Assembly (NCBI GenBank): GCA_037444405.1
Contig: JBBIML010000006.1
Span: 1 to 64,000 of the forward strand
Reading direction: 5' to 3'
Length of the DNA: 64,000 nucleotides
From: Armatimonadota bacterium
GTDB lineage: Bacteria; Armatimonadota; Fimbriimonadia; Fimbriimonadales; GBS-DC
The notes beneath the pieces are model-generated. The model ran no database searches and was not told where the DNA came from. It saw only the letters and a list, made by a program, of their open reading frames with translations. The stretch's first letter is position 1. Each line of letters begins with the position of its first letter. Made by a program: the position numbers and the translations under genes. Shown here piece by piece: positions 1 to 64,000 of this stretch.

Positions 1-435
1 TTCAGGTGCAGTACTTCGGGCGAAACCAGCAAATGCATCTGCTTCGAGGGTGTGCCAGGCGCCGTCCTGATAGAGGATGGCGCCCTCCACCATCGTGAGG
101 GCGACATCCTCACTGCGGGCGACCAGCTCCAGCGTGCTGCCAGTCGTGTCGGGGTCAAACCAGGTGGGACCAATCCCGTCCGTCGTGATGAACCACACAT
201 GGCGGTTGCCCCAGCCACACTGAGAGTACCAGTCCGGGTCAGGGTCGCCGTTCGGCTCGAAGCCCTGACAATCGGTCGAGGTGTCGGACAGGGTGAGACA
301 CCCGTTCGCAAAGGACCAGGTGAAGGTGGACGACGCATCGTCGTGCCACACATAAGGTCGCACCCATACATCCTGCGCGCTTGCCCACATTGCAACGGCA
401 GCGCTTCCAATCAGAATCATCAGCCATCGCTTCAT
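1..435 (-). CDS. Secreted hypothetical protein, runs off the window edge (not in the ORF track)
   Basis: Manual translation from ATG 435 gives MKRWLMILIGSAAVAMWASAQDVWVRPY..., open to position 1. Signal peptide with AxA site and GGAGG RBS upstream. Confidence 0.8.
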   Translation of the reverse strand, partial: MKRWLMILIGSAAVAMWASAQDVWVRPYVWHDDASSTFTWSFANGCLTLSDTSTDCQGFEPNGDPDPDWYSQCGWGNRHVWFITTDGIGPTWFDPDTTGSTLELVARSEDVALTMVEGAILYQDGAWHTLEADAFAGFARSTAPE

Positions 436-521
436 CGCCTGTACCTCCGTTCGTTGGATTGTGAACCAATCGGCACGGCTTGTTGAGGCTAATCGAGTGC
501 CGTTAACCGATTAGCGTCTCT

Positions 522-551
522 ATTATACCCCACTCTGGGGGCGTTTGTCAA
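522..551 (-). promoter_or_regulatory. Sigma70-type promoter for the 1..435 gene
   Basis: TTGACA-18 nt-TATAAT on the minus strand. Confidence 0.75.
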
Positions 552-557
552 GAGCTC

Positions 558-955
558 GAGAGGCTGTTCGAGAATTCCCTCCATAACCCATTCCCGCCCC
601 ACCCACACAAAAAACACCCCACCCGCTTTCAGCAACTTCCACCTTCCACAGCACCAGCATCCCCTACACCCGTGCCATCCACCACCGTCAGTGTCGCCTC
701 CCGCAACGCCTCCGCTTGCTCTGCCCGCTGCTGGCGCTTGATGGCAATCCCTTGCTCTGCCAGCCAAGCCAAGAAGGCGTGCCCGCGTTCGGGCGGGATT
801 GTGCCGAGCCGATAGAGGAAGGTGCCTAAGGCAGGCACAGGGTGTTGGGACAGGAGTTGGGGGTGAGGCAGAAGAGGAGTTGGCGGTAGGAGGCTTTGTG
901 GCGGGTCATCAGGAGGGCGAGGGTACAGCCTCGATCGATCTTGGCAAAAAGGCTT
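558..955 (-). pseudogene. Degenerate DDE transposase / IS remnant (IS4/IS5-like)
   Basis: Frameshifted fragments TLALLMTRHKASYRQLLF and PALGTFLYRL...VVDGTG (first-Asp-like motif), then truncation. An IS-end-like GAGGCTGTTCGAGAA lies at ~559-573. Confidence 0.5.
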
Positions 956-1028
956 TTGGTGAGGTATAATTTTGGTAGGAGACATGCAACCGCGTGAGCT
1001 CCCACAACACTCAAGAGGAGGAACAACG

Positions 1029-2075
1029 ATGGACGAAGCCAAGCTGTATGCGTTTATGGATAAGGTAGTGGCCGACATGGGGGGCGCTGCGACATGGGCG
1101 ACCGTGCTTGTCGGTGACGAGCTGGGATTGTACCAGGCGATGGCTGGTAGTGGATTTCTCACCCCGGAGGAACTCGCGGAGCGGACAAGCTGCAACCCGC
1201 GGCTGGTGCGGGAGTGGCTCTGCGCCCAGGCTGCAGCGGGCTATGTTGAGACCGCCGACGGGCGGTTCCGTCTGCCAGAGGAGCAGGCGATGGCGCTGGC
1301 AGACAGGGATTCCCCTGTCTATGTCGCAGGTGGCGCTTATGTTCTGGCAAGCATGTTTCTGGACAAGGACAAGATTGTCGCCGCGATGCGTGGCGACGGC
1401 GCTCTGTCATGGGGCGACCACCATCCGTGTCTGTTTATTGGCGCGGAGCGCTTCTTCAGACCGGGTTATCGCGCTCATCTGGTGGCTGAATGGCTACCTG
1501 CCCTTGAAGGTGTCGTTCCCAAGCTCGAGGCAGGGGCGACGGTTGCCGATGTTGGCTGCGGACATGGTGCATCGACCATCGTCATGGCGGAGGCTTACCC
1601 CAGCTCGCGTTTCTTCGGGTTCGACTTCCACGCCCCGTCGATCGAGACGGCGCGTGCGCGCGCGGCTGAAAGCGGCGTCTCCGACCGCGTGACATTCGAG
1701 GTCAGCACGGCTAAAGACTATCCGGCTCGTGGTTACGACCTCATCTGTTTCTTCGACTGTCTCCACGACATGGGCGATCCTGTAGGTGCCGCGCGCCATG
1801 CCTATGAAGCGCTTGCACCCGACGGAACAGTGCTTCTTGTGGAGCCGTTCGCCGGCGACCGGCTTGAGGAGAACCTGACCCCGGTAGGGCGCATGTTCTA
1901 CGCAGCGTCGACTTTCGTTTGCACGCCGAGTTCGCTCTCCCAGGAGGTTGGACTGGGGCTGGGTGCGCAGGCAGGCGAGGAGCGTCTTCGCGAAGTATTT
2001 ATGGAGGCAGGCTTCAGCCACTTCCGCCGCGCGACGGAAACCCCGTTCAACTTGATTCTGGAAGCCAGAAAGTAA
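1029..2075 (+). CDS. Class I SAM-dependent methyltransferase with N-terminal winged helix (Rv2258c-like)
   Basis: VADVGCGHG SAM motif, FDCLHDMGDP, N-terminal 'GDELGLY...ELAERT...VREWL'. GAGGAGG RBS and GGTATAAT at 963-970. Confidence 0.9.
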   Translation: MDEAKLYAFMDKVVADMGGAATWATVLVGDELGLYQAMAGSGFLTPEELAERTSCNPRLVREWLCAQAAAGYVETADGRFRLPEEQAMALADRDSPVYVAGGAYVLASMFLDKDKIVAAMRGDGALSWGDHHPCLFIGAERFFRPGYRAHLVAEWLPALEGVVPKLEAGATVADVGCGHGASTIVMAEAYPSSRFFGFDFHAPSIETARARAAESGVSDRVTFEVSTAKDYPARGYDLICFFDCLHDMGDPVGAARHAYEALAPDGTVLLVEPFAGDRLEENLTPVGRMFYAASTFVCTPSSLSQEVGLGLGAQAGEERLREVFMEAGFSHFRRATETPFNLILEARK

Positions 2076-2213
2076 CGGTTCCCTGTACGCAACCGGTTGC
2101 AGCAGGCGGGCTGCTGGCGGCTCCGCCGCTGCAACCGGGGCGTGGGGCTTGCCTCCGCACACATCACGGCATAGTGGAGCGCATTTCTCTTGCGTGCGGG
2201 TATCATTCCTGCG

Positions 2214-3989
2214 ATGAGCTGGAAGCGAACCCATTTTTGCGGCGAGTTGCGTTCCGAGCATGTGGGGCAAGCGGTGCGCCTGAACGGCTGGGTGCATCGC
2301 GTGCGCGATCTGGGCGGGCTGATTTTTATCGACATGCGCGACCGCACGGGGCTGGTGCAGGTGGTGTTCGACCCCGCCATCGATCGCGCCTTGCACGAGC
2401 GCGCAGGCGACCTGCGCGTGGAGTATTGCATCGGCATCGAGGGCGAGGTGCGCCGCCGACGACCCGGTGCCGAGAACCCCAAACTGCCCACCGGCGAGAT
2501 CGAAGTGTTCGCGCATACGCTCACCGTGTTCAATCCGTCCCGCACGCCACCCTTCCCGCTGAATGAGGAGCGACTGGAGGTGGACGAGAACCTCCGCCTG
2601 AAATATCGCTATCTCGATTTGCGCCGCCCGGCGATGTATCGCCGCCTCGAACTGCGCCATCGCGTGGTCAAATATATTCGCGATTTCCTGTCCGAGCGCG
2701 GCTTTCTGGAGGTGGAGACGCCCATCCTCATCAAAAGCACGCCCGAAGGCGCCCGCGACTACCTCGTGCCCAGCCGACTCTATCCGGGCAAGTTCTACGC
2801 GCTGCCCCAGTCGCCCCAGCAACTCAAGCAGCTGCTGATGGTAGCAGGCGTGGAACGCTACTTCCAGATTGCCCGCTGCTTCCGCGACGAAGACCCCCGC
2901 GCCGACCGCCAACCAGAGTTCACCCAGCTCGATCTGGAGATGTCGTTCGTGGAACGCGACGATATTCTGAACCTGATCGAGGAGCTATTTATCGGCATCG
3001 TGGAGAACTGTACCGGGAAGCGCGTGCTGAAGCCGTTCCCGCGCCTCACTTACGATGAGGCGATGGCACGCTACGGCACGGACAAGCCTGACCTGCGCTT
3101 CGGCATGGAGCTGGTCGATCTCACCGATGTGGTGCGTGAGACAGGCTTTCAGGCGTTCCGCGCAGTGATTGAAGCAGGCGGTGTGGTGAAGGCAATCGCC
3201 ATCCCGGGCTGTGCGGGCTACTCGCGCAGGGAGTGGGACGAGCTGAGCGAGTTTGTGAAGCAGTACGGCGCGAAGGGGCTGGCTCCAATCGCGCTCACGC
3301 CCGAAGGCATCCGCTCGCCCATCGCCAAGTTTTTGAGCGAGGAAGAGCTGCAGGGCATCCTTCAGCGCACAGGCGCGAAAGAGGGCGACCTGATAGGCAT
3401 CGTCGCTGACCAGCCTGCCGTTGTGAATCACGCGCTCGGACGCCTGCGCCAGCAGATGGGTGAACGCCTGCAACTCGCCGACCCCGACCTCATGGCGTTC
3501 GCATGGATTCTCGACTTCCCCCTGCTGGAGTGGAACGAGAAGGAGAACCGCTGGGACCCGACGCACCATCCCTTCACCGCGCCGCGCGAGGAGGACATCC
3601 CCCTGCTGGACACCGATCCGGGCAGGGTTCGCGCCCAGTGCTACGATCTGGTCTGCAACGGCAACGAGCTTGCCAGCGGCAGCATCCGTATCCATCGGCG
3701 CGACCTGCAGGACAAAATCTTTCACCTGCTGGGCTACAGCGATGAGGAGATCAAAGAGCGGTTCGGGCACCTGCTGGAGGCGTTCGAGTACGGCGCGCCG
3801 CCGCACGGCGGGATTGCACCCGGCATCGACCGCCTCGTGATGTTGCTATCGGGCGACGAAACAATTCGGAATGTGATTGCCTTCCCCAAGAACACGGCGA
3901 TGGTCGATGTGATGTTCGGTGCGCCGTCGCCTGTGAGCGAGGAGCAGCTGCGCGAGCTGCATATCCGAATCGTGCTGGATGAAGAATGA
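2214..3989 (+). CDS. aspS: Aspartate--tRNA ligase
   Basis: OB-fold [13 protein letters not shown], motif 2 [22 protein letters not shown] insert, motif 3 [14 protein letters not shown]. Confidence 0.97.
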
Positions 3990-4900
3990 TTGAGCTGCAC
4001 GCGCCTGCCAAGATCAACCTCACGCTGGAGGTGCTGAAGCGTCGCGCGGATGGCTACCACACCATCGCGAGCGTGATGCACACGCTGAGTCTGCACGATA
4101 CGCTGATTTTGACACCCATCCCGAAGCGTCGACCACCGATTATATTGGAGGTGGGGGGCTTTGCCGTGCCGACCGATGAGCGCAATCTGATCTGGCGGGC
4201 GCTGGAGCAGGTGGGCGCGACGGCGCAATCGGGCTGGCATGTGCGCCTGATCAAGCGCATCCCGCCGCAGGGCGGTCTCGGCGGAGGCAGCAGCGACGCC
4301 GCCGCGATTGTGCGCTATTTTATGGGGGGGCAGTTCCACAAAACCCTCCCCCCCTCTGGGGAAGAGGGTGCGGGTGAGGGGGCTGAAATGGAGTTGCTGG
4401 CAATCGCCCGGCAGCTTGGCTCCGATGTGCCCTTCTTTTTGAAAGGGGCGTGCGCGCGTGTGGGCGGGCGGGGCGAGCAGGTACAGCCGCTGCCCGCGCT
4501 GCCGCCCTTCTGGTGGGTGCTGGCTCAACCGCCCGATGTGGGCGTCTCCACCGCATGGGCGTATGCACAGCTATCCAGTCGCCTTGAGGCGCTCAGACAG
4601 GCACGCATGTTCGCTCCAACAGAAACCCTGGCGGCAGCCATCCGGCAGGGCGCGATTCAGACTCCCGAACAGCTGGCGCCTCTCCTGCACAACGATTTCG
4701 AGGCGGTGGTGCTGGACGTGCTGGAACCCCTTCAGCAGTTGCGGGCGCGCATGGAGTCGCTGGGCGCGATCCGCGTGCTGCTGTGCGGCAGCGGCGCGGC
4801 GCAGGGGGCATTGTGCGCCGCGCAAAGCGACGCGGAACGAATCGCCAGCATCCTGCAATCGGAGGGCTACTGGGCGGTTGCCGCCCAACTTGGGCTATAA
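3986..4900 (+). CDS. ispE: 4-diphosphocytidyl-2-C-methyl-D-erythritol kinase
   Basis: [26 protein letters not shown] (GHMP motif), [16 protein letters not shown] overlap with aspS. Confidence 0.93.
4344..4383 (+). repeat. CCCTCTCCC/GGGAGAGGG-type palindromic repeat, in-frame within ispE
   Basis: Very similar to 37693-37733 (minus strand) and to the intergenic hairpin at 46968-46995. Confidence 0.7.
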
Positions 4901-4909
4901 TAGCATGGT

Positions 4910-6619
4910 ATGCGCACGCTAACAGGGTTGCTCAGCCTGATTCTGCTGGCGCAGAGCGGGTTCACACAGAGTGTTCTCTGGAGCCGGCTGTTTGTGCCTT
5001 CTAGCTCGCGGGGTTGCCTGCCGCAGGTCGCCGCCATCGATTCGCAGGGCAATCTGCTGATTGCAGCGCGCTACATTATGGACGCAGGGCATTACGGCGT
5101 CGCTGTGCTGAAATACTCTCCGCAGGGCGACCTGCTGTGGGCGCGCACCATCAGCGAATCGGGGCAATCCTACAACGCTGAAGCGATTGCCGCCGCGCCC
5201 GATAACTCCTTCTACTTAGCCATCACCCGCGCCGACAAAGACTCGCTGGCTTATGTGCAGCGCTGGTCAGCCGATGGCACGATGCTCTGGTCAGCGACGG
5301 TCGATCTGGGCGATTACGATGTGGTTCGTCGGTTGATTGTTCGTCCGAACGGGGTGGAGGTGTTTCACGCCTACGGCACGAACTGGCTTGGCTATGCGCG
5401 ACTGCTGTTTGATGGCAACGGCACGCCGCTCGCCCGGCACCTTTTCGCGCCCGCGCAGACGCTGACATGGAGCCGCGCCCCGCTGGGCATCCTGCGCCTG
5501 AACACGACCACAAGCCTGCTGATTGTGCGTGTGCCCGACCCCGACGGCATCCTGCAGCGCTGGGATCACACGCTGCTGCAGTGGCTCAGCGACACGGGCA
5601 CGGTTCAACAGGAGCTGTTGTTGCCGCTCTATGCCGAGCGCTCGGCGCAGGCGAGCGACGGCACGATCTATCTGCTGGGCACGGTCTGGGAGCCGTCGGC
5701 ACAGCAGGCGCGGCTGCTGCTGATGCACCTGACCGCCGACGGCACATTGCTCTGGCAACTGCCTATCAGCATCGCGCCGGGCGACTCGATCCCCGATGTG
5801 CTGACCGCGCTGGGCAGGGGCTGGCTGATCGCGGGCAACGCCGAGTCGCCCGACGGGCAGGCGACGGTCGTTGCGCTGGGTGATGCGGACGGCAACTTGA
5901 CGGGTTCGCAAACGCTCAGTGGCGTCTCTCGCGCCGTCGCGGGCGTCCACACGAGCGCGAACGCCTGCGCCCTGCTGATTGCCCGGCTGACCGATGCCGA
6001 GCGATGGAAGCCGCTCTTGCAATGGTGGCGACCCGATGGCTCGCTGATGGGCGCGCTCGCGCTGGGTGGGTTGAGCCAAGCAGACGAGCAGCCCGAACTG
6101 CTGATCGACGCGCCCGACGCCAGCCTGTACGCCATCAGCACGGTCAATCAGGGCAGCGACAACATCCCTGCCGTCGGCATCCAGCGCGTGCAGGCGCCCC
6201 CGTTTTTAACGGGGCGAATCATCCTGAGCGATTACCTGCCCGATCCAGCAGGCAAGACAGCGCAGTTCAGTTTCCAGAGCGGTCAGCAGACCGACGCCAC
6301 CACGACTGTGTTGCAGGCAAATGGTCAATACACCGTCGCCACCGCGCTGAGCGGTACGGCGTCGGTGCGCGTGCGGGTGCCCGGCTGGCTCTCCCGACGG
6401 CAAACGCTCACCCTTGCGCCTGATACCAGCGTAAACTGGACGCTCATCAACGGCGACGCGAACCGCGACAACCAGATCGACGACGCCGATCTGCTGATGG
6501 TGCTGTTCGCCTTTGGGCAAACGGGTTCGAGCCTGCCTGAAGATGTGAACGGCGACGGCGCGGTGGACGACGCCGACCTGCTGATTGTGCTGTTCAACTT
6601 TGGCAGTGTGGGCGAGTAG
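4910..6619 (+). CDS. Secreted beta-propeller-like protein with C-terminal dockerin-like module
   Basis: Signal peptide, 'KYSPQGDLLW' type blades, C-terminal GDANRDNQIDDADLL...DVNGDGAVDDADLLIVLFNFG. Confidence 0.8.
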   Translation: MRTLTGLLSLILLAQSGFTQSVLWSRLFVPSSSRGCLPQVAAIDSQGNLLIAARYIMDAGHYGVAVLKYSPQGDLLWARTISESGQSYNAEAIAAAPDNSFYLAITRADKDSLAYVQRWSADGTMLWSATVDLGDYDVVRRLIVRPNGVEVFHAYGTNWLGYARLLFDGNGTPLARHLFAPAQTLTWSRAPLGILRLNTTTSLLIVRVPDPDGILQRWDHTLLQWLSDTGTVQQELLLPLYAERSAQASDGTIYLLGTVWEPSAQQARLLLMHLTADGTLLWQLPISIAPGDSIPDVLTALGRGWLIAGNAESPDGQATVVALGDADGNLTGSQTLSGVSRAVAGVHTSANACALLIARLTDAERWKPLLQWWRPDGSLMGALALGGLSQADEQPELLIDAPDASLYAISTVNQGSDNIPAVGIQRVQAPPFLTGRIILSDYLPDPAGKTAQFSFQSGQQTDATTTVLQANGQYTVATALSGTASVRVRVPGWLSRRQTLTLAPDTSVNWTLINGDANRDNQIDDADLLMVLFAFGQTGSSLPEDVNGDGAVDDADLLIVLFNFGSVGE

Positions 6620-7505
6620 GGGCAGGCGCCTGCACGGGTTCGGCGTACGGGTGCGACTGTCGCCACTGGCGCACGAGGCGATTGGGTTGCCATGGCGCTC
6701 GCAGAAACAGCGTGCCGATGCTGAAGGCGCGGGCGCCCAGCGCCCACAGCTCCTCCAGATCGCTCAGCGTATAAATCCCACCTCCAGCAATAATCGGCAG
6801 GCGGGTGGCGTGGCTCAATCGGGCGACCGCCTCGCGCACGAAGGGGCGTATCGGCTCGCCCGACACCGCTCCGCCGCCCAGATGCGTTAGCGGCGACCGA
6901 CGCTCTGGAAACACCACACCCCAGGGCACCGCGTTAATCGCATGGATCGCCTCCGCGATGCCCTCCAGCGCCTGCGCCAGCTCCACATAGGGCTGGTCAT
7001 AGCCGACCTTCACAATCAGCGGATGTCCCGCCTCGCGCAGCGCGCGGGCGACCGCCACCACATGCGCAACGGCTGAATCGTGCGGCACATTCGGGCAGGA
7101 GGCGTTCAGCTCAATCGCTGTCAGTCGCAGAGAGGTTAGCTGTTGCGCCATCTGCTGCGCCTCCGCCACCGTTTCAGCATGCACCGACACGATGGTCTGC
7201 AAGCCCATCCGTTGCATGCGGGGGTAGCAGGCATGGAGCCACCACTCGATGCCGGGGTTGGTCAGCCCGACGGCGTTCACCGTGCCGCCAGGGATGAGGC
7301 GCACGCAGCGCCAGGGCGCGTACCAGCGCAGGTTGCCCCTGCGCGGGCGCAGCGTGAGCGTTTTGACCACGATAGCGAACTCGCGCGGGTTCAGCAGTCC
7401 CACCCAGCGCAGGGGCTGCTCCCACCACCAGCCGCGCCCGTCGAAGCCCAGCGCGCCGCTGCCCGTGAGAAACTCCACCCGCTCACCGTTCGAGAAAGCG
7501 ATCAT
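6594..7505 (-). CDS. pyrD: Dihydroorotate dehydrogenase family 1-like FMN enzyme
   Basis: VVKTLT, NAVGLTNPG, ELNASCPN (catalytic Cys), GAVSG, IIAGGGI. Confidence 0.75.
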   Translation of the reverse strand: MIAFSNGERVEFLTGSGALGFDGRGWWWEQPLRWVGLLNPREFAIVVKTLTLRPRRGNLRWYAPWRCVRLIPGGTVNAVGLTNPGIEWWLHACYPRMQRMGLQTIVSVHAETVAEAQQMAQQLTSLRLTAIELNASCPNVPHDSAVAHVVAVARALREAGHPLIVKVGYDQPYVELAQALEGIAEAIHAINAVPWGVVFPERRSPLTHLGGGAVSGEPIRPFVREAVARLSHATRLPIIAGGGIYTLSDLEELWALGARAFSIGTLFLRAPWQPNRLVRQWRQSHPYAEPVQAPAPTRPHCQS

Positions 7506-7593
7506 GAGCCAGCCTCATCTAATCGAAGGTTATACCTTAGCCCCAAATATCGTTCTCGACGCGGATGGTATCGAACGGTGCTGTATGGCGGGG

Positions 7594-8901
7594 CTACTGC
7601 TCGGCGTCTACTGGGTGATTCTGGTCCGAGGGGGCGTCAGGCGCGTCGTTTAATCCCAGCGGGACCTTCTCAAGCGCTTCCTGCGCCGCTGGCGCTTTCG
7701 CCTCAAGCGTGGCGGGTTCGGCGGGCTTTTCGGGTTCCGCGTCGCCGTAGAAGTAGCGCAGAACTGCCCGTATGATAATCAGCAGGGAGGCGGTGGCGGG
7801 CACGGCGAGCATCATGCCCCAGATGCCGCCGATGGTTGCGCCCACCACAATCGCCACCAGCGCGGCTAACGGGCGCAGCCCCACCGCCCCACCCAGCAGG
7901 CGCGGCGTGATGAGCATATCGAACAGCGTGTTCAGCCCCATGCCCGCCAGCACCACAATCAGCGCGTGCCAGATTTTGGCGGGCGTGAACACAAACAGCA
8001 GCGGCGACGGCTCGAACAGCAGGGTGAACCCGCCCGAAGTGAGCGCGATCAGGAACGCGCCCACATACGGGATCGGATAGAGCAACCCCGCCAGCACGCC
8101 CAGCAGCACCGGGTTCGGCGCGCCCAGCACCCAGAAGAACACCATGCAGGTCAGCCCGTAGGTGAGCGCCGCCGTCACCAGACCCCGAATGTAGTTAAAG
8201 AACACTGTGCCAATCTCGTTCAGCAGCTGGCTGGCTGGCTCCCGCTGCTGGGGCGGCAACAGATACAGGAACGAACGCCGAATGTGGGGCATATCCAGCA
8301 GGAAAAAGTAGACGCTCAAGGGGATCAGTATCACCCAGATGACGCGCGACAGCACGCCAATCAGCGTCTGCACCAGCGCGTTGAACACCTTGGTCGCCCA
8401 GCCGGTGAGCAGTTGTTGCAGGCGCGTGCGCCACCGCTCGGAGGTCTTCTCGATCTCTTCGGGCGTGGTGGGGATGCCCAGCCGCTGCAGCAGCTCGCGA
8501 TTGCGCTGAATCCACGGCTGACGGCGCTGCACCTCCCGCTCCAGATAGTCCTGCGTCTGCGCCACCCAGTTGTTCACCGTGCGCGTGAGATTGGCGTTTT
8601 TGGACGAGGAGAAGAAATCGATAATGCTCTGCGCCTGCTGATAGAAGCTGGGGATTAACGACACACCGATGGCGAGTGTCAGCAGGATGAAACCGAGGAA
8701 CACATTGAACACGGCGCGCGGGCGCGAGAACCCGCGTCGGCACAGCCGCTCCACGAACGGGTTCAACAGCAGCGCGATAATGCCCGCAATCAGGAAGGGC
8801 ACCAGCGCGCCGAGAATCAGATAAAAGAAGTAGAGGGTGGCAGCGATGAGGAGCGTGCTGAATAGAATCGCTGCCACCACGAGGAAGATTCGCCCGAACA
8901 T
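7594..8901 (-). CDS. AI-2E family transporter
   Basis: Multi-TM with PFLIA..IA.LLNP, YIRG, IPYVG, PRLLG..VGL.P motifs. Confidence 0.9.
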   Translation of the reverse strand: MFGRIFLVVAAILFSTLLIAATLYFFYLILGALVPFLIAGIIALLLNPFVERLCRRGFSRPRAVFNVFLGFILLTLAIGVSLIPSFYQQAQSIIDFFSSSKNANLTRTVNNWVAQTQDYLEREVQRRQPWIQRNRELLQRLGIPTTPEEIEKTSERWRTRLQQLLTGWATKVFNALVQTLIGVLSRVIWVILIPLSVYFFLLDMPHIRRSFLYLLPPQQREPASQLLNEIGTVFFNYIRGLVTAALTYGLTCMVFFWVLGAPNPVLLGVLAGLLYPIPYVGAFLIALTSGGFTLLFEPSPLLFVFTPAKIWHALIVVLAGMGLNTLFDMLITPRLLGGAVGLRPLAALVAIVVGATIGGIWGMMLAVPATASLLIIIRAVLRYFYGDAEPEKPAEPATLEAKAPAAQEALEKVPLGLNDAPDAPSDQNHPVDAEQ

Positions 8902-8902
8902 C

Positions 8903-9172
8903 TCAGGCTTCCTCGGAAGTAACCTCCTCGCCTGTGGCGCGGCGGCTGATGCGCTCGCGCACATTGCGGACGGTCTCGCCGCCCTTCTCGTAAGCCTGCT
9001 GGGCGAGTTCGCGCACCTTCTCGGAGAGTTCCTGCACGCGCTGGCTCAGCTCGCCGCGCAGTTCCTCTCCCGATTTGGGCGCGAATAGCAGTCCAAGCAC
9101 GGCGCCGATCAGCACGCCCAGCCCGATACCCGCCAGCAGATAGAGCAGCCCACTGCGCTCATCGTGGTTCAT
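8903..9172 (-). CDS. YtxH domain protein
   Basis: GxxxG TM followed by LLFAPKSGEELR and a coiled coil. Confidence 0.88.
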   Translation of the reverse strand: MNHDERSGLLYLLAGIGLGVLIGAVLGLLFAPKSGEELRGELSQRVQELSEKVRELAQQAYEKGGETVRNVRERISRRATGEEVTSEEA

Positions 9173-9770
9173 CGTTCATCCCTCCTTGCTCGTTGGTTGG
9201 GTTCGCCTCCGCGTGGGAGGCAGATTCTGCCCCTGTGGGGACAGAACTCCCGTCACAGGCGGCATCCTGCCGCGAGTCGGTCGCGGGCGTTGCGGGCGCA
9301 TGCAGTTCCCCACTGCTCATGCGCCATGCGTCGCCTGGGATCGGGCGACGCTGGGCGCCACCCTGCAGGCGTCGCAGCAGGAGCTGACCGCCCAGCTTGA
9401 ACGCCTGATTCATGAGTTTGCCGAGCAGTCGCGCCGCCTTTTCGGGCACGCGCCGCACCTTGCCCGCCACCTCATCCGCCACCTCCAGCTTGTGGCGGAT
9501 GTTGTCCGTGACGATATGCAGGTTCTCGATGGTTTCGGCGGCTTCGTGCAGGGCGCGATGGGCTTCCTGCAATGCCTGCGTGGTGGTCTGCAACGCAGGC
9601 ACGGTCTCTTCCAGCACGCGCCCCAGCCGCCCGTTCAGCTCGTCCACGCGCCGACGCAGCACGGGCAACTCCCTGCGCGCCTGCACCAGCAGGGCAATCG
9701 TCGCCCAGCACAGCACCAGCAGCGTCAGCGCCATCAGCACAATCAGGATCAGCAGCAAAGTGTCGCTCAT
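9159..9770 (-). CDS. YtxG/DUF948-like membrane-anchored coiled-coil protein
   Basis: N-terminal TM plus coiled coil, directly upstream of ytxH. Confidence 0.6.
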   Translation of the reverse strand: MSDTLLLILIVLMALTLLVLCWATIALLVQARRELPVLRRRVDELNGRLGRVLEETVPALQTTTQALQEAHRALHEAAETIENLHIVTDNIRHKLEVADEVAGKVRRVPEKAARLLGKLMNQAFKLGGQLLLRRLQGGAQRRPIPGDAWRMSSGELHAPATPATDSRQDAACDGSSVPTGAESASHAEANPTNEQGGMNDEPR

Positions 9771-10954
9771 CCGTCCAGTCCCTCACACAGCAGCGCGTCG
9801 ACCTTCTGCAGGGCGCGCTGAACCGCCTGCTCGGTTCCCTGCGGGTCGGCGGTGCGGTGAATGCTCCCCCGAATGGTGCCGCCGCCGACCACCGTCTCGC
9901 CCCGATAGAAGACCGCGATCTGCCCTGGCGTGATGGCGCGCACGGGCTGGTCAAACACCACACGCGCCGTGTCGGGCGCATCGCCAGGGTAGACCCACGC
10001 GGGCGCCGCAGGCGCATTATACCGAATCTTCACCATCGCCTTCAACGGTTCCTGCAACGCGGGGATACTACTCCAGCAGATTTGCTCCACCACCATCTCG
10101 CGCTCGTAGAGCTGGTCCTCGGTGCCCACGATAATCGCATTCTCTTCAGGCACGATTCGCAGCACATAGAGCGGCACCGGCGAGAAGAGGTTCAGTCGCC
10201 GCCGCTGTCCGACGGTGTAGAGCGCGATGCCGTTGTGGGTGCCCAGCACACGCCCGTGCACATCGCGGATCTCGCCCGGCTGGAAGGCATCGGGCGTAAT
10301 CTCGCGCAGGAACTGATGGTAGCCGCCCGCGTGCGCCACGAAGCAGATTTCCTGGCTGTCGGGCTTGTTCGCGGTCCACAGCCCCAGCTCGGCGGCGATC
10401 CGGCGCGTCTGCTCCTTGCTGGGCATCGTGCCCAGCGGGAACAGCGTGCGCGCCAGCTGCTCCTGCGTGAGCATATACAGCACATAGGACTGATCCTTGT
10501 GCTTATCGCGGGCGCGGAGCAGGTTCCAGCGGCGCGTGCGCGGGTTGAACCGCACGCGAGCGTAGTGCCCGGTGGCGATATAGTCGCAGCCCAGCTCGTC
10601 CGCCTTCTTCAGGAGCGCGTCGAACTTCACGAAGCGGTTGCACTGCACGCACGGGTTCGGCGTGCGCCCGCTGCGGTACTCATGCACGAAGTCGCGGATC
10701 ACGGTGTCGGCGAAGATTCGGCGGAAGTTCAGCACATAGTGCGGGATGCCGAGCCGGCGCGCCACTCGCCGCGCGTCCTCCACCGCGCCCAGCGAGCAAC
10801 AGCCTCCATGTCGGGGGTCGGGATGCGACTCCTGCCAAATCTGCATGGTGACGCCAATCACTTCGTACCCACGCCTCTGCAGAAGCGCTGCGGCAACCGA
10901 GCTGTCCACACCCCCGCTCATCGCCACCAGCACTGTGCCCCGCTTGCGTGCCAT
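9767..10954 (-). CDS. mnmA: tRNA 2-thiouridine(34) synthase
   Basis: AMSGGVDSS, TPNPCVQCN, ATGHY, KDQSY, DSQEICF, TPGQ. Confidence 0.96.
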   Translation of the reverse strand: MARKRGTVLVAMSGGVDSSVAAALLQRRGYEVIGVTMQIWQESHPDPRHGGCCSLGAVEDARRVARRLGIPHYVLNFRRIFADTVIRDFVHEYRSGRTPNPCVQCNRFVKFDALLKKADELGCDYIATGHYARVRFNPRTRRWNLLRARDKHKDQSYVLYMLTQEQLARTLFPLGTMPSKEQTRRIAAELGLWTANKPDSQEICFVAHAGGYHQFLREITPDAFQPGEIRDVHGRVLGTHNGIALYTVGQRRRLNLFSPVPLYVLRIVPEENAIIVGTEDQLYEREMVVEQICWSSIPALQEPLKAMVKIRYNAPAAPAWVYPGDAPDTARVVFDQPVRAITPGQIAVFYRGETVVGGGTIRGSIHRTADPQGTEQAVQRALQKVDALLCEGLDG

Positions 10955-11035
10955 CGCTCTAAATAGTACCCGAAGCGCGGCGGGTCAGTTCCTGTCAGGC
11001 ATAAAGATTGCTATTGGGTATAATCGGGGCGGATT

Positions 11036-11788
11036 GTGAAAATGGGCACGAAGTCGCCGAGCGAGAGCGTACCCATCTGGCAGCGTCGGGACGACGGGCG
11101 ACGCCGCTATGTGCGCGAGATGTTTGCCCGAATCGCTCCCCGCTACGACCTGTTGAACACACTGTTGAGCCTCGCGCTCCATCACCGCTGGCGCCAGCGT
11201 GTGGTGCAGATGCTGGAGCTCAAACCGACTGCCCGCGTGCTGGATGTCTGCACGGGCACGGGCGACCTGGCAATCCAGCTTGCCCGCCATCTCGGTCCAG
11301 CGGGCGAGGTGGTCGCGCTCGATTTTTGCGAGCCGATGCTGCAGCGCGCCCGCCGCAAAGCCCATCGCCAGGGGCTGAACCATATCCGCTATGTGCTGGC
11401 GGACGCGCTGCAGCTCCCGTTCGCCGATCAGTGCTTCGATGCGGTGACCATCGCCTTCGGACTGCGCAACCTGATCGATAAGCCCGCGGCGCTTCGGGAG
11501 ATGGCGCGCGTGCTGAAACCGGGTGGGCGTGTGGCGGTGCTGGAACTCACGCGCCCGTTGCAGGCGCCCACCCGCCTGCTGTATGACCTCTATGTCCTGC
11601 GGCTGCTGCCCCGTATCGGGCGCTGGCTCAGCCACGCCGACGCCTACCTCTATCTGCCGATGTCCATCCAGCACGATGACGAGCGGGCAACCATCGCCGA
11701 GTGGATACAGCAGGCAGGCTTTAGCCATGTATGTTATTTCGACCTGACGCTCGGTGTCGTATGCGTCTATATCGGGGTCAAACGATGA
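11036..11788 (+). CDS. menG: Demethylmenaquinone/ubiquinone methyltransferase (UbiE/MenG)
   Basis: VREMFARIAPRYDLLN, LDVCTGTGD, AFGLRN, RVLKPGG. Confidence 0.9.
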   Translation: MKMGTKSPSESVPIWQRRDDGRRRYVREMFARIAPRYDLLNTLLSLALHHRWRQRVVQMLELKPTARVLDVCTGTGDLAIQLARHLGPAGEVVALDFCEPMLQRARRKAHRQGLNHIRYVLADALQLPFADQCFDAVTIAFGLRNLIDKPAALREMARVLKPGGRVAVLELTRPLQAPTRLLYDLYVLRLLPRIGRWLSHADAYLYLPMSIQHDDERATIAEWIQQAGFSHVCYFDLTLGVVCVYIGVKR

Positions 11789-12825
11789 GCTCGATCGATG
11801 TGCAACGGCAACTGATTACGGTTCCAGCCCTGCTGACGCCCATCCGCGCGGAGCTGGATGCCGTCGAAGCGTTCCTGCAAGCGCAAGCAGACACCAGCAT
11901 TCCGCAGTTCAGCGAGCTGACGCGCCACCTGCTGTCGGCAGGCGGCAAGCGGTTGCGCCCCGCGCTGGTCATCCTGAGCGCGTATGCCGCCTCGCCCGAA
12001 CAGTTCCACGAACGCTATCGCAACGGGGCAAGCGACGCCACCGCCCGCCTCATCACTATCGCCGCCTGCATGGAGATGATCCACATGGCGACGCTCATCC
12101 ACGACGATGTGATCGACGAGACCTTCCTGCGGCGCGGTCAGCCCACCGTGAACGCCCTCTACGGCAACCTCGCCACTGTGCTGTCGGGCGATTACATTCT
12201 GGCGCGCGCGATGCGCCACCTGGCGATGGATGGCGACCTGCGCATCATTCGCCAGGTCGCCCACATCACCACCGCGATGAGCGAGGGTGAGGTGCAGGAG
12301 GTGTTCCTGCGCCGACGGCTCGATTTAAGTGAACAGGACTATCTGCAGGTGGTACGCCACAAAACCGCCGCCTTTATCGCGGGCTGCTGCACGATCGGCG
12401 GCTACCTGGTCGATGCCGATGCCGGGACGCTCCAGACGCTCGAATCGTTCGGCTCCTATCTGGGGGTTGCCTTCCAGATTGTGGACGACCTGCTCGATTA
12501 TGTGGGCGATTCACAGATGACGGGCAAGCCGAACGGCACCGACTTTCGAGAAGGATGCGCGACACTGCCGCTCATTCACTTTTATGCGCATGCGCCAGAA
12601 CCCCTGCGGCTTGCGCTCCAGGCGGAGTTCGGCACGGCTATAGAACCCGACCGATTCGCCTTCTATAGAGAACAGATGCGCCTCACCGGCAGTCTAAGGT
12701 ATGCAGAGGAGGTCGCCGAGCGCTATCGCCAGAAGGCGCTGGAGCAGCTGCAGCGGCTGACCCCCTCACCTGCCCGGCAGACGCTGGAGGAGGTGGCACG
12801 ATTCATCACGGAGCGCAAGTATTGA
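11785..12825 (+). CDS. Polyprenyl diphosphate synthase
   Basis: GGKRLRP, HDDVID (FARM), FQIVDDLLD (SARM). Overlaps menG. Confidence 0.92.
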   Translation: MSSIDVQRQLITVPALLTPIRAELDAVEAFLQAQADTSIPQFSELTRHLLSAGGKRLRPALVILSAYAASPEQFHERYRNGASDATARLITIAACMEMIHMATLIHDDVIDETFLRRGQPTVNALYGNLATVLSGDYILARAMRHLAMDGDLRIIRQVAHITTAMSEGEVQEVFLRRRLDLSEQDYLQVVRHKTAAFIAGCCTIGGYLVDADAGTLQTLESFGSYLGVAFQIVDDLLDYVGDSQMTGKPNGTDFREGCATLPLIHFYAHAPEPLRLALQAEFGTAIEPDRFAFYREQMRLTGSLRYAEEVAERYRQKALEQLQRLTPSPARQTLEEVARFITERKY

Positions 12826-13676
12826 TGGCGGAGCGTGCGCCCGAAAAAGTGACGGGACTGGCAAGGCGATTCCGGGCGTTCATTTTTGACCTGGATGGCG
12901 TCGTCTATCGCGGCAGCCAGCCGTTGCCGCACGCCATCGAGACCATCAACCTGCTGATGGCGGACGGGCGCGAGGTGTTCTTCGTGACGAACAACTCAGG
13001 CGCGACGCGCCAGCAGTACGCGGAGCGCCTGCAACAGATGGGACTGCCCGTCGGAGCCGACCGCGTTCTCACCTCTGGCTGGGCGACCGCTCACTATCTG
13101 CGGCAGCAGATGCCGCGCGCCCGCCTGATGGTCGTCGGCGAGCCGGGCTTGAAAGAGGAACTGCAATCGGCGGGCTTCCCCATCGTGGACGACCCCGAAA
13201 AGCAGCGACCGACCGCTGTGGTGGTCGGAATCGATCGGGAGTTCAGCTATCAGCGTCTGGCTCAGGCGCAGTGGGCGATTCTGCAGGGCGCCGCCTTCAT
13301 CGCCACCAACACCGACGCCACCTATCCCGCCGAAGATCGGCTCCTGCCGGGCGCAGGCAGCATCGTGGCGGCTATCAGCGTCGCCACGGGCAGGCAGCCT
13401 ATCGTGATGGGCAAGCCCAACCCGCGCATCCTGCTGCCCCTGCTGGACGAACACCGCATCCCGCTCGATAGCACCCTCATGGTCGGCGACCGGCTGGAGA
13501 CCGACATCGCGCTGGCGCACGCTCTACATCTGCCCAGCGCCCTGGTGCTGACAGGCGTCACGCGGCGCGAAGACCTCGAACACGCCCCTATCGACCTGTT
13601 GCCCCACTGGGTGCTGAACGATCTGAGCGACCTGCTGGGCGACCCGGTGGAGCTGCTCTTGATTCGCACGGAGTGA
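12825..13676 (+). CDS. HAD-IIA hydrolase (NagD-like)
   Basis: FDLDGV, VTNNS, GKP, VGDRLETDI, VLTGV. Confidence 0.92.
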   Translation: MAERAPEKVTGLARRFRAFIFDLDGVVYRGSQPLPHAIETINLLMADGREVFFVTNNSGATRQQYAERLQQMGLPVGADRVLTSGWATAHYLRQQMPRARLMVVGEPGLKEELQSAGFPIVDDPEKQRPTAVVVGIDREFSYQRLAQAQWAILQGAAFIATNTDATYPAEDRLLPGAGSIVAAISVATGRQPIVMGKPNPRILLPLLDEHRIPLDSTLMVGDRLETDIALAHALHLPSALVLTGVTRREDLEHAPIDLLPHWVLNDLSDLLGDPVELLLIRTE

Positions 13677-13703
13677 ATGGGGTATAATCGATGTCGCTCG
13701 GGT

Positions 13704-13779
13704 GGGGCGGTAGCTCAGCTGGGAGAGCGCTAGAATCGCACTCTAGAGGTCGGGGGTTCGAATCCCCTCCGCTCCACCA
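13704..13779 (+). tRNA. tRNA-Ala(CGC), copy 1 (attL)
   Basis: 76-nt cloverleaf, G3:U70, anticodon CGC, encoded CCA. GGTATAAT at 13681-13688. Confidence 0.97.
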
Positions 13780-14007
13780 TACGCTATATTGCTCGCGTTC
13801 GCCTCGACACCACCACATGTAGTAGTCCTGCAGCTCCCGAATCTTCTCGAAAACGCCGATTCTAAGGCTCTCAGAGAAGACTCCTGCCTGTTGTAGGGTC
13901 AGGCTCCCGATTTTTCACTGCAGGGTATCGCAGGGGCACTTCGGCAGGATTCTGTGGCACTCTGGTGTATACTTATCCTGCGTGTCGCGCCCGTACCGCG
14001 ATACGCC

Positions 14008-14043
14008 ATGCCAGCGGGTAGTGCGCTACCCGCTGGCATTTTT
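14008..14043 (+). terminator. Intrinsic terminator-like hairpin
   Basis: Perfect 14-bp stem ATGCCAGCGGGTAG/CTACCCGCTGGCAT followed by a T-run. Confidence 0.7.
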
Positions 14044-14202
14044 ATTGTACCCCTCACTGCACGCGATTCCTGCCATAAACCGCCTGATTCAGGGCAATAT
14101 AATCCCCCATACTGCTGGTTCCGCTTCCACAAAGTGGCGCGAAAGCGCCCCTGTACTCCCCCGAAGGGCAGCAGAGGGGCGCATGCTGGCGCATGGCAGG
14201 GC

Positions 14203-14814
14203 TTACTGCTGGGTTTCGCGCGTGAGGTAGCGGCGCTCGACAGAAAGGTATGCGCGTATGGCAGGTAGCAAGCCTTCACCCTCGCGAAGCGCCTGCTGGG
14301 CGAGCGCGATGCTCTTACTATCGCCTTCAGCAACCCCCTTCAGCAGGGGGTCCAGATTGGCGATAGCCTGTTGAACGGTTTCGAGTTCGCGACGGAGTCG
14401 GCTCGTACGGTTATCTATGGCGTAAGCAATCTGCTCACCGTAGGGCGCTTTCTCCACACGCCAATAAGCCAGTTCGGTTTCGTTGCCAACGCCGAGCGAG
14501 AGATACTCTCGCTGGAGTGGCTCCAGCTTGCGCCAAGCGTTTTCGAGCGCCTCTATCGCGGGCACGAGCTTGGCGCGTATCGCCTCGCGCTGGCGCTCTA
14601 CCGCTTCCATATCAGCGCGAATCTGCTCTGCAACGGCTTCAGCACGCCGTTTCAGATTCAGGAGAATCTCGTACGGAATCTGTCGCTCCCGAATCTGGGC
14701 GGTCAGCAGGGCGTCCTTATCGCCCTGAAACAGCGCGGTATCGATACGCTTTGGCAGCTCGCGCCATTCAGTGCGAAGTTTCTCTCCAGTTGCAGTCAGC
14801 GTCTTCAGGGTCAT
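14203..14814 (-). CDS. Hypothetical coiled-coil protein (last gene of the element operon)
   Basis: AAGGAGG RBS, ATGA overlap with the upstream gene, helical E/R/A/L-rich sequence. Confidence 0.8.
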   Translation of the reverse strand: MTLKTLTATGEKLRTEWRELPKRIDTALFQGDKDALLTAQIRERQIPYEILLNLKRRAEAVAEQIRADMEAVERQREAIRAKLVPAIEALENAWRKLEPLQREYLSLGVGNETELAYWRVEKAPYGEQIAYAIDNRTSRLRRELETVQQAIANLDPLLKGVAEGDSKSIALAQQALREGEGLLPAIRAYLSVERRYLTRETQQ

Positions 14815-15176
14815 GGTTCAACCTCCTTATGGTGTGTTGGAGTTTGTGGAGGGCGTTTCAGCACCTCCAGAATCTGCTTCCAATCTGCAGGTGTCCACAG
14901 GTAGACCTCTACCCCAGCACAGGTAGCGAGCGTGTCCAGCCATGCCCGCTGATGGGGCGATGGGCGCTTGCCCTCCTGTTTCAGCTCGGCGAATATCACG
15001 CGCCCCTGCCTCGCCATTACAAGGTCGGGGAAGCCCACATCGCCTTGCACAGGCGTCAGCCAGCGCCCGCGCTGGTTCAGTGCGGGGCGCGTGTGGTGGA
15101 CTCGCCAGCCAAAAAGGCGAGCGGTCGCCACTACCGCTCGCTGAAAGCCCCGTTCAGTAATCGGCGATCTCTGCAT
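14811..15176 (-). CDS. VRR-NUC domain nuclease (Holliday-junction resolvase-like)
   Basis: TE..FQ..V, GFPDL, FAELK, 'PSPHQRAW' PD-(D/E)xK signature. GGAGAGG RBS. Confidence 0.88.
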   Translation of the reverse strand: MQRSPITERGFQRAVVATARLFGWRVHHTRPALNQRGRWLTPVQGDVGFPDLVMARQGRVIFAELKQEGKRPSPHQRAWLDTLATCAGVEVYLWTPADWKQILEVLKRPPQTPTHHKEVEP

Positions 15177-15384
15177 GGGCGTTAACCTCTCCAACGATTC
15201 GGAGCTTGGCGAGAGTTCGCCCAAAGTCGCCCTTCAGAGCGAAGCGACGGCGGGTTTTCCCGTGCGCGACGGTCAGCACCAGCTCGCCGTCGCGCTGTTC
15301 GAGGTCAGCAGTGAAGTCGCCCTCGAAGTGGACAGCGCGGGTATTGCCGACATAGACGGTCAAGCTATTCGGGCGTTGGGTCAT
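15154..15384 (-). CDS. Small hypothetical protein
   Basis: GAGG RBS, overlaps both neighbours, beta-rich 76 aa. Confidence 0.7.
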   Translation of the reverse strand: MTQRPNSLTVYVGNTRAVHFEGDFTADLEQRDGELVLTVAHGKTRRRFALKGDFGRTLAKLRIVGEVNAHAEIADY

Positions 15385-15743
15385 GCGTCCTCACCTCCAG
15401 CAGGTATCAGGTCTTCTATCGCGTTGAACTCGGCTCCGTCGTCTTTCCGCTTGCGCACGACAGTGGCGAGGGCGGTCTTACCCACCAGCGCGTCAAAGTT
15501 GACCTGCTCGCCCGCCTTGATGGGGCGTCCGAGCAAGGCGCTTGCCCAGCGCATGCATTTACTTGCGAGGCTGGGCGAGAGGGTAGAGTACGCCACCAGC
15601 GTCTTGCCGTGTTCGTGAACCGCGAAAGTCCAGCGCAGTTGCTGTCCATACTGCCCGTCTACCAGTTCAATCGCGGTGAGCTCGACACGATACTCGCCAG
15701 TGGGCAGGGGTGTGTTCTCGGTCGCGGTAATGGTGATGGACAT
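15381..15743 (-). CDS. Phage-type ssDNA-binding protein-like (DUF669-like OB fold)
   Basis: 'PLPTGEY', 'LVGK...V', 'FNAI..LIP' pattern, acidic tail, GGAGG RBS. Confidence 0.6.
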   Translation of the reverse strand: MSITITATENTPLPTGEYRVELTAIELVDGQYGQQLRWTFAVHEHGKTLVAYSTLSPSLASKCMRWASALLGRPIKAGEQVNFDALVGKTALATVVRKRKDDGAEFNAIEDLIPAGGEDA

Positions 15744-15746
15744 GGT

Positions 15747-15950
15747 TTATGCCTCCCACAGCGGAAGTTGTGGAAATTGCGGGGCAGGCAAACCTCGCCC
15801 ACAGCTGTTTTTCAGTCGCCTTCGTCTTCTCGTTGCCCCGACAGGTGAACCTGTCGGGCGCGAATCGGGGAACAGGGGTTCTGGGGCGTCGATAGGAAAA
15901 GCGCCCAGTTCCTCTATCAGCCTCTGCATCAGCGCATCCCCTTCCAGCAT
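15747..15950 (-). CDS. Short ORF, probably the out-of-frame C-terminal extension of Rep
   Basis: Frame is open from 16052, no clear RBS, and it joins Rep in frame if one octamer is removed. Confidence 0.45.
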   Translation of the reverse strand: MLEGDALMQRLIEELGAFPIDAPEPLFPDSRPTGSPVGATRRRRRLKNSCGRGLPAPQFPQLPLWEA

Positions 15951-16030
15951 AACGCCTGAATCTTCTCGCGCGTTAGAGGGAGATTCGGGAGGTTGTGGAG
16001 CAGGGTTCAGCTCCTGCCGAGAGTCGGCAG

Positions 16031-16102
16031 ATTCGTCTATTCGTCTATTCGTCTATTCGTCTCTTCTCTTAAGGGAGTAGACGAATAGACGAATAGACAA
16101 AA
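16031..16102. repeat. Inverted octamer array (candidate iterons/origin)
   Basis: ATTCGTCT x4, a 16-nt core with central TTAA, then AGACGAAT x2 + AGACAAAA. Confidence 0.85.
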
Positions 16103-17557
16103 GCGATAAGGGTCGCCTTTGGAACCCGTTCCCTCGCGAGAGAGGATTCCTTGAGCGTACAGTTCCTGCAACGCCCTATAAACAGTGGGGCGTGCCAGAG
16201 CGTTATCCGTATCCGCAAGGTACTCGCGTACCTCGTCTACAGTGGCTTCTCTCAGCGCCTCCATCGCTTCCAGCACCTTCGCCTTCGCGTCCGCTTGCTT
16301 CTGCTCGCTCAGCACTTCGCTGGCAATCCCCTTGACGGCGTAGGTGGAACCGTCTTCAGAGAGTTCCAGCACCAGCGGGTCAGGCGTGGACGCCCACAGG
16401 CGTCCTGCGAGGGGAACCAGCACACGCTGGCGCTTATTCGCAGCGACGGGCAGAAGCGCAATCACGGTGTCCGCTTCTGCTACGAAGGCGTGGGAACCTG
16501 CAATATCCGCAATCTCCACATCGCGCGAGAAGTTCTTTCTGGTGTGATGCACCAGAATTATCGCTGTGCGGGGGAGTCTGCGGGAAAGGTCGACAAACGG
16601 CGCCAGCGCCTCTGCCACCGAAGCCGAGTCGTTTTCATCCTTCGCGTGCAGGAACCGCCTTATGGTGTCCACAACCACAACATCAGGCTGAATCTGCTCT
16701 ATTGCCCGCGCCCACCTGTACGGGTTCGCGCGGGGGATGGCGTTTACAAGCAGATTCGGACTGGCAAGCTCGGGGAACCGCTCCAAGCGCAGTTTCCAAG
16801 CGGCGCGAGGTTCTTCAGTGAGGTAGACAATCTTCAGCCCCATCTGAAGCCACCACCGCAGGGAATGCACCATCACCGTCGTCTTTCCCCCACCTTTGGG
16901 CGAGGCGCCGAAGAGCGTTATCGTGCCCCGCGCTATCAGCCCGTCCACACCCAGAAACGGCAGGAACTCCACCTGCCCCGGGTCAGCAGCAAGCCACTCA
17001 GCGAGGGGCACAATCAAATCGTCCTCTGAATCCCCCGCCGATGGAACTGCGCAATCGCGCAACATATTAATGGCGTTGCGCACCTGCACGCTTTCCAGCG
17101 CCTCGGGCAGGCTGTCGGGGTTATTGTAAATCTGGCTGGCAATTGACCGAATCTGCTCACGGGCATACGCGCGACGGACTTCACGAGCATAGTGGGACGC
17201 CATCGCGGGGTAGGACGCCTGTTCCGCCAGAATCGCCAGCTCAGCCCGTTCCATGCCCCCAGCGCTGGCAATCATCTCCAGCGTGGTAGGGTCAGGTGGC
17301 AGATTCTGCTCCGCTACCTGCTCCAGCGCGTGTAGAATCTCGCCGTAGCGGTTGGGCAGGGGTACGCCGTCAATCAGTGGCTTCACTTCGTCAAGGCGTT
17401 CGCGAAGTGCCTCCGTCCCATCCAGAAACGCCTGAAGAAGGCAGCCGATTAGCCCATGCGCCGATTCGCGTAGGGTATAATAGGGGCGCTGGGTTTCGGA
17501 GCTTTGCCTCCCGCCGTGTCGGCTGGCACGGCGGGGGGTTTCGTTGTTCCTCATCAT
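16037..17557 (-). CDS. Replication protein: DnaB-N-like domain + RecA-like AAA (AAA_25/RepA helicase type) + C-terminal wHTH
   Basis: 'LIGCLL...HYAREVR' DnaB-N pattern, Walker A GASPKGGGKTT, Walker B VVVVD, IILVHHTRK, AGS, C-terminal 'TVYRALQEL...GTGSKGDPYR'. Confidence 0.82.
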   Translation of the reverse strand: MMRNNETPRRASRHGGRQSSETQRPYYTLRESAHGLIGCLLQAFLDGTEALRERLDEVKPLIDGVPLPNRYGEILHALEQVAEQNLPPDPTTLEMIASAGGMERAELAILAEQASYPAMASHYAREVRRAYAREQIRSIASQIYNNPDSLPEALESVQVRNAINMLRDCAVPSAGDSEDDLIVPLAEWLAADPGQVEFLPFLGVDGLIARGTITLFGASPKGGGKTTVMVHSLRWWLQMGLKIVYLTEEPRAAWKLRLERFPELASPNLLVNAIPRANPYRWARAIEQIQPDVVVVDTIRRFLHAKDENDSASVAEALAPFVDLSRRLPRTAIILVHHTRKNFSRDVEIADIAGSHAFVAEADTVIALLPVAANKRQRVLVPLAGRLWASTPDPLVLELSEDGSTYAVKGIASEVLSEQKQADAKAKVLEAMEALREATVDEVREYLADTDNALARPTVYRALQELYAQGILSREGTGSKGDPYRFCLFVYSSTPLREETNRRIDE

Positions 17558-17778
17558 GTTCTCTCACCTCCTTGTGTTTCGAGGTCGCCCCAGAGTTCAT
17601 CGTATGGGACTCCGAGCGCGTCAGCGATTCGTTGCCGTGTGGCACGCCTCGCGGGCGGGATACCCCAGCGCTCGGCAAGCCACAGCGTATGATGGGAAAC
17701 TTTGGCACGCTTTGCCACCACAAGGGCGGGAAGCCTGCGCTCTTTGCGGAGCTGTGCGAGCTTCTCAGAGAAAGTCAT
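17554..17778 (-). CDS. Cro/CI-type HTH regulator
   Basis: MTFSEKLAQLRKER...VAKRAKVS...AE...RIADALGV. GGAGG RBS. Confidence 0.85.
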   Translation of the reverse strand: MTFSEKLAQLRKERRLPALVVAKRAKVSHHTLWLAERWGIPPARRATRQRIADALGVPYDELWGDLETQGGERT

Positions 17779-17844
17779 GCGAGGGAACACCTCCGTTAGG
17801 CAGGGATTGTATAGGGGTGGGAGCGGATTGCTCCCGACGCCCCT

Positions 17845-17874
17845 ATTATACCTGATGTTGTTTCGTCTTGTCAA
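17845..17874 (-). promoter_or_regulatory. Consensus sigma70 promoter of the HTH-rep operon
   Basis: TTGACA-18 nt-TATAAT, followed by a leader hairpin at ~17811-17845. Confidence 0.85.
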
Positions 17875-18128
17875 GGGTTGCCCTCCATGATGTAAGATTC
17901 GAGGCACTCTCCAAGATTCGCCTCGTGGTGGGCAGCCGTCAGCCGAATCGCTCGCAGAAGCACCGCCACCTCGTTCAGAGTTTCCTGTAGCGCGATGGGG
18001 TTGCGGCTGTGTTGCACCGCCTTGATGCGCTCCAGCGCCATCTGTGCGAGCGTGTTGATATCGCGGTTCACTTCCACCTCTGTTCGAATCACCTCGTAAG
18101 CGTGCCTCAGCTCCAGTTTCGGGTTCAC
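17871..18128 (-). CDS. Small helical hypothetical protein coupled to the integrase
   Basis: GTGA overlap with the integrase stop and a purine-rich RBS. Confidence 0.7.
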   Translation of the reverse strand: MNPKLELRHAYEVIRTEVEVNRDINTLAQMALERIKAVQHSRNPIALQETLNEVAVLLRAIRLTAAHHEANLGECLESYIMEGNP

Positions 18129-19063
18129 AGTTTCACCCCCTTCCGAAGGTTCCGAAGCGGGCTATGCTGGGCATGCGCCTGCTTCAGGTCGGCTTCCACG
18201 AGAGCAAGGTACTGGCGTAGCACCGTGTAATCCGAGTGCCCCATGAGCAGGCGCAGGTGTTCGAGGTCTATGCCGTTGCGAAGACTCCATGTTGCGAAGG
18301 TACGGCGAAAGGCGTGCGCACCGAGTGGTGTAATACCTGCCCGTTTCCCGATAGCCTTGATGGTGTTTTTCAGCCCGTTCAGGGTCAGCGCCCCTTTCTC
18401 GCCCTGCCACAAAGAGGAAGATTCGGCGAGTGGGCGGGGGCACGCTTTCAGGTAGCGGGTTATCGCGAGTCGGACTTCAGGCGACAGGAACACCATGCGC
18501 TGTTTCCCGCCCTTGCCACGAATCAGCACGGTTCCCTGCCGGGCGTCGCCGACGGTGAGCTGATGGGCTTCGTGAATGCGTAGCCCCGTGTCTAAGAGAA
18601 GCAACACGAGCGCCCTATCACGGAGTCGCAGCCAGTGCTTCCCCTCGCAGGCGTTCAGAATCTGCTCTACCTGTTCGGGCGTTAGGGCGGGTTTCAGTTT
18701 CGGCGGGGCTTTCGGCTTCTCCAGCGTTGCGAAGGGGTTATTCTCGGTCAGGCGCTCACGGACACACCAGCGCCAGAAAACCGCCGAGAAGGTGAAGCTG
18801 TTATGCACGGTTTTTTCCGAAAGCCCCTGCTGGCGTCGGTAAATCAGCCACCTGCGAATGTGCTGGGGCTTCACCTCGTCAAGGTCTTTCACGCCACAGT
18901 GGGCGAGAAAGTCAATAAACGGCTGAAGATAGTATCGGTAGCAGGTTATCGTGTTCGGGCTACATCCCTTAGCCGCCAGCGACTCAAGCCATATCTCTAG
19001 CGCCTGCTGTAGCGCACTCTCATGGGCTGTGATTCGAAGCGTGATTCTATCGCTGTGGAACAT
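18125..19063 (-). CDS. Tyrosine recombinase/integrase
   Basis: N-terminal SAM-like domain. Catalytic residues R (TGLRIHE), K (GKGGK), HxxR (HAFRR), H (MGH) and Y (RQY). Confidence 0.95.
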   Translation of the reverse strand: MFHSDRITLRITAHESALQQALEIWLESLAAKGCSPNTITCYRYYLQPFIDFLAHCGVKDLDEVKPQHIRRWLIYRRQQGLSEKTVHNSFTFSAVFWRWCVRERLTENNPFATLEKPKAPPKLKPALTPEQVEQILNACEGKHWLRLRDRALVLLLLDTGLRIHEAHQLTVGDARQGTVLIRGKGGKQRMVFLSPEVRLAITRYLKACPRPLAESSSLWQGEKGALTLNGLKNTIKAIGKRAGITPLGAHAFRRTFATWSLRNGIDLEHLRLLMGHSDYTVLRQYLALVEADLKQAHAQHSPLRNLRKGVKL

Positions 19064-19135
19064 AGCACCCTCCATTCGCGGGGCTGGCAGGGCGCGTTAT
19101 AGTGTGGGTTTCGAAAGTCGAGGTACAGCAGGTAT

Positions 19136-19211
19136 GGGGCGGTAGCTCAGCTGGGAGAGCGCTAGAATCGCACTCTAGAGGTCGGGGGTTCGAATCCCCT
19201 CCGCTCCACCA
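19136..19211 (+). tRNA. tRNA-Ala(CGC), copy 2 (attR), identical and full length
   Basis: Identical 76 nt to 13704-13779. Confidence 0.95.
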
Positions 19212-19324
19212 TAGAGTATGCCTTTCCCGCAACACCACCATAAGACCCCCATATCTTGCGTTCACGCCTGCTCCGCTCAGGAGCGGCACTACGGCAGAGA
19301 ACACTAAAATCACATCCCCTCTTC

Positions 19325-19355
19325 TGGAGTGCGGAAGCGGGGCTTCCGCACTCCA
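19325..19355. repeat. REP-like palindrome, GAGTGCGGAAGC family
   Basis: TGGAGTGCGGAAGC-GGG-GCTTCCGCACTCCA. Related copies at ~21119-21149 and 25506-25603. Confidence 0.8.
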
Positions 19356-19357
19356 TA

Positions 19358-20935
19358 TCATATCTCCAGCTCAGGCTGGCAGCTCTCCACCTGAACCCGC
19401 TCCGCTGGCTGCACACCTGCCAGCAACGCCGCCGCAGGGATTTCAAACCCCCTGCCTTCAAGCAACTCCCCAACCGTGCGCATCTGCAGCCGCTGGAGCC
19501 GAAAGTTCCCCAGCGGTGTCGTGTAAAACCCCGCCTGCTCCGCCTCCCGAACCATCTCCCGCGTCGGCGGCTCCAGCGTGATAAAAAGCCCCAGCGTCGC
19601 CCGCTCCCGCTCCAGCACGCCCCGAAAGTCGCGAATATCTTTCACCCCCACGCGCCCGCTCTTGACCTGTATCACCACCTTTTTCGGATGCTCGCGCGGG
19701 TTGTCCGTAAAATGGAGCATCCCGTCAATCCCCGTGTCGGCGCCCTTCTTCTGCTGATAGGGGAACGCTCGCGGAATCAGCCCGATTGCCCACTTCTGGA
19801 ACTCGTCGCGGTCTTGCAACGCGAGCGCACGGGCGTCGTCTACCGTCGTGGGTTCGCCAATCACGCGGTAATCTTTGCCTTCCTTGAGGTCAAGCATATC
19901 GCTGAGGCGGTACTTGATGAGCGCAATCGCGAGGTGGGTGATGTCGATGCCGATCCACTGGCGTTTGAGTTTGTGGGCAGCCACGACGGCGGTTCCGCAA
20001 CCGCAGAAGGGGTCTAAAACAATATCGCCCTCGTTGCTGGACGCCTGGATGATGCGCTCCAGCAGGGCAAGCGGCTTCTGCGTGGGATAGCCGAGGCGTT
20101 CTTTTCCAATATGCATCGCATCAGGAATATCAAACCATGTATTGCCTACAAGATATTTCTCAAAAACTCTCTCGCCATCAGTTTCTAAGAAGTACTTGAT
20201 ACGAATACTTCCTGTTCGGGTGCGATATATTCGCCCTTCTGCCTCAAGCTGGCGTATTGACTCGTCCGTGTAATCACCGCGAGAGGCTGTTTTGAACCAG
20301 CGTCCCTGTTCATCCTGCCTAAATCCTGCCTTTCGCGCCTCTTCGAGGGAATATGCACGATAAATATACTGGCGGTTAAAAACATGTAGACCTTCAGATT
20401 TAGAATACATCAGTATAATATCATGATTTCGTCCGAACTGACGTGCTACAGCTTTTGCGCCCCGCCCCCCATAGTGCCACACAATCTCATTCCGAAAGTT
20501 CCGCGCCCCGAAAATCACATCCAGCATCACCTTCAAATAATGACTCGCCGTCGGGTCGCAGTGCAGGTACAGGCTCCCCGTTGGCTTCAGCACGCGGTGC
20601 AGCTCCACCAGCCGCGGCGCCATCATCACCAGATACGCCGTGACTTCGTTTCGCCCCAAAGTGCGCACGAACCCCTGCAACAGCTCCACCAGCGTGGGCA
20701 GCGGGCAGGTCTCGCAAAACTCCACATAGGCGCGTTCGCTCCACTGCCAGGTGTCGGTGAAGGCTTTGATTTGCGCCTGCGCCGGTTCGCCCGACTGCTC
20801 CCGAAACAATAGGTTATAATCGCGCTGGCTGTTGAACGGGGGGTCTAAATAAATCAGGTCTACGCTCTCGTCCCCGATATATTTGCGCAGGACCTCCAGA
20901 TTATCGCCGTAGTAAAGCGTGTTGACAGGGTGCAT
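19358..20935 (-). CDS. Beta-class N6A/N4C DNA methyltransferase with C-terminal Mrr-like domain
   Basis: DLIYLDPPF (motif IV), YPTQKP, VLDPFCGCGT (motif I), C-terminal 'GIDG...VVIQVKSG'. Confidence 0.9.
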   Translation of the reverse strand: MHPVNTLYYGDNLEVLRKYIGDESVDLIYLDPPFNSQRDYNLLFREQSGEPAQAQIKAFTDTWQWSERAYVEFCETCPLPTLVELLQGFVRTLGRNEVTAYLVMMAPRLVELHRVLKPTGSLYLHCDPTASHYLKVMLDVIFGARNFRNEIVWHYGGRGAKAVARQFGRNHDIILMYSKSEGLHVFNRQYIYRAYSLEEARKAGFRQDEQGRWFKTASRGDYTDESIRQLEAEGRIYRTRTGSIRIKYFLETDGERVFEKYLVGNTWFDIPDAMHIGKERLGYPTQKPLALLERIIQASSNEGDIVLDPFCGCGTAVVAAHKLKRQWIGIDITHLAIALIKYRLSDMLDLKEGKDYRVIGEPTTVDDARALALQDRDEFQKWAIGLIPRAFPYQQKKGADTGIDGMLHFTDNPREHPKKVVIQVKSGRVGVKDIRDFRGVLERERATLGLFITLEPPTREMVREAEQAGFYTTPLGNFRLQRLQMRTVGELLEGRGFEIPAAALLAGVQPAERVQVESCQPELEI

Positions 20936-20965
20936 GGCAGTAGAGATTGTACCTGATGGGTTCTG

Positions 20966-21149
20966 GTAGGGGCGACGCATGCGTCGCTCCTACGCTGATG
21001 GTGCGCCCGTACGGCTGTGCGCCCGTGCGGTGGATATGCGGGTAGGGGCGCACGGACGTGCGCCCCTACCTGTCCCCCGCCCTTGCAGGTTCCCCCTCGC
21101 TTCAGCGTCGGGCAAAGGTGGTGCGGAAGCGCAGCTTCCACAGTCCATA
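20966..21149. repeat. Cluster of GTAG-type REP palindromes
   Basis: GTAGGGGCGACGCATGCGTCGCTCCTAC (20966-20993), GTAGGGGCGCACGGACGTGCGCCCCTAC (21042-21069) and degenerate copies. Confidence 0.8.
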
Positions 21150-21219
21150 CACGCAGGAAAATGGTAACGCGCGCTGTATCTATAAAAGCGCAGTCTCTGT
21201 CAGAGGAGGTTAAACAGCG

Positions 21220-21945
21220 ATGAGAAGGCAGGGTGGTATCCGATGGGGCTTGATGCTGCTGCTCGTGATCGTGCTGGGCGGTCTGGCAGGCGGCGGCATC
21301 TGGTGGTGGAAGGAGCGCAATCGCGAGTACCTGCTGCGCTTCCAGCCCAAAGTGGGCGACACCATGCGCTACTTCTTCGAGATGAATATGTCTGCGCAGG
21401 GTCAAAGCATGCAGATTTCGTTCTTCGTCACCCAGAAGGTTCTTCAGGTACAGAAGGACTGGCAGATAAAGATTGAGTCGCGCATGGAAAGCGGAGTGAT
21501 GAATATGGGTGGTCAGAGCGTACCAATGCCATCCATGCCCCCGCAGGTTGAAATCTACCGCCCCACTGGCAAGTCGAAGCGATCAGCCAGAGTAGCAAGT
21601 CCGATAGCAGGCTTCGTGGAGACTGGTTACCCTGAAAAGCCTGTCAAAATCGGCTCCGTATGGAGCGAGCGACAATCCGCTCAGGGCACCGCTATCGAAA
21701 CCGAGTGTAAGGTTGTTGGTCGCGAGCGCAAGCGCAATCGGGACACGCTCAAAATCGCCGTGACGGTCAGGGATGTATCCAATCCGTCGAGCCCGATTCT
21801 GATGCTGTCGGGACATCAGTGGGTCGATCTGGAGAAAGGGATCCCTGTGCAGGTCGATGCGCAATTGCATCAGGTGCGTTTACCGTGGGGTCAGGTGCAG
21901 AATATGCAGGGAACAGTCAAAATGTATATTGTTTCTGGAACATAA
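21220..21945 (+). CDS. Membrane-anchored beta-rich exported protein
   Basis: N-terminal TM, 'LRFQPKVGDT.RY', 'PEKPVKIGSVW'. GAGGAGG RBS. Confidence 0.75.
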   Translation: MRRQGGIRWGLMLLLVIVLGGLAGGGIWWWKERNREYLLRFQPKVGDTMRYFFEMNMSAQGQSMQISFFVTQKVLQVQKDWQIKIESRMESGVMNMGGQSVPMPSMPPQVEIYRPTGKSKRSARVASPIAGFVETGYPEKPVKIGSVWSERQSAQGTAIETECKVVGRERKRNRDTLKIAVTVRDVSNPSSPILMLSGHQWVDLEKGIPVQVDAQLHQVRLPWGQVQNMQGTVKMYIVSGT

Positions 21946-21961
21946 GCGCTGTCAGGGTGGG

Positions 21962-22738
21962 TCAGCTCTTCTCTTTGAGCGCGAGCAGTTTGCGGGCGAA
22001 GCGCGGGATTGCCTGCGCTGGCGGGTCCGTGTACTCGTACTCGATGGAGAGGTAGCCGCGATAGCCTGACTGCTTCAGGATGGCGACAATCCGTTCATAA
22101 TCGAGTTCCACGAAGGCGCCCTGCGGCGTGCGGTAGTGGGTCTTGGCATGCACATTCACCGCGTGGGGCGCCAGCATCTCGATCTGGCGGTAGTGCTGGT
22201 CAGAGAAGTTGGCGCAGTCCAGCAGCAGCCCGAAGTAGTCGCTTTTGAGAGCCTGCACGAAGCGGAGTGTTTTCTCGGCGGTAGCGGTCAACCCTCCGTG
22301 ATTTTCGAGCGCGAGCGTGACGCCCTGCGCTTCGGCGTAGGGCAGCACCTGTCGGAAGCCCTCGATAGCCCACTCCAGCGCGGTGGATTCGGGCACGCCT
22401 TCGGGGTAGCGGTCGGCGAACACGCGCAGGAAGGGCGCGCCGAGCGCGACCGCGATATCGATCCACTGTTTCACCCGCTCCACTTCGGCTTTGCGCTGGT
22501 CGGGGTCGGGCAGGGTGAACTGGTTGCGCATCGCCACGCCCGACACCTGCAGTCCGAGCCGAAAGCAGAGCCGCTTGAGGCTGTTCAGGGTGGAGCGTTG
22601 CGTGTCGGGAAAGTAGTAGCCCGTCAGCTCCACCCCGTCCAGCCGCATGTCGGCGCAGACGCGGATAAAATCGGCGAGGCTCATCTCCCCGCGCGTGAGC
22701 GCGTCCCGATACGAGTAGGCGCAGCAGCCGATCTTCAT
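21962..22738 (-). CDS. Sugar phosphate isomerase/epimerase (xylose isomerase-like TIM barrel)
   Basis: LALENHGG, LDCAN, VHAK, GYRGYLSIEYE. Confidence 0.9.
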   Translation of the reverse strand: MKIGCCAYSYRDALTRGEMSLADFIRVCADMRLDGVELTGYYFPDTQRSTLNSLKRLCFRLGLQVSGVAMRNQFTLPDPDQRKAEVERVKQWIDIAVALGAPFLRVFADRYPEGVPESTALEWAIEGFRQVLPYAEAQGVTLALENHGGLTATAEKTLRFVQALKSDYFGLLLDCANFSDQHYRQIEMLAPHAVNVHAKTHYRTPQGAFVELDYERIVAILKQSGYRGYLSIEYEYTDPPAQAIPRFARKLLALKEKS

Positions 22739-24481
22739 CTACTCGCCCGATGCGCCAAAGTTGAACAGCACAATCAGCAGGTCAGCGTCGTCCACGGTGC
22801 CATCGCCGTTCACATCGGCGGAGGCGTCGCTGCCGCCGAAGGCGAACAGCACGGCTAACAGGTCGGCATCATCGATGGTGTTATCGTCGTTCACATCGCC
22901 GGGCGTCATGCTGAAGTTGAGCGTGGTGGTTCCCACGATGCTCATCGGGCTGAAAGCGCGCGCCAGCACGCGCGGCGCTTTGACCCGCATGCGCCACAGC
23001 CCTGCGTTCGGCACGCTCGCCGAATAGCTGCCGTCGGGATTGACCGTCGCGCTGGTGGTCTGCGCCACTGTGCCCGTGAGGGGGTCAATCAGCTGGAAGC
23101 TCAGCACGATGGGGTTCACCGTGCCCACATAGCCGCTGATGGCGACTGTGCCCTGCAAGGTGGTGGGTCGATTCTCGGTGGAGAGCCAGACCTCCCACTC
23201 GGTGTCGGCGGCGTTGCGGGCAGCCCACAGAATCTGGCGATTCGCGTTGACCGCGATCACGAGGCTCTCGGCGTTGCGCCCCAGCGCCTGCTGGGTGAGG
23301 TTAATGCTGCCGTTGCTGCTCCAGCGATAGTAGAACAGGTTCACCTTGTTGGCGATGGCGCTGCTGGAGCCGACCCACACCGCGTTGCCGTTATCGAACA
23401 CCGCGTAGCCGTTGCTCTGGCGTGCGCCCGACGAGCCGAGCGCCAGCACGCTCACATTGCGCGTGGCGGCGGGGCTGAGCTGGGAGACAAACACATCGTA
23501 GTTATAGCTGGTGCCTTGTCCCTGCCCTTCCCACAGCGCGTAGTTGCCCGCGATTGCCACAGGCAGCGAGTCGCGACTATTGCCCAGCGCTCCGCTGGAA
23601 AGGTTGGTGCTGTTCACAAAGGTGTCAAAATAGTTGCCTGTCGCGCTGGAGCGACCCTGCCACAACACATCGGCGCCATCCATGTCATAGGCGGTGGCGT
23701 CGCGCACGCCTGATCCGAGCGGTCCACTGCTGATGTTGACCGCGTTGCGGAACACATCCACATTTCCGCCTGTGCTGCTGCCGCCGCCGTACCAGAGGAC
23801 ATTGCCCGAATCGCTGATTTCGACGGCGACCGCAAAGCGCGAGGTGCCCAATACCGACTGACTGATGTTGGTGGTGCTGAGCGTGTTCAGATCGGTGCGG
23901 AACACATCGCGGTTCGCCCCGATGTTGTCGCCTGTGCCGTCCCACAGCAGTTCGTTGCTGGCGTTGAGGGAGCCAGGAAAGGCGTCGCGATTGGTGCCCA
24001 GCAGGGCGGCGGTGATGTTGGTGCTGCCAACAAAGATGTCCAGCAAACCGCCGTTGTTGTCGCCCGCGCCGTACCAGACGGGCTGACCCGTGCTGGTGAA
24101 CCGAAACGCGAACGCGACGCGATTGCCGCCCAGCACCGACTGGCTGATGTTGGTGGTGTCCACGAACACATCAACGAAACCACCCGTCGCCGTGCCAGAC
24201 CCCTCCCACAGCAACTCGCCGCTGGGACCGATGTCAAAGGGGTTCGCCTCCCGATTGCTGCCCAGCACCGTCGCCGTGAAGTTATTGAGGCTGGTGATGT
24301 AGAAGATGTCCTGATCCGATGAACCCGTTAATTTGCCTGACCACGCAGGGATGCCGCTGGCGGACAGGATGCCGAAACCAATCTCGCTGAAGCCCTGCCC
24401 GATACGCTGATGGGTAAAGGTCTGGGCATTACCTGCCGTCAACAGAGCTATCAACCCAAGCCATCCGATTGTTCGTCTCAT
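22739..24481 (-). CDS. Secreted repeat (beta-propeller-like) protein with C-terminal dockerin-like module
   Basis: Signal peptide, about 9 repeats 'DVF...NIS...LG..R......LW.G', and the DDADLL..LF.FG pair. Its TAG stop directly abuts the next ATG. Confidence 0.82.
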   Translation of the reverse strand: MRRTIGWLGLIALLTAGNAQTFTHQRIGQGFSEIGFGILSASGIPAWSGKLTGSSDQDIFYITSLNNFTATVLGSNREANPFDIGPSGELLWEGSGTATGGFVDVFVDTTNISQSVLGGNRVAFAFRFTSTGQPVWYGAGDNNGGLLDIFVGSTNITAALLGTNRDAFPGSLNASNELLWDGTGDNIGANRDVFRTDLNTLSTTNISQSVLGTSRFAVAVEISDSGNVLWYGGGSSTGGNVDVFRNAVNISSGPLGSGVRDATAYDMDGADVLWQGRSSATGNYFDTFVNSTNLSSGALGNSRDSLPVAIAGNYALWEGQGQGTSYNYDVFVSQLSPAATRNVSVLALGSSGARQSNGYAVFDNGNAVWVGSSSAIANKVNLFYYRWSSNGSINLTQQALGRNAESLVIAVNANRQILWAARNAADTEWEVWLSTENRPTTLQGTVAISGYVGTVNPIVLSFQLIDPLTGTVAQTTSATVNPDGSYSASVPNAGLWRMRVKAPRVLARAFSPMSIVGTTTLNFSMTPGDVNDDNTIDDADLLAVLFAFGGSDASADVNGDGTVDDADLLIVLFNFGASGE

Positions 24482-24594
24482 GTTCGTTCGGCTCCTTTCG
24501 GCGTGCAAATGTGCCCCGCCCGAAAACAGGCAGGGCGGCGGCACGCCCTCTATAGTATACCACACTTTTGCCCCCGCTGAAGGCGTCTCGCGTT

Positions 24595-25488
24595 TCAGGG
24601 CAGCGCGGTCTCATGGAACACGCGCCGCAGCGACACGCGCCAGATGAGCCATGTCGCCAGCAGCGTGATCAGGAACAGAATCCACGCCATCGCGCACGCA
24701 TGCCCCATCCGGAAGAACTGGAACGCATTCTGGAACAGATAGAGCGCGTAGAAGAGCGTGCTGTTTTCGGGACCGCCCTGCGTTGCGATGAAGGTCTGCG
24801 TGAAATATTGAAAAGTGCCTATCACGCCCACAATCACCATGTAGAGGATGACGGGCGAAATCTGGGGCAGGGTGATGTGGCGGATGAGCTGCCAGCTGTT
24901 CGCGCCGTCCAGCAGCGCCGCTTCGTACAGATGGCTCGGCACGCCTTGCAACGCCGCCAGATAGATGACCATCGTGCCGCCAATAGCCCACAGATCCATC
25001 ACGATAAAGCCCCATTTCGAAGTTGCCGGATCGGTGAACCAGTTGATAGGCTCCAGCCCGACGCGCACCAGCGCATGATTGAGCGGCGCCGCCAGCCCGT
25101 TCTGCGGGTTCAGCACCCACAGCCACAGAAACGCCGTCGCGACCGCTGGCACCACGCTCGGCACATAAAACAGCGTGCGATACAGCGCCTGACCCCGCAA
25201 CCTCAAATTGAGCAGGAGCGCCAGCCCGATGCCCAGCACCACGCTCAGCGGCACCTCAATCATGATGAACAGCGTGTTGAGCATCGAGCGCCAGAAGTAG
25301 TCGGGGTCGGTTAGCAAGCTGCGATAGTTCTCCAGCCCCACCCAGCGCGGCGCGCTCAGCACCCGATAGTCGCAGAAGCTCAGATAGAGCGTCGCCAGGA
25401 TAGGATAGAGCGTGAACAGCAGAAAGCCCGTCAGCCACGGCAACACGAACAGGTAGCCCCACAGCGTGCGCTGCCACTCCCGACTCAT
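24595..25488 (-). CDS. Carbohydrate ABC transporter permease
   Basis: EAA loop 'LYEAALLDGA', 'ITLPQISP', six TM segments. Confidence 0.92.
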   Translation of the reverse strand: MSREWQRTLWGYLFVLPWLTGFLLFTLYPILATLYLSFCDYRVLSAPRWVGLENYRSLLTDPDYFWRSMLNTLFIMIEVPLSVVLGIGLALLLNLRLRGQALYRTLFYVPSVVPAVATAFLWLWVLNPQNGLAAPLNHALVRVGLEPINWFTDPATSKWGFIVMDLWAIGGTMVIYLAALQGVPSHLYEAALLDGANSWQLIRHITLPQISPVILYMVIVGVIGTFQYFTQTFIATQGGPENSTLFYALYLFQNAFQFFRMGHACAMAWILFLITLLATWLIWRVSLRRVFHETALP

Positions 25489-25505
25489 TTTTCACCCTTC
25501 CAGAG

Positions 25506-25603
25506 CATACCTCTTTGAGTGCGGAAGCAGGGCTTCCGCACTCATATTAGCACCATACCTCTTTGAGTGCGGAAGCAGGGCTTCCGCATTCCATATTAGC
25601 ACC
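25506..25603. repeat. Tandem ~48-bp duplication containing the REP-like palindrome
   Basis: CATACCTCTTTGAGTGCGGAAGCAGGGCTTCCGCA... starts at 25506 and at 25554. Confidence 0.85.
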
Positions 25604-27959
25604 CGCTGCCGAAGTTAAACAGCACGGTTAGCAGATCGGCGTCGTCGACAATCCCGTCCAGGTTGATGTCTTCGTGGTAGGTGGGGGCAGTTCCGCGTCC
25701 GCCGAAGTTGAACAGCACAGCAAGCAGATCGGCATCATCCACGCAGCCGTCGCCGTTTGTGTCGCCTTCGCGCCAGGTGTCCAGCCAGTAGAGCGCGGTG
25801 GGGACGGTGGGGTATCCGTACTGGACTGTCTGCACGAAGCCGACGATGTAGCGCCCATCATAGGAGGTCGCCTTCGCCTCGGCGAACTGGTAGTTCGTCC
25901 CCTCCAGCAGATGCCCGTAGGAGTCGTTGAGGTCCTCCATCCCGTTCTCGTCGGTCCAGCGGAACGCATAGGCGAAATAGGTGTAGCTGGAATGAAGCGC
26001 GCCCACAATCACCGCGCTGTTGTCCGAAACGCCGAACGCCGCGTATGAAGAGTTCCCCCGATTGGGGAGCGTGCCCAGCGCGTCGCACCGAACGACGCCG
26101 AACGCTTCGGGAACCCATCGCACGGCGAAGGGACCCGAGCTGCCAACGGTGATGGGGGCGGTGTAGGCGCGCGACCATGCAACGCCTGGACCAAAACAAG
26201 TGGGCAGACGCAACAGACCCACCACAGGGTAGACTGCACCGGATGTAACCTCGTAGCCGCAAAAGTCCCCTGCGGTTGCGATATCCGTGTCGGTCGGGAT
26301 GACGAAGCGTTCAGGAAAAGAGGGAAACGCAAAATACGGGTTGCCCGGGCGCGCCTGCGTGTCGTACCAGTACAGGCTCAGGCTGAGATAAGACACATAG
26401 GAATTGCAGGAATTGAAAGTGCCCAGCGTCACCCCAATGGCGGGCGCACGGTGGTACGGAGGCACGCTATCGCCGGTGACCATCGCCACATCTAAATCGA
26501 GGCGTGAAACACCGCTTAGGCATCTGGGATCTCTGTCGCCGAAGGGCTGGATGTGGGGATAGGGTTCCAGACCTCCCTGCTCGGTCCAGCGGAACGCGCA
26601 GAGGTGGTCTCCCGTTGAGTTGCAGCGGTAGCCGCCCACGATGTTGGTTCCATCAGGCGAGACATCGAGCGCTGCAGCAAGCCGCGCGAGGATTTGCAGC
26701 CCGCCCGTCGGCGTCCACCGAAACGCATCCGCCTCGGTCAGGGATGGCAAAGAGCTCCCGTAGTCGGCGAAATAACGATATCTCCCTGCTGGGGTGGTGT
26801 TCGTCACGCCGACCACCACGCGCCCATCCCACGAAATCGCCGCCGCGAGCGGCGCGATACCTGCGTTCTCCTGAATGAAGCGGATGCGTCCGGGGCGGGG
26901 CGGCTCGGTCTCCAGCAGGAAGGCTTCGGCGCGCTGGGTTGCGGCGTTGTAGCCCTGTCCGACGATGTAGCGTCCGTTCGGGGAGATGCTCTGGGCGACT
27001 TCGAGGTAGGAGCCGTTGTGCATCAGGTGGGCGTAACGCTGGGTCAGGTCTTCCATGCCACCTGCAGCAGTCCAGCGGAAGGCGCGCCACTGTCCCTGCG
27101 CGTTGCGGGCAAGCCCAACGATGATGGCGCCGTTGGCGCTGATGTCGCGGGCGCCGCTTTCGGTTCCGCCGAGCGTGCCCAGCGGTTGCAGTCCCGTCTG
27201 TTGTGTCCAGCGGAAGGCGCGCCACTGTCCCTGCGCGTTATGGGCGGCGCCGACCACCACGCTGCCGTCGGCGGAGGTCGCCCATGCGTCGCCTGTGCTG
27301 CCGCCGAAAGTGCCCAGATCCTGCATCCCGTCGGAGGCGCTCCAGCGGAACGGGCGCGTGCGTCCCTGCGGGTCGGACGACCAGCCGACGACCACCGCGC
27401 CGTTGGCGGAGACGCCGTATGCGCTGCTGACCAGCCCGCCCAGTGCGCCCAGGTCTTGCATCCCCTCAGAGGGGGTCCAGCGGAAGGCACGGAGCCGTCC
27501 GCCCGCATCGATGCTCCGCCCGACCACCGTGTTGCCGTCGGCGCTCACATCGCGCGCCTCGCTCCAGTAGTAGGTCTCACCGGTGTTGCCCGCCAGCGTG
27601 CCGAGGTTCTGGAGTCCGCCTGTAGGCAGTTGCCGATAGGCGCGGACGGCACCGTTGGGCATGGTGCTGAAGCCGACGAGCGTCAGCCCGTTGCCCGTGA
27701 TGCTCCACGCCTCGCTGTGGTTGCCACCGAGCGTGCCGTTGAGTTCTGACCCCTGCAGGCGCGTGGCGCGGAGGGTGCGCACGCCGCCCGAATCGTTGGT
27801 GGCTTTGCCGATGACCAGCCCATTATTGGCGACGCCGCGCACCTCGACAGGTCCCAGCCAGGTCAGGCGCTGGGCGGCGCCGCTTGCAAGCAGCGCGCTC
27901 ATGCCCAGCAGAAGCGACAGAGTGCGTCCAATTCCTCTCAGAAGCCGTTCGATTTGCAT
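25596..27959 (-). CDS. Extracellular HAF-repeat protein with C-terminal dockerin-like module
   Basis: Signal peptide, many 'RAFRWT...GMQDLG..GG..S.A..VSADG.VVVG' repeats, DDADLL pair. GAGG RBS at ATG 27959. Confidence 0.88.
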   Translation of the reverse strand: MQIERLLRGIGRTLSLLLGMSALLASGAAQRLTWLGPVEVRGVANNGLVIGKATNDSGGVRTLRATRLQGSELNGTLGGNHSEAWSITGNGLTLVGFSTMPNGAVRAYRQLPTGGLQNLGTLAGNTGETYYWSEARDVSADGNTVVGRSIDAGGRLRAFRWTPSEGMQDLGALGGLVSSAYGVSANGAVVVGWSSDPQGRTRPFRWSASDGMQDLGTFGGSTGDAWATSADGSVVVGAAHNAQGQWRAFRWTQQTGLQPLGTLGGTESGARDISANGAIIVGLARNAQGQWRAFRWTAAGGMEDLTQRYAHLMHNGSYLEVAQSISPNGRYIVGQGYNAATQRAEAFLLETEPPRPGRIRFIQENAGIAPLAAAISWDGRVVVGVTNTTPAGRYRYFADYGSSLPSLTEADAFRWTPTGGLQILARLAAALDVSPDGTNIVGGYRCNSTGDHLCAFRWTEQGGLEPYPHIQPFGDRDPRCLSGVSRLDLDVAMVTGDSVPPYHRAPAIGVTLGTFNSCNSYVSYLSLSLYWYDTQARPGNPYFAFPSFPERFVIPTDTDIATAGDFCGYEVTSGAVYPVVGLLRLPTCFGPGVAWSRAYTAPITVGSSGPFAVRWVPEAFGVVRCDALGTLPNRGNSSYAAFGVSDNSAVIVGALHSSYTYFAYAFRWTDENGMEDLNDSYGHLLEGTNYQFAEAKATSYDGRYIVGFVQTVQYGYPTVPTALYWLDTWREGDTNGDGCVDDADLLAVLFNFGGRGTAPTYHEDINLDGIVDDADLLTVLFNFGSGC

Positions 27960-27979
27960 CGTTCTCACCTCGTTCGTTG

Positions 27980-29857
27980 TTATTTGTTGGGCGCGGACGC
28001 CCGCAGGCGCTGGAGTTCCGCTTCCAGTCGCTGAATGCGCGCCTCCTGCTGGCGAATCTGCTCCTGCTGCACCTGCAGGGCGTTCACCAGCAGCGGGATG
28101 AGCGCCTGGTAGTTCACAGCGAGCGTCTTCTGGGGGTCTTCCCCTTCCGACACCAGCTCGGGGAACACTTCGCGCAGCTCCTGCGCGATGAACCCATACT
28201 GCTGGGTTTGCGGGAGCCGTTCGTCGCGCCAGTAGTACGACACAGGGCGCAGGCTCAACAGACGCTGGAATTCCTGCGTAGGGTTCACGGGCTGGATATC
28301 GCGCTTGAGCCGTGCGTCGGAGCGCGATTCGATCCAGTTGTAGCGGATGGCGGCGCACACGATGTCCCAGGTCTCCAGTCCGCCCTGCCAGTTAGAGGGC
28401 CAGTCCTCGTAGAATACCGATCCCTGTCCGACGATGCGGGCGCCTTTTTTGCCTGCGGAACCGAACCAGCCGCCCAGTCCGTCGGGGCTGCGGCTTTCGC
28501 CCGCCACGCCGAAGTTCCAGCCGCTGGTCGCGCTGGCGAGTCCGTACACGGCTCTACCGTCGGGGCTGCGGCTCTCACCGTACACGCCGAAGTTGGTGCC
28601 TGTGGTGGCGTATCCCCAGCCGAACACGCCCCGCCCGCTGGGACTGAGGCTGACGCCAAATACGCCGTAGGTAGTTCCATTGGGGCTAACCGCTTCGCCA
28701 TACACGCCGCGCCCGCTGGAGCTGCGGGATACGCCCCAGACCCCCGTGTTGGTTCCCGATTCGGCGATGGCTTGCCCCCGCACGCCGATGCCTGTGGTAC
28801 TCTGACTTTCACCGAAAACGCCCCAGAAGTTGCCGCTTGTGGCGGTCGCCGTTCCTGCGATGGCGATGCCGCCGCTGCTTCCTGTGCCCTGATTGACCGC
28901 GTAGATGGTGTATGGTCCACTGGACGACACATAGAGTTGACCTGCGTTTCCATCATCGCCGACCATCAGGCGTCCCGTGAAGTAGCCGTCGCCCTCCACA
29001 TGGAGACGATACCAGGGGTTCATCGTGTTGATACCAACATTGCCATCGTCATCGACTCGCATCGTTTCGTTGCCTGCGCTATTCACGAAGCGCACCACAT
29101 CATCGCCCGTGTTGTCCACATCGGGATGCAGGGTCAGCCAACCCCAGCTCTGGATTTCCCCATTATCCACGCGCAGGTGACCGTTAACGATGTGCAGTTT
29201 CGCGCTGGGGTTGCTTGTGCCGATGCCCACATTCCCGTTGCCCTTGATGCGCACCCACTCGGTGAAGTTCGTGCTGCTGCCGTATCCGAAGGCAATATCG
29301 CTGCTGAATTGGTCAGTGTAAATCTGTAAAAGACCTGGCTGAACACCCAGTCCGTAGTGGGCGGCAGGCGCCTGACCCCAGAGAGAGATTTTGTTGCCGA
29401 CAGAGTTATCGAGGGAGAGCAGTGCGGCAGGCGTGTTCGTGCCGATGCCGACGCGACCACCGTTGTAGAAGATGGTGGTGCCGATGGTTTGCCACGGGCG
29501 CTGGGCGAAGAAGGCGGTGCTGGCATACGGAGCAGGGTTGATTTTCACACGGGGCGAAAGCACTGTGGAGCCGACGCTAATCTCCAGATAGCGATCCGAG
29601 CCGTCCCACACAGTGCCGAAGTCCAGCGGCACGGTAAACAGCCCGTTCTGCACATTCACCGTCTGGGTAATCGTGCTGCCCACCTGCGCTCCCCCTGTGA
29701 GCGCGGTGAAGAGTTTGAAACTCATACTGAGCGTGCCGTTCACGGGCTGTCCGTTCTGTTTGAGGACGCCCTGATAGGTGAACGGTTGCGCAATAACAGG
29801 GCTGGCGAGTGTCAGAGCCAGCCATCCGAGAATTCCCAAAAGCATCGTGTATCGCAT
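27980..29857 (-). CDS. Signal-peptide fibre/adhesin-like protein with C-terminal S74 intramolecular chaperone
   Basis: N-terminal FTYQG domain, 'GNVGIGT' and 'GVYG' repeats, 'SDARLK.DI...L.L.PVSY.W...GFIAQE...V.Y' and a terminal coiled coil. Confidence 0.88.
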   Translation of the reverse strand: MRYTMLLGILGWLALTLASPVIAQPFTYQGVLKQNGQPVNGTLSMSFKLFTALTGGAQVGSTITQTVNVQNGLFTVPLDFGTVWDGSDRYLEISVGSTVLSPRVKINPAPYASTAFFAQRPWQTIGTTIFYNGGRVGIGTNTPAALLSLDNSVGNKISLWGQAPAAHYGLGVQPGLLQIYTDQFSSDIAFGYGSSTNFTEWVRIKGNGNVGIGTSNPSAKLHIVNGHLRVDNGEIQSWGWLTLHPDVDNTGDDVVRFVNSAGNETMRVDDDGNVGINTMNPWYRLHVEGDGYFTGRLMVGDDGNAGQLYVSSSGPYTIYAVNQGTGSSGGIAIAGTATATSGNFWGVFGESQSTTGIGVRGQAIAESGTNTGVWGVSRSSSGRGVYGEAVSPNGTTYGVFGVSLSPSGRGVFGWGYATTGTNFGVYGESRSPDGRAVYGLASATSGWNFGVAGESRSPDGLGGWFGSAGKKGARIVGQGSVFYEDWPSNWQGGLETWDIVCAAIRYNWIESRSDARLKRDIQPVNPTQEFQRLLSLRPVSYYWRDERLPQTQQYGFIAQELREVFPELVSEGEDPQKTLAVNYQALIPLLVNALQVQQEQIRQQEARIQRLEAELQRLRASAPNK

Positions 29858-29997
29858 GGTGTTTACCTCCATACCCTCACTATACACCGGGCTGGCGCGA
29901 ATGCACGAAATTTGCGGAAAAATGCAACATCCCCCTGCTGGCGACTGGATGCAGGAGGATTCATCCCGGGCGTCGAATCGAGCGGGCGGTGATGGCT

Positions 29998-31281
<1,284 letters not shown>

Positions 31282-31286
31282 ACGGT

Positions 31287-32444
31287 TTATCGAGCACGGA
31301 TCGCGAGCAGGGCGGCTGCCAGCAGCGCCAGTGAGGCGCCCATCAGGAAGGCGGCGGGTGCGCCCAGCATCTGCCACACCAGCCCGAACAGCACGCTGGC
31401 AGGCAGCATGCCGATGCCAATCACGAAGTGGAACGCGCCGAACGCCTGACCGCGCTGATCGGGCGGCGCTAGCTCGGCGACCAGCGCCCGCTCCGCGCCT
31501 TCGGTCAGCCCGAAGTAGAGCGTGTACAGCCCGAACAGCGCCCCAATCTGCCATGCGGCGCTGGCGAAGCCGAAGCCCGCATAGACCAGCGCGTAGAGGA
31601 GCCAGCCCAATATCAGCATTTTCGGGTGTCCCCAGCGGTCTGCCAGCGCGCCGCCTGGCGTGGACAGCCCGCTTTTGAGTAGGTTGAACCCCGCCCACAG
31701 CAGGGGCACCATCGCGGCAGGCACGCCCGCCTGCTCCGCCCGCAACAGCAGGAAGGCGTCGCTGGAGTTGCCCAGCGTGAAGAGCAGCACGCACAACAGG
31801 AACCAGCGGAACCGACCTGTGGGCAAGCCGAAGCGCGGCGGCGTACGGGTTGCTGGCACAGGTTCCGACACGCGACGCAACCCCGCAAAAAGCACTCCCA
31901 GCGCCAGCGCCGCCGGTACCGCCGACCACCAGAAAACCAGTCGGTAATCGCGTGGTGCCAGCAACAGGATGCCCGACGCCAGCAGCGGACCAATCGCCGC
32001 GCCCAGATTGTCCATGCCGCGATGGAAGCCGAATGCCAGCCCACGATAGGACGGCTCGGTGGCGTGCGCGATCAGTGCGTCGCGCGGCGCGGTGCGAATG
32101 CCTTTCCCAACCCGATCCGCAAAGCGCAGGCACAGCACCTGCCACGGCGCGCTCGCCAGCGCCAGCAGCGGGCGCGTGAACACCACCAGCCCGTAGCCCA
32201 GCACGGTCAGCGCCCGATGCTTGCCAGCGCGGTCGGCGAACCAGCCTGAAAACAGCTTCAGCAGGCTGGCGGTCGTCTCCGCCAGCCCCTCAATCAGCCC
32301 GATGAAGGCGACGGATGCGCCCAGCTGCGCCAGAAAGAGGGGTAGCAGCGGGTAGACCATCTCGCTGCTGATGTCGTTGAGCAGGCTCACCGCGCCCAGA
32401 GCCAGCACGGCTAACGGCAGCCGCCGACCCAGTGAGGCTTTCAT
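31287..32444 (-). CDS. MFS transporter
   Basis: DISSEM, DRVGKGIRTAPRDA, GALADRWG. Confidence 0.92.
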   Translation of the reverse strand: MKASLGRRLPLAVLALGAVSLLNDISSEMVYPLLPLFLAQLGASVAFIGLIEGLAETTASLLKLFSGWFADRAGKHRALTVLGYGLVVFTRPLLALASAPWQVLCLRFADRVGKGIRTAPRDALIAHATEPSYRGLAFGFHRGMDNLGAAIGPLLASGILLLAPRDYRLVFWWSAVPAALALGVLFAGLRRVSEPVPATRTPPRFGLPTGRFRWFLLCVLLFTLGNSSDAFLLLRAEQAGVPAAMVPLLWAGFNLLKSGLSTPGGALADRWGHPKMLILGWLLYALVYAGFGFASAAWQIGALFGLYTLYFGLTEGAERALVAELAPPDQRGQAFGAFHFVIGIGMLPASVLFGLVWQMLGAPAAFLMGASLALLAAALLAIRAR

Positions 32445-32472
32445 CACCAGCCCCCAGTGTACCTGTTGCACC

Positions 32473-34041
32473 CTACATCGACTGGCGTTCACGCTCCTGC
32501 TGAACCAGCACGCGGCGCAGGATTTTGCCCGATGGCGATTTGGGTATCTGCTCCACGAACTCGATGCGTCGAACCTTCTTGAAGGGCGCGACGCGCTGCG
32601 CCACATAGTCCATCAGCTCTTCGGCGGTAGCAGGCGCTTTCAGCACCACGAACGCTTTGGGCACCTCGCCCGCCTCCTCATCGGGGCTGGGGATCACGGC
32701 GGCGTCAGCAACGGCTGGATGGCTCAAGAGAACCGCCTCCAGCTCGGCAGGCGCGACCTGCAAGCCCTTGTATTTGATCAGCTCCTTCACGCGGTCAATA
32801 ATATAGAAGTAGCCGTCCTCGTCCACATAGCCGATATCGCCCGTGCGCAGCCAGCCGTCGGGCGTGATGGTGGCAGCCGTCGCTTCGGGATTGTTCAGAT
32901 AGCCGCGCATCACCTGCGGACCGCGAATCCACACCTCACCCTCCTGATGGATGCCCAGCGGGTTGCCCGTGCCGATGTCCACAATCATGCATTCGGTGTT
33001 CGCAATCGGCGGACCGACCGATGCCAGCTTGATGCGCGACGGGTCTTCAGGGTTCACATGTGTCACGGGACTGGTCTCGGTCAAGCCGTAGCCCTGCAGC
33101 ACGATACAGCCCAGTCGCTCAGCGCAGGCGCGGGCAACATCCTCACCCAGCGGCGCCGCGCCCGACATGATAATCTTCAAACTGGACAGGTCATACTGCT
33201 CCACCATCGGGTGCTTCGCCAGCGCGAGGATAATCGGCGGCACAAGGTTCGCACGATTGATGCGGTAATCCTGCAAAATGCGCAGAAACTGCTCCAGGTC
33301 AAAGCGCGGCATCGTCACGATGGTCACGCCGCAATACAAACACAGGTTCAGAATCACCAGCATGCCGTAGATGTGATAGAAGGGCAGCACGCCGATCACG
33401 CGCTCGTCAGACTGAAGGCGAACCCCGGAGCCAAGCACCTGCACCATGTTGGTGACGAGGTTGTAGTGGGTGAGCATCACGCCTTTGGGCAGTCCCGTGG
33501 TGCCACTGGAGTAGGGCAGCACGATGAGGTCATCGCGCGGGTTGATTGCCACCTGTGGCGGCTCAGCGTCGGCGAGCAGCTCGGTGAAGGGTGTCGCATC
33601 GCGGCTGTCGCCGAGGGTGAACACCTCCTGCACGCCCGCCTTCTGCGCCGCAGGCAACGCCTTCTCCAGCAATGGGTCAACCGTGACGAGGAACTTCGCG
33701 CCCGAATCGCGCAGCTGGAACGCCAGCTCATCCGCGGTGTAGAGCGGGTTCGCGGTGGTGATGACGCCGCCCGCCAGCGCGACGCCGTGAAATGCCAGCG
33801 CGTATTCGGGCAGATTCGGGCTGTAGATGCCAACCACCTCCCCCTTTTTCAACCCGCGCCGCGCCAGATTGCCTGCCACGCGCTGAACACCCGTCCACAG
33901 CTGAGCATAGGTAAGTGTGCAACCTGTGAAGCCATCAATCAGTGCGGGTCGCTCACCGAACTCCGCCACGCGCTTATATACGAACTGCACCAGCCCCTCT
34001 TCGGGTATCACCACCGTTGGGTGAGGGCTACGAAACACCAT
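32473..34041 (-). CDS. 4-coumarate-CoA ligase-like AMP-binding enzyme
   Basis: PYSSGTTGLPKG, QGYGLTE, TGDIG, DRVKELIKYKG, PKSPSGKILRR. Confidence 0.9.
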   Translation of the reverse strand: MVFRSPHPTVVIPEEGLVQFVYKRVAEFGERPALIDGFTGCTLTYAQLWTGVQRVAGNLARRGLKKGEVVGIYSPNLPEYALAFHGVALAGGVITTANPLYTADELAFQLRDSGAKFLVTVDPLLEKALPAAQKAGVQEVFTLGDSRDATPFTELLADAEPPQVAINPRDDLIVLPYSSGTTGLPKGVMLTHYNLVTNMVQVLGSGVRLQSDERVIGVLPFYHIYGMLVILNLCLYCGVTIVTMPRFDLEQFLRILQDYRINRANLVPPIILALAKHPMVEQYDLSSLKIIMSGAAPLGEDVARACAERLGCIVLQGYGLTETSPVTHVNPEDPSRIKLASVGPPIANTECMIVDIGTGNPLGIHQEGEVWIRGPQVMRGYLNNPEATAATITPDGWLRTGDIGYVDEDGYFYIIDRVKELIKYKGLQVAPAELEAVLLSHPAVADAAVIPSPDEEAGEVPKAFVVLKAPATAEELMDYVAQRVAPFKKVRRIEFVEQIPKSPSGKILRRVLVQQERERQSM

Positions 34042-34109
34042 TGTGCGCCACCTCCGCTTTTATGATACAGCAATCGGGAAGCGTTCCCTGCACTGTTCAA
34101 GCGATAGCC

Positions 34110-34742
34110 TCACGGCAACAGTTCAGCAACAGGAATGCTCACATCGGGGCGTGTCAGGGGAACAATGCTCTGGTCCGCCTCCAGCCGCAGTGCGGTTTGA
34201 TAGGCAGCGCCATAGGGTGCGCGGGCATTGGGGGCAGGTTCGCGATACACCTCCAGCACGCGCTCCTTGAGATTGAGAATCCAGTATTCGGGGATGCCCA
34301 CGCTGGCGTACAGGCTGCCCTTGATCTCCCGATCGGTCTTGAGGGAGGCTTCGGCGACCTCCACCACCAGCAGGGCTGTGTCGGGATGCCGCTCCGCATA
34401 ATCGCGCGGACTGCCCGAGACAACGGCGATGTCAGGGAACGGCTCATCGTAGGGAGTGAGCGTGAGCGGCAGTTGCGGGCGAACATCGTAACCTTCGCCA
34501 AAGGCGCGCTGTAGCGCAATCTCCACCAATCGCAGGGCGGTCGCATGAGGTGAGCGCATCGGTATCTCCCGTTGCACGATGGTGCCTGCCAGCAGCTCCA
34601 GGCGTTCATCAGGCGCGAACACCTCGGTCTCCAGCAGGCGCTCAAACTCCTCGCAGGTAATCAGCCGACGGTTGGGCAAGCGCAGCCGTCGGCTGGGTAC
34701 GCGCGTTTTCGCCTTCGATGCAGCAGCCGTCGCCTGGCTCAT
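34110..34742 (-). CDS. Uma2 family endonuclease-fold protein
   Basis: ELLAG.I, PDIAV, LVVEVA, Y...GIPEYW. Confidence 0.9.
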   Translation of the reverse strand: MSQATAAASKAKTRVPSRRLRLPNRRLITCEEFERLLETEVFAPDERLELLAGTIVQREIPMRSPHATALRLVEIALQRAFGEGYDVRPQLPLTLTPYDEPFPDIAVVSGSPRDYAERHPDTALLVVEVAEASLKTDREIKGSLYASVGIPEYWILNLKERVLEVYREPAPNARAPYGAAYQTALRLEADQSIVPLTRPDVSIPVAELLP

Positions 34743-34754
34743 GCCATGCCTCCT

Positions 34755-36446
34755 TCAGATAATGGTGCGGCGGGTCTCATCCTGGCGTGAGTCGGGGCGG
34801 ATGGGCTTCACGCTGGCGACATTCTCTGGCTCGTAGTCGATGAGTTTGAGCCAGTCCTCGATCGCGTCTGATTTCGGGAAGATTTCGTTCTCGCGATACT
34901 CCATTTCGATGGCGTGTCGCAGGTCGTCGGGGCGGATGCCATGCTCGCTGCTGGGGTCATCGATGGCGCGGCGGATGGCGAACTCCTTCGCGCGATCCAC
35001 CACCGATTTGATGAGCGCGCCGCTGACCAGATCGCGCCAGTAGAGCGTCTCCACACCGCCGTTGCGCAGGTAGACCTGCAGGAACTCGGTGTCGGGCGCC
35101 CGACGCCACAGATACTGCACTGTCTGCTCAATCAGGCACTCGCGCGCCTCCTGCGGGCTGTCATACTGCGCCACAAACTCGGGATCGAGCGGGATGTTCT
35201 CGTGCAGGTAGATGCCGAAAATCTCGGCGGTTGCCGCCCGATCGGGACGCTTCACCTTCACCTTGCGGTCGATGCGTCCCGGACGCAAAATCGCGGGGTC
35301 GATGTAGTCGGGTCGGTTCGAGGTGAGCATTACCACCACATTTTCGAGGCTCACCAGCCCGTCCATCTCGGCGCAGAACTGCGGCACAACGGTATTGGAG
35401 ATGTTGAGCCATCTGCCCGAGCTGCGCACGCGCAGGATCGATTCGGCTTCGTCGATGAAGATGAACACCAGAAAGCCCTCGCGCGCCTTCTCGCGGGCAA
35501 TCGCGAAGATTTCGCGCACCATGCGCTCCGTCTCGCCCAGCCACATGTTGAGAATCTTCGGACCGCTGATATACATAAAGTACTCTTTGACAGGTCTGCC
35601 CAGCCGTTCGGAATACTGGCGGGTGAGGTTGTAGGCGGTCGCCTTGCCGATGAGCGTCTTGCCGCAGCCCGGCGGACCATAGAGCAGAATGCCCTTGAGC
35701 GGTTGCTTATCGAAGCGTTTGAAGACTTCGGGGTGGAGCAGGGGCAGTTCGATGGTCTCCCGGATGAGGCGGATGGCTTCGTCCTGACCCCCGATCTGGC
35801 TCCATTCGATGGGCGGCACCTCTTCGAAGTAGTGGTCGCGCACTTCCTGGTGGGGGATATGCTCGATGGCGACCTTGAAGTTTGGCTCCAGGCGCACCTC
35901 GTCGCCGGGCTTGATGGGCATCTCCATCAGGTCGGTGGAGCGGAACACGATGCGGGAGGTCATGCCCTGTGGGTCGGTCGCCACGCGCAGACGGTTGTCA
36001 TCCAGCACCTCCTGCACTTTGACCACGGGACCTGCGGGGTGATAGCCGAGGTCGCCAATCACGGCGAACGCCTCGTTCACCTTCACGCGCGTGCCCACCT
36101 TGAAGTCCTTGTTCTCCAGTTTGGGATCGATGTTGGCGTAATATTCGCTGTCGCCAATCGCGACCATCGCGATGTCTTTGTCGGGCGAGCCGAGAAAGAC
36201 GCCGATGCGGTTCGCGGGCGAGGTGAGTTTCTGATACGCCTCTTCGTACTCCTGAATCGCCTGAATCGCCTCCTGCATCTGCTTTTCGTCCACTTCGAGC
36301 TGGTGGCGCAATAGCTGGAGCAGGCGCATCAGGCGCAGGTCGGTACGGGGCGCGATTCGCATAATCTCTTCGAGGATTGCCAGCGCGCGAATCTGCGTTT
36401 CGGGCATCTCCTCGGAGAAGTCGTCCTTATCATACCGCTGTGCCAT
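34755..36446 (-). CDS. arc: Proteasome-associated AAA ATPase (ARC/Mpa family)
   Basis: N-terminal coiled coil plus tandem OB, GPPGCGKTLIGKA, FIDEAE, 'TVVPQF..EMDG', SNRPDYIDPAILRPGRID, SGA.I..VVDRAK, ENE.FP. Confidence 0.82.
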   Translation of the reverse strand: MAQRYDKDDFSEEMPETQIRALAILEEIMRIAPRTDLRLMRLLQLLRHQLEVDEKQMQEAIQAIQEYEEAYQKLTSPANRIGVFLGSPDKDIAMVAIGDSEYYANIDPKLENKDFKVGTRVKVNEAFAVIGDLGYHPAGPVVKVQEVLDDNRLRVATDPQGMTSRIVFRSTDLMEMPIKPGDEVRLEPNFKVAIEHIPHQEVRDHYFEEVPPIEWSQIGGQDEAIRLIRETIELPLLHPEVFKRFDKQPLKGILLYGPPGCGKTLIGKATAYNLTRQYSERLGRPVKEYFMYISGPKILNMWLGETERMVREIFAIAREKAREGFLVFIFIDEAESILRVRSSGRWLNISNTVVPQFCAEMDGLVSLENVVVMLTSNRPDYIDPAILRPGRIDRKVKVKRPDRAATAEIFGIYLHENIPLDPEFVAQYDSPQEARECLIEQTVQYLWRRAPDTEFLQVYLRNGGVETLYWRDLVSGALIKSVVDRAKEFAIRRAIDDPSSEHGIRPDDLRHAIEMEYRENEIFPKSDAIEDWLKLIDYEPENVASVKPIRPDSRQDETRRTII

Positions 36447-36506
36447 AGGGTGATTGACCTCCTCAAGTCCTGCCCTATTATACCCCGCTTTGCGCGTGGA
36501 CGGTTC

Positions 36507-37904
36507 CTACAACTGCTGTGTCCACTGGAGCCACCAGCCGCAGCGGGCGTCGGGCAGGCTGCTATCGCGCAGGTGGCGCGTGCGGTAGCGCAGGCTGATC
36601 AGCCCGTTCGGGGCAATCTGATAGCCCAGCTGCAGGTCGAACTGGTAGCCGCGCTCGCCCGGCAGCCAGTCGTGGAACCGTCCGATGTTAATGCCTTCCG
36701 CCGCGATGAGCCAGCGGTCGCGCTCCCATTCAAAGCGGGCGTAAAGTCCGCGCCGATTGGAGCCGAAGGGATGCCCCATCGGCAGGCTCTGGTAGGTGTA
36801 GGCATAGCGGGGGTCGTGCCCCGCCGCGCCGTAGGTGCCGCCGTTATCGGTGCCGTCGGTCAGCACGCCTTCGAGAATGAGGCGCGTGTCGGGCGTCGGC
36901 TTGATGCGAATTCCGACCAGCGTGGCGACCTTGCGCGGTGTGTTCGCGCCGCGACCGCCCAGAAAGTCGGGCGCACGAATGTCATCGATCAGCCAGAACA
37001 GGTAGAGGCGATCGGTCTCGTTCAGCCGATAGGTGATGCCTATCTCCGCCAGATAGTTGAACCATCCAGAGCCAATCTCGGCGCGGCTCATCCACTTCTG
37101 ATAGAGGTAGTAGGGCACGATCTGGCTGACCGCGCCGTCGGGCAGGCGCAGGGCTTTGAACGCCTCCGCCAGTGAGAGGCTCCAGCGCGAGCCGAGCGAG
37201 CGACTGAATCGCCGTCCGCCCCACCAGACCGTCTGACCGTCCTGCTCGAACTGCGCGAAGAACTGTTCGAACTGCCATTCGCCGAGGAGGGGCAGTCGCA
37301 TGGGGAAGGCGACGCGGGCGTAAGGCACGGGGGGCATGGCGTCGTTGATGAGCAGGGCGCCGCTGTAGCCGCCTGCCCAGCGCAGGTTCGCGCGACCCAG
37401 TTGCCATTCCCCGTCGCCCGTGCGGAAGGTGAGGCGGGCAAGCGGTACGGTATCGAAGGCGGCGGGGTTTGTGCCCTCGCGCCGTGCCGAGTCGCTTGCC
37501 ACCACCTCCAGCAGCGCCTGCTCGCCCAGTGCGAACAGCCCCACCAGGCGATAGATGCCCCTTGCGGCAGTTGCCCAATCACTATCGGTCGGATAGCCAA
37601 AGCCGTCCAGCGTGAGAAGCAGTGCGCCCCGTTGCGGCGATAAGCGCTCCGCCTGCCGCAGACGCCACTGGAGGATGGCAAAAGCGACATCTGCCCCCTC
37701 ATCCGTACCCTCTTCCCCGCTGGGGGAGAGGGGTTTGATGATTCGCAGAAATTCGTCCATGCTTCGGGGGACGCGGGCGAGCGTGGAGGGCGCGCGGGTT
37801 CTGTGCGTTAGCAGGTCATAGAGCGGGTCATCCCGAACGGGCAGCTGCTGGGCGAGAGCCGACAGCAGTGGCATCAGGGCAAGCGTTGCAACGCCGCGCT
37901 TCAC
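36507..37904 (-). CDS. Capsule assembly Wzi-like outer membrane protein
   Basis: Signal peptide, 'GR.NLRW.GG.SG.LLI', 'Y.Y...PMGHP.G'. Overlaps capD. Confidence 0.65.
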   Translation of the reverse strand: MKRGVATLALMPLLSALAQQLPVRDDPLYDLLTHRTRAPSTLARVPRSMDEFLRIIKPLSPSGEEGTDEGADVAFAILQWRLRQAERLSPQRGALLLTLDGFGYPTDSDWATAARGIYRLVGLFALGEQALLEVVASDSARREGTNPAAFDTVPLARLTFRTGDGEWQLGRANLRWAGGYSGALLINDAMPPVPYARVAFPMRLPLLGEWQFEQFFAQFEQDGQTVWWGGRRFSRSLGSRWSLSLAEAFKALRLPDGAVSQIVPYYLYQKWMSRAEIGSGWFNYLAEIGITYRLNETDRLYLFWLIDDIRAPDFLGGRGANTPRKVATLVGIRIKPTPDTRLILEGVLTDGTDNGGTYGAAGHDPRYAYTYQSLPMGHPFGSNRRGLYARFEWERDRWLIAAEGINIGRFHDWLPGERGYQFDLQLGYQIAPNGLISLRYRTRHLRDSSLPDARCGWWLQWTQQL

Positions 37905-39808
37905 GCCTGCACCACCCCACGCCCCGACATGGGCGGCACGCGCCGACCCGTCGCCAGCTCCATCAGGAAGGCGCGCGCTTCATCGGCACGCTCCTTATCG
38001 CACAGCTCCATCAGCATCTCCAGCTGACCCCGCAGCCAGTCCCAGTCGGGTGCATCCCCGTTGCGCACGCGCCGAATCTTCTCATGCACCGTCGGCTCCA
38101 GGTCCTCTTCCGAATAGTGCAGTTCCTCGTGCAGCTTCTCGCCAGGGCGCATGCCCGTGAACACAATCTTGATGTCCTTTTCGGGCACCAGCCCGTAGAG
38201 GCGGATGAGGTCGTACGCCATATCCAGAATGCGGATAGGCTCGCCCATATCCAGAATGAAGATGTCGCCTTTGCTGGGCAGTGCGCCCGCGAGCAGCACC
38301 AGATGCACCGCTTCCGAGATGCTCATGAAGTAGCGGCGCATCTCGGGATGGGTGATGCGCACGGGACCACCCTTTTCGATCTGCATCTGCAGAGTCGGGA
38401 TGACGCTCCCGCGACTGCCCAGCACATTGCCGAACCGCACAATCGCGAACTCGGTCTGGCTCTGGTGCGCGAGCGCGCTGATAATCATCTCGCCGACGCG
38501 CTTGGTCGCGCCCATGATGCTGACGGGCTTGACCGCCTTATCGGTGGAGATGTAGACGAACTTGCGCACGCCGTGCCGCACCGATTCCTCCGCCATCACC
38601 CACGCGCCCAGCACATTGTTTTTGATGGCTTCGATGGGATTGCTTTCCATCAGGGGTACATGTTTGTGCGCGGCGGTGTGGAACACGAGCGTGGGCTGTT
38701 CCTGCCGCATGATGCTGGCGATGCGGGTGGCGTCGCGCACATCGGCAATCACGCAGCGGGGTTCGTAGCCGAAGTCGGCGATCATCTCCTGCTCCACCTG
38801 ATAGATGCTGTTTTCGCCCTTGCCCAGCAGGATGAGGCTGGCGGGACCGACCTGCACCACCTGACGCGCCAGCTCGCTGCCGATGGAGCCGCCCGCGCCC
38901 GTGATCAGCACCCGCTCGCCCTCCACATAGTCAGAGACGGCTTTCATCTTGAAGACCACTGGCTCACGGCGGAGCAGGTCTTCGATGTTCACCTCCCGAA
39001 TCTGGGCGAGTTGCACTCCATGCTCAAACACGGCGGGGATGGAGGGCAGGATGCGCACGCGCGCGCTGGTGCGCCGACACAGCTCAAAGATGCGCCGAAT
39101 CACCCCCCCCGGGGCGGAAGGGATCGCAATAATAATATCCTGCACCCGATGCTCTTCCACAAGGCGCGGGATGTCGGCGGTTGTGCCCAGGCAGGGATAG
39201 CCGTGAATGCTGGTATGCCGCTTGGCGTGATTGTCGTCCACGAAGCCAATAACGCGATAGCCACTATTCGGGTTGCGGCGGGTTTCCCGCATCAGCATCT
39301 CGCCTGCATCGCCACCGCCGACAATAAGCGTCGTGCGCTGGGTCAGCTCGGAGCCTGCGCCTGAGCGATGCCACTCGTAAAGGCGGCGCCACACCCGCGG
39401 CGCAACCAGCGCGCCCGTCGCGAGACCCCCAAACAACACTGGCTCCGCCCAGCGCAGCTCACGCTGAAACAGGGAACTGCCAAGCAGTGCCAGCGCCAGC
39501 TCCGCCAGAGTGATAACCGCGCCCACCTGCAGGAGGTTAACCACATCCGACAGCCCGATGTAGCGGCTATGCACGCGGTGCAGGCGCTTGCCAAACAGCA
39601 GGAGAATGGTCAGCACGGATAGCAGCGGCGCCGCGCCTGATAAAAAGAGTCGGTCCGCCGACTCAAGGCGAAAGTTGCCTGCCAGCCCAACCGTTAGTAG
39701 CAGAGCCGAACCGACCAGCAGCCCATCCATGAACGCAACCCCGGCGACACGCCCGTACACGGCGCCGCGCTCGTGCCAGAGCTGCTCCAAACGCTCGCTC
39801 AACCTCAA
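37901..39808 (-). CDS. Polysaccharide biosynthesis nucleotide-sugar dehydratase (CapD/WbpM/PglF family)
   Basis: Four N-terminal TMs, IEDLL.R, TGAGGSIGSEL, AAHKHVP, STDKAV, RFGNVLGSRGSV, GMRPGEKL.E. Confidence 0.93.
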   Translation of the reverse strand: MRLSERLEQLWHERGAVYGRVAGVAFMDGLLVGSALLLTVGLAGNFRLESADRLFLSGAAPLLSVLTILLLFGKRLHRVHSRYIGLSDVVNLLQVGAVITLAELALALLGSSLFQRELRWAEPVLFGGLATGALVAPRVWRRLYEWHRSGAGSELTQRTTLIVGGGDAGEMLMRETRRNPNSGYRVIGFVDDNHAKRHTSIHGYPCLGTTADIPRLVEEHRVQDIIIAIPSAPGGVIRRIFELCRRTSARVRILPSIPAVFEHGVQLAQIREVNIEDLLRREPVVFKMKAVSDYVEGERVLITGAGGSIGSELARQVVQVGPASLILLGKGENSIYQVEQEMIADFGYEPRCVIADVRDATRIASIMRQEQPTLVFHTAAHKHVPLMESNPIEAIKNNVLGAWVMAEESVRHGVRKFVYISTDKAVKPVSIMGATKRVGEMIISALAHQSQTEFAIVRFGNVLGSRGSVIPTLQMQIEKGGPVRITHPEMRRYFMSISEAVHLVLLAGALPSKGDIFILDMGEPIRILDMAYDLIRLYGLVPEKDIKIVFTGMRPGEKLHEELHYSEEDLEPTVHEKIRRVRNGDAPDWDWLRGQLEMLMELCDKERADEARAFLMELATGRRVPPMSGRGVVQA

Positions 39809-39942
39809 TTTCTCCCTCCGTAGATTCCGCTCCAGCTCAGATTCCTGCCCCTGAGCTGACGACTTCCCTTCCGAACACCTTCAGTATACCCAACCCAATA
39901 GATAGACGCTCATGCGCCCTGAATCGGTTTGCCTTCAGTCGG

Positions 39943-40851
39943 TCAGCTCTCGAGCTGCTGGAAGAAGGCGGGCTGGTCGCGCCAGCGCTCGCGCACCTTG
40001 ACCCACAGCTCCAGATAGATCCGCCGCCCCAGCCACAGCTCCAGCTCCTCCCGCGCCTGCTGACCAATCTTCTTGAGCATTCTACCCTTCTCGCCAATCA
40101 CGATGCCTTTGTGCGATTCGCGCTCCACATAGATGGTGGCGCTGATAACCAGCACGCCGTTGGGCTGTTCCACCCAGCGTTCGATGGCGACGCCAATCCC
40201 GTACGGCACCTCCTGATAGGTGTTGAGCAGCACCTTCTCGCGAATGATCTCGGCTGCGAACAGGCGTTCCGGCTGGTCGGTGATCTGGTCAGGCGGGAAG
40301 AAGGGCGGATTGGGCGGTAGATGTTTGAGAATCATCGCCAGCAGTTTGTCGCAGTTGTGCCCTTTGACAGCGTTGGTCATCATCCAGTCGGCATGCTGCG
40401 GCACCAGCTGCCAGTAGGCTTCGGTGTGGGGCTTGACCTTTTCGGGCGGGAGCTGATCCATCTTATTCAGCACCAGGATAATAGGCACGCGCGCCTCCTT
40501 CTGCAGTATCTGGGCAATCTGTTCGTCCTCGGCGCTGGGTGGGCGCGACACATCACAGACGAACAGGATCAGGTCGGCGTCGGGCAGGGAGCCGAGCGCC
40601 GCCTCCACCATCTGCTCGCCCAGTTTGTATTTGGGCTTGTGGATGCCGGGCGTGTCCACGAACACGATCTGGGCGTCGGGCAGATTGGCGATGCCCAGGA
40701 TTCGGCGGCGGGTGGTCTGGGGGCGCGGTGAGACGATGCTCACTTTCCGCCCCACGAAGTGGTTGACCAGGGTGCTTTTGCCCACATTCGGCTTGCCGAT
40801 GACCGCCACGAAGCCCGCGCGGAAATCGGAAGCGGTATTTGGCTCGCTCAT
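39943..40851 (-). CDS. era: GTPase Era
   Basis: GKPNVGKST, QTTR, DTPG, NKMD, EVPY, KH domain VIGEKG. Confidence 0.96.
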   Translation of the reverse strand: MSEPNTASDFRAGFVAVIGKPNVGKSTLVNHFVGRKVSIVSPRPQTTRRRILGIANLPDAQIVFVDTPGIHKPKYKLGEQMVEAALGSLPDADLILFVCDVSRPPSAEDEQIAQILQKEARVPIILVLNKMDQLPPEKVKPHTEAYWQLVPQHADWMMTNAVKGHNCDKLLAMILKHLPPNPPFFPPDQITDQPERLFAAEIIREKVLLNTYQEVPYGIGVAIERWVEQPNGVLVISATIYVERESHKGIVIGEKGRMLKKIGQQAREELELWLGRRIYLELWVKVRERWRDQPAFFQQLES

Positions 40852-41417
40852 TGCGCTGTCCCTTCGGTGTGGGTCTCCCGCTCGTGCGCGCACGATTCGG
40901 GGGCGCGGTCGGTGCGGGCGATATAGCGCTCCAGATCGCGCAGGTCGTGGAAGTGGATGCCCGTCGCGTTGCGCAGCTCGCGAGCGGTCATCTCCGGGTG
41001 GGCGAACACCAGCACCCGCTTGCCCTTCGCCCGCAATGCCTCCACCACCCGCTCGAAGTTGCCATCGCCGCTGAAGATGGCGCACACATCGTAGTGATCC
41101 AGCGTCAGCATCATGTCGAGCGTCATATCGACGGTCAGCTCCACGCGCTCCCAGGGCGGCTCGTCGCGCGTCTCACAGCAGCCCTTGATGGGTCGCGCCC
41201 GCACCACATAGCCCGAATGGAGCAGATAGTCGTGAAAGGTCGCGTCGCGCCCCCGCATGGTCGGGTCGAACGCCGTGTAGTAGAAGGCGTCCGCGACCTG
41301 CATGCCCAGATTCGTGCGAAAGTAGCACAGCAGCCGACGATAGTCCAGAAACCAGCCCAACCGCTTCTGGGCATAATACATATTCGCGCCATCCACAAAG
41401 ATCGAAACACGCTCCAC
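40848..41417 (-). CDS. NYN (LabA/DUF88) domain protein
   Basis: IFVDGANM, VD..LD, FSGDGNF, 'ELRNA...F.DL'. AGGAGG RBS with GTG start. Confidence 0.88.
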   Translation of the reverse strand: MERVSIFVDGANMYYAQKRLGWFLDYRRLLCYFRTNLGMQVADAFYYTAFDPTMRGRDATFHDYLLHSGYVVRARPIKGCCETRDEPPWERVELTVDMTLDMMLTLDHYDVCAIFSGDGNFERVVEALRAKGKRVLVFAHPEMTARELRNATGIHFHDLRDLERYIARTDRAPESCAHERETHTEGTAQ

Positions 41418-41534
41418 CAGAAAGCACCTCCTGCCAGGTGATATAAAGATACCCACTCTGTCGCGCCTCTCCTGCTCGATAAAGGGCACAGAACAGCTCA
41501 ATCTTGAAACGGGTATACTGATTCCAATCCCGAG

Positions 41535-42698
41535 ATGAAGGTGTTCACGGCAGATCGGGCGGTGGTGGCGCTGGGGGAGATCAGCGGGCGCGTTCGGGTG
41601 GATGAGCGCACGAAGCGGCTGGTGCAGCGCCTGCGCAAAGGCGAGATCGCCGTTATTGCCCATCGCGATATCGATGTGCTGGCGGCGCGCGCATTAATTG
41701 AACGCGCGCCCCGCGCCGTCATCAACGCTGAACCCTCCTTCACGGGGCGGTTCCCCACCTATGGCGCCCTGCTGATTCTTCAGGCGGGTATCCCGATTCT
41801 GGACAGGGTGGGGCACGCCTTCTTTGAAGCGGTGTCGGAGGGTCAGCGGGTGCGAATCGTGGGCAGTCGCGTGATCGCCGAGAATGGCGTCGAGGCGCAG
41901 GGCGTGTGGCTGGACACGGACGCGCTTCAGCGCGAGATCGAAGCCACCCGGGAGCGATTGAGCGTGGAACTGCAGGCGTTCGCTGCCAACACGCTGGAGT
42001 ATCTCCAGCACGAGTGGAAGCTGTTGCTGGAGCCGCTGGCGCTGCCCGCGCTGCGCACACCCATTCGCGGCCGGCATGCGGTGGTGGTGGTGCGCGGGCG
42101 CAACTACGAGCGCGACCTGGACGCACTGCGGGCGTACCTGCGTGAAACACGCCCTGTGCTGATCGCGGTGGACGGCGCCGCCGACGCCTTACTGCAACGC
42201 GGGCTGAAACCCCATATCATCATTGGGGATATGGACAGCGTGTCGGAGCGGGCGCTGCGCTGCGGAGCGGAGCTGATCGCGCATGGCTATGTGGACGCCG
42301 ACCGCCCCTCGCCGGGCTGGGAACGGTGTCAGCAGCTGGGTCTATCGGCGCACCTGCTGCGCGCGCCCGGCACCAGCGAGGATGTCGCCATGCTGCTGGC
42401 GTACGAATCGGGCGCGGAACTCATCGTGGCGGTCGGCAGCCATTTCAGCCTGGAGGAGTTTCTGGAGAGGGGGCGAGCGGGCATGGCGTCCACGATGCTC
42501 ACCCGCATGAAGGTCGGCTCGCGACTGGTGGACGCCAAGGGAGTAAGCCTGCTGTTCCAGTCGCGTCGGTCGATGGGCGCGCTGGTGTGGCTCTTTCTGG
42601 CGGCGCTGGCGCCCATCGTCGTCGCGATCGCCCTCTCGCCCACGGGACGCTTCCTGCTCAAACTCATCCGCACCTGGTGGCGCGTCTGGTTCGGATAA
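41535..42698 (+). CDS. steA: SteA-like protein (thiamine pyrophosphokinase-like domain, C-terminal TM)
   Basis: RTKRLV.RL..G.IAVI.H.DID, VDGAADAL, GDMDSVS, GTSED, GMAST..TR.KVG..LVDAKGVS. Confidence 0.82.
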   Translation: MKVFTADRAVVALGEISGRVRVDERTKRLVQRLRKGEIAVIAHRDIDVLAARALIERAPRAVINAEPSFTGRFPTYGALLILQAGIPILDRVGHAFFEAVSEGQRVRIVGSRVIAENGVEAQGVWLDTDALQREIEATRERLSVELQAFAANTLEYLQHEWKLLLEPLALPALRTPIRGRHAVVVVRGRNYERDLDALRAYLRETRPVLIAVDGAADALLQRGLKPHIIIGDMDSVSERALRCGAELIAHGYVDADRPSPGWERCQQLGLSAHLLRAPGTSEDVAMLLAYESGAELIVAVGSHFSLEEFLERGRAGMASTMLTRMKVGSRLVDAKGVSLLFQSRRSMGALVWLFLAALAPIVVAIALSPTGRFLLKLIRTWWRVWFG

Positions 42699-42706
42699 GC
42701 GCAACG

Positions 42707-44422
42707 ATGCCAAAGCCAATCCCCTTTGACAGTTTAAGCCTCTATGCGGTGCTGACCGAGTGCCGCGTGCTGATAGGCGGGCGGTTGCAGGAGATACGCC
42801 AGCCTGAGCCGCTAACGATTGTGCTGCACCTTTATGCCCATCGGCAGGAGCATCGGCTGCTGATCTCGGCAGACCCGCAGTTTGCCCGCATGCACCTGAT
42901 CACGCGCCGCTTGCCCAACGCGCCGACGCCGCCCCCCTTCTGCCAGAGCCTGCGCAAGCATCTGGAGGGCGCAACCCTGCGCGCCCTCTATCAGGTCGGG
43001 TTCGACCGTATCGTGCAGATGGAGTTCGAAACGCGCGAGGGTGTCTATCGGCTGATTATCGAGCTGATGGGCAAGCATTCGAACATCTTTCTGGTGCATG
43101 GCACGGGCTTGATTCAGAGCGCGCTCAAGTGGGTGTCGCCGCGCCAGAGCCAGAGTCGCCCGATTCGGTCAGGCGAACCATATCGGTTGCCGCCCACGCG
43201 CGTCGAGGGCTTGCTCAATCTGCTGCTGATGAGCGATTCGGAGTGGCACGCGCTCTGGACGCGCCCGCAGTCGGAGCCAGAGCGCGACTGGGGCGCATTT
43301 ATTGAGGGGCTGAGTCGGTTCACGGCGGGCGAGCTGGAGCAGCGGGCGCAGGCGGCGGGTCCGGAGGGGCTGCTGGAGTGGGCGCATGCGGTGCGCGAGG
43401 CACGCTGGTCGCCCGTGCTGGTGCGCGAGCCGTCCAGCGGGCGGGCGCTGGGCGCGTACCCACTCCCCTGCTCCCAGCTCCCGCGCGAATGGCAACACCC
43501 GCGCACCAGCGTCAACCTCGCGTGGGAGCAGGCGTTCAACGAGCGCATCGAGCGCGCGACCGCCGAATCGCTGCACGCTACTCTGCAGCCTGCCCTGCAG
43601 CGCGCCCTGCAGGCACGCGAACGCGCGATCGCCGACCTGCAAAACGCCCTGCAGGAGAGCCAGCAGGCGGACCGCTACCAGCTGATGGGCGAGCTGATAC
43701 TGGCGTTCGGGCACAGCCTGCCGCCAGGGAGCGAACGACTGCTCGCGCCCGACTACACCCATCCCGATATGCCCCTGATCGAGATACCGCTCGATCCAGC
43801 AAAGAGCCTTGCCGAGAACGCCCAGCGCTACTTTGAGAAAGCGCGCCGCGCCCGCCAGAATCGGGGCGGGCTGCAGGCGCGGCTGCAGACGCTGTTAACC
43901 GAGCGCGAGTCGATTCGCCACGCGCTGGAGCAACTTCAATCAGTGAGTTCCGACACAGGCACATTGCAGTCCCTGCTGGAGACGGCACGGCGCAACGGCT
44001 GGCTGCGCGAGATTCCTGCCGAGCGCCCCTCCACCCGCGCCGAAAAAGACCCCTTCGAAGGGCACAAAATCGGCGTCTACACCAGCCCCGACGGCTACAC
44101 CATCCTGGTGGGCGAGACGGCAGATGCCAATGACTTCCTGCTCACGCGCGTCGCCCGCCCGAACGACTGGTGGCTGCATGTGCGCACGGGCACCGGCGCC
44201 CATGTGATTATCCGCACCGATGGGCGTCCAGAGCGCGTGCCGCGCCGCACGCTGGAGTATGCCGCCCAGCTCGCCGCCCAGCACAGCGCCGATCGCCACG
44301 CCAGCATCGTGGAGGTCGACTACACCCTGCGCAAATATGTGCGCAAGCCGCGCAACGCGCCCCCCGGCTTCGCCCTCTACACCCACGAGAAAACGCTCGC
44401 CGTGCGACCCAGTAGCTCGTAG
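42707..44422 (+). CDS. rqcH: Ribosome quality control protein RqcH (NFACT/FbpA)
   Basis: F...LRKHL, DRI, ELMGKHSN, NAQRYF, W.H....G.HV, VDYT..KYVRKP. Confidence 0.9.
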   Translation: MPKPIPFDSLSLYAVLTECRVLIGGRLQEIRQPEPLTIVLHLYAHRQEHRLLISADPQFARMHLITRRLPNAPTPPPFCQSLRKHLEGATLRALYQVGFDRIVQMEFETREGVYRLIIELMGKHSNIFLVHGTGLIQSALKWVSPRQSQSRPIRSGEPYRLPPTRVEGLLNLLLMSDSEWHALWTRPQSEPERDWGAFIEGLSRFTAGELEQRAQAAGPEGLLEWAHAVREARWSPVLVREPSSGRALGAYPLPCSQLPREWQHPRTSVNLAWEQAFNERIERATAESLHATLQPALQRALQARERAIADLQNALQESQQADRYQLMGELILAFGHSLPPGSERLLAPDYTHPDMPLIEIPLDPAKSLAENAQRYFEKARRARQNRGGLQARLQTLLTERESIRHALEQLQSVSSDTGTLQSLLETARRNGWLREIPAERPSTRAEKDPFEGHKIGVYTSPDGYTILVGETADANDFLLTRVARPNDWWLHVRTGTGAHVIIRTDGRPERVPRRTLEYAAQLAAQHSADRHASIVEVDYTLRKYVRKPRNAPPGFALYTHEKTLAVRPSSS

Positions 44423-44491
44423 CTGGGGCATCCTGCCCCAGACTCAAAGGCGAACAGGAATAGCATCGTCCGCGTCGAAAGGCATATCCGT

Positions 44492-45775
44492 ATGAGCAGA
44501 CTTTTGAGAATCGCGAACGGGCTACTCTCTGGTGCGCTAACAATAGCGGCTTTCGCCCAGCCATCGTCGTTGAGCCTTCAGGATGTGTTGCGTCGGGCGC
44601 TGCAGTATAACGGCGATATTCAGTCGGCATTAGCGCAGCAGCGGGCGGCGGAGGCGCGACTGACTGCGACCCGTGCGAGCTTATATCCCAGCTTCGCGTG
44701 GGCGAGCAGCTCCACCCGCACGCGCCTGGAACAGGGCGGTACCACCTCCGAGTTCACCCAGCGACAGGGCGCGTTTACCGTCGACTGGCTGCTGTTCGAC
44801 GCCGGTCGGCGTGAGTGGCGCATTCGTCAGGCGTCGCGCTCCAGCGAGGCGACCCGAATGACGGCGCGCGCCACCATCCGCTCGCTGCTGTTCGAGACCG
44901 CCAGCGCGTATTACGAGGTGCTGCGCCGTCAGGAGCTGCTGCGCGTGGCGGACGAGTCGGTGCAGCGGGCGCAGACCCTGCTCGATGTCGCCCGCACGCA
45001 GGCGGAGGTGGGCACCGCGCCCGCTAAAGATGTGTTGCAGGCGGAAGCCGACCTCGCCAACGCGCGCGTGCAGCAGATTCAAGCACGAAACGCGCTGCGC
45101 CTCGCCGAAGCCGACCTCAAGCGGCTCATCGGCTGGGACGCCACCCAGCCGCTGCCACCGCTCCAGCGCGTCGAAAACCCGCCTGAACTGGGTCAGCCTC
45201 CCACGCTCGCCGAACTCTGGCAAAAGGCGCTGCAACAGCGACCCGAACTGCGCAGCGCCCGGCTGAACCTGCAGATTGCCCAGCTCGGCGTTGATCTGGC
45301 GCGCGTCGACACCATCGGGCAGATGCAGGTGAGTCTGAGCGGTTTCTATGAGTATGACCCGAACCGCCGCACGCAGGGGCAGCTGCTCTTTCGACTCAGC
45401 ACGCCCATTTTTGACGGCGGGCTGGTTCGGGCGAACCTGCGCGAGGCGCAAGCCGAGTACGACAGCGCCCGCGCCCGACTCCAGCAACTGGAACGCGACC
45501 TGTACGCGGAGGTGGAGAGCGCGCTGCTGCTGCGTCAGGAGGCTGCCGAGCGGCTGGAGGCGTCAAAAGCCGCGCTCGCCGCTGCCCAGCGCAACTACGA
45601 AGCCGCGCGCGACGCCCTGCAGGAAGGCGCTGGCACCATCGTCGAAGTGCTGACCGCCCAGCTCGCGCTCGTCACCGCCGAGACCAACCTCGTGCAGGCA
45701 ATCTATGACGCCTATATCGCCGACCTGCGCCTGAAACTCGCCATCGGCGAACCCCTGCCCGAAGAGCCGCAATAG
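44492..45775 (+). CDS. TolC family outer membrane protein
   Basis: Signal peptide, two OEP repeats (LFDAG, PIFDGG), 'G..T.VEVL.AQ'. Confidence 0.9.
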   Translation: MSRLLRIANGLLSGALTIAAFAQPSSLSLQDVLRRALQYNGDIQSALAQQRAAEARLTATRASLYPSFAWASSSTRTRLEQGGTTSEFTQRQGAFTVDWLLFDAGRREWRIRQASRSSEATRMTARATIRSLLFETASAYYEVLRRQELLRVADESVQRAQTLLDVARTQAEVGTAPAKDVLQAEADLANARVQQIQARNALRLAEADLKRLIGWDATQPLPPLQRVENPPELGQPPTLAELWQKALQQRPELRSARLNLQIAQLGVDLARVDTIGQMQVSLSGFYEYDPNRRTQGQLLFRLSTPIFDGGLVRANLREAQAEYDSARARLQQLERDLYAEVESALLLRQEAAERLEASKAALAAAQRNYEAARDALQEGAGTIVEVLTAQLALVTAETNLVQAIYDAYIADLRLKLAIGEPLPEEPQ

Positions 45776-45805
45776 GCAGGAATCGACCCGCCCGCGACGA
45801 AACCT

Positions 45806-45891
45806 GTAGCACGGGCATCCTGCCCGGGAACGCGCGAGTAGGGGCGCGGTTGCCGCGCCCGTACTGCTCGTAGTTCGGGCATCCTGCCCGC
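45806..45891. repeat. GTAG-REP cluster (GGGCATCCTGCCC family)
   Basis: Three GTAG-led palindromes. Related copies at 44419-44441, 50237-50352, 55081-55106 and 56951-56975. Confidence 0.8.
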
Positions 45892-45924
45892 AGAACCAGA
45901 CCCTATCAGCGGAGGTAGGTGACG

Positions 45925-46959
45925 ATGGCAAGACCAGTAACGCTGTTCACGGGGCAATGGGCAGACCTGCCCCTGGAGACGATGGCGCAGAAAGCGAAGG
46001 CGTTCGGCTACGATGGACTCGAACTCGCCTGCTGGGGCGACCACTTCGATGTTGAGCGCGCCCTCACCGATGAGCGCTACTGCGAATCACGCTGGGAGAT
46101 TCTGACCCGCTACGGGCTGAAATGCTTCGCCATCAGCAACCATCTGGTGGGTCAGGCGGTGTGCGACCCGATAGACGAGCGCCATCGGGCGATTCTGCCC
46201 CCGCGCGTGTGGGGCGACGGCAATCCCGAGGGTGTGCGCCAGCGCGCCGCCGAAGAGATGAAGAACACTGCCCGCGCCGCCCGCCGATTCTTCAACGCCG
46301 CCCCACCAGAGGTCAAACAGCAGCTCACGCGCGTGGTGGTCAACGGCTTCACGGGCAGCAGCATCTGGCAATATCTGTACGCCTTCCCGCCGAACCCGCC
46401 CGACCTGATCGAGCGTGGCTTCCGCGATTTCGCCACCCGCTGGAAACCCATCCTCGATGTGTTCGAACAGGAAGATGTCTATTTCGCGCTGGAGGTGCAT
46501 CCGACCGAGATTGCGTTCGATATCGTGACGGCGGAGCGGGCGATTGAAGCGGTGGAGGGGCATCCGCGCTTCGGCTTCAACTACGACCCCAGCCACCTGG
46601 GCTATCAGGGCGTCGACTATGTGGCGTTCATTCGCCGGTTCCGCGACCGCATCTTCCATATGCATGTGAAGGATGTGTGGTGGTCGGATGTGCCGCGCCT
46701 GTCAGGTGTGTTCGGCGGGCATCTGAACTTCGGCGATTCGCGCCGCTTCTGGGACTTCCGCTCGCCCGGGCGCGGACGCATCAACTTTGAGGAGATTATC
46801 CGCGCGCTGAACGAGATTGGCTATCGCGGTCCGCTCTCGGTGGAGTGGGAAGACAACGGCATGGATCGCGAGCATGGGGCGCAGGAGGCGTGCCAGTTCG
46901 TGCGCCGCCTCGACTTCGAGCCGTCCCGCCAGACCTTTGAAGCCGCGTTCGAACGATAA
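45925..46959 (+). CDS. Sugar phosphate isomerase/epimerase (IolE-like TIM barrel)
   Basis: [38 protein letters not shown]. Confidence 0.9.
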
Positions 46960-46967
46960 ACCAGCAA

Positions 46968-46995
46968 CCCTCTCCCCCACCTGCGGGGGAGAGGG
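46968..46995. terminator. Hairpin between convergent genes (repeat-derived)
   Basis: CCCTCTCCCCC-ACCTGC-GGGGGAGAGGG. Confidence 0.6.
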
Positions 46996-47001
46996 AGTAA
47001 A

Positions 47002-48894
47002 TTACTGCTGTGAGAGCGTGCTGCGCCGTCCGCCAGGGCGACGCAAGCCCTCCTCACCCAGCACATGCAGGAACACCAGGCACATCTCGTCGGTCGTCTT
47101 CTCGCCCCAGGTGACCACCTTTGGCGGACGGTTCGGATTGTTCGGGTTCTTCTCGGAGTTGTCGTAGTAGGCACGCACCTCCACGCGCGTGCCCCGCGGC
47201 AGGCGCACAGGTGTCTTGTAGTGATAGGTGTCCTGCCATCTGAAGTCCCAATCTTTGATCCAGATGAGCGGGATGGTCTTGCCGTCGGGCGTGTAGGCGT
47301 CCACCTTCATCTCGCGCCCGAGCAGGTGCATATGGGGCGTGATGGCGACCACATCCACATCGCGCGGTGCAATCCAGTAGGCGCGCACCTCGTGGTGCTC
47401 GGCGCCCGGCGGAATGCTGAAGAAGGGATTGATCAGCCAGGCGATGCCAATCGGCTGTGGGTTGGGCGTCTTGGCGAAGTAGAGTCCCACGCGCGTGCGG
47501 TCGCGCTCCGGCTTGCCTGTGCGATAGTAGTGAATCTGCAGCACAATATCGGAGCCTTTCGGCAGGCGATAGCCTGTGCCCTCCGGCAGCATCTGGGGCG
47601 AGAAGCCCGGCGCCCAGCCGCCCAGCATGCCAGCAGGGATGAACCCCGGCCAGCCGAACGCCCTGTAGCCCGGACCCGCGTCCGCCTCATCCAGCTTGCG
47701 AGCCGTGCCCGATGTGTCGCAGTAAACAATCACATGGTGAACCGTCTTGCGATTGCCCGGCTGGATGTCAATCGCCTGCACGAACATGTCACGGTCGAAG
47801 TTCGTGGGGATGACGAAGTGGCGGTATTCGTCGTCGCCTGTGGGACCGACCTCATACTCTTCGGGCATCTCCACAATCAGATCGGGCGGACCGAACGCCC
47901 AATCGTCGCTGAACTGGCGCGGCGGCGGCAGGTCGTTCGGCTCGCCTAACGGCGCACCCGACTCCACCCACTGTGTGATCAGTGCAATCTGCTCGTCGCT
48001 CAGTCGACGCTCACCCTTGAACTCGCCGTAGCCCGGCTCGGGCTTCCAGGGCGGCATCTGGCGTGCCTGCACATATTTGACAATCTCTTTGCGCCAGGTG
48101 TACACATCGCGGTAGGTCATTAGTGAGAAGGGCGCGACCTGACCAGGGCGATGGCACGGCTGGCAATATTGCTGAATGATCGGCGCGATATGCCGGGCGT
48201 AGGTGATGGGCGCGGACGCCTCCGCCTCATCTTTGAAATGGATGGTGCAGCCGAAGGTTTCGGTCGCGGCGGGCTTGACAGGCTTGCCCTTCAGGATTGC
48301 CTCCAGCGCGTTGCGCAGGTAGGGCGTGCGCACGCGGTCCTCGTAGCGGTTGTCATCGATCGCGCCCCGATAGCGCAGAACGCCCTTCTGGTCAATCACG
48401 AACGCCTGGGGGGTCATCGTGGCGCCGAGCTGGCGCGCGATCTTGCCATCGGGGTCATACACCACAGGGAATTTGAGCTGCCACGCCTGCACGCTCTGGC
48501 GTACCTCCTGCTCCGTGTCGTCATAGTTGGTGTAGATACCGATTATCTGCACGCCGCGTTTGGTATAGCTCGCATAAAGTTGATTGAGGCGCACAGCGTA
48601 GCGCTGGACGGCGGGGCACTTCGCGCCCAGAAAGACCAGCACCACGGGCGCCTTGCGTGTGAGCTCGTTCAGGCGGTAGGTGCGACCGTTCAAATCGGTG
48701 AAGGAGAGCGGCGGCACGCGCGTGTTGAGATTGACGGTGCTGGGCGATTCGGTCAGCACGCGGTGCTTCCTGCTCACCTCGCTCGGCGTCGTTGCAGCCC
48801 GTCGATTCGTTGCGTCACTATCCGTCTGCTGCGGCATCCAGAACGGAAACGCGCCCATCATCAGTGCCAGCCCAATCAGCCACGATGCCCTCAT
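47002..48894 (-). CDS. Exported redoxin + cytochrome c + copper type II monooxygenase-like fusion
   Basis: Redoxin 'CP...YRGAIDD...GCTI', heme motif CQPCH, MPPW, VHH, HMH, DEMC. Confidence 0.85.
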   Translation of the reverse strand: MRASWLIGLALMMGAFPFWMPQQTDSDATNRRAATTPSEVSRKHRVLTESPSTVNLNTRVPPLSFTDLNGRTYRLNELTRKAPVVLVFLGAKCPAVQRYAVRLNQLYASYTKRGVQIIGIYTNYDDTEQEVRQSVQAWQLKFPVVYDPDGKIARQLGATMTPQAFVIDQKGVLRYRGAIDDNRYEDRVRTPYLRNALEAILKGKPVKPAATETFGCTIHFKDEAEASAPITYARHIAPIIQQYCQPCHRPGQVAPFSLMTYRDVYTWRKEIVKYVQARQMPPWKPEPGYGEFKGERRLSDEQIALITQWVESGAPLGEPNDLPPPRQFSDDWAFGPPDLIVEMPEEYEVGPTGDDEYRHFVIPTNFDRDMFVQAIDIQPGNRKTVHHVIVYCDTSGTARKLDEADAGPGYRAFGWPGFIPAGMLGGWAPGFSPQMLPEGTGYRLPKGSDIVLQIHYYRTGKPERDRTRVGLYFAKTPNPQPIGIAWLINPFFSIPPGAEHHEVRAYWIAPRDVDVVAITPHMHLLGREMKVDAYTPDGKTIPLIWIKDWDFRWQDTYHYKTPVRLPRGTRVEVRAYYDNSEKNPNNPNRPPKVVTWGEKTTDEMCLVFLHVLGEEGLRRPGGRRSTLSQQ

Positions 48895-49060
48895 TTTGAT
48901 GCCCTCCAACCTGCTGGTCAGTATACCATGCTTCGACGCCGATGCGCCGATTCCGTTCGCTTTTTGCCGCCGTTTTCCCTCCCGACGCGCCAGAAAAGAG
49001 CCAATAGTAAGACATCCTCGCAAACACTCGAAAAGTATCCTGCATGATAGGGAGATTAGC

Positions 49061-49342
49061 ATGCGACGCGACCCATTCGAGCAACGCAAAAGCCTGTCGC
49101 AGGTCGCCGCGCTGGAATACTTCACCGACCGCGAGGGGGCGATAGAAGCGTTTGAGCGATACCTGCACGCGCCAGCGGTGTCGGAAGGCGTGCAGGAAGG
49201 GTGCGTCGGCGCACGCAGGCTCCAGCACGCGCAGGGGACGCTGGGGTTAATCCACTGCTCCAGCGTGGCGACCATGCGCGCTACAATCCACGCGGGCGTG
49301 GGACATGCGCCAACCTGCGCGCCTGCACCGTGTTTACCATAG
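49061..49342 (+). pseudogene. Possible truncated N-terminus of an AAA/STAND-type ATPase gene
   Basis: GGGAG RBS then MRRDPFEQRK...YFTDREGAIEAFERYL (FxGRE-like), after which the sequence degenerates with no Walker A. Confidence 0.4.
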
Positions 49343-50122
49343 CGCAATCAGTCGCACGGGACCGCCTGAAGCGTTCTGGAGCCTCAGCGCGCCCACGAAC
49401 ACCACCGCGCCCGACGGCGGGAGTTTCTCAAGGTTCGCCACATTCTCCAGCCCCCACTTGCCCGCCTCCAGCACAATCTTATGCACGGCGAAGGTGGTGG
49501 ACGCGCCGAAGTCCAAGCTGAGCGTGTCCACGCCGATGCCGAGGATATTGCGCTCTTTGACGAGCATCTCGGCGGCGTCGGGCGCAAAGCCAGGGAAGTG
49601 CATCACGCCCTGCGCGTCGGTGTTGCGATACGCCTGCTCGTCGCGGGCGCGGGCGCCCCAGCCGCTCAGCATGAACACAATCGCGCTGTTCGGGATGCGC
49701 TCATAGCGGCGCTCCCACTGGCGTAGGTCGTCGGCAGTGAGCTGGGCGTCGGGGTTCTTTTGTGCCCGCTCGCGGATGTCCACCACCACAGCATAGCCCA
49801 CCAGCTGGGCAGGCGCGAGCTGGTCCAGCGTCGGCTTACCCTTGACGAAGTGGACAGGGGCGTCCATGTGCGTGGCGTGATGCTCGTAGAGCTGCCAGCG
49901 GTTCGCGTAGAAGCCCGACGACTCGTGCGTGTAGAGCGGTTCGCGCACCAGCTTCGGCGTGCCCGGCCATGTGGGGAACTCTGGCGTCTGGATGTAGGTG
50001 AGATCCAGCATGTTCCGGGCGCGCTGGGGCAAGCGGAGGGTGGGCGTGCGTTGCGCGGGCGCAGGTATCGTCTCGCGCCCCAGATTGCCCCACAACTCCC
50101 GATAAATCGCGTGCGTGCACAT
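49334..50122 (-). CDS. Cyclase / kynurenine formamidase family protein
   Basis: EHHATHMDAPVH, HFPGF, GIGVDTLSLD, LENVANL, GGPVR. Confidence 0.9.
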   Translation of the reverse strand: MCTHAIYRELWGNLGRETIPAPAQRTPTLRLPQRARNMLDLTYIQTPEFPTWPGTPKLVREPLYTHESSGFYANRWQLYEHHATHMDAPVHFVKGKPTLDQLAPAQLVGYAVVVDIRERAQKNPDAQLTADDLRQWERRYERIPNSAIVFMLSGWGARARDEQAYRNTDAQGVMHFPGFAPDAAEMLVKERNILGIGVDTLSLDFGASTTFAVHKIVLEAGKWGLENVANLEKLPPSGAVVFVGALRLQNASGGPVRLIALW

Positions 50123-50372
50123 AGAAAAGATGATACCCCTTAGAAGCAGCCCAGAAAAGTAAGTGGACGCCTTATTGTGGGGCATTTCCCCCCGACAGCT
50201 AATGCTGCTCTGTTGCAAAGAACAGGGGATTCGGTGAACAGGACACGGGAACCGCGTCCGTACAGGCATGCGTAGGGGCGCGGTCGCCGCGCCCTGCAAG
50301 TGGGTCATGGGGAGGGTGTTCAACAACATGGCACGGGAACCGCGCCCTGTTCAAGCGGCTCGCGAGACCCGC

Positions 50373-51473
50373 TCACGGCTGATTCAATAGCAGTTTCAGG
50401 TACTGCTGGGCGACGCGCTCCTCGTCAAACTGCATGAGCCATTCGTCGGGGGCGCGGGGCGCGTCGCCGTCCAGCACGCGCAGCATCGCCCGCGCCAGCG
50501 CGTCCACATCGCCCACAGGCACCAGATGCCCGTAGCGTCCGCCATCCAGAATCTCGGCGGGTCCGCTAAGGCAATCGGTGCTGACCACGGGGCAGCCGCA
50601 CGCCAGCGCCTGCACCAGCACATTCGGGAAGCCCTCGAAGCGGGATGACAGCACGAATAGCGCCGCCCGCCGCATATAGGCGAACGGGTTCTCCACGAAG
50701 CCCGGCAGGCTCACCGAATCGGCGACGCCCAGCTGCCGGGCGAGCGCTTCCAGCTGGGGGCGCAGGGGACCCTCGCCCAGCACCATCAGGCGCACCGTTC
50801 GCTGCGAGCGCACCTGCGCAAATGCCTTCAACAGCGTCTCGAAATCTTTCTGAGGGTCCAGTCGCCCGACGCTCAACACCACTGGGGGCTGATCGGGCGC
50901 GAACCATGGATGCTCGACGGGCTGCTCGCGCAGCTCCAGCACGCGCCGCGTGTAGGCGGGGTTGTAAATCAGCGCCAGTCGCCCGGCTGGCAGACGAGCG
51001 CGATTCTGTAAATCGTGCAGCACGCCCCGCGAGACCGCCACCACCCAATCGGCGTAGCGGTAGCCGTACCGCACAATCAGCGGCTCCAGCAGGCGGTCTT
51101 TGAGCAGGCTGGCTTCGCGCGTGCGACAGGAGGGCGTGTTCGCCTCACGCACAACCACCCTGCCCTCAAATCGCGCCAGTCGCGCCGCGAGAATGCTCAC
51201 CATGTTCGGATAGGGCAGGCTCGACAGGATGCCAGCGGGACGCTGCTGGCGAAGGTAGCGCGTCAGGGGCAGCAGGGCGAGCGCCATGCGCCGTGCGCCC
51301 AGATCGACCAGATTCACCTGCGGCGACAGCTCCTTCAGGTAGACCCCCTGACACTGCGCCAGAATGAAGTCCACCGCGTGCCCGCAGGCGGCGAACTGGT
51401 TGGCGAGCGTGACCAGCACACGCTCCGCGCCCCCACCCTTCAGATGGGACAGAAAGAGTGCGACCTTCGCCAT
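50373..51473 (-). CDS. GT4 family glycosyltransferase
   Basis: GGAER, VGRL..QK, SRFEGFPNVLVQA.ACG.PVV. Confidence 0.92.
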   Translation of the reverse strand: MAKVALFLSHLKGGGAERVLVTLANQFAACGHAVDFILAQCQGVYLKELSPQVNLVDLGARRMALALLPLTRYLRQQRPAGILSSLPYPNMVSILAARLARFEGRVVVREANTPSCRTREASLLKDRLLEPLIVRYGYRYADWVVAVSRGVLHDLQNRARLPAGRLALIYNPAYTRRVLELREQPVEHPWFAPDQPPVVLSVGRLDPQKDFETLLKAFAQVRSQRTVRLMVLGEGPLRPQLEALARQLGVADSVSLPGFVENPFAYMRRAALFVLSSRFEGFPNVLVQALACGCPVVSTDCLSGPAEILDGGRYGHLVPVGDVDALARAMLRVLDGDAPRAPDEWLMQFDEERVAQQYLKLLLNQP

Positions 51474-51491
51474 CCCTCTAAAGAGTACCTC

Positions 51492-54400
51492 TCAAAACAC
51501 CTGCTTGAGTTCCAGCACGAGGCGCGGCTGGTCGCGCCGAACGGTGCGGTCGGCGCGATGCTCGTAATGCGTCCACTGAATCCCCAGCATCAGGTAGCGG
51601 TCGGCGTCGATCTTATGCTCGGTGGAGAGGTAGAAGGTGTGGGCGGTGGTCTTGCGGTTGTTGAACAGCTCCGAATCGATTCGGTAGCCGACGGCATAGC
51701 TCACGCCGTCGGTCTGATTGCCCGTGAGGGTCAGCCCGCCGCGGCGGATGCGCCGACCCTGCTGTTCGTTCCACTCGATGCGGTAGTCGCCCCTGAGCGA
51801 GACGCGCGGCTTGAGCGTCCACTCCAGCGCCCACGCCGAGAAGCCCGTCGGCTGAAGAATCGACCCCAGCACCACATTCGGGTTGCCCTGTTCAGGATGG
51901 GTCTGAAAGTCGTGAACAAGGCTCAGTTTCTGGTGGAGCTTATATTCCAGATGATACTGGCGGATGAGGAACAGGCGTCCATCCTGATAGGTGCGCACTT
52001 TGTAGAGCAGGTTGTAGCGCAGGGCGCCCTTCGCGGGCGATTCGACCTGATAGTAGCGGTCGATGGCGCGTCCCTGCGCAGGCACATAGAGACCGACATA
52101 GCCGCCCTTGAGCGTGTGCCCGAACGCAGTCGCCTGCATGGTGAAGTTTTTGTTCTCCTGCTGCCACAGCCCACGGTCGGCTAATGCGCCGTAGCGGAAG
52201 TCGAACTGCAGCCCTTTGAAGAACAGCCAGTTGAAGGGGCGTGCGCTCTGAATAACGACCTGGCTCTGGGCTTTGGTCTGTGTGCGGTCGATGCGCCATT
52301 CCTGGTAGGTGCCGCCGACGGTCAGCACGCCCCATGCGGACTGGGTCAGCCCCACAGAGAGGGTTCGCGTGCCGTTGGCGCCCTCTTTTGCGGTGCGCGA
52401 TTCGGCGAAGGTGAGCGTAGTGCCAGGGCGCAGCTGGTACTCCAGTCCGAGCTGCTGTCCGCTCTCGTCGGGTGCGCCCTCGCGCTCGGCTTGCGCATGC
52501 GCGAAGGTGAGCTTCAGGCGCGGGTTAAGCGTGTAGCCCGCCTGATAGAGACGGAACCGCTCGCTGACGGCGCCCACCGCGCGCGTGCGGCGCTCCTCGA
52601 CCCCAAAGTTCAAACGCTTCAGCTCGCGGCTCTGGAACCGATAGTAGTCGGTGTATTGATAGAGTGGGTTCGCGAGCGTGCCGCCAATCTGTCGCCGCTC
52701 CTGATAGGCGTTCAGCGTGCCGAATCGGAGCGTGTACTGCAGGTCGTTGCGCTCATACTCGTCGTGATAGAGGTCGCTCACCTGTTGCTGGGAGCGGTAC
52801 TTCTCCTGCTGGCGTCCGAGCGTGAGGTTGCGCGCGGGCTGCCACACGACATACATCCGCTGGCGACGGTTGCCGATGCGCTCGGTGGGGTTCTCGGCGT
52901 TGAACAGCAGGGTCTCAATCTGCAGGGTGCGTCCGGGCTTCAGGCGCAGGTTCCAGTCATACTGCTCGAAGCCGCGCAGCTGGGCGAACAGGTCGCGTTC
53001 GTGGTCAGCTAAGTCGTGGGCGCGGGCGAAGTCGGCATCCACCTGACGGCGATTGTAGCTCAGCTCCAGTTGCGGATGGATGAGGCGATAGCTCTGGCGT
53101 TGCAGTCCTGCGCCGATGGCGCGGATCCGGGTGTGGGCGGTGGCAAGCCCCAGCCGCGGGGTGATGAGCGCGGCGTCCCAGTCGGAGCGGCGGATGCCCT
53201 GCTCATTGCGGAACAGCATTTGCTCAATCGGCGTCAGATCGCGCAGGCGAGCGAACTGGGGGGCGATCGTGCGCTCCGCAAGGCGCACCTGCAACGAGGG
53301 TGTCTTGAGCTGATACTGCACGCCCTTCACATTGCCCTCGCCGCCCCGATCGGCGATCTCGAAGCGCTTCACCTGCAGCTGCAGGTCTTTGTGGGGTTGC
53401 AGCTCGGCTTTCTGGAAGGTGCGCTCCAGCCCCGCCTCCTTCAGCGACTGCTGAACCTCTTCGGGTTTGAGCGGCTGGCTGTTCGCGGGGTCGTGGAACT
53501 GGCGCGTCTCCTGCGCCATCTGCTGAAGCTCATGTGGGGCGAGGCTCTGCAGGCGACCGAACTGCGGGTCGACCGCGCGATGGCTATGCTCGACGGTGAG
53601 AGTGTCGGTTTTGACCGCGACGCGCTGCCACTCCAGCGCGCCGGTGGGCGATTCGATGCGCATGTCGCTCGCCGTCGCGTTCAGCCCTTTCGGGGTCAGC
53701 TGGACAGAGGTCATCTCGCGTCGCAGCCCCACTTCGCGCGCCCAGTCGCCCTTCTCGCTGTCGCCGAGGTCGCCGAACCGCTTGAACTCCGGGCTGATGC
53801 GCTGCTCCAGCCGATTCAGCTTGAGCCAGGGCAGGTCGAGCGCGTAGCGGGCGCGTTCGATGCGCCCTGTGCCTTCGGTGAGGGTCAGTCGGGACAGGTT
53901 CAGCGTTCGGTTGGGCGCGAGCATCAGGCTGCCCTCCAGCGCCTCGCGCTGGATGCCGCGCTCGCGCTGCCAGTTCGGCGCCTCCGAATCCACAAGGTCT
54001 TTGTACCGCTGGAAGTTTGGCTCTGGCTCAATGCGCTGCCAGCTCAGGTTCAGCCGCTGGCTCTGGAACCTCAGCGCCTGCCGTTCGACGCTGCCGTTAT
54101 CATCCCGAATGTTGAGGCGGCTGAACTCGACGGTGTTGCCCTTGAAGAGTGATAGCCCGAGCGTGTAGTCGAGCCGTTTCAGCCCGCGCTGTTTCTCCCA
54201 GAGTTGTAGCAGGTTCGCGTCGAGTCCCGGCTGCGCACCGAGCATCTGCCGGGCGCTGAAGGTTTTGCCGACATCCTGATAGCTCGCCTGCAGGCGCAGG
54301 CTGCCCGCCTGCATCTGGAGCGTTTGAAAGATGAGCTGGCTGCGTTCGGTAGGGGCTGGAGTAGGCGTGGAGTCCATGCCGGCTTGCAGATTGCGGTTGT

Positions 54401-54989
54401 GCAGCTGCTGGCGGGCGCCGATGAAGAAGTAGCCGCTGAGCGTGGCAGCGGGACCGAAGCGCAGGGCGTTCTGCAAGCCGTACGCGCTGAGTCGGTATGA
54501 CGCGCCATCGGGAGCCGTTTCAGCGCGATCGGGCGTGAACAGCACGCTCAAACTGCCCTGCGCACCCAGCGAGAGCGTGAAGATGGGCAGGGCGCCAATC
54601 GAGCCTTCGCGCCGACCGTTCGGTTCATAGCGATAATACACCTGAATGGAGGAGAGGCGCCGCACAGGCTGGGCAAATACCAGATTGCCGCTGCTGTAAT
54701 CGATCCAGTAGTCCACCTCGCGCGTGAGGCGCTTGCCGTCCACATAGACGCTCTCGGAATCGGGGATGATGGGCGCATAGCGCAACAGGTACCCACCGCG
54801 CGTGCCGTTGCCAGGCAGTAAATCGGCGGCGGCTTGACCGGGGTTGGAGGGCTTCGATGCGGACACGGCGCGAGCCGCACCACCAGCGCCGTTGAGCGGT
54901 AGGGGCGCACCACCGTGCGTCCCCCCTTGCGCCCACACCAGCGGCACCGCTCCAATCAGAACAGCGCCAAGCCACCACCGTTTAGCCAA
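51492..54989 (-). CDS. Large outer-membrane beta-barrel-like protein with SprA-like N-terminal motif
   Basis: Signal peptide, 'SESVYVDG..L.R.VDY.IDY..G.L.F', amphipathic beta-strands, terminal Phe (LELKQVF). Confidence 0.65.
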   Translation of the reverse strand: MAKRWWLGAVLIGAVPLVWAQGGTHGGAPLPLNGAGGAARAVSASKPSNPGQAAADLLPGNGTRGGYLLRYAPIIPDSESVYVDGKRLTREVDYWIDYSSGNLVFAQPVRRLSSIQVYYRYEPNGRREGSIGALPIFTLSLGAQGSLSVLFTPDRAETAPDGASYRLSAYGLQNALRFGPAATLSGYFFIGARQQLHNRNLQAGMDSTPTPAPTERSQLIFQTLQMQAGSLRLQASYQDVGKTFSARQMLGAQPGLDANLLQLWEKQRGLKRLDYTLGLSLFKGNTVEFSRLNIRDDNGSVERQALRFQSQRLNLSWQRIEPEPNFQRYKDLVDSEAPNWQRERGIQREALEGSLMLAPNRTLNLSRLTLTEGTGRIERARYALDLPWLKLNRLEQRISPEFKRFGDLGDSEKGDWAREVGLRREMTSVQLTPKGLNATASDMRIESPTGALEWQRVAVKTDTLTVEHSHRAVDPQFGRLQSLAPHELQQMAQETRQFHDPANSQPLKPEEVQQSLKEAGLERTFQKAELQPHKDLQLQVKRFEIADRGGEGNVKGVQYQLKTPSLQVRLAERTIAPQFARLRDLTPIEQMLFRNEQGIRRSDWDAALITPRLGLATAHTRIRAIGAGLQRQSYRLIHPQLELSYNRRQVDADFARAHDLADHERDLFAQLRGFEQYDWNLRLKPGRTLQIETLLFNAENPTERIGNRRQRMYVVWQPARNLTLGRQQEKYRSQQQVSDLYHDEYERNDLQYTLRFGTLNAYQERRQIGGTLANPLYQYTDYYRFQSRELKRLNFGVEERRTRAVGAVSERFRLYQAGYTLNPRLKLTFAHAQAEREGAPDESGQQLGLEYQLRPGTTLTFAESRTAKEGANGTRTLSVGLTQSAWGVLTVGGTYQEWRIDRTQTKAQSQVVIQSARPFNWLFFKGLQFDFRYGALADRGLWQQENKNFTMQATAFGHTLKGGYVGLYVPAQGRAIDRYYQVESPAKGALRYNLLYKVRTYQDGRLFLIRQYHLEYKLHQKLSLVHDFQTHPEQGNPNVVLGSILQPTGFSAWALEWTLKPRVSLRGDYRIEWNEQQGRRIRRGGLTLTGNQTDGVSYAVGYRIDSELFNNRKTTAHTFYLSTEHKIDADRYLMLGIQWTHYEHRADRTVRRDQPRLVLELKQVF

Positions 54990-55119
54990 TCGGCATCACT
55001 TCCTTTAGGTTTGTTTCATTCCTCACCCATCCATGGGGTGCTGGTGCAACCTGTCAAGGCGACTGCTTACACGAAAGGGAGTAGCAAGGGCGTCTCGCCC
55101 TTGAACCTCACCAGGGCGA

Positions 55120-56043
55120 CTACTTAATATTCCACGAAAAGATGGGCACAAAGAAGCGCGAGTCGCGCTGTCGGCGAGATAGAGCCTGCTGACGCAGAAG
55201 ACGGTTCTCACGCTGCAGCTGGCGATTGAACTGTTCCGACCACTGGCTGAGCGCGCCGTGTGTGGCGCTGGCAGCTGGCTGAACGGCATGCGGGGTCTTC
55301 TCCGTGCCGGGTGTGGCGGGTTCAGCGGAACCTGCGGTGCCAGGCTCGCTGGACGCGGGCGTCTCCACGGGCAGGTCAGCAATTGCAGTGATGAGCGCGG
55401 GTGCGTTGCTACTAACGGGCGCGGCGTCCTGCGGGGTGGCGAGCGCGATGGGTTCGCCGTTAGCAGGCGGGTTCGATTGCGGGGCGGGCGCACGCGGGGC
55501 GGCGACCCAGCGCGGTGACGGCTCCTGCCAGCGCGGCGTCGACGCCGGCTGCACCACAATCACGATGGGTGTGTCCTTATCAGCGGGGCGACGCGCGACC
55601 TCCATGTGCGCGGGCGACTCCACTAAAGGCTCACTCGTTGCCTCTGCAGGGCGCGGCGATGCCGCCTCCCCAGAGGGCATTTCCCGCGACAAATGCGCGG
55701 CGGAAAACGGCTGCACAGGCATACGGGGCAGCGTCCACCATGCCAGCATCAGCCCGGCCGCGACTGCAGGCGCGAGCGACCACCAGCCCAGCCGCACACG
55801 CTGGAGCAGGCTCGGCTTGCGGGTGGTGCTGGCAAAGATGCGCGCCCGCAAATCGGGCGGCGGCAGCACGCGCGGCAGCCGACGAATCGTCTGACCCACC
55901 TCACGCCACAGCGCCACCGCCTGACGACACGCCTCACAACGCGATAGATGCGCCTCCACCGCGTTCTCGTCAAACGGGTTCAGCAGACCATCCACATACA
56001 AACTCAATCGCTCTTCCCACTCGGAACAGATTGGCTTCATCAT
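55120..56043 (-). CDS. Zinc-finger (zf-HC2) anti-sigma factor-like protein
   Basis: C...LS.Y.DG.L.....V..HL..C..C, a single TM, and a Pro/Ala-rich periplasmic tail. Confidence 0.85.
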   Translation of the reverse strand: MMKPICSEWEERLSLYVDGLLNPFDENAVEAHLSRCEACRQAVALWREVGQTIRRLPRVLPPPDLRARIFASTTRKPSLLQRVRLGWWSLAPAVAAGLMLAWWTLPRMPVQPFSAAHLSREMPSGEAASPRPAEATSEPLVESPAHMEVARRPADKDTPIVIVVQPASTPRWQEPSPRWVAAPRAPAPQSNPPANGEPIALATPQDAAPVSSNAPALITAIADLPVETPASSEPGTAGSAEPATPGTEKTPHAVQPAASATHGALSQWSEQFNRQLQRENRLLRQQALSRRQRDSRFFVPIFSWNIK

Positions 56044-56101
56044 CGACGATCATCGCCTCCATCTTCATTAGACGGTAGAGCCGCGCCCATGTACCGCCAC
56101 G

Positions 56102-56926
56102 CTACAGTTCGATACGCATGCCGTCCCAGCCGATTTCGATCCCGTGCGGCTTTGCGCGCGCCTCCAGCTCCTCGTGCAGCGCGCCACCGTTATGGGAGAA
56201 GTGGGTCAGCACCACGCGCGAATCGGCTCGGAGCGTGCCCTGCTTGCGCAGCGCACTCACCATCTGGACGCACTTCTCAATATCGAGATGCCCGCTATAG
56301 TCGCTGGGCAGGAAGCCGAAACTGCACTCCAGAATCGCCAGGTCGAGCTCGACGCCCGTCAGGAAATCCCATGTTTCAGGTGGGTACCAGCCCGTATCGC
56401 AGGCGTAGAGCAGGCGCCGCCCGTTGCGCTCGATAACCAGATTCAGCACCTCCTCGTCGGGCACTTCCGTGAAGTGCGTGGCGCGGATGGGGGTGAGCGT
56501 GTAGTCGCCCAGCGAACAGGTTTCGAAGGCGCGAATGAGATTGCACTCCAGGCGCATCCCCGTGTAGCTGACGATGCCCTCCACCTTCGCTTTGACCGCC
56601 GCGTTGCCGAAGATTTTCAGGTTGCGAGCCGTTTCGGGCGGCGCGAAGCCCGGCAAAAGGTATTGCAACTCCTCACCCGCGCAGTGGTCATGGTGCGAAT
56701 GCGTGAAGACCAGCCATCGCCAGTCGGTCGGGTTCAGCCGCTCACGGTGGATGTGATAGAGCGTGTCGGGACAGAAGTCGATTTTGAGCGTGTTGTCGAT
56801 GAGCGCGCCTGAGCGCGAGCGGATGTTTTTGCCGCCGCGCTCGCGTGCCGTGTGGCACACCCTGCAGTCGCAGCCGAGCGCGGGTATCCCCTCCGCTGCC
56901 GCCGTGCCAAGTATCACTATCTCCAT
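56102..56926 (-). CDS. Metallo-beta-lactamase fold hydrolase (PhnP-like)
   Basis: LGT...GIP...C.C..C, THSHHDH, DTG, THFSH. Confidence 0.88.
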   Translation of the reverse strand: MEIVILGTAAAEGIPALGCDCRVCHTARERGGKNIRSRSGALIDNTLKIDFCPDTLYHIHRERLNPTDWRWLVFTHSHHDHCAGEELQYLLPGFAPPETARNLKIFGNAAVKAKVEGIVSYTGMRLECNLIRAFETCSLGDYTLTPIRATHFTEVPDEEVLNLVIERNGRRLLYACDTGWYPPETWDFLTGVELDLAILECSFGFLPSDYSGHLDIEKCVQMVSALRKQGTLRADSRVVLTHFSHNGGALHEELEARAKPHGIEIGWDGMRIEL

Positions 56927-56983
56927 CGCCTCTCCTCAAAACGCAGAATCGTAGTCTGGGCGTCCCGCCCAGCACCGCTGGTT

Positions 56984-58693
56984 TTAGAATACCTGAAGTG
57001 CATCGATGGCGAGCGCGCAACCGATGTAGCGTTCGGGGATGCTGGCGCGGTCGCCCAGCATCACCTCCACGGTCTGGCGGGCGCGCTGAAGATAGAGGTG
57101 GGCGTCGGCGTCGTCGCCAGGCAGCCCGCGCTGTTGAAGCGCGCGCGCGAACTCAACCTGCGCCAGCGCAACCAGCGCGTTATCGGCGGGCAACTCGCCA
57201 TCTTCCGAGACGCGCATCGGTATCAGCGTCCAGCTCGCCCAGCGCTTGCCCTCCGAAATATCATAATAACCGCCTGTCGGGTCGTGATAGCGGGCTTCGA
57301 TCAGCTTGAGCAGCTGGCGGGCGAACTGCAGGGCACGCTCGGAGCGCTGCGCCTGATACAATCGGCTCGCCGCGCGCGCCACCAGCGCCAGGTCGGGCAA
57401 CCAGTCAGAGACCTGACGGCGCGAGGAGTGATAGAGGTCGCCCTGAACGGTGCGCAACCCGCGCAGGGTCTCCAGCACGCGCGGAGCAATCGCTCGCGCC
57501 CAGCGCGCCAGCTCCGAATCGGGCGGCGCGACGCTCGAATAGTCCAGCAGGGCGATGACCGTTAGCGCGTTGCTGTCCGCATAGAGCGTGGCGTCGACTT
57601 CGGGGATGGGCAGCGATTGACCAACAGGTGAAGCGCGACGGGACGGCGCCACGCTGGCGCGGAAGCCCGGCGGACGCTCCTGATAGAGCTGACGGCGCAG
57701 GAAATCGAGCAGCCGATCCGCCGTCAGGCGCAAATCGGGCGCGAAGCGGCTGGCACGCGCGTACAGGCTCAACAGGCGCGCGTTCTCCATCAGGCGCTTG
57801 CCGCCCAGCGGCTGACCCTCCGCGTTCAGCCCCTCCAGCAGCGTGTGAAAGCCGCCCTGCTGCCCGTCCCAGAGCGCGCTCTGCTGGAGCGAGCGCAGAC
57901 GCTTTAGCAACATCGCGCGCGCACGCGGGTCGCCCGCCTCCGCCAGACTCAACAGCCACTCGGTCTGATTCAGCCAGTAGGGTTGCGGCTGGCTCCAGTC
58001 CGCTGGCTCGTTTTTCAGCAGGGTATCAAGCAGCTGGGCGTTCAACGCCTGTGCGGTGCGGGCATCGAGCGGCACGGGCGTCGCGGCGCGCACATAGCGG
58101 GCGAACAGCGCCTGCTCCAGCCGCTGCGCGGTTGCCTGCACCTCGTTCGGCGCGTTCCGATAGGCGAGGCTTACCTGCTCCAGCAAGCGTGTCAGTTCCG
58201 CGCGGGTCTCGGGCGTCGCCGCCGCGAACGGCTTGCCGTCGGGCGTGAAAAGCACCATCAGCGGCTGCCGATGGGGGAGATTGAGAACCTCGGCGACCAT
58301 GCGCAGCGTGCGGGCGCGTTTGGGCGAGGCGTCCGCGTCGAGCTTGACGGGCACAAACTCACGCTTCAGAATATCGGCAATGCCCGAATCCTGATACAGC
58401 TCCTGTCCCAATCGGGCGCACCGCCCGGACCAGAACGCGCCCATATCGACGGCGACGGGACGATTGAGCCGCGCCGCCTCCCTGAGCGTCGCCTCGCTCC
58501 ACGACCGCCACGCCACCAGCTGATACTGGCACGCACGCAGATAACCTTCGGTGGTCTGGCTGAGCGGGTTGGGATGCTGGCGTCGCTCCACCAGGCGCAG
58601 CCCGATGCCTAACCACGCCATCAGCACGATCAGCACCGACACACCGCTCAACACCACAAAGCGCGGCGCGTACCGCTCAATAATCGGCTCCAC
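56984..58693 (-). CDS. DUF255/YyaL-like thioredoxin + alpha/alpha-toroid protein, membrane anchored
   Basis: N.L......YL, V.W..W....L..A....RP, F..VK.D, 'D...GGF', K.L..NA. Confidence 0.72.
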   Translation of the reverse strand: MEPIIERYAPRFVVLSGVSVLIVLMAWLGIGLRLVERRQHPNPLSQTTEGYLRACQYQLVAWRSWSEATLREAARLNRPVAVDMGAFWSGRCARLGQELYQDSGIADILKREFVPVKLDADASPKRARTLRMVAEVLNLPHRQPLMVLFTPDGKPFAAATPETRAELTRLLEQVSLAYRNAPNEVQATAQRLEQALFARYVRAATPVPLDARTAQALNAQLLDTLLKNEPADWSQPQPYWLNQTEWLLSLAEAGDPRARAMLLKRLRSLQQSALWDGQQGGFHTLLEGLNAEGQPLGGKRLMENARLLSLYARASRFAPDLRLTADRLLDFLRRQLYQERPPGFRASVAPSRRASPVGQSLPIPEVDATLYADSNALTVIALLDYSSVAPPDSELARWARAIAPRVLETLRGLRTVQGDLYHSSRRQVSDWLPDLALVARAASRLYQAQRSERALQFARQLLKLIEARYHDPTGGYYDISEGKRWASWTLIPMRVSEDGELPADNALVALAQVEFARALQQRGLPGDDADAHLYLQRARQTVEVMLGDRASIPERYIGCALAIDALQVF

Positions 58694-58785
58694 CAGAGAG
58701 TATTATAGCACCCGCCCTACCCCCTTGAAAACAGCTAAGGTTCTGGGGCATAATAGGAGTACCCTTGAAAAGGAGGTGCGATGCG

Positions 58786-60168
58786 ATGAAGCGTAAGGTG
58801 ATGTTCGGCACAGCGATTCTGTCGTTGATGCTGGCGAGCAAACTGCTTGCCAACGACCCGTTCGTGTACTTTGCAGGCAACCCTGCCAACTCCTGGTATA
58901 CTGTCGGTGGCACCTGCGACGCGCCGACACTAACAGCAAACTACCTCTACTTCATCTCCGGCGATGTAACCAGTGCTGGTCTCCCAGCGCGCTGGACAGC
59001 TCTGCCTTTCGAGCTGTGCCAGGCGACAACCTTCGACTCGATAGCCTACGCCCCTGCTTTCCACACGGGTGCGCCCAATCTGCGAGTGATTATCACCCCT
59101 GCTCGGATCGGCAGTGATGGACGCCCGGAACCCGACCTGAGCAATGCAATCTACGACCAGAACCTTGGACCGTCACCTGGTGATCCCCCAATACCTGGTG
59201 AAAAAGACGAGCCGATCCTGACCTATTATGGTGGCAGCGCCACCTTTCTTTATCTGCGCACAACCTCGTTAGGCACAACGCTGACCCTTAATCCGGGTCT
59301 CTACTTCGCGATTATTGTGGGCGACGAGGATTACACAACCTGCGGTCCTTTGGACAGCTATATCGCGCTGGGAATGGGTGCGCCAGGCGGACCGAAGCTC
59401 TACTACACGCCGCGCGGGACAGGTAGTAGCTGCACGGCTCCCACTGCCTGGCAACGATTCCGCTATAACCCGGCGACATTCCCCTGTGAGCGAATCCTGA
59501 ACACCGACCTTCCATGGCGCAATAGTGATCCCTTCGCTGGCACTCCTCCCTGGAATACGGGTCAGCACTGGAAGGATAATCACTCGCCCTACCTCTATCA
59601 CGGCGTGCTGGGATTCCGCTATTCAGGCGCTCAGGGCGGTAAAGTGGTTGGAACCGCTGTAACAGCCGATGCGCCCAGTCCATCCCCACCCACGAATGTG
59701 GAGGTTATCTTCTACAAGCCGGGTACCAAGCAGCGGGTCGCGCGGTTCAGTATGCCGACAGCTGATGGTCCCAACTACCCCATCGACACACCCATCGTGG
59801 CTGCCGGCACCTACGACATCGTGGTGCGCCCCATCTACTCGACGACCATCATTACAATTAACTGCCCTACCAACTTGTGCGTGACGAATGTGACCTTTGA
59901 TACGGAGACGCACTGGTTGGGCGTGCGCATCCCGAATGTGAATGTGAGTGGCACGGTCGATCTGGGTACCATCACCCTGCCCAATGGCGACACGAACAAC
60001 GACTTCATTATTGATGATGCTGACCTGCTCAATGTTCTGTTCGCCTTTGGTACGGACGATCCGTCCGCTGATTTGAACGGCGATAGAGTCGTCGACGATG
60101 CCGACCTGCTCATCGTCCTCTTCAACTTCGGCACGCAGGGTGAAGATGGCGATGAGACCTGTGGCTAA
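58786..60168 (+). CDS. Secreted protein with C-terminal dockerin-like module
   Basis: AGGAGG RBS, signal peptide, GDTNNDFIIDDADLL...DLNGDRVVDDADLLIVLFNFG. Confidence 0.82.
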   Translation: MKRKVMFGTAILSLMLASKLLANDPFVYFAGNPANSWYTVGGTCDAPTLTANYLYFISGDVTSAGLPARWTALPFELCQATTFDSIAYAPAFHTGAPNLRVIITPARIGSDGRPEPDLSNAIYDQNLGPSPGDPPIPGEKDEPILTYYGGSATFLYLRTTSLGTTLTLNPGLYFAIIVGDEDYTTCGPLDSYIALGMGAPGGPKLYYTPRGTGSSCTAPTAWQRFRYNPATFPCERILNTDLPWRNSDPFAGTPPWNTGQHWKDNHSPYLYHGVLGFRYSGAQGGKVVGTAVTADAPSPSPPTNVEVIFYKPGTKQRVARFSMPTADGPNYPIDTPIVAAGTYDIVVRPIYSTTIITINCPTNLCVTNVTFDTETHWLGVRIPNVNVSGTVDLGTITLPNGDTNNDFIIDDADLLNVLFAFGTDDPSADLNGDRVVDDADLLIVLFNFGTQGEDGDETCG

Positions 60169-60184
60169 TCCCTGATCGGCTGTC

Positions 60185-60221
60185 GGGGGCAGAGGCTATC
60201 TGCTCTGCCCCGTTGTTTTTT
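60185..60221 (+). terminator. Intrinsic terminator
   Basis: GGGGCAGAG...CTCTGCCCC followed by a T-rich tract. Confidence 0.7.
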
Positions 60222-60276
60222 AAGCAGGAATGCTGGGGCTGAGGAGGTATACTTTACAGATGGAGGTGCAGAGAAC

Positions 60277-61242
60277 ATGAGCAAGCGCGGTTTCACGCTA
60301 ATTGAGTTGCTGGTCGTGATCGCAATTATTGCCATTCTGGCAGCGATTCTGTTCCCGGTGTTTGCGCAGGCGCGTGAAAGCGCCCGCCAGATTACCTGCG
60401 CCAGTCGCTTCCATCAGGTTGCGCGCGCCGTGATTATGTACACGGGCGACTACGACACCACCCAGCCTCTAACGCAGTGGTTTGCCTCCTTCGCTGGTGG
60501 TGATAACTGCAACGATCGCATCCTTGCTCAACTGCTAATGCCCTACGCCAAGAGCTGGATCGTGTTCCGCTGCCCGTCGGATCCACAAGCAACAGATGAG
60601 ATCCTGGATAGATGTCCTCAAGACTCGAGCGAGGGACCCCCAACCCAGCAATGTATCCGTGAATATCGCTGGGCACTGAAAACCGATCTGGGCTATAACT
60701 ATGTCTATCTTTCTCCTATTTTTCGCTGGAGACAGGGGCCGCCTTTCTATGGCAATAAACCCGCGACAGACGCTCAGATCGGTCGACCTGCAGCGACCGT
60801 GCTGTTTGTGGATAGCCTGTGGTGGCGCGACCCTGTTACCCGACAGCCACTCTGTGGCGGTAACTGGATTGTGATGCCACCCTGTCGCTACTATCGCAAC
60901 GCTGCTGGTCAGGTGGTGGACAGCTTTACCATCGTGCGTCAGGAGTGTGATAGTCAGCGGGCGGATTGGTGGTACGATTACGCGGGCGGCAGTTGTGGTA
61001 TGGGAGCGCGTCCCGCCTGCTGGCGCCTGCAGACAGCCACTGGCTGGTACACCTGGATGGAGTTCGGCGGCTGCTGGCCGTGGCACCGACGCGAGCGAAT
61101 GATGGTGACCTTTGCGGACGGGCACACGAAACCGTTCACTCCTGCCCAGCTCACGGTCGGTTGCGATGCCCGTCCACAGTGCGGTGGCTTCATTCTGAAC
61201 CCGGAGCAGTATCTGTGGGACCTGGATGACTATGGCACATAA
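60277..61242 (+). CDS. Prepilin-type N-terminal cleavage/methylation protein (DUF1559, H-X9-DG-like)
   Basis: [33 protein letters not shown]...C, F.CPSD, 'H....MVTFADGH'. Confidence 0.92.
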
Positions 61243-61257
61243 CTGGAGGACACGGCG

Positions 61258-61497
61258 ATGGAAATTCCGAAACCTGTGGCAATCGCCATCATTGCGATTG
61301 TTGTGGTGCTGGCGCTGGGGATAGGCTGGTACTTCTTTCTATCGGAGGGTAGCTCAGGGGGTGGTGCAAACGTGCCCTCTCATGCCTATCCTCAGCCGCA
61401 GAGCAACCAGCCCGGCGTGGAGGCTTATGGGGTGCAACCACCCAGCAATCAGCCTGCCCCCTCTGTCTCTATCCCTCTGCCCGGTAAGGGACGGTAA
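61258..61497 (+). CDS. Small single-TM protein accompanying the prepilin
   Basis: GGAGG RBS, 'P..AI.II..VV' TM, Pro/Gln-rich tail. Confidence 0.75.
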   Translation: MEIPKPVAIAIIAIVVVLALGIGWYFFLSEGSSGGGANVPSHAYPQPQSNQPGVEAYGVQPPSNQPAPSVSIPLPGKGR

Positions 61498-61540
61498 GCG
61501 ACTGCCCAGGAAAGTATTACCAGCTGCACGGGCATGGTTC

Positions 61541-61630
61541 GCGTTTGCCCCTCCTGCAGGTTCCCCTCGCGAAGCAGGGGGGAACTGTGGCTCGGTCCCC
61601 CTGCTGACAGGAGGAACCTTACGGGGGTAC
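61541..61630. repeat. MITE/REP-like repeat (GGTTCCCC...GGGGGAAC)
   Basis: Two adjacent imperfect palindromes, with a related fragment at ~21085-21101. Confidence 0.5.
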
Positions 61631-61732
61631 AGGGCGATCTCCCATGCGTAGCCCTTTCTTTTGTTCGAACAGCCTCCCCCACCCCCTTGACAAACCCCTA
61701 CCCCCATCGGGTATTAATTAAGGCGCAAACGA

Positions 61733-61809
<77 letters not shown>

Positions 61810-61937
61810 CTTTTTTTTCGCCACTCCCGATTTCGCCCCTGTCGATCCCGCATTGATGCAGGAATTCCCGCAAAAATGGGGTATAATAGGAACGCAGGGT
61901 ATCCATCCCCTGCAAGTCAAACGAGCGGAGGTGTGAG

Positions 61938-62960
61938 ATGATGAGACCCTTGCAGAAAGGCATACTGATAGTGGCGCTGATAGGGATGCTGGTGGCATTT
62001 GCGAATGCCCAGTCCTTCTTTGACGGCTTCGAGCCGCCCACTTACGCACCCGGTATTCTGACAGGTCAGAACTCCTGGTACAACCCTGTCCCCGCGTCCA
62101 GCACCGACTGGTCGGTCTATCTCTACTCTGGGCTGCCTGGCTGGCTCGGCTCGCTTGGCAGCAATCCTGGCGGCGGTCAACAATTTATCGCGGCGCGTAA
62201 GGATACACCCGGCTTCTTCCCACGCGCCCAGAAGGATTTCAACTGGGGCGCACGGACCATCTGGCTGGTGAGCTACGATGTGGCGGTGAACTTCGATCCG
62301 AGCGTGAGCGCCGATGGTCTCAACTACGATAACATCGGCTCCTTTTCCCTGCAACCAAGCGGCGCCTTCTACCGCTACTTCATCGACCTGTTCCAGTGGG
62401 TTAGTCCCCAAGTCACCCCAAACGATGGCTGGCAAATGACCTGGGTGGTGTCCGATTCGGGTGGTTCTGCATCGTTTATCGTGTCTTTTAACCCGCCCAA
62501 CCCCTTCCACGGACTTCAAATCAACAAGTGGTATCGTCGCTTCGTCGCGTTCAGGCTCGACGATAGCGATCCCAGCGCCCGGCATGTGGTGAAGGTTGGC
62601 ATCCGTGATCTGGAGACGGGTCAAACCTTCTCCACGCCCGTCGGTCCGACCCCTGACTTCCAATACTGGTATCTGATCAACTATAACACCGGGGACATTC
62701 CCACCGCGTTCCGCTTCTTTGTGGGTGGCGGCACGGGCACCAACGAAGGCAACATCCTCGCGGTGGACAATGTTGCCTTCACCGCCTTCAGCTTCGGCGA
62801 TGTGGACATGAACGGCTGCGTGGATGATGCCGACCTGCTGGCAGTGCTGTTCGCCTTCGGGAACACGGGAGCCTTCATGCCTGAAGACACCAACGGCGAT
62901 GGCACTGTAGACGATGCCGACCTGCTGAATGTGCTGTTTGAGTTCGGCAACGGCTGCTGA
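61938..62960 (+). CDS. Secreted protein with C-terminal dockerin-like module
   Basis: Signal peptide (ANA|Q), 'GFEPP.Y..G.L.GQ..W', GDVDMNGCVDDADLL...DTNGDGTVDDADLL. Confidence 0.85.
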   Translation: MMRPLQKGILIVALIGMLVAFANAQSFFDGFEPPTYAPGILTGQNSWYNPVPASSTDWSVYLYSGLPGWLGSLGSNPGGGQQFIAARKDTPGFFPRAQKDFNWGARTIWLVSYDVAVNFDPSVSADGLNYDNIGSFSLQPSGAFYRYFIDLFQWVSPQVTPNDGWQMTWVVSDSGGSASFIVSFNPPNPFHGLQINKWYRRFVAFRLDDSDPSARHVVKVGIRDLETGQTFSTPVGPTPDFQYWYLINYNTGDIPTAFRFFVGGGTGTNEGNILAVDNVAFTAFSFGDVDMNGCVDDADLLAVLFAFGNTGAFMPEDTNGDGTVDDADLLNVLFEFGNGC

Positions 62961-63089
62961 AGCCATCTGCCACTCTATGGGCGAGCAGCCCTTCCCTTTT
63001 GGGGAGGGCTACTCACTTTTGCAGGAACCTTCGCTGTGCTTCGATGATGAGCCGATGGGCTTCGGCAGCGGAACGCCAGCCCAGCAGGC

Positions 63090-64000
63090 TCATGGCTGTT
63101 GACCTCGCTGCTTGAGCTGGTAGTAGAGTCGGGCGGGCAGCCCGTGCGTTTTGACCGCGCCGCTCATCTCCGACTGGTCGAAATCGCGCGTGTCGAACGA
63201 GGCGAGCGCCTCATCGTAGAGCGCCCACGGGCTGGAGCGCGCCACCACGCTCGCGCTCCCCTTGAACAGGCGCACCGTTACCGTGCCCCACACGCGCTCC
63301 TGCACCTTGTCGATGAACGCCTCCAGCGAGTCTTTGAAGGGATCGAGCCACAGCCCCGCGTAGGCGAGTTCTGCCCAGGCGCGATCAGCCTGCGCTTTGA
63401 AGCGCAGTTCCTCGCGGGCGCACACCAGCGCCTCCAGCGCGCGATGCGCCGTGATGAGCGTGACGGCGGCGGGGCACTCGTAGTTCTCGCGCACCTTCAG
63501 CCCGATCAGGCGGTCCTCCATCATATCGATGCGTCCGACGCCGTGTGAGCCGGCTATCTCGTTCAGGTTCTGGATTAGCGCGAGCGGCTCCATGCGCTGT
63601 CCATCGAGCGCGACGGGCACACCCGCTTCGAATTCGATTGTGAGCCGCTGGGGTTCGTCGGGCGCGTCCTGCGGGTTGCGAGTCCAGCGATAAATCTCCT
63701 CTGGCGGCACATACGCGGGGTCTTCGAGCCGTCCGCCCTCGATGGAGCGTCCCCACAGGTTCTCGTCGATGCTCCAGATTTTGTCCGCGCTCTGATGAAT
63801 CGGCACGCCGCGCGCCCGCGCATACTCGATCTCCTCCGTGCGGGTCATGTTGCGCTCGCGCATGGGCGCAATGATGGGCACATGGGGCATCAGCACGCGC
63901 AGCATGAACTCGATTCGGAACTGGTCGTTGCCTTTGCCCGTGCAGCCGTGAACAAAGGCGTCGACTCGCGGCAGGTTCCGCGCCACCTCCACCGCCTTGC
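63090..64000 (-). CDS. argG: Argininosuccinate synthase (5' part outside window)
   Basis: HGCTGKGNDQ.R, SIDENLWGRSIE.G.LEDP, GRID..EDR..G.K.RE.YE.P. Confidence 0.96.
   Translation of the reverse strand, partial: KAVEVARNLPRVDAFVHGCTGKGNDQFRIEFMLRVLMPHVPIIAPMRERNMTRTEEIEYARARGVPIHQSADKIWSIDENLWGRSIEGGRLEDPAYVPPEEIYRWTRNPQDAPDEPQRLTIEFEAGVPVALDGQRMEPLALIQNLNEIAGSHGVGRIDMMEDRLIGLKVRENYECPAAVTLITAHRALEALVCAREELRFKAQADRAWAELAYAGLWLDPFKDSLEAFIDKVQERVWGTVTVRLFKGSASVVARSSPWALYDEALASFDTRDFDQSEMSGAVKTHGLPARLYYQLKQRGQQP

Follow-up and report, generated by a model that had tools for sequence, protein, structure and literature searches.

The replicase gene (Rep) of a small integrative replicon in an Armatimonadota bacterium has probably been truncated by the gain of one unit in an iteron-like palindrome of 8-bp repeats that lies within its own reading frame. 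The palindrome appears to be hypermutable, the gain presumably arose by slippage, and the truncation would be one case of a recurrent polymorphism that the replicase family tolerates. This reading draws on the observed anatomy of the array and its frame arithmetic, the homology of the orphaned tail, the architecture of the family, the match between copy number and frame among relatives, a hot spot of breaks at the palindrome and variation between two strains. The window is the whole 64-kb stretch of DNA that was analysed.

Rep belongs to an element of about 5.4 kb that is bracketed by two identical tRNA-Ala(CGC) genes:

13704..13779, plus strand: tRNA-Ala(CGC), left boundary of the element (tRNA scan)
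19136..19211, plus strand: tRNA-Ala(CGC), identical second copy, right boundary, adjoining the integrase (tRNA scan)
18125-19075, minus strand: tyrosine integrase (domain match)
15381..15743, minus strand: conserved 120-aa OB-fold gene, PrgE-like or SSB-like, also found 3' of the Rep tail in relatives (homology, fold)

Besides the tyrosine integrase, the element contains an 85-aa ORF, an HTH regulator, Rep followed by a 67-aa ORF (ORF67), and genes for a 120-aa protein, a 76-aa protein, a VRR-NUC nuclease and a 203-aa protein. It is a small integrative replicon without virion genes. Its genes are tightly coupled, with stops that overlap the Shine-Dalgarno (SD) sequence of the next gene. Rep is present in one copy in the 2.68-Mb genome. 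A search with it gave matches in 9 of 61 related genomes (its own genome counted), and none at high similarity in the three genomes of the same genus. The 120-aa protein encoded downstream, described in the earlier note as SSB-like, was predicted to adopt an OB-fold (pLDDT 88.6). The model was closest to PrgE of plasmid pCF10 (E 2e-5, TM 0.67) and then to SSBs, which agrees with that description.

The features of Rep, its palindrome and its orphaned tail are as follows:

16037..17557, minus strand: truncated replicase Rep, 506 aa (ORF and domain matches)
16078..16102, minus strand: 5' arm of the palindrome, two perfect units and one degenerate unit (TTTTGTCT ATTCGTCT ATTCGTCT A), coding for FCLFVYSS (repeat tools, 16-mer search)
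16063..16077, minus strand: palindrome centre or loop, with CTTAAG at 16068-16073 (sequence; CTTAAT or CTTAAG at the equivalent site in homologues)
16062-16031, minus strand: 3' arm of the palindrome, four perfect AGACGAAT units on the coding strand (sequence and repeat tools)
16039-16037, minus strand: Rep stop TAG, whose T is the final base of unit 3 and whose AG comes from unit 4 (sequence)
16014..16030, minus strand: small perfect hairpin CTGCCGA-CTC-TCGGCAG, directly 3' of the last unit (sequence, fold)
15747..16031, minus strand: orphaned Rep tail frame, 94 codons and a stop, including ORF67 at 15950-15747 (translation, homology)

Rep contains an AAA_25 (RecA/RadA-like) ATPase at residues 204-342 (E 2.1e-12), a RadA-like RecA fold whose nearest solved and curated relatives are RadA/Sms, and a winged helix of the Penicillinase_R type at residues 423-486 (E 1.4e-5, above its cut-off). 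The N-terminus gave a weak DnaB-N-like match below the cut-off, and the Rep of the window has no Toprim match. The palindrome begins directly after the winged-helix domain. There the coding strand reads TTTTGTCT ATTCGTCT ATTCGTCT A, then ctcccTTAAGagaag, then AGACGAAT four times; on the plus strand, 16031-16062 is made of four perfect ATTCGTCT units. TRF reported period 8 with 4.5 copies and 96% matches at 16031-16066, and an inverted array of TAGACGAA with 2.6 copies at 16078-16098. Repeat tools joined the 3' and 5' arrays into a 27-nt inverted repeat that is 93% complementary. A 16-mer of two units (at most 2 mismatches) has five sites in the 64-kb window, all of them inside 16031-16102, and none of 100 shuffles contained any. 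As RNA, the palindrome region folds at -65.5 kcal/mol (z = -9.2), and no shuffle out of 200 folded equally well. A scan of 15300-16400 gave no terminator-like site, and since neither hairpin is followed by a T-run on its 3' side, the small hairpin is unlike a terminator. No promoter-like site was found by a scan of the palindrome region, where Rfam gave a single match, to a snoRNA (E 0.26), whose 17.3 bits fall short of the gathering score of 48.

The frame arithmetic of the array is simple. Rep ends in ...RRIDE-TAG, with the TAG formed where unit 3 meets unit 4; the proposal of the earlier note that four octamers create the Rep stop thus holds. The three unit junctions of the 3' arm give TAG in all three frames, and with four units every frame is closed. 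Upstream of its ATG, the frame of ORF67 is open to the TAG at the junction of units 1 and 2, and reads TNRRIDE-SADSRQELNPAPQPPESPSNAREDSGV-MLEGD (TNRRIDE-SADSRQ...GV-MLEGD). Because the tail frame is open into the array, one unit fewer would give a protein of 506+27+67 = 600 aa, the length that had been predicted. Rep is preceded by the SD sequence AAGGAGG and the 120-aa gene by GGGAGG; ORF67 has nothing comparable, and the GGGAGG of the next gene falls within its last codons. On both points the first description of this ORF was accurate.

The tail frame has clear counterparts in other replicases. Protein homologues of Rep numbered 183 at E <= 1e-3, and the best 120 of these 183 were examined. 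Most of the best 120 are proteins of about 770 aa from Armatimonadota/Fimbriimonadales metagenomes that combine Toprim (PF13155; a dnaG domain in P0008), AAA_25 and the winged helix. The closest homologue in this set (P0002) has 792 aa, shares 63% identity over 96% coverage, likewise has an N-terminus without a primase, and ends ...LEGEALVQALIQVLGAYPVDEPP...LKNGSGSGLTAPQLSLWEA. The 94-aa frame that follows the array aligns with the last 76 aa of this homologue at 56% identity (86 columns, E 3e-19). The alignment begins 17 residues upstream of the ORF67 ATG, which argues that ORF67 is the orphaned end of Rep rather than an independently initiated gene, as had been suspected. How far homologues continue past the winged helix could be counted for 119 of the best 120 (P0035, in which the motif is absent, was left out): 105 run on for 134-291 aa, most of them ending ...NG.....QL.L.., and 14 stop at 72 aa or less. 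Most homologues also have a helical C-domain of roughly 100-150 aa (AEARGFP...AGTPA) between palindrome and tail, and the would-be 600-aa form of the window is without it. A model of the family C-domain had a mean pLDDT of 58; its last 28 residues appear disordered and the rest is predicted, with modest confidence, as helical with a hairpin. A Foldseek search of this model against the PDB gave no match at E <= 0.001.

The palindrome itself is a feature of the family. Loci were read in related genomes, in 72 metagenome loci and in 4 genome loci. Every homologous locus read has tandem octamers, a CTTAAT or CTTAAG centre and inverted octamers, placed immediately past the PYxF/Y with which the winged helix ends. 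The arrays are usually in frame, the 5' arm with about three units and the 3' arm with two or three. The octamer unit is specific to the element (ATTCGTGC, TGCAATAG, GGCAATCT/G, GTGCAATC, GTGCTATC, TTGGCAAC and others), and among 54 sequences each unit type has its own signature in the recognition helix and wing. Because the array abuts the winged-helix codons, physical linkage by itself could explain this association. In 32 of 48 loci a second copy of the octamer pair (up to 2 mismatches in 16 nt) lies 945-988 nt upstream, within the linker that precedes the ATPase, and the intervening 780 nt contain no match. These 48 loci are distinct, have at least 1250 nt upstream and have a definable tandem arm; eight without such an arm were set aside, and in three rows the 5' arm was taken instead of the 3' arm. 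The octamers resemble iterons in unit specificity, in the winged-helix association and in the second cluster, and are most likely bound by the winged helix of Rep and act as origin. The iteron-like character that the earlier note had given them fits this family pattern.

The window differs from this pattern in having a single cognate octamer cluster. The corresponding linker carries an octamer pair of another type:

17041..17082, minus strand: N-terminal-linker octamer pair TTGCGCGA TTGCGCAG after ATTAAT, coding for NMLRDCAV (partly by eye)

This pair is unlike the units of the C-linker array and resembles that of the closest homologue, which suggests that the Rep gene of the window is a mosaic. 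Relatives with the window's own unit were also sought. The 16-mer ATTCGTCTATTCGTCT was found in 19 viral contigs, none of which codes for a Rep homologue, and in 400 genomes of the phylum it had one isolated match (G169), which is unrelated.

Among relatives, copy number and reading frame go together. In loci with the GGCAATC unit type, three units are in frame (L036, L041, L045, L051 and others), two are truncated (L057), five are truncated (L027) and six are in frame (L028). Likewise, L017 with two units is truncated and L002 with three units is in frame. The frame in which the C-domain and tail continue fits the unit arithmetic in each compared locus, and the idea that repeat number sets the Rep frame is upheld across the family. 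Breaks were counted in 75 loci with a winged-helix match, which gave 66 distinct sequences once identical 900-nt signatures had been removed. Forty-three of these are in frame for at least 120 aa, 16 are interrupted within 75 codons and 7 run off the contig. Interruption within 75 codons past the winged helix is therefore found in 16 of 59 assessable sequences, and any stop in the 330 codons upstream in 3 of 66. The 16 interrupted sequences include near-duplicates (L054/55/58, L059/60/63, L043/52), so that they represent an estimated 10 or so independent events. Unit slippage is only one of the routes to a break, since L022 is broken by a 1-nt indel and several loci are interrupted at a second palindrome or by a TAA that lies in frame in the centre of that palindrome. 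In L017, L022 and L027 the C-domain and tail (158-257 codons) are fully open in another frame, and L057 carries extra stops and is degenerate elsewhere too. Proteins that share 98% and 86-87% identity with one another have the truncated end with five units, which indicates that short alleles persist or recur.

Population data point to change at the same site. They consist of Logan contigs from three runs of one study, and such assembled contigs drop rare variants. The Logan assembly of the probable source run reproduces a 2.8-kb stretch of the window with no differences, four units included. In a second sample (X2), which over 2801 nt shows 3 substitutions relative to the window, one contig covers 15000-16068 without gaps and with all four units. 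Another X2 contig, over 16065-17800, lacks 8 nt at 16078, and the 5' arm is one unit shorter. The X2 contigs break at the palindrome. Two short X2 contigs belong there: one of 56 nt, at about double depth, places 52 nt on 16039-16090, and one of 91 nt connects 16090 with 16039 by way of 35 further nucleotides. Both are compatible with two tandem palindromes with a 31-nt spacer, an 87-nt in-frame insertion, as reconstructed from contig ends and depths. Under this reconstruction Rep of X2 would still stop at the first TAG. Whatever the exact arrangement, the palindrome differs in structure between strains that are 99.9% identical elsewhere. The contigs of the third run (X3) gave nothing for this stretch.

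These observations can be assembled into a sequence of events. A palindrome of tandem 8-bp iteron-like units within the replicase gene would serve as the binding site of the winged helix and as the origin. In the family it is normally translated in frame, with about three units per arm, into the C-terminal domain and tail. With a unit of 8 bp, any gain or loss other than a multiple of three units shifts the frame. The 3' arm of the window presumably gained one unit by slipped-strand or hairpin-mediated mispairing, and the extra unit would have placed a TAG in frame and closed all three frames. The Rep product would then be the 506-aa protein that ends just past the winged helix, with the conserved 94-aa tail left as an orphan. 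No in-frame, three-unit allele with this unit type was found, and the ancestral state is taken from relatives that have other units, the nearest of them 63% identical. The single iteron cluster, the foreign N-linker type and the missing C-domain mean that the element may already be defective in other ways. Such elements do decay: L069, which at about 80% nucleotide identity is nearest to this element in DNA sequence, has a Rep interrupted at residue 303 and offers no comparison at the palindrome.

The earlier note had offered two outcomes, truncation of this copy by one-unit slippage and a reversible switch between Rep isoforms. The family norm of about three in-frame units per arm favours the former; the latter has gained less, as no three-unit or in-frame allele of this element occurs in the contigs of the source run or X2, from which rare variants are dropped, and both alleles seen are truncated. 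A switch is, on balance, unlikely. In it, unit number would flip Rep between long and short forms, the element would exploit the flips and iteron number would be altered at once; for example, a replication-competent initiator could alternate with a short form that binds the origin and shuts down or restricts replication. The array does resemble slipped-strand phase-variable contingency loci: the tract lies inside an ORF, its unit is not a multiple of three, its length varies among relatives and between the two 99.9% identical samples, and the frames on both sides are intact in out-of-frame alleles (the window, L017, L022, L027). Interruptions cluster at palindromes, where 14 of 119 protein clusters (from the best 120 of 183) end, and loss of one unit from the 3' arm would be enough to bring back the 600-aa frame. 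Unlike contingency loci, the tracts are short (2-6 units of 8 bp), a length at which slippage is usually rare, and they are probable binding sites of the encoded protein; nor were ON and OFF alleles of this element both present in the sampled contigs. An ON/OFF pair in one background was not found among the relatives either, where truncated loci and the in-frame relatives nearest to them share 93-97% identity upstream and about 80% downstream. Opposing short and long Rep forms are known from plasmid pIGRK, where one rep locus yields a full initiator (RepR) and a shorter form (RepR') that regulates replication (PMC6854812). Both pIGRK forms arise from one allele by way of an internal start and the short form is N-terminally truncated, whereas the short Rep of the window is C-terminally truncated and set by genotype. 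A wider version of the switch is a little less likely still. It would hold for a family of integrative replicons centred on Armatimonadota, in which slippage in 8-bp origin iterons inside the replicase ORF changes iteron number and toggles between full-length and short origin-binding Rep, heritably and reversibly.

Could the split simply be harmless? The tail and C-domain might be dispensable or made separately, by re-initiation or from a start of their own, and the four-unit allele would then be equivalent to the others, with copy number mattering only for the iteron site. We regard such a fission as rather improbable. Truncated forms are common (14 of 119, again from the best 120 of 183) and occur in backgrounds that are only 86-87% identical, the C-terminal part in some subfamilies (the L054 group) begins with its own Met codons after the in-frame stop at the palindrome centre, and stops in the element overlap the next SD. 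In the window, however, the first start codon of the tail frame lies 87 nt past the Rep stop and has no SD, homology reaches upstream of the ORF67 ATG, and 105 of the 119 family members counted keep the fusion. Nevertheless, truncated alleles in diverged backgrounds with open downstream frames are no easier to explain by a simple lesion than by a split that is tolerated or a switch that can revert. Programmed recoding, by which a frameshift or stop read-through at the array would make the long form from the four-unit allele, is very improbable. A strong stem-loop and a second hairpin do flank the stop, and the Rep and tail frames overlap by 16 nt. The overlap (ACGAATAGACGAATAG), however, has no slippery heptamer of the form X XXY YYZ, and reading the TAG as a residue leads to another stop 10 codons on in the Rep frame, not to the tail. 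Truncated homologues break at differing positions and would need differing shift directions, and the region holds no Rfam recoding element. It is just as hard to credit that the fourth unit is an assembly or sequencing error, a possibility raised in the earlier note. Short tandem repeats in a palindrome are difficult to assemble, and contigs of the second sample do break there; yet the unit is present in the independent Logan assembly, identical over 2.8 kb, and in the gap-free contig of the second sample.

Several known replicons provide points of comparison. P4 itself uses two repeat clusters, ori and crr, and its alpha protein has a helicase of a type other than the AAA_25/RadA-like one with a RecA fold. 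P4 alpha is described as a single polypeptide that combines priming, helicase and a C-terminal winged helix recognising short origin repeats (PMC4234260). Most Rep homologues are similar in that they join a Toprim primase, an ATPase and a winged helix, and have two clusters of one octamer. They differ from P4 alpha in their AAA_25/RadA-like ATPase, in the position of the repeats inside the coding sequence as an inverted palindrome, and in a further C-terminal domain and tail; the Rep of the window, moreover, is without a primase domain. In lambda, iterons lie inside the O gene. Replication of N15 is described as starting inside the repA gene (PMC2847241), and the origin of pRN1 is placed in a stem-loop of conserved structure and variable sequence just 3' of orf904, a primase-helicase-winged-helix gene (PMC4234260). 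Like N15 repA, pRN1 orf904 and lambda O/ori, the elements studied here have a putative origin in or abutting the replicase gene. Unlike these, they have contiguous 8-bp units whose period is not a multiple of three, so a change in copy number breaks the frame. A full-text literature search found no report of iteron slippage that switches Rep isoforms or breaks the rep frame.

Origins inside replicase genes and repeat-driven frame switching have been known separately, and here the two coincide. Since the probable binding sites are 8-bp units in the replicase's own frame, origin evolution and protein integrity would be mechanically coupled. About a quarter of the sampled family members are broken exactly at palindromes, with the remainder of the gene intact. 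Are such breaks reversible? If they are, and if they are exploited, a mobile element would have a novel means of controlling its replication state; a true toggle would use the origin itself to switch replication competence or incompatibility at the level of the genotype. If they are not, the palindrome would clearly exemplify a mutational weak point that is built into a gene. In annotation, short 'Rep' genes in this family and the orphan ORFs that follow them should be treated as split genes.

The end of the tail deserves a brief remark. The tail of the window ends QLPLWEA, which brings to mind the beta-clamp motif QL[SD]LF. When a complex of the host DnaN with the 75-aa tail was predicted from alignments of both, the scores were 0.00 and 0.01, where 0.32 is the mark, and they lend clamp binding no support. 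Conservation of the last tail residues may be largely that of the SD of the next gene. Another downstream gene of these elements also ends ...QL.LEV.

The linker upstream of the ATPase in the truncated replicase (Rep) carries octamers of its own:

17041-17082, minus strand: N-terminal linker, ATTAAT-ATG-TTGCGCGA-TTGCGCAG, translated NMLRDCAV

In unit type, the octamer pair TTGCGCGA-TTGCGCAG agrees with P0002, the closest Rep homologue, and differs from the palindromic array that follows the winged helix (the C-linker array), whose units are of the ATTCGTCT type. The octamers suggest that the window's Rep gene is a mosaic, its N-terminal part derived from an element of other iteron specificity. 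Some relatives have two palindromes in succession after the winged helix (L020, L071, L079; L022, L034, L044, L056). In some of these the unit type changes from one palindrome to the next, from TCGTGCAA to GGGCAATC. Double palindromes, some with different unit types, point to modules being exchanged among relatives, with the palindromes as sites of recombination. In the second sample of the source study (X2), the contig pieces over window positions 16039-16090 and their depths are consistent with a palindrome duplicated in tandem, the two copies separated by a spacer of 31 nt, which would make an in-frame insertion of 87 nt altogether.

Rep in the window has no counterpart of the helical C-domain that most homologues carry between palindrome and tail. 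In the P0002 locus (L016), the stretch that leads from the palindromes to the tail contains 3-4 copies of a segment of the type ...ESPDNPP..EDSAL.... The lineage of the window could have lost its C-domain when copies of this type recombined with each other. Another related locus, L069, matches the integrase of the window and residues 112-303 of its Rep at about 80% nucleotide identity; beyond residue 303, unrelated sequence stands in place of Rep. This locus appears to be a copy that has decayed or undergone rearrangement.

Immediately 3' of the Rep tail lies a small gene that is kept in this position in at least 14 related loci:

15381-15743, minus strand: gene for a 120-aa protein

The protein was without a match in Pfam, PHROG or NCBIfam. 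Its structure was confidently predicted as an OB-fold (pLDDT 88.6), and its nearest match is PrgE, an SSB-like protein of plasmid pCF10. The ending QL(L/R)LEV-stop also closes a second, further-downstream gene in L002, L003, L010, L023, L030, L039, L044, L070 and L079, and in these related elements the end of the preceding gene overlaps the GGAGG of the next. These endings and overlaps may reflect translational coupling or a common C-terminal motif.

The element of about 5.4 kb lies between two full-length, identical tRNA genes:

13704-13779: tRNA-Ala(CGC), left copy
19136-19211: tRNA-Ala(CGC), right copy, adjoined by the integrase

Identity between the copies spans about 80 nt, and the pair looks like intact att sites. 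Two further features were observed outside the element:

19358-20980, minus strand: 540-aa protein immediately outside the element, an N6/N4 DNA methylase fused to a restriction-endonuclease-like Mrr_cat domain
25506-25603: two copies of a 48-nt unit (96% matches), found in the tandem-repeat table only and including a GC-rich hairpin (GCGGAAGC...GCTTCCGC)
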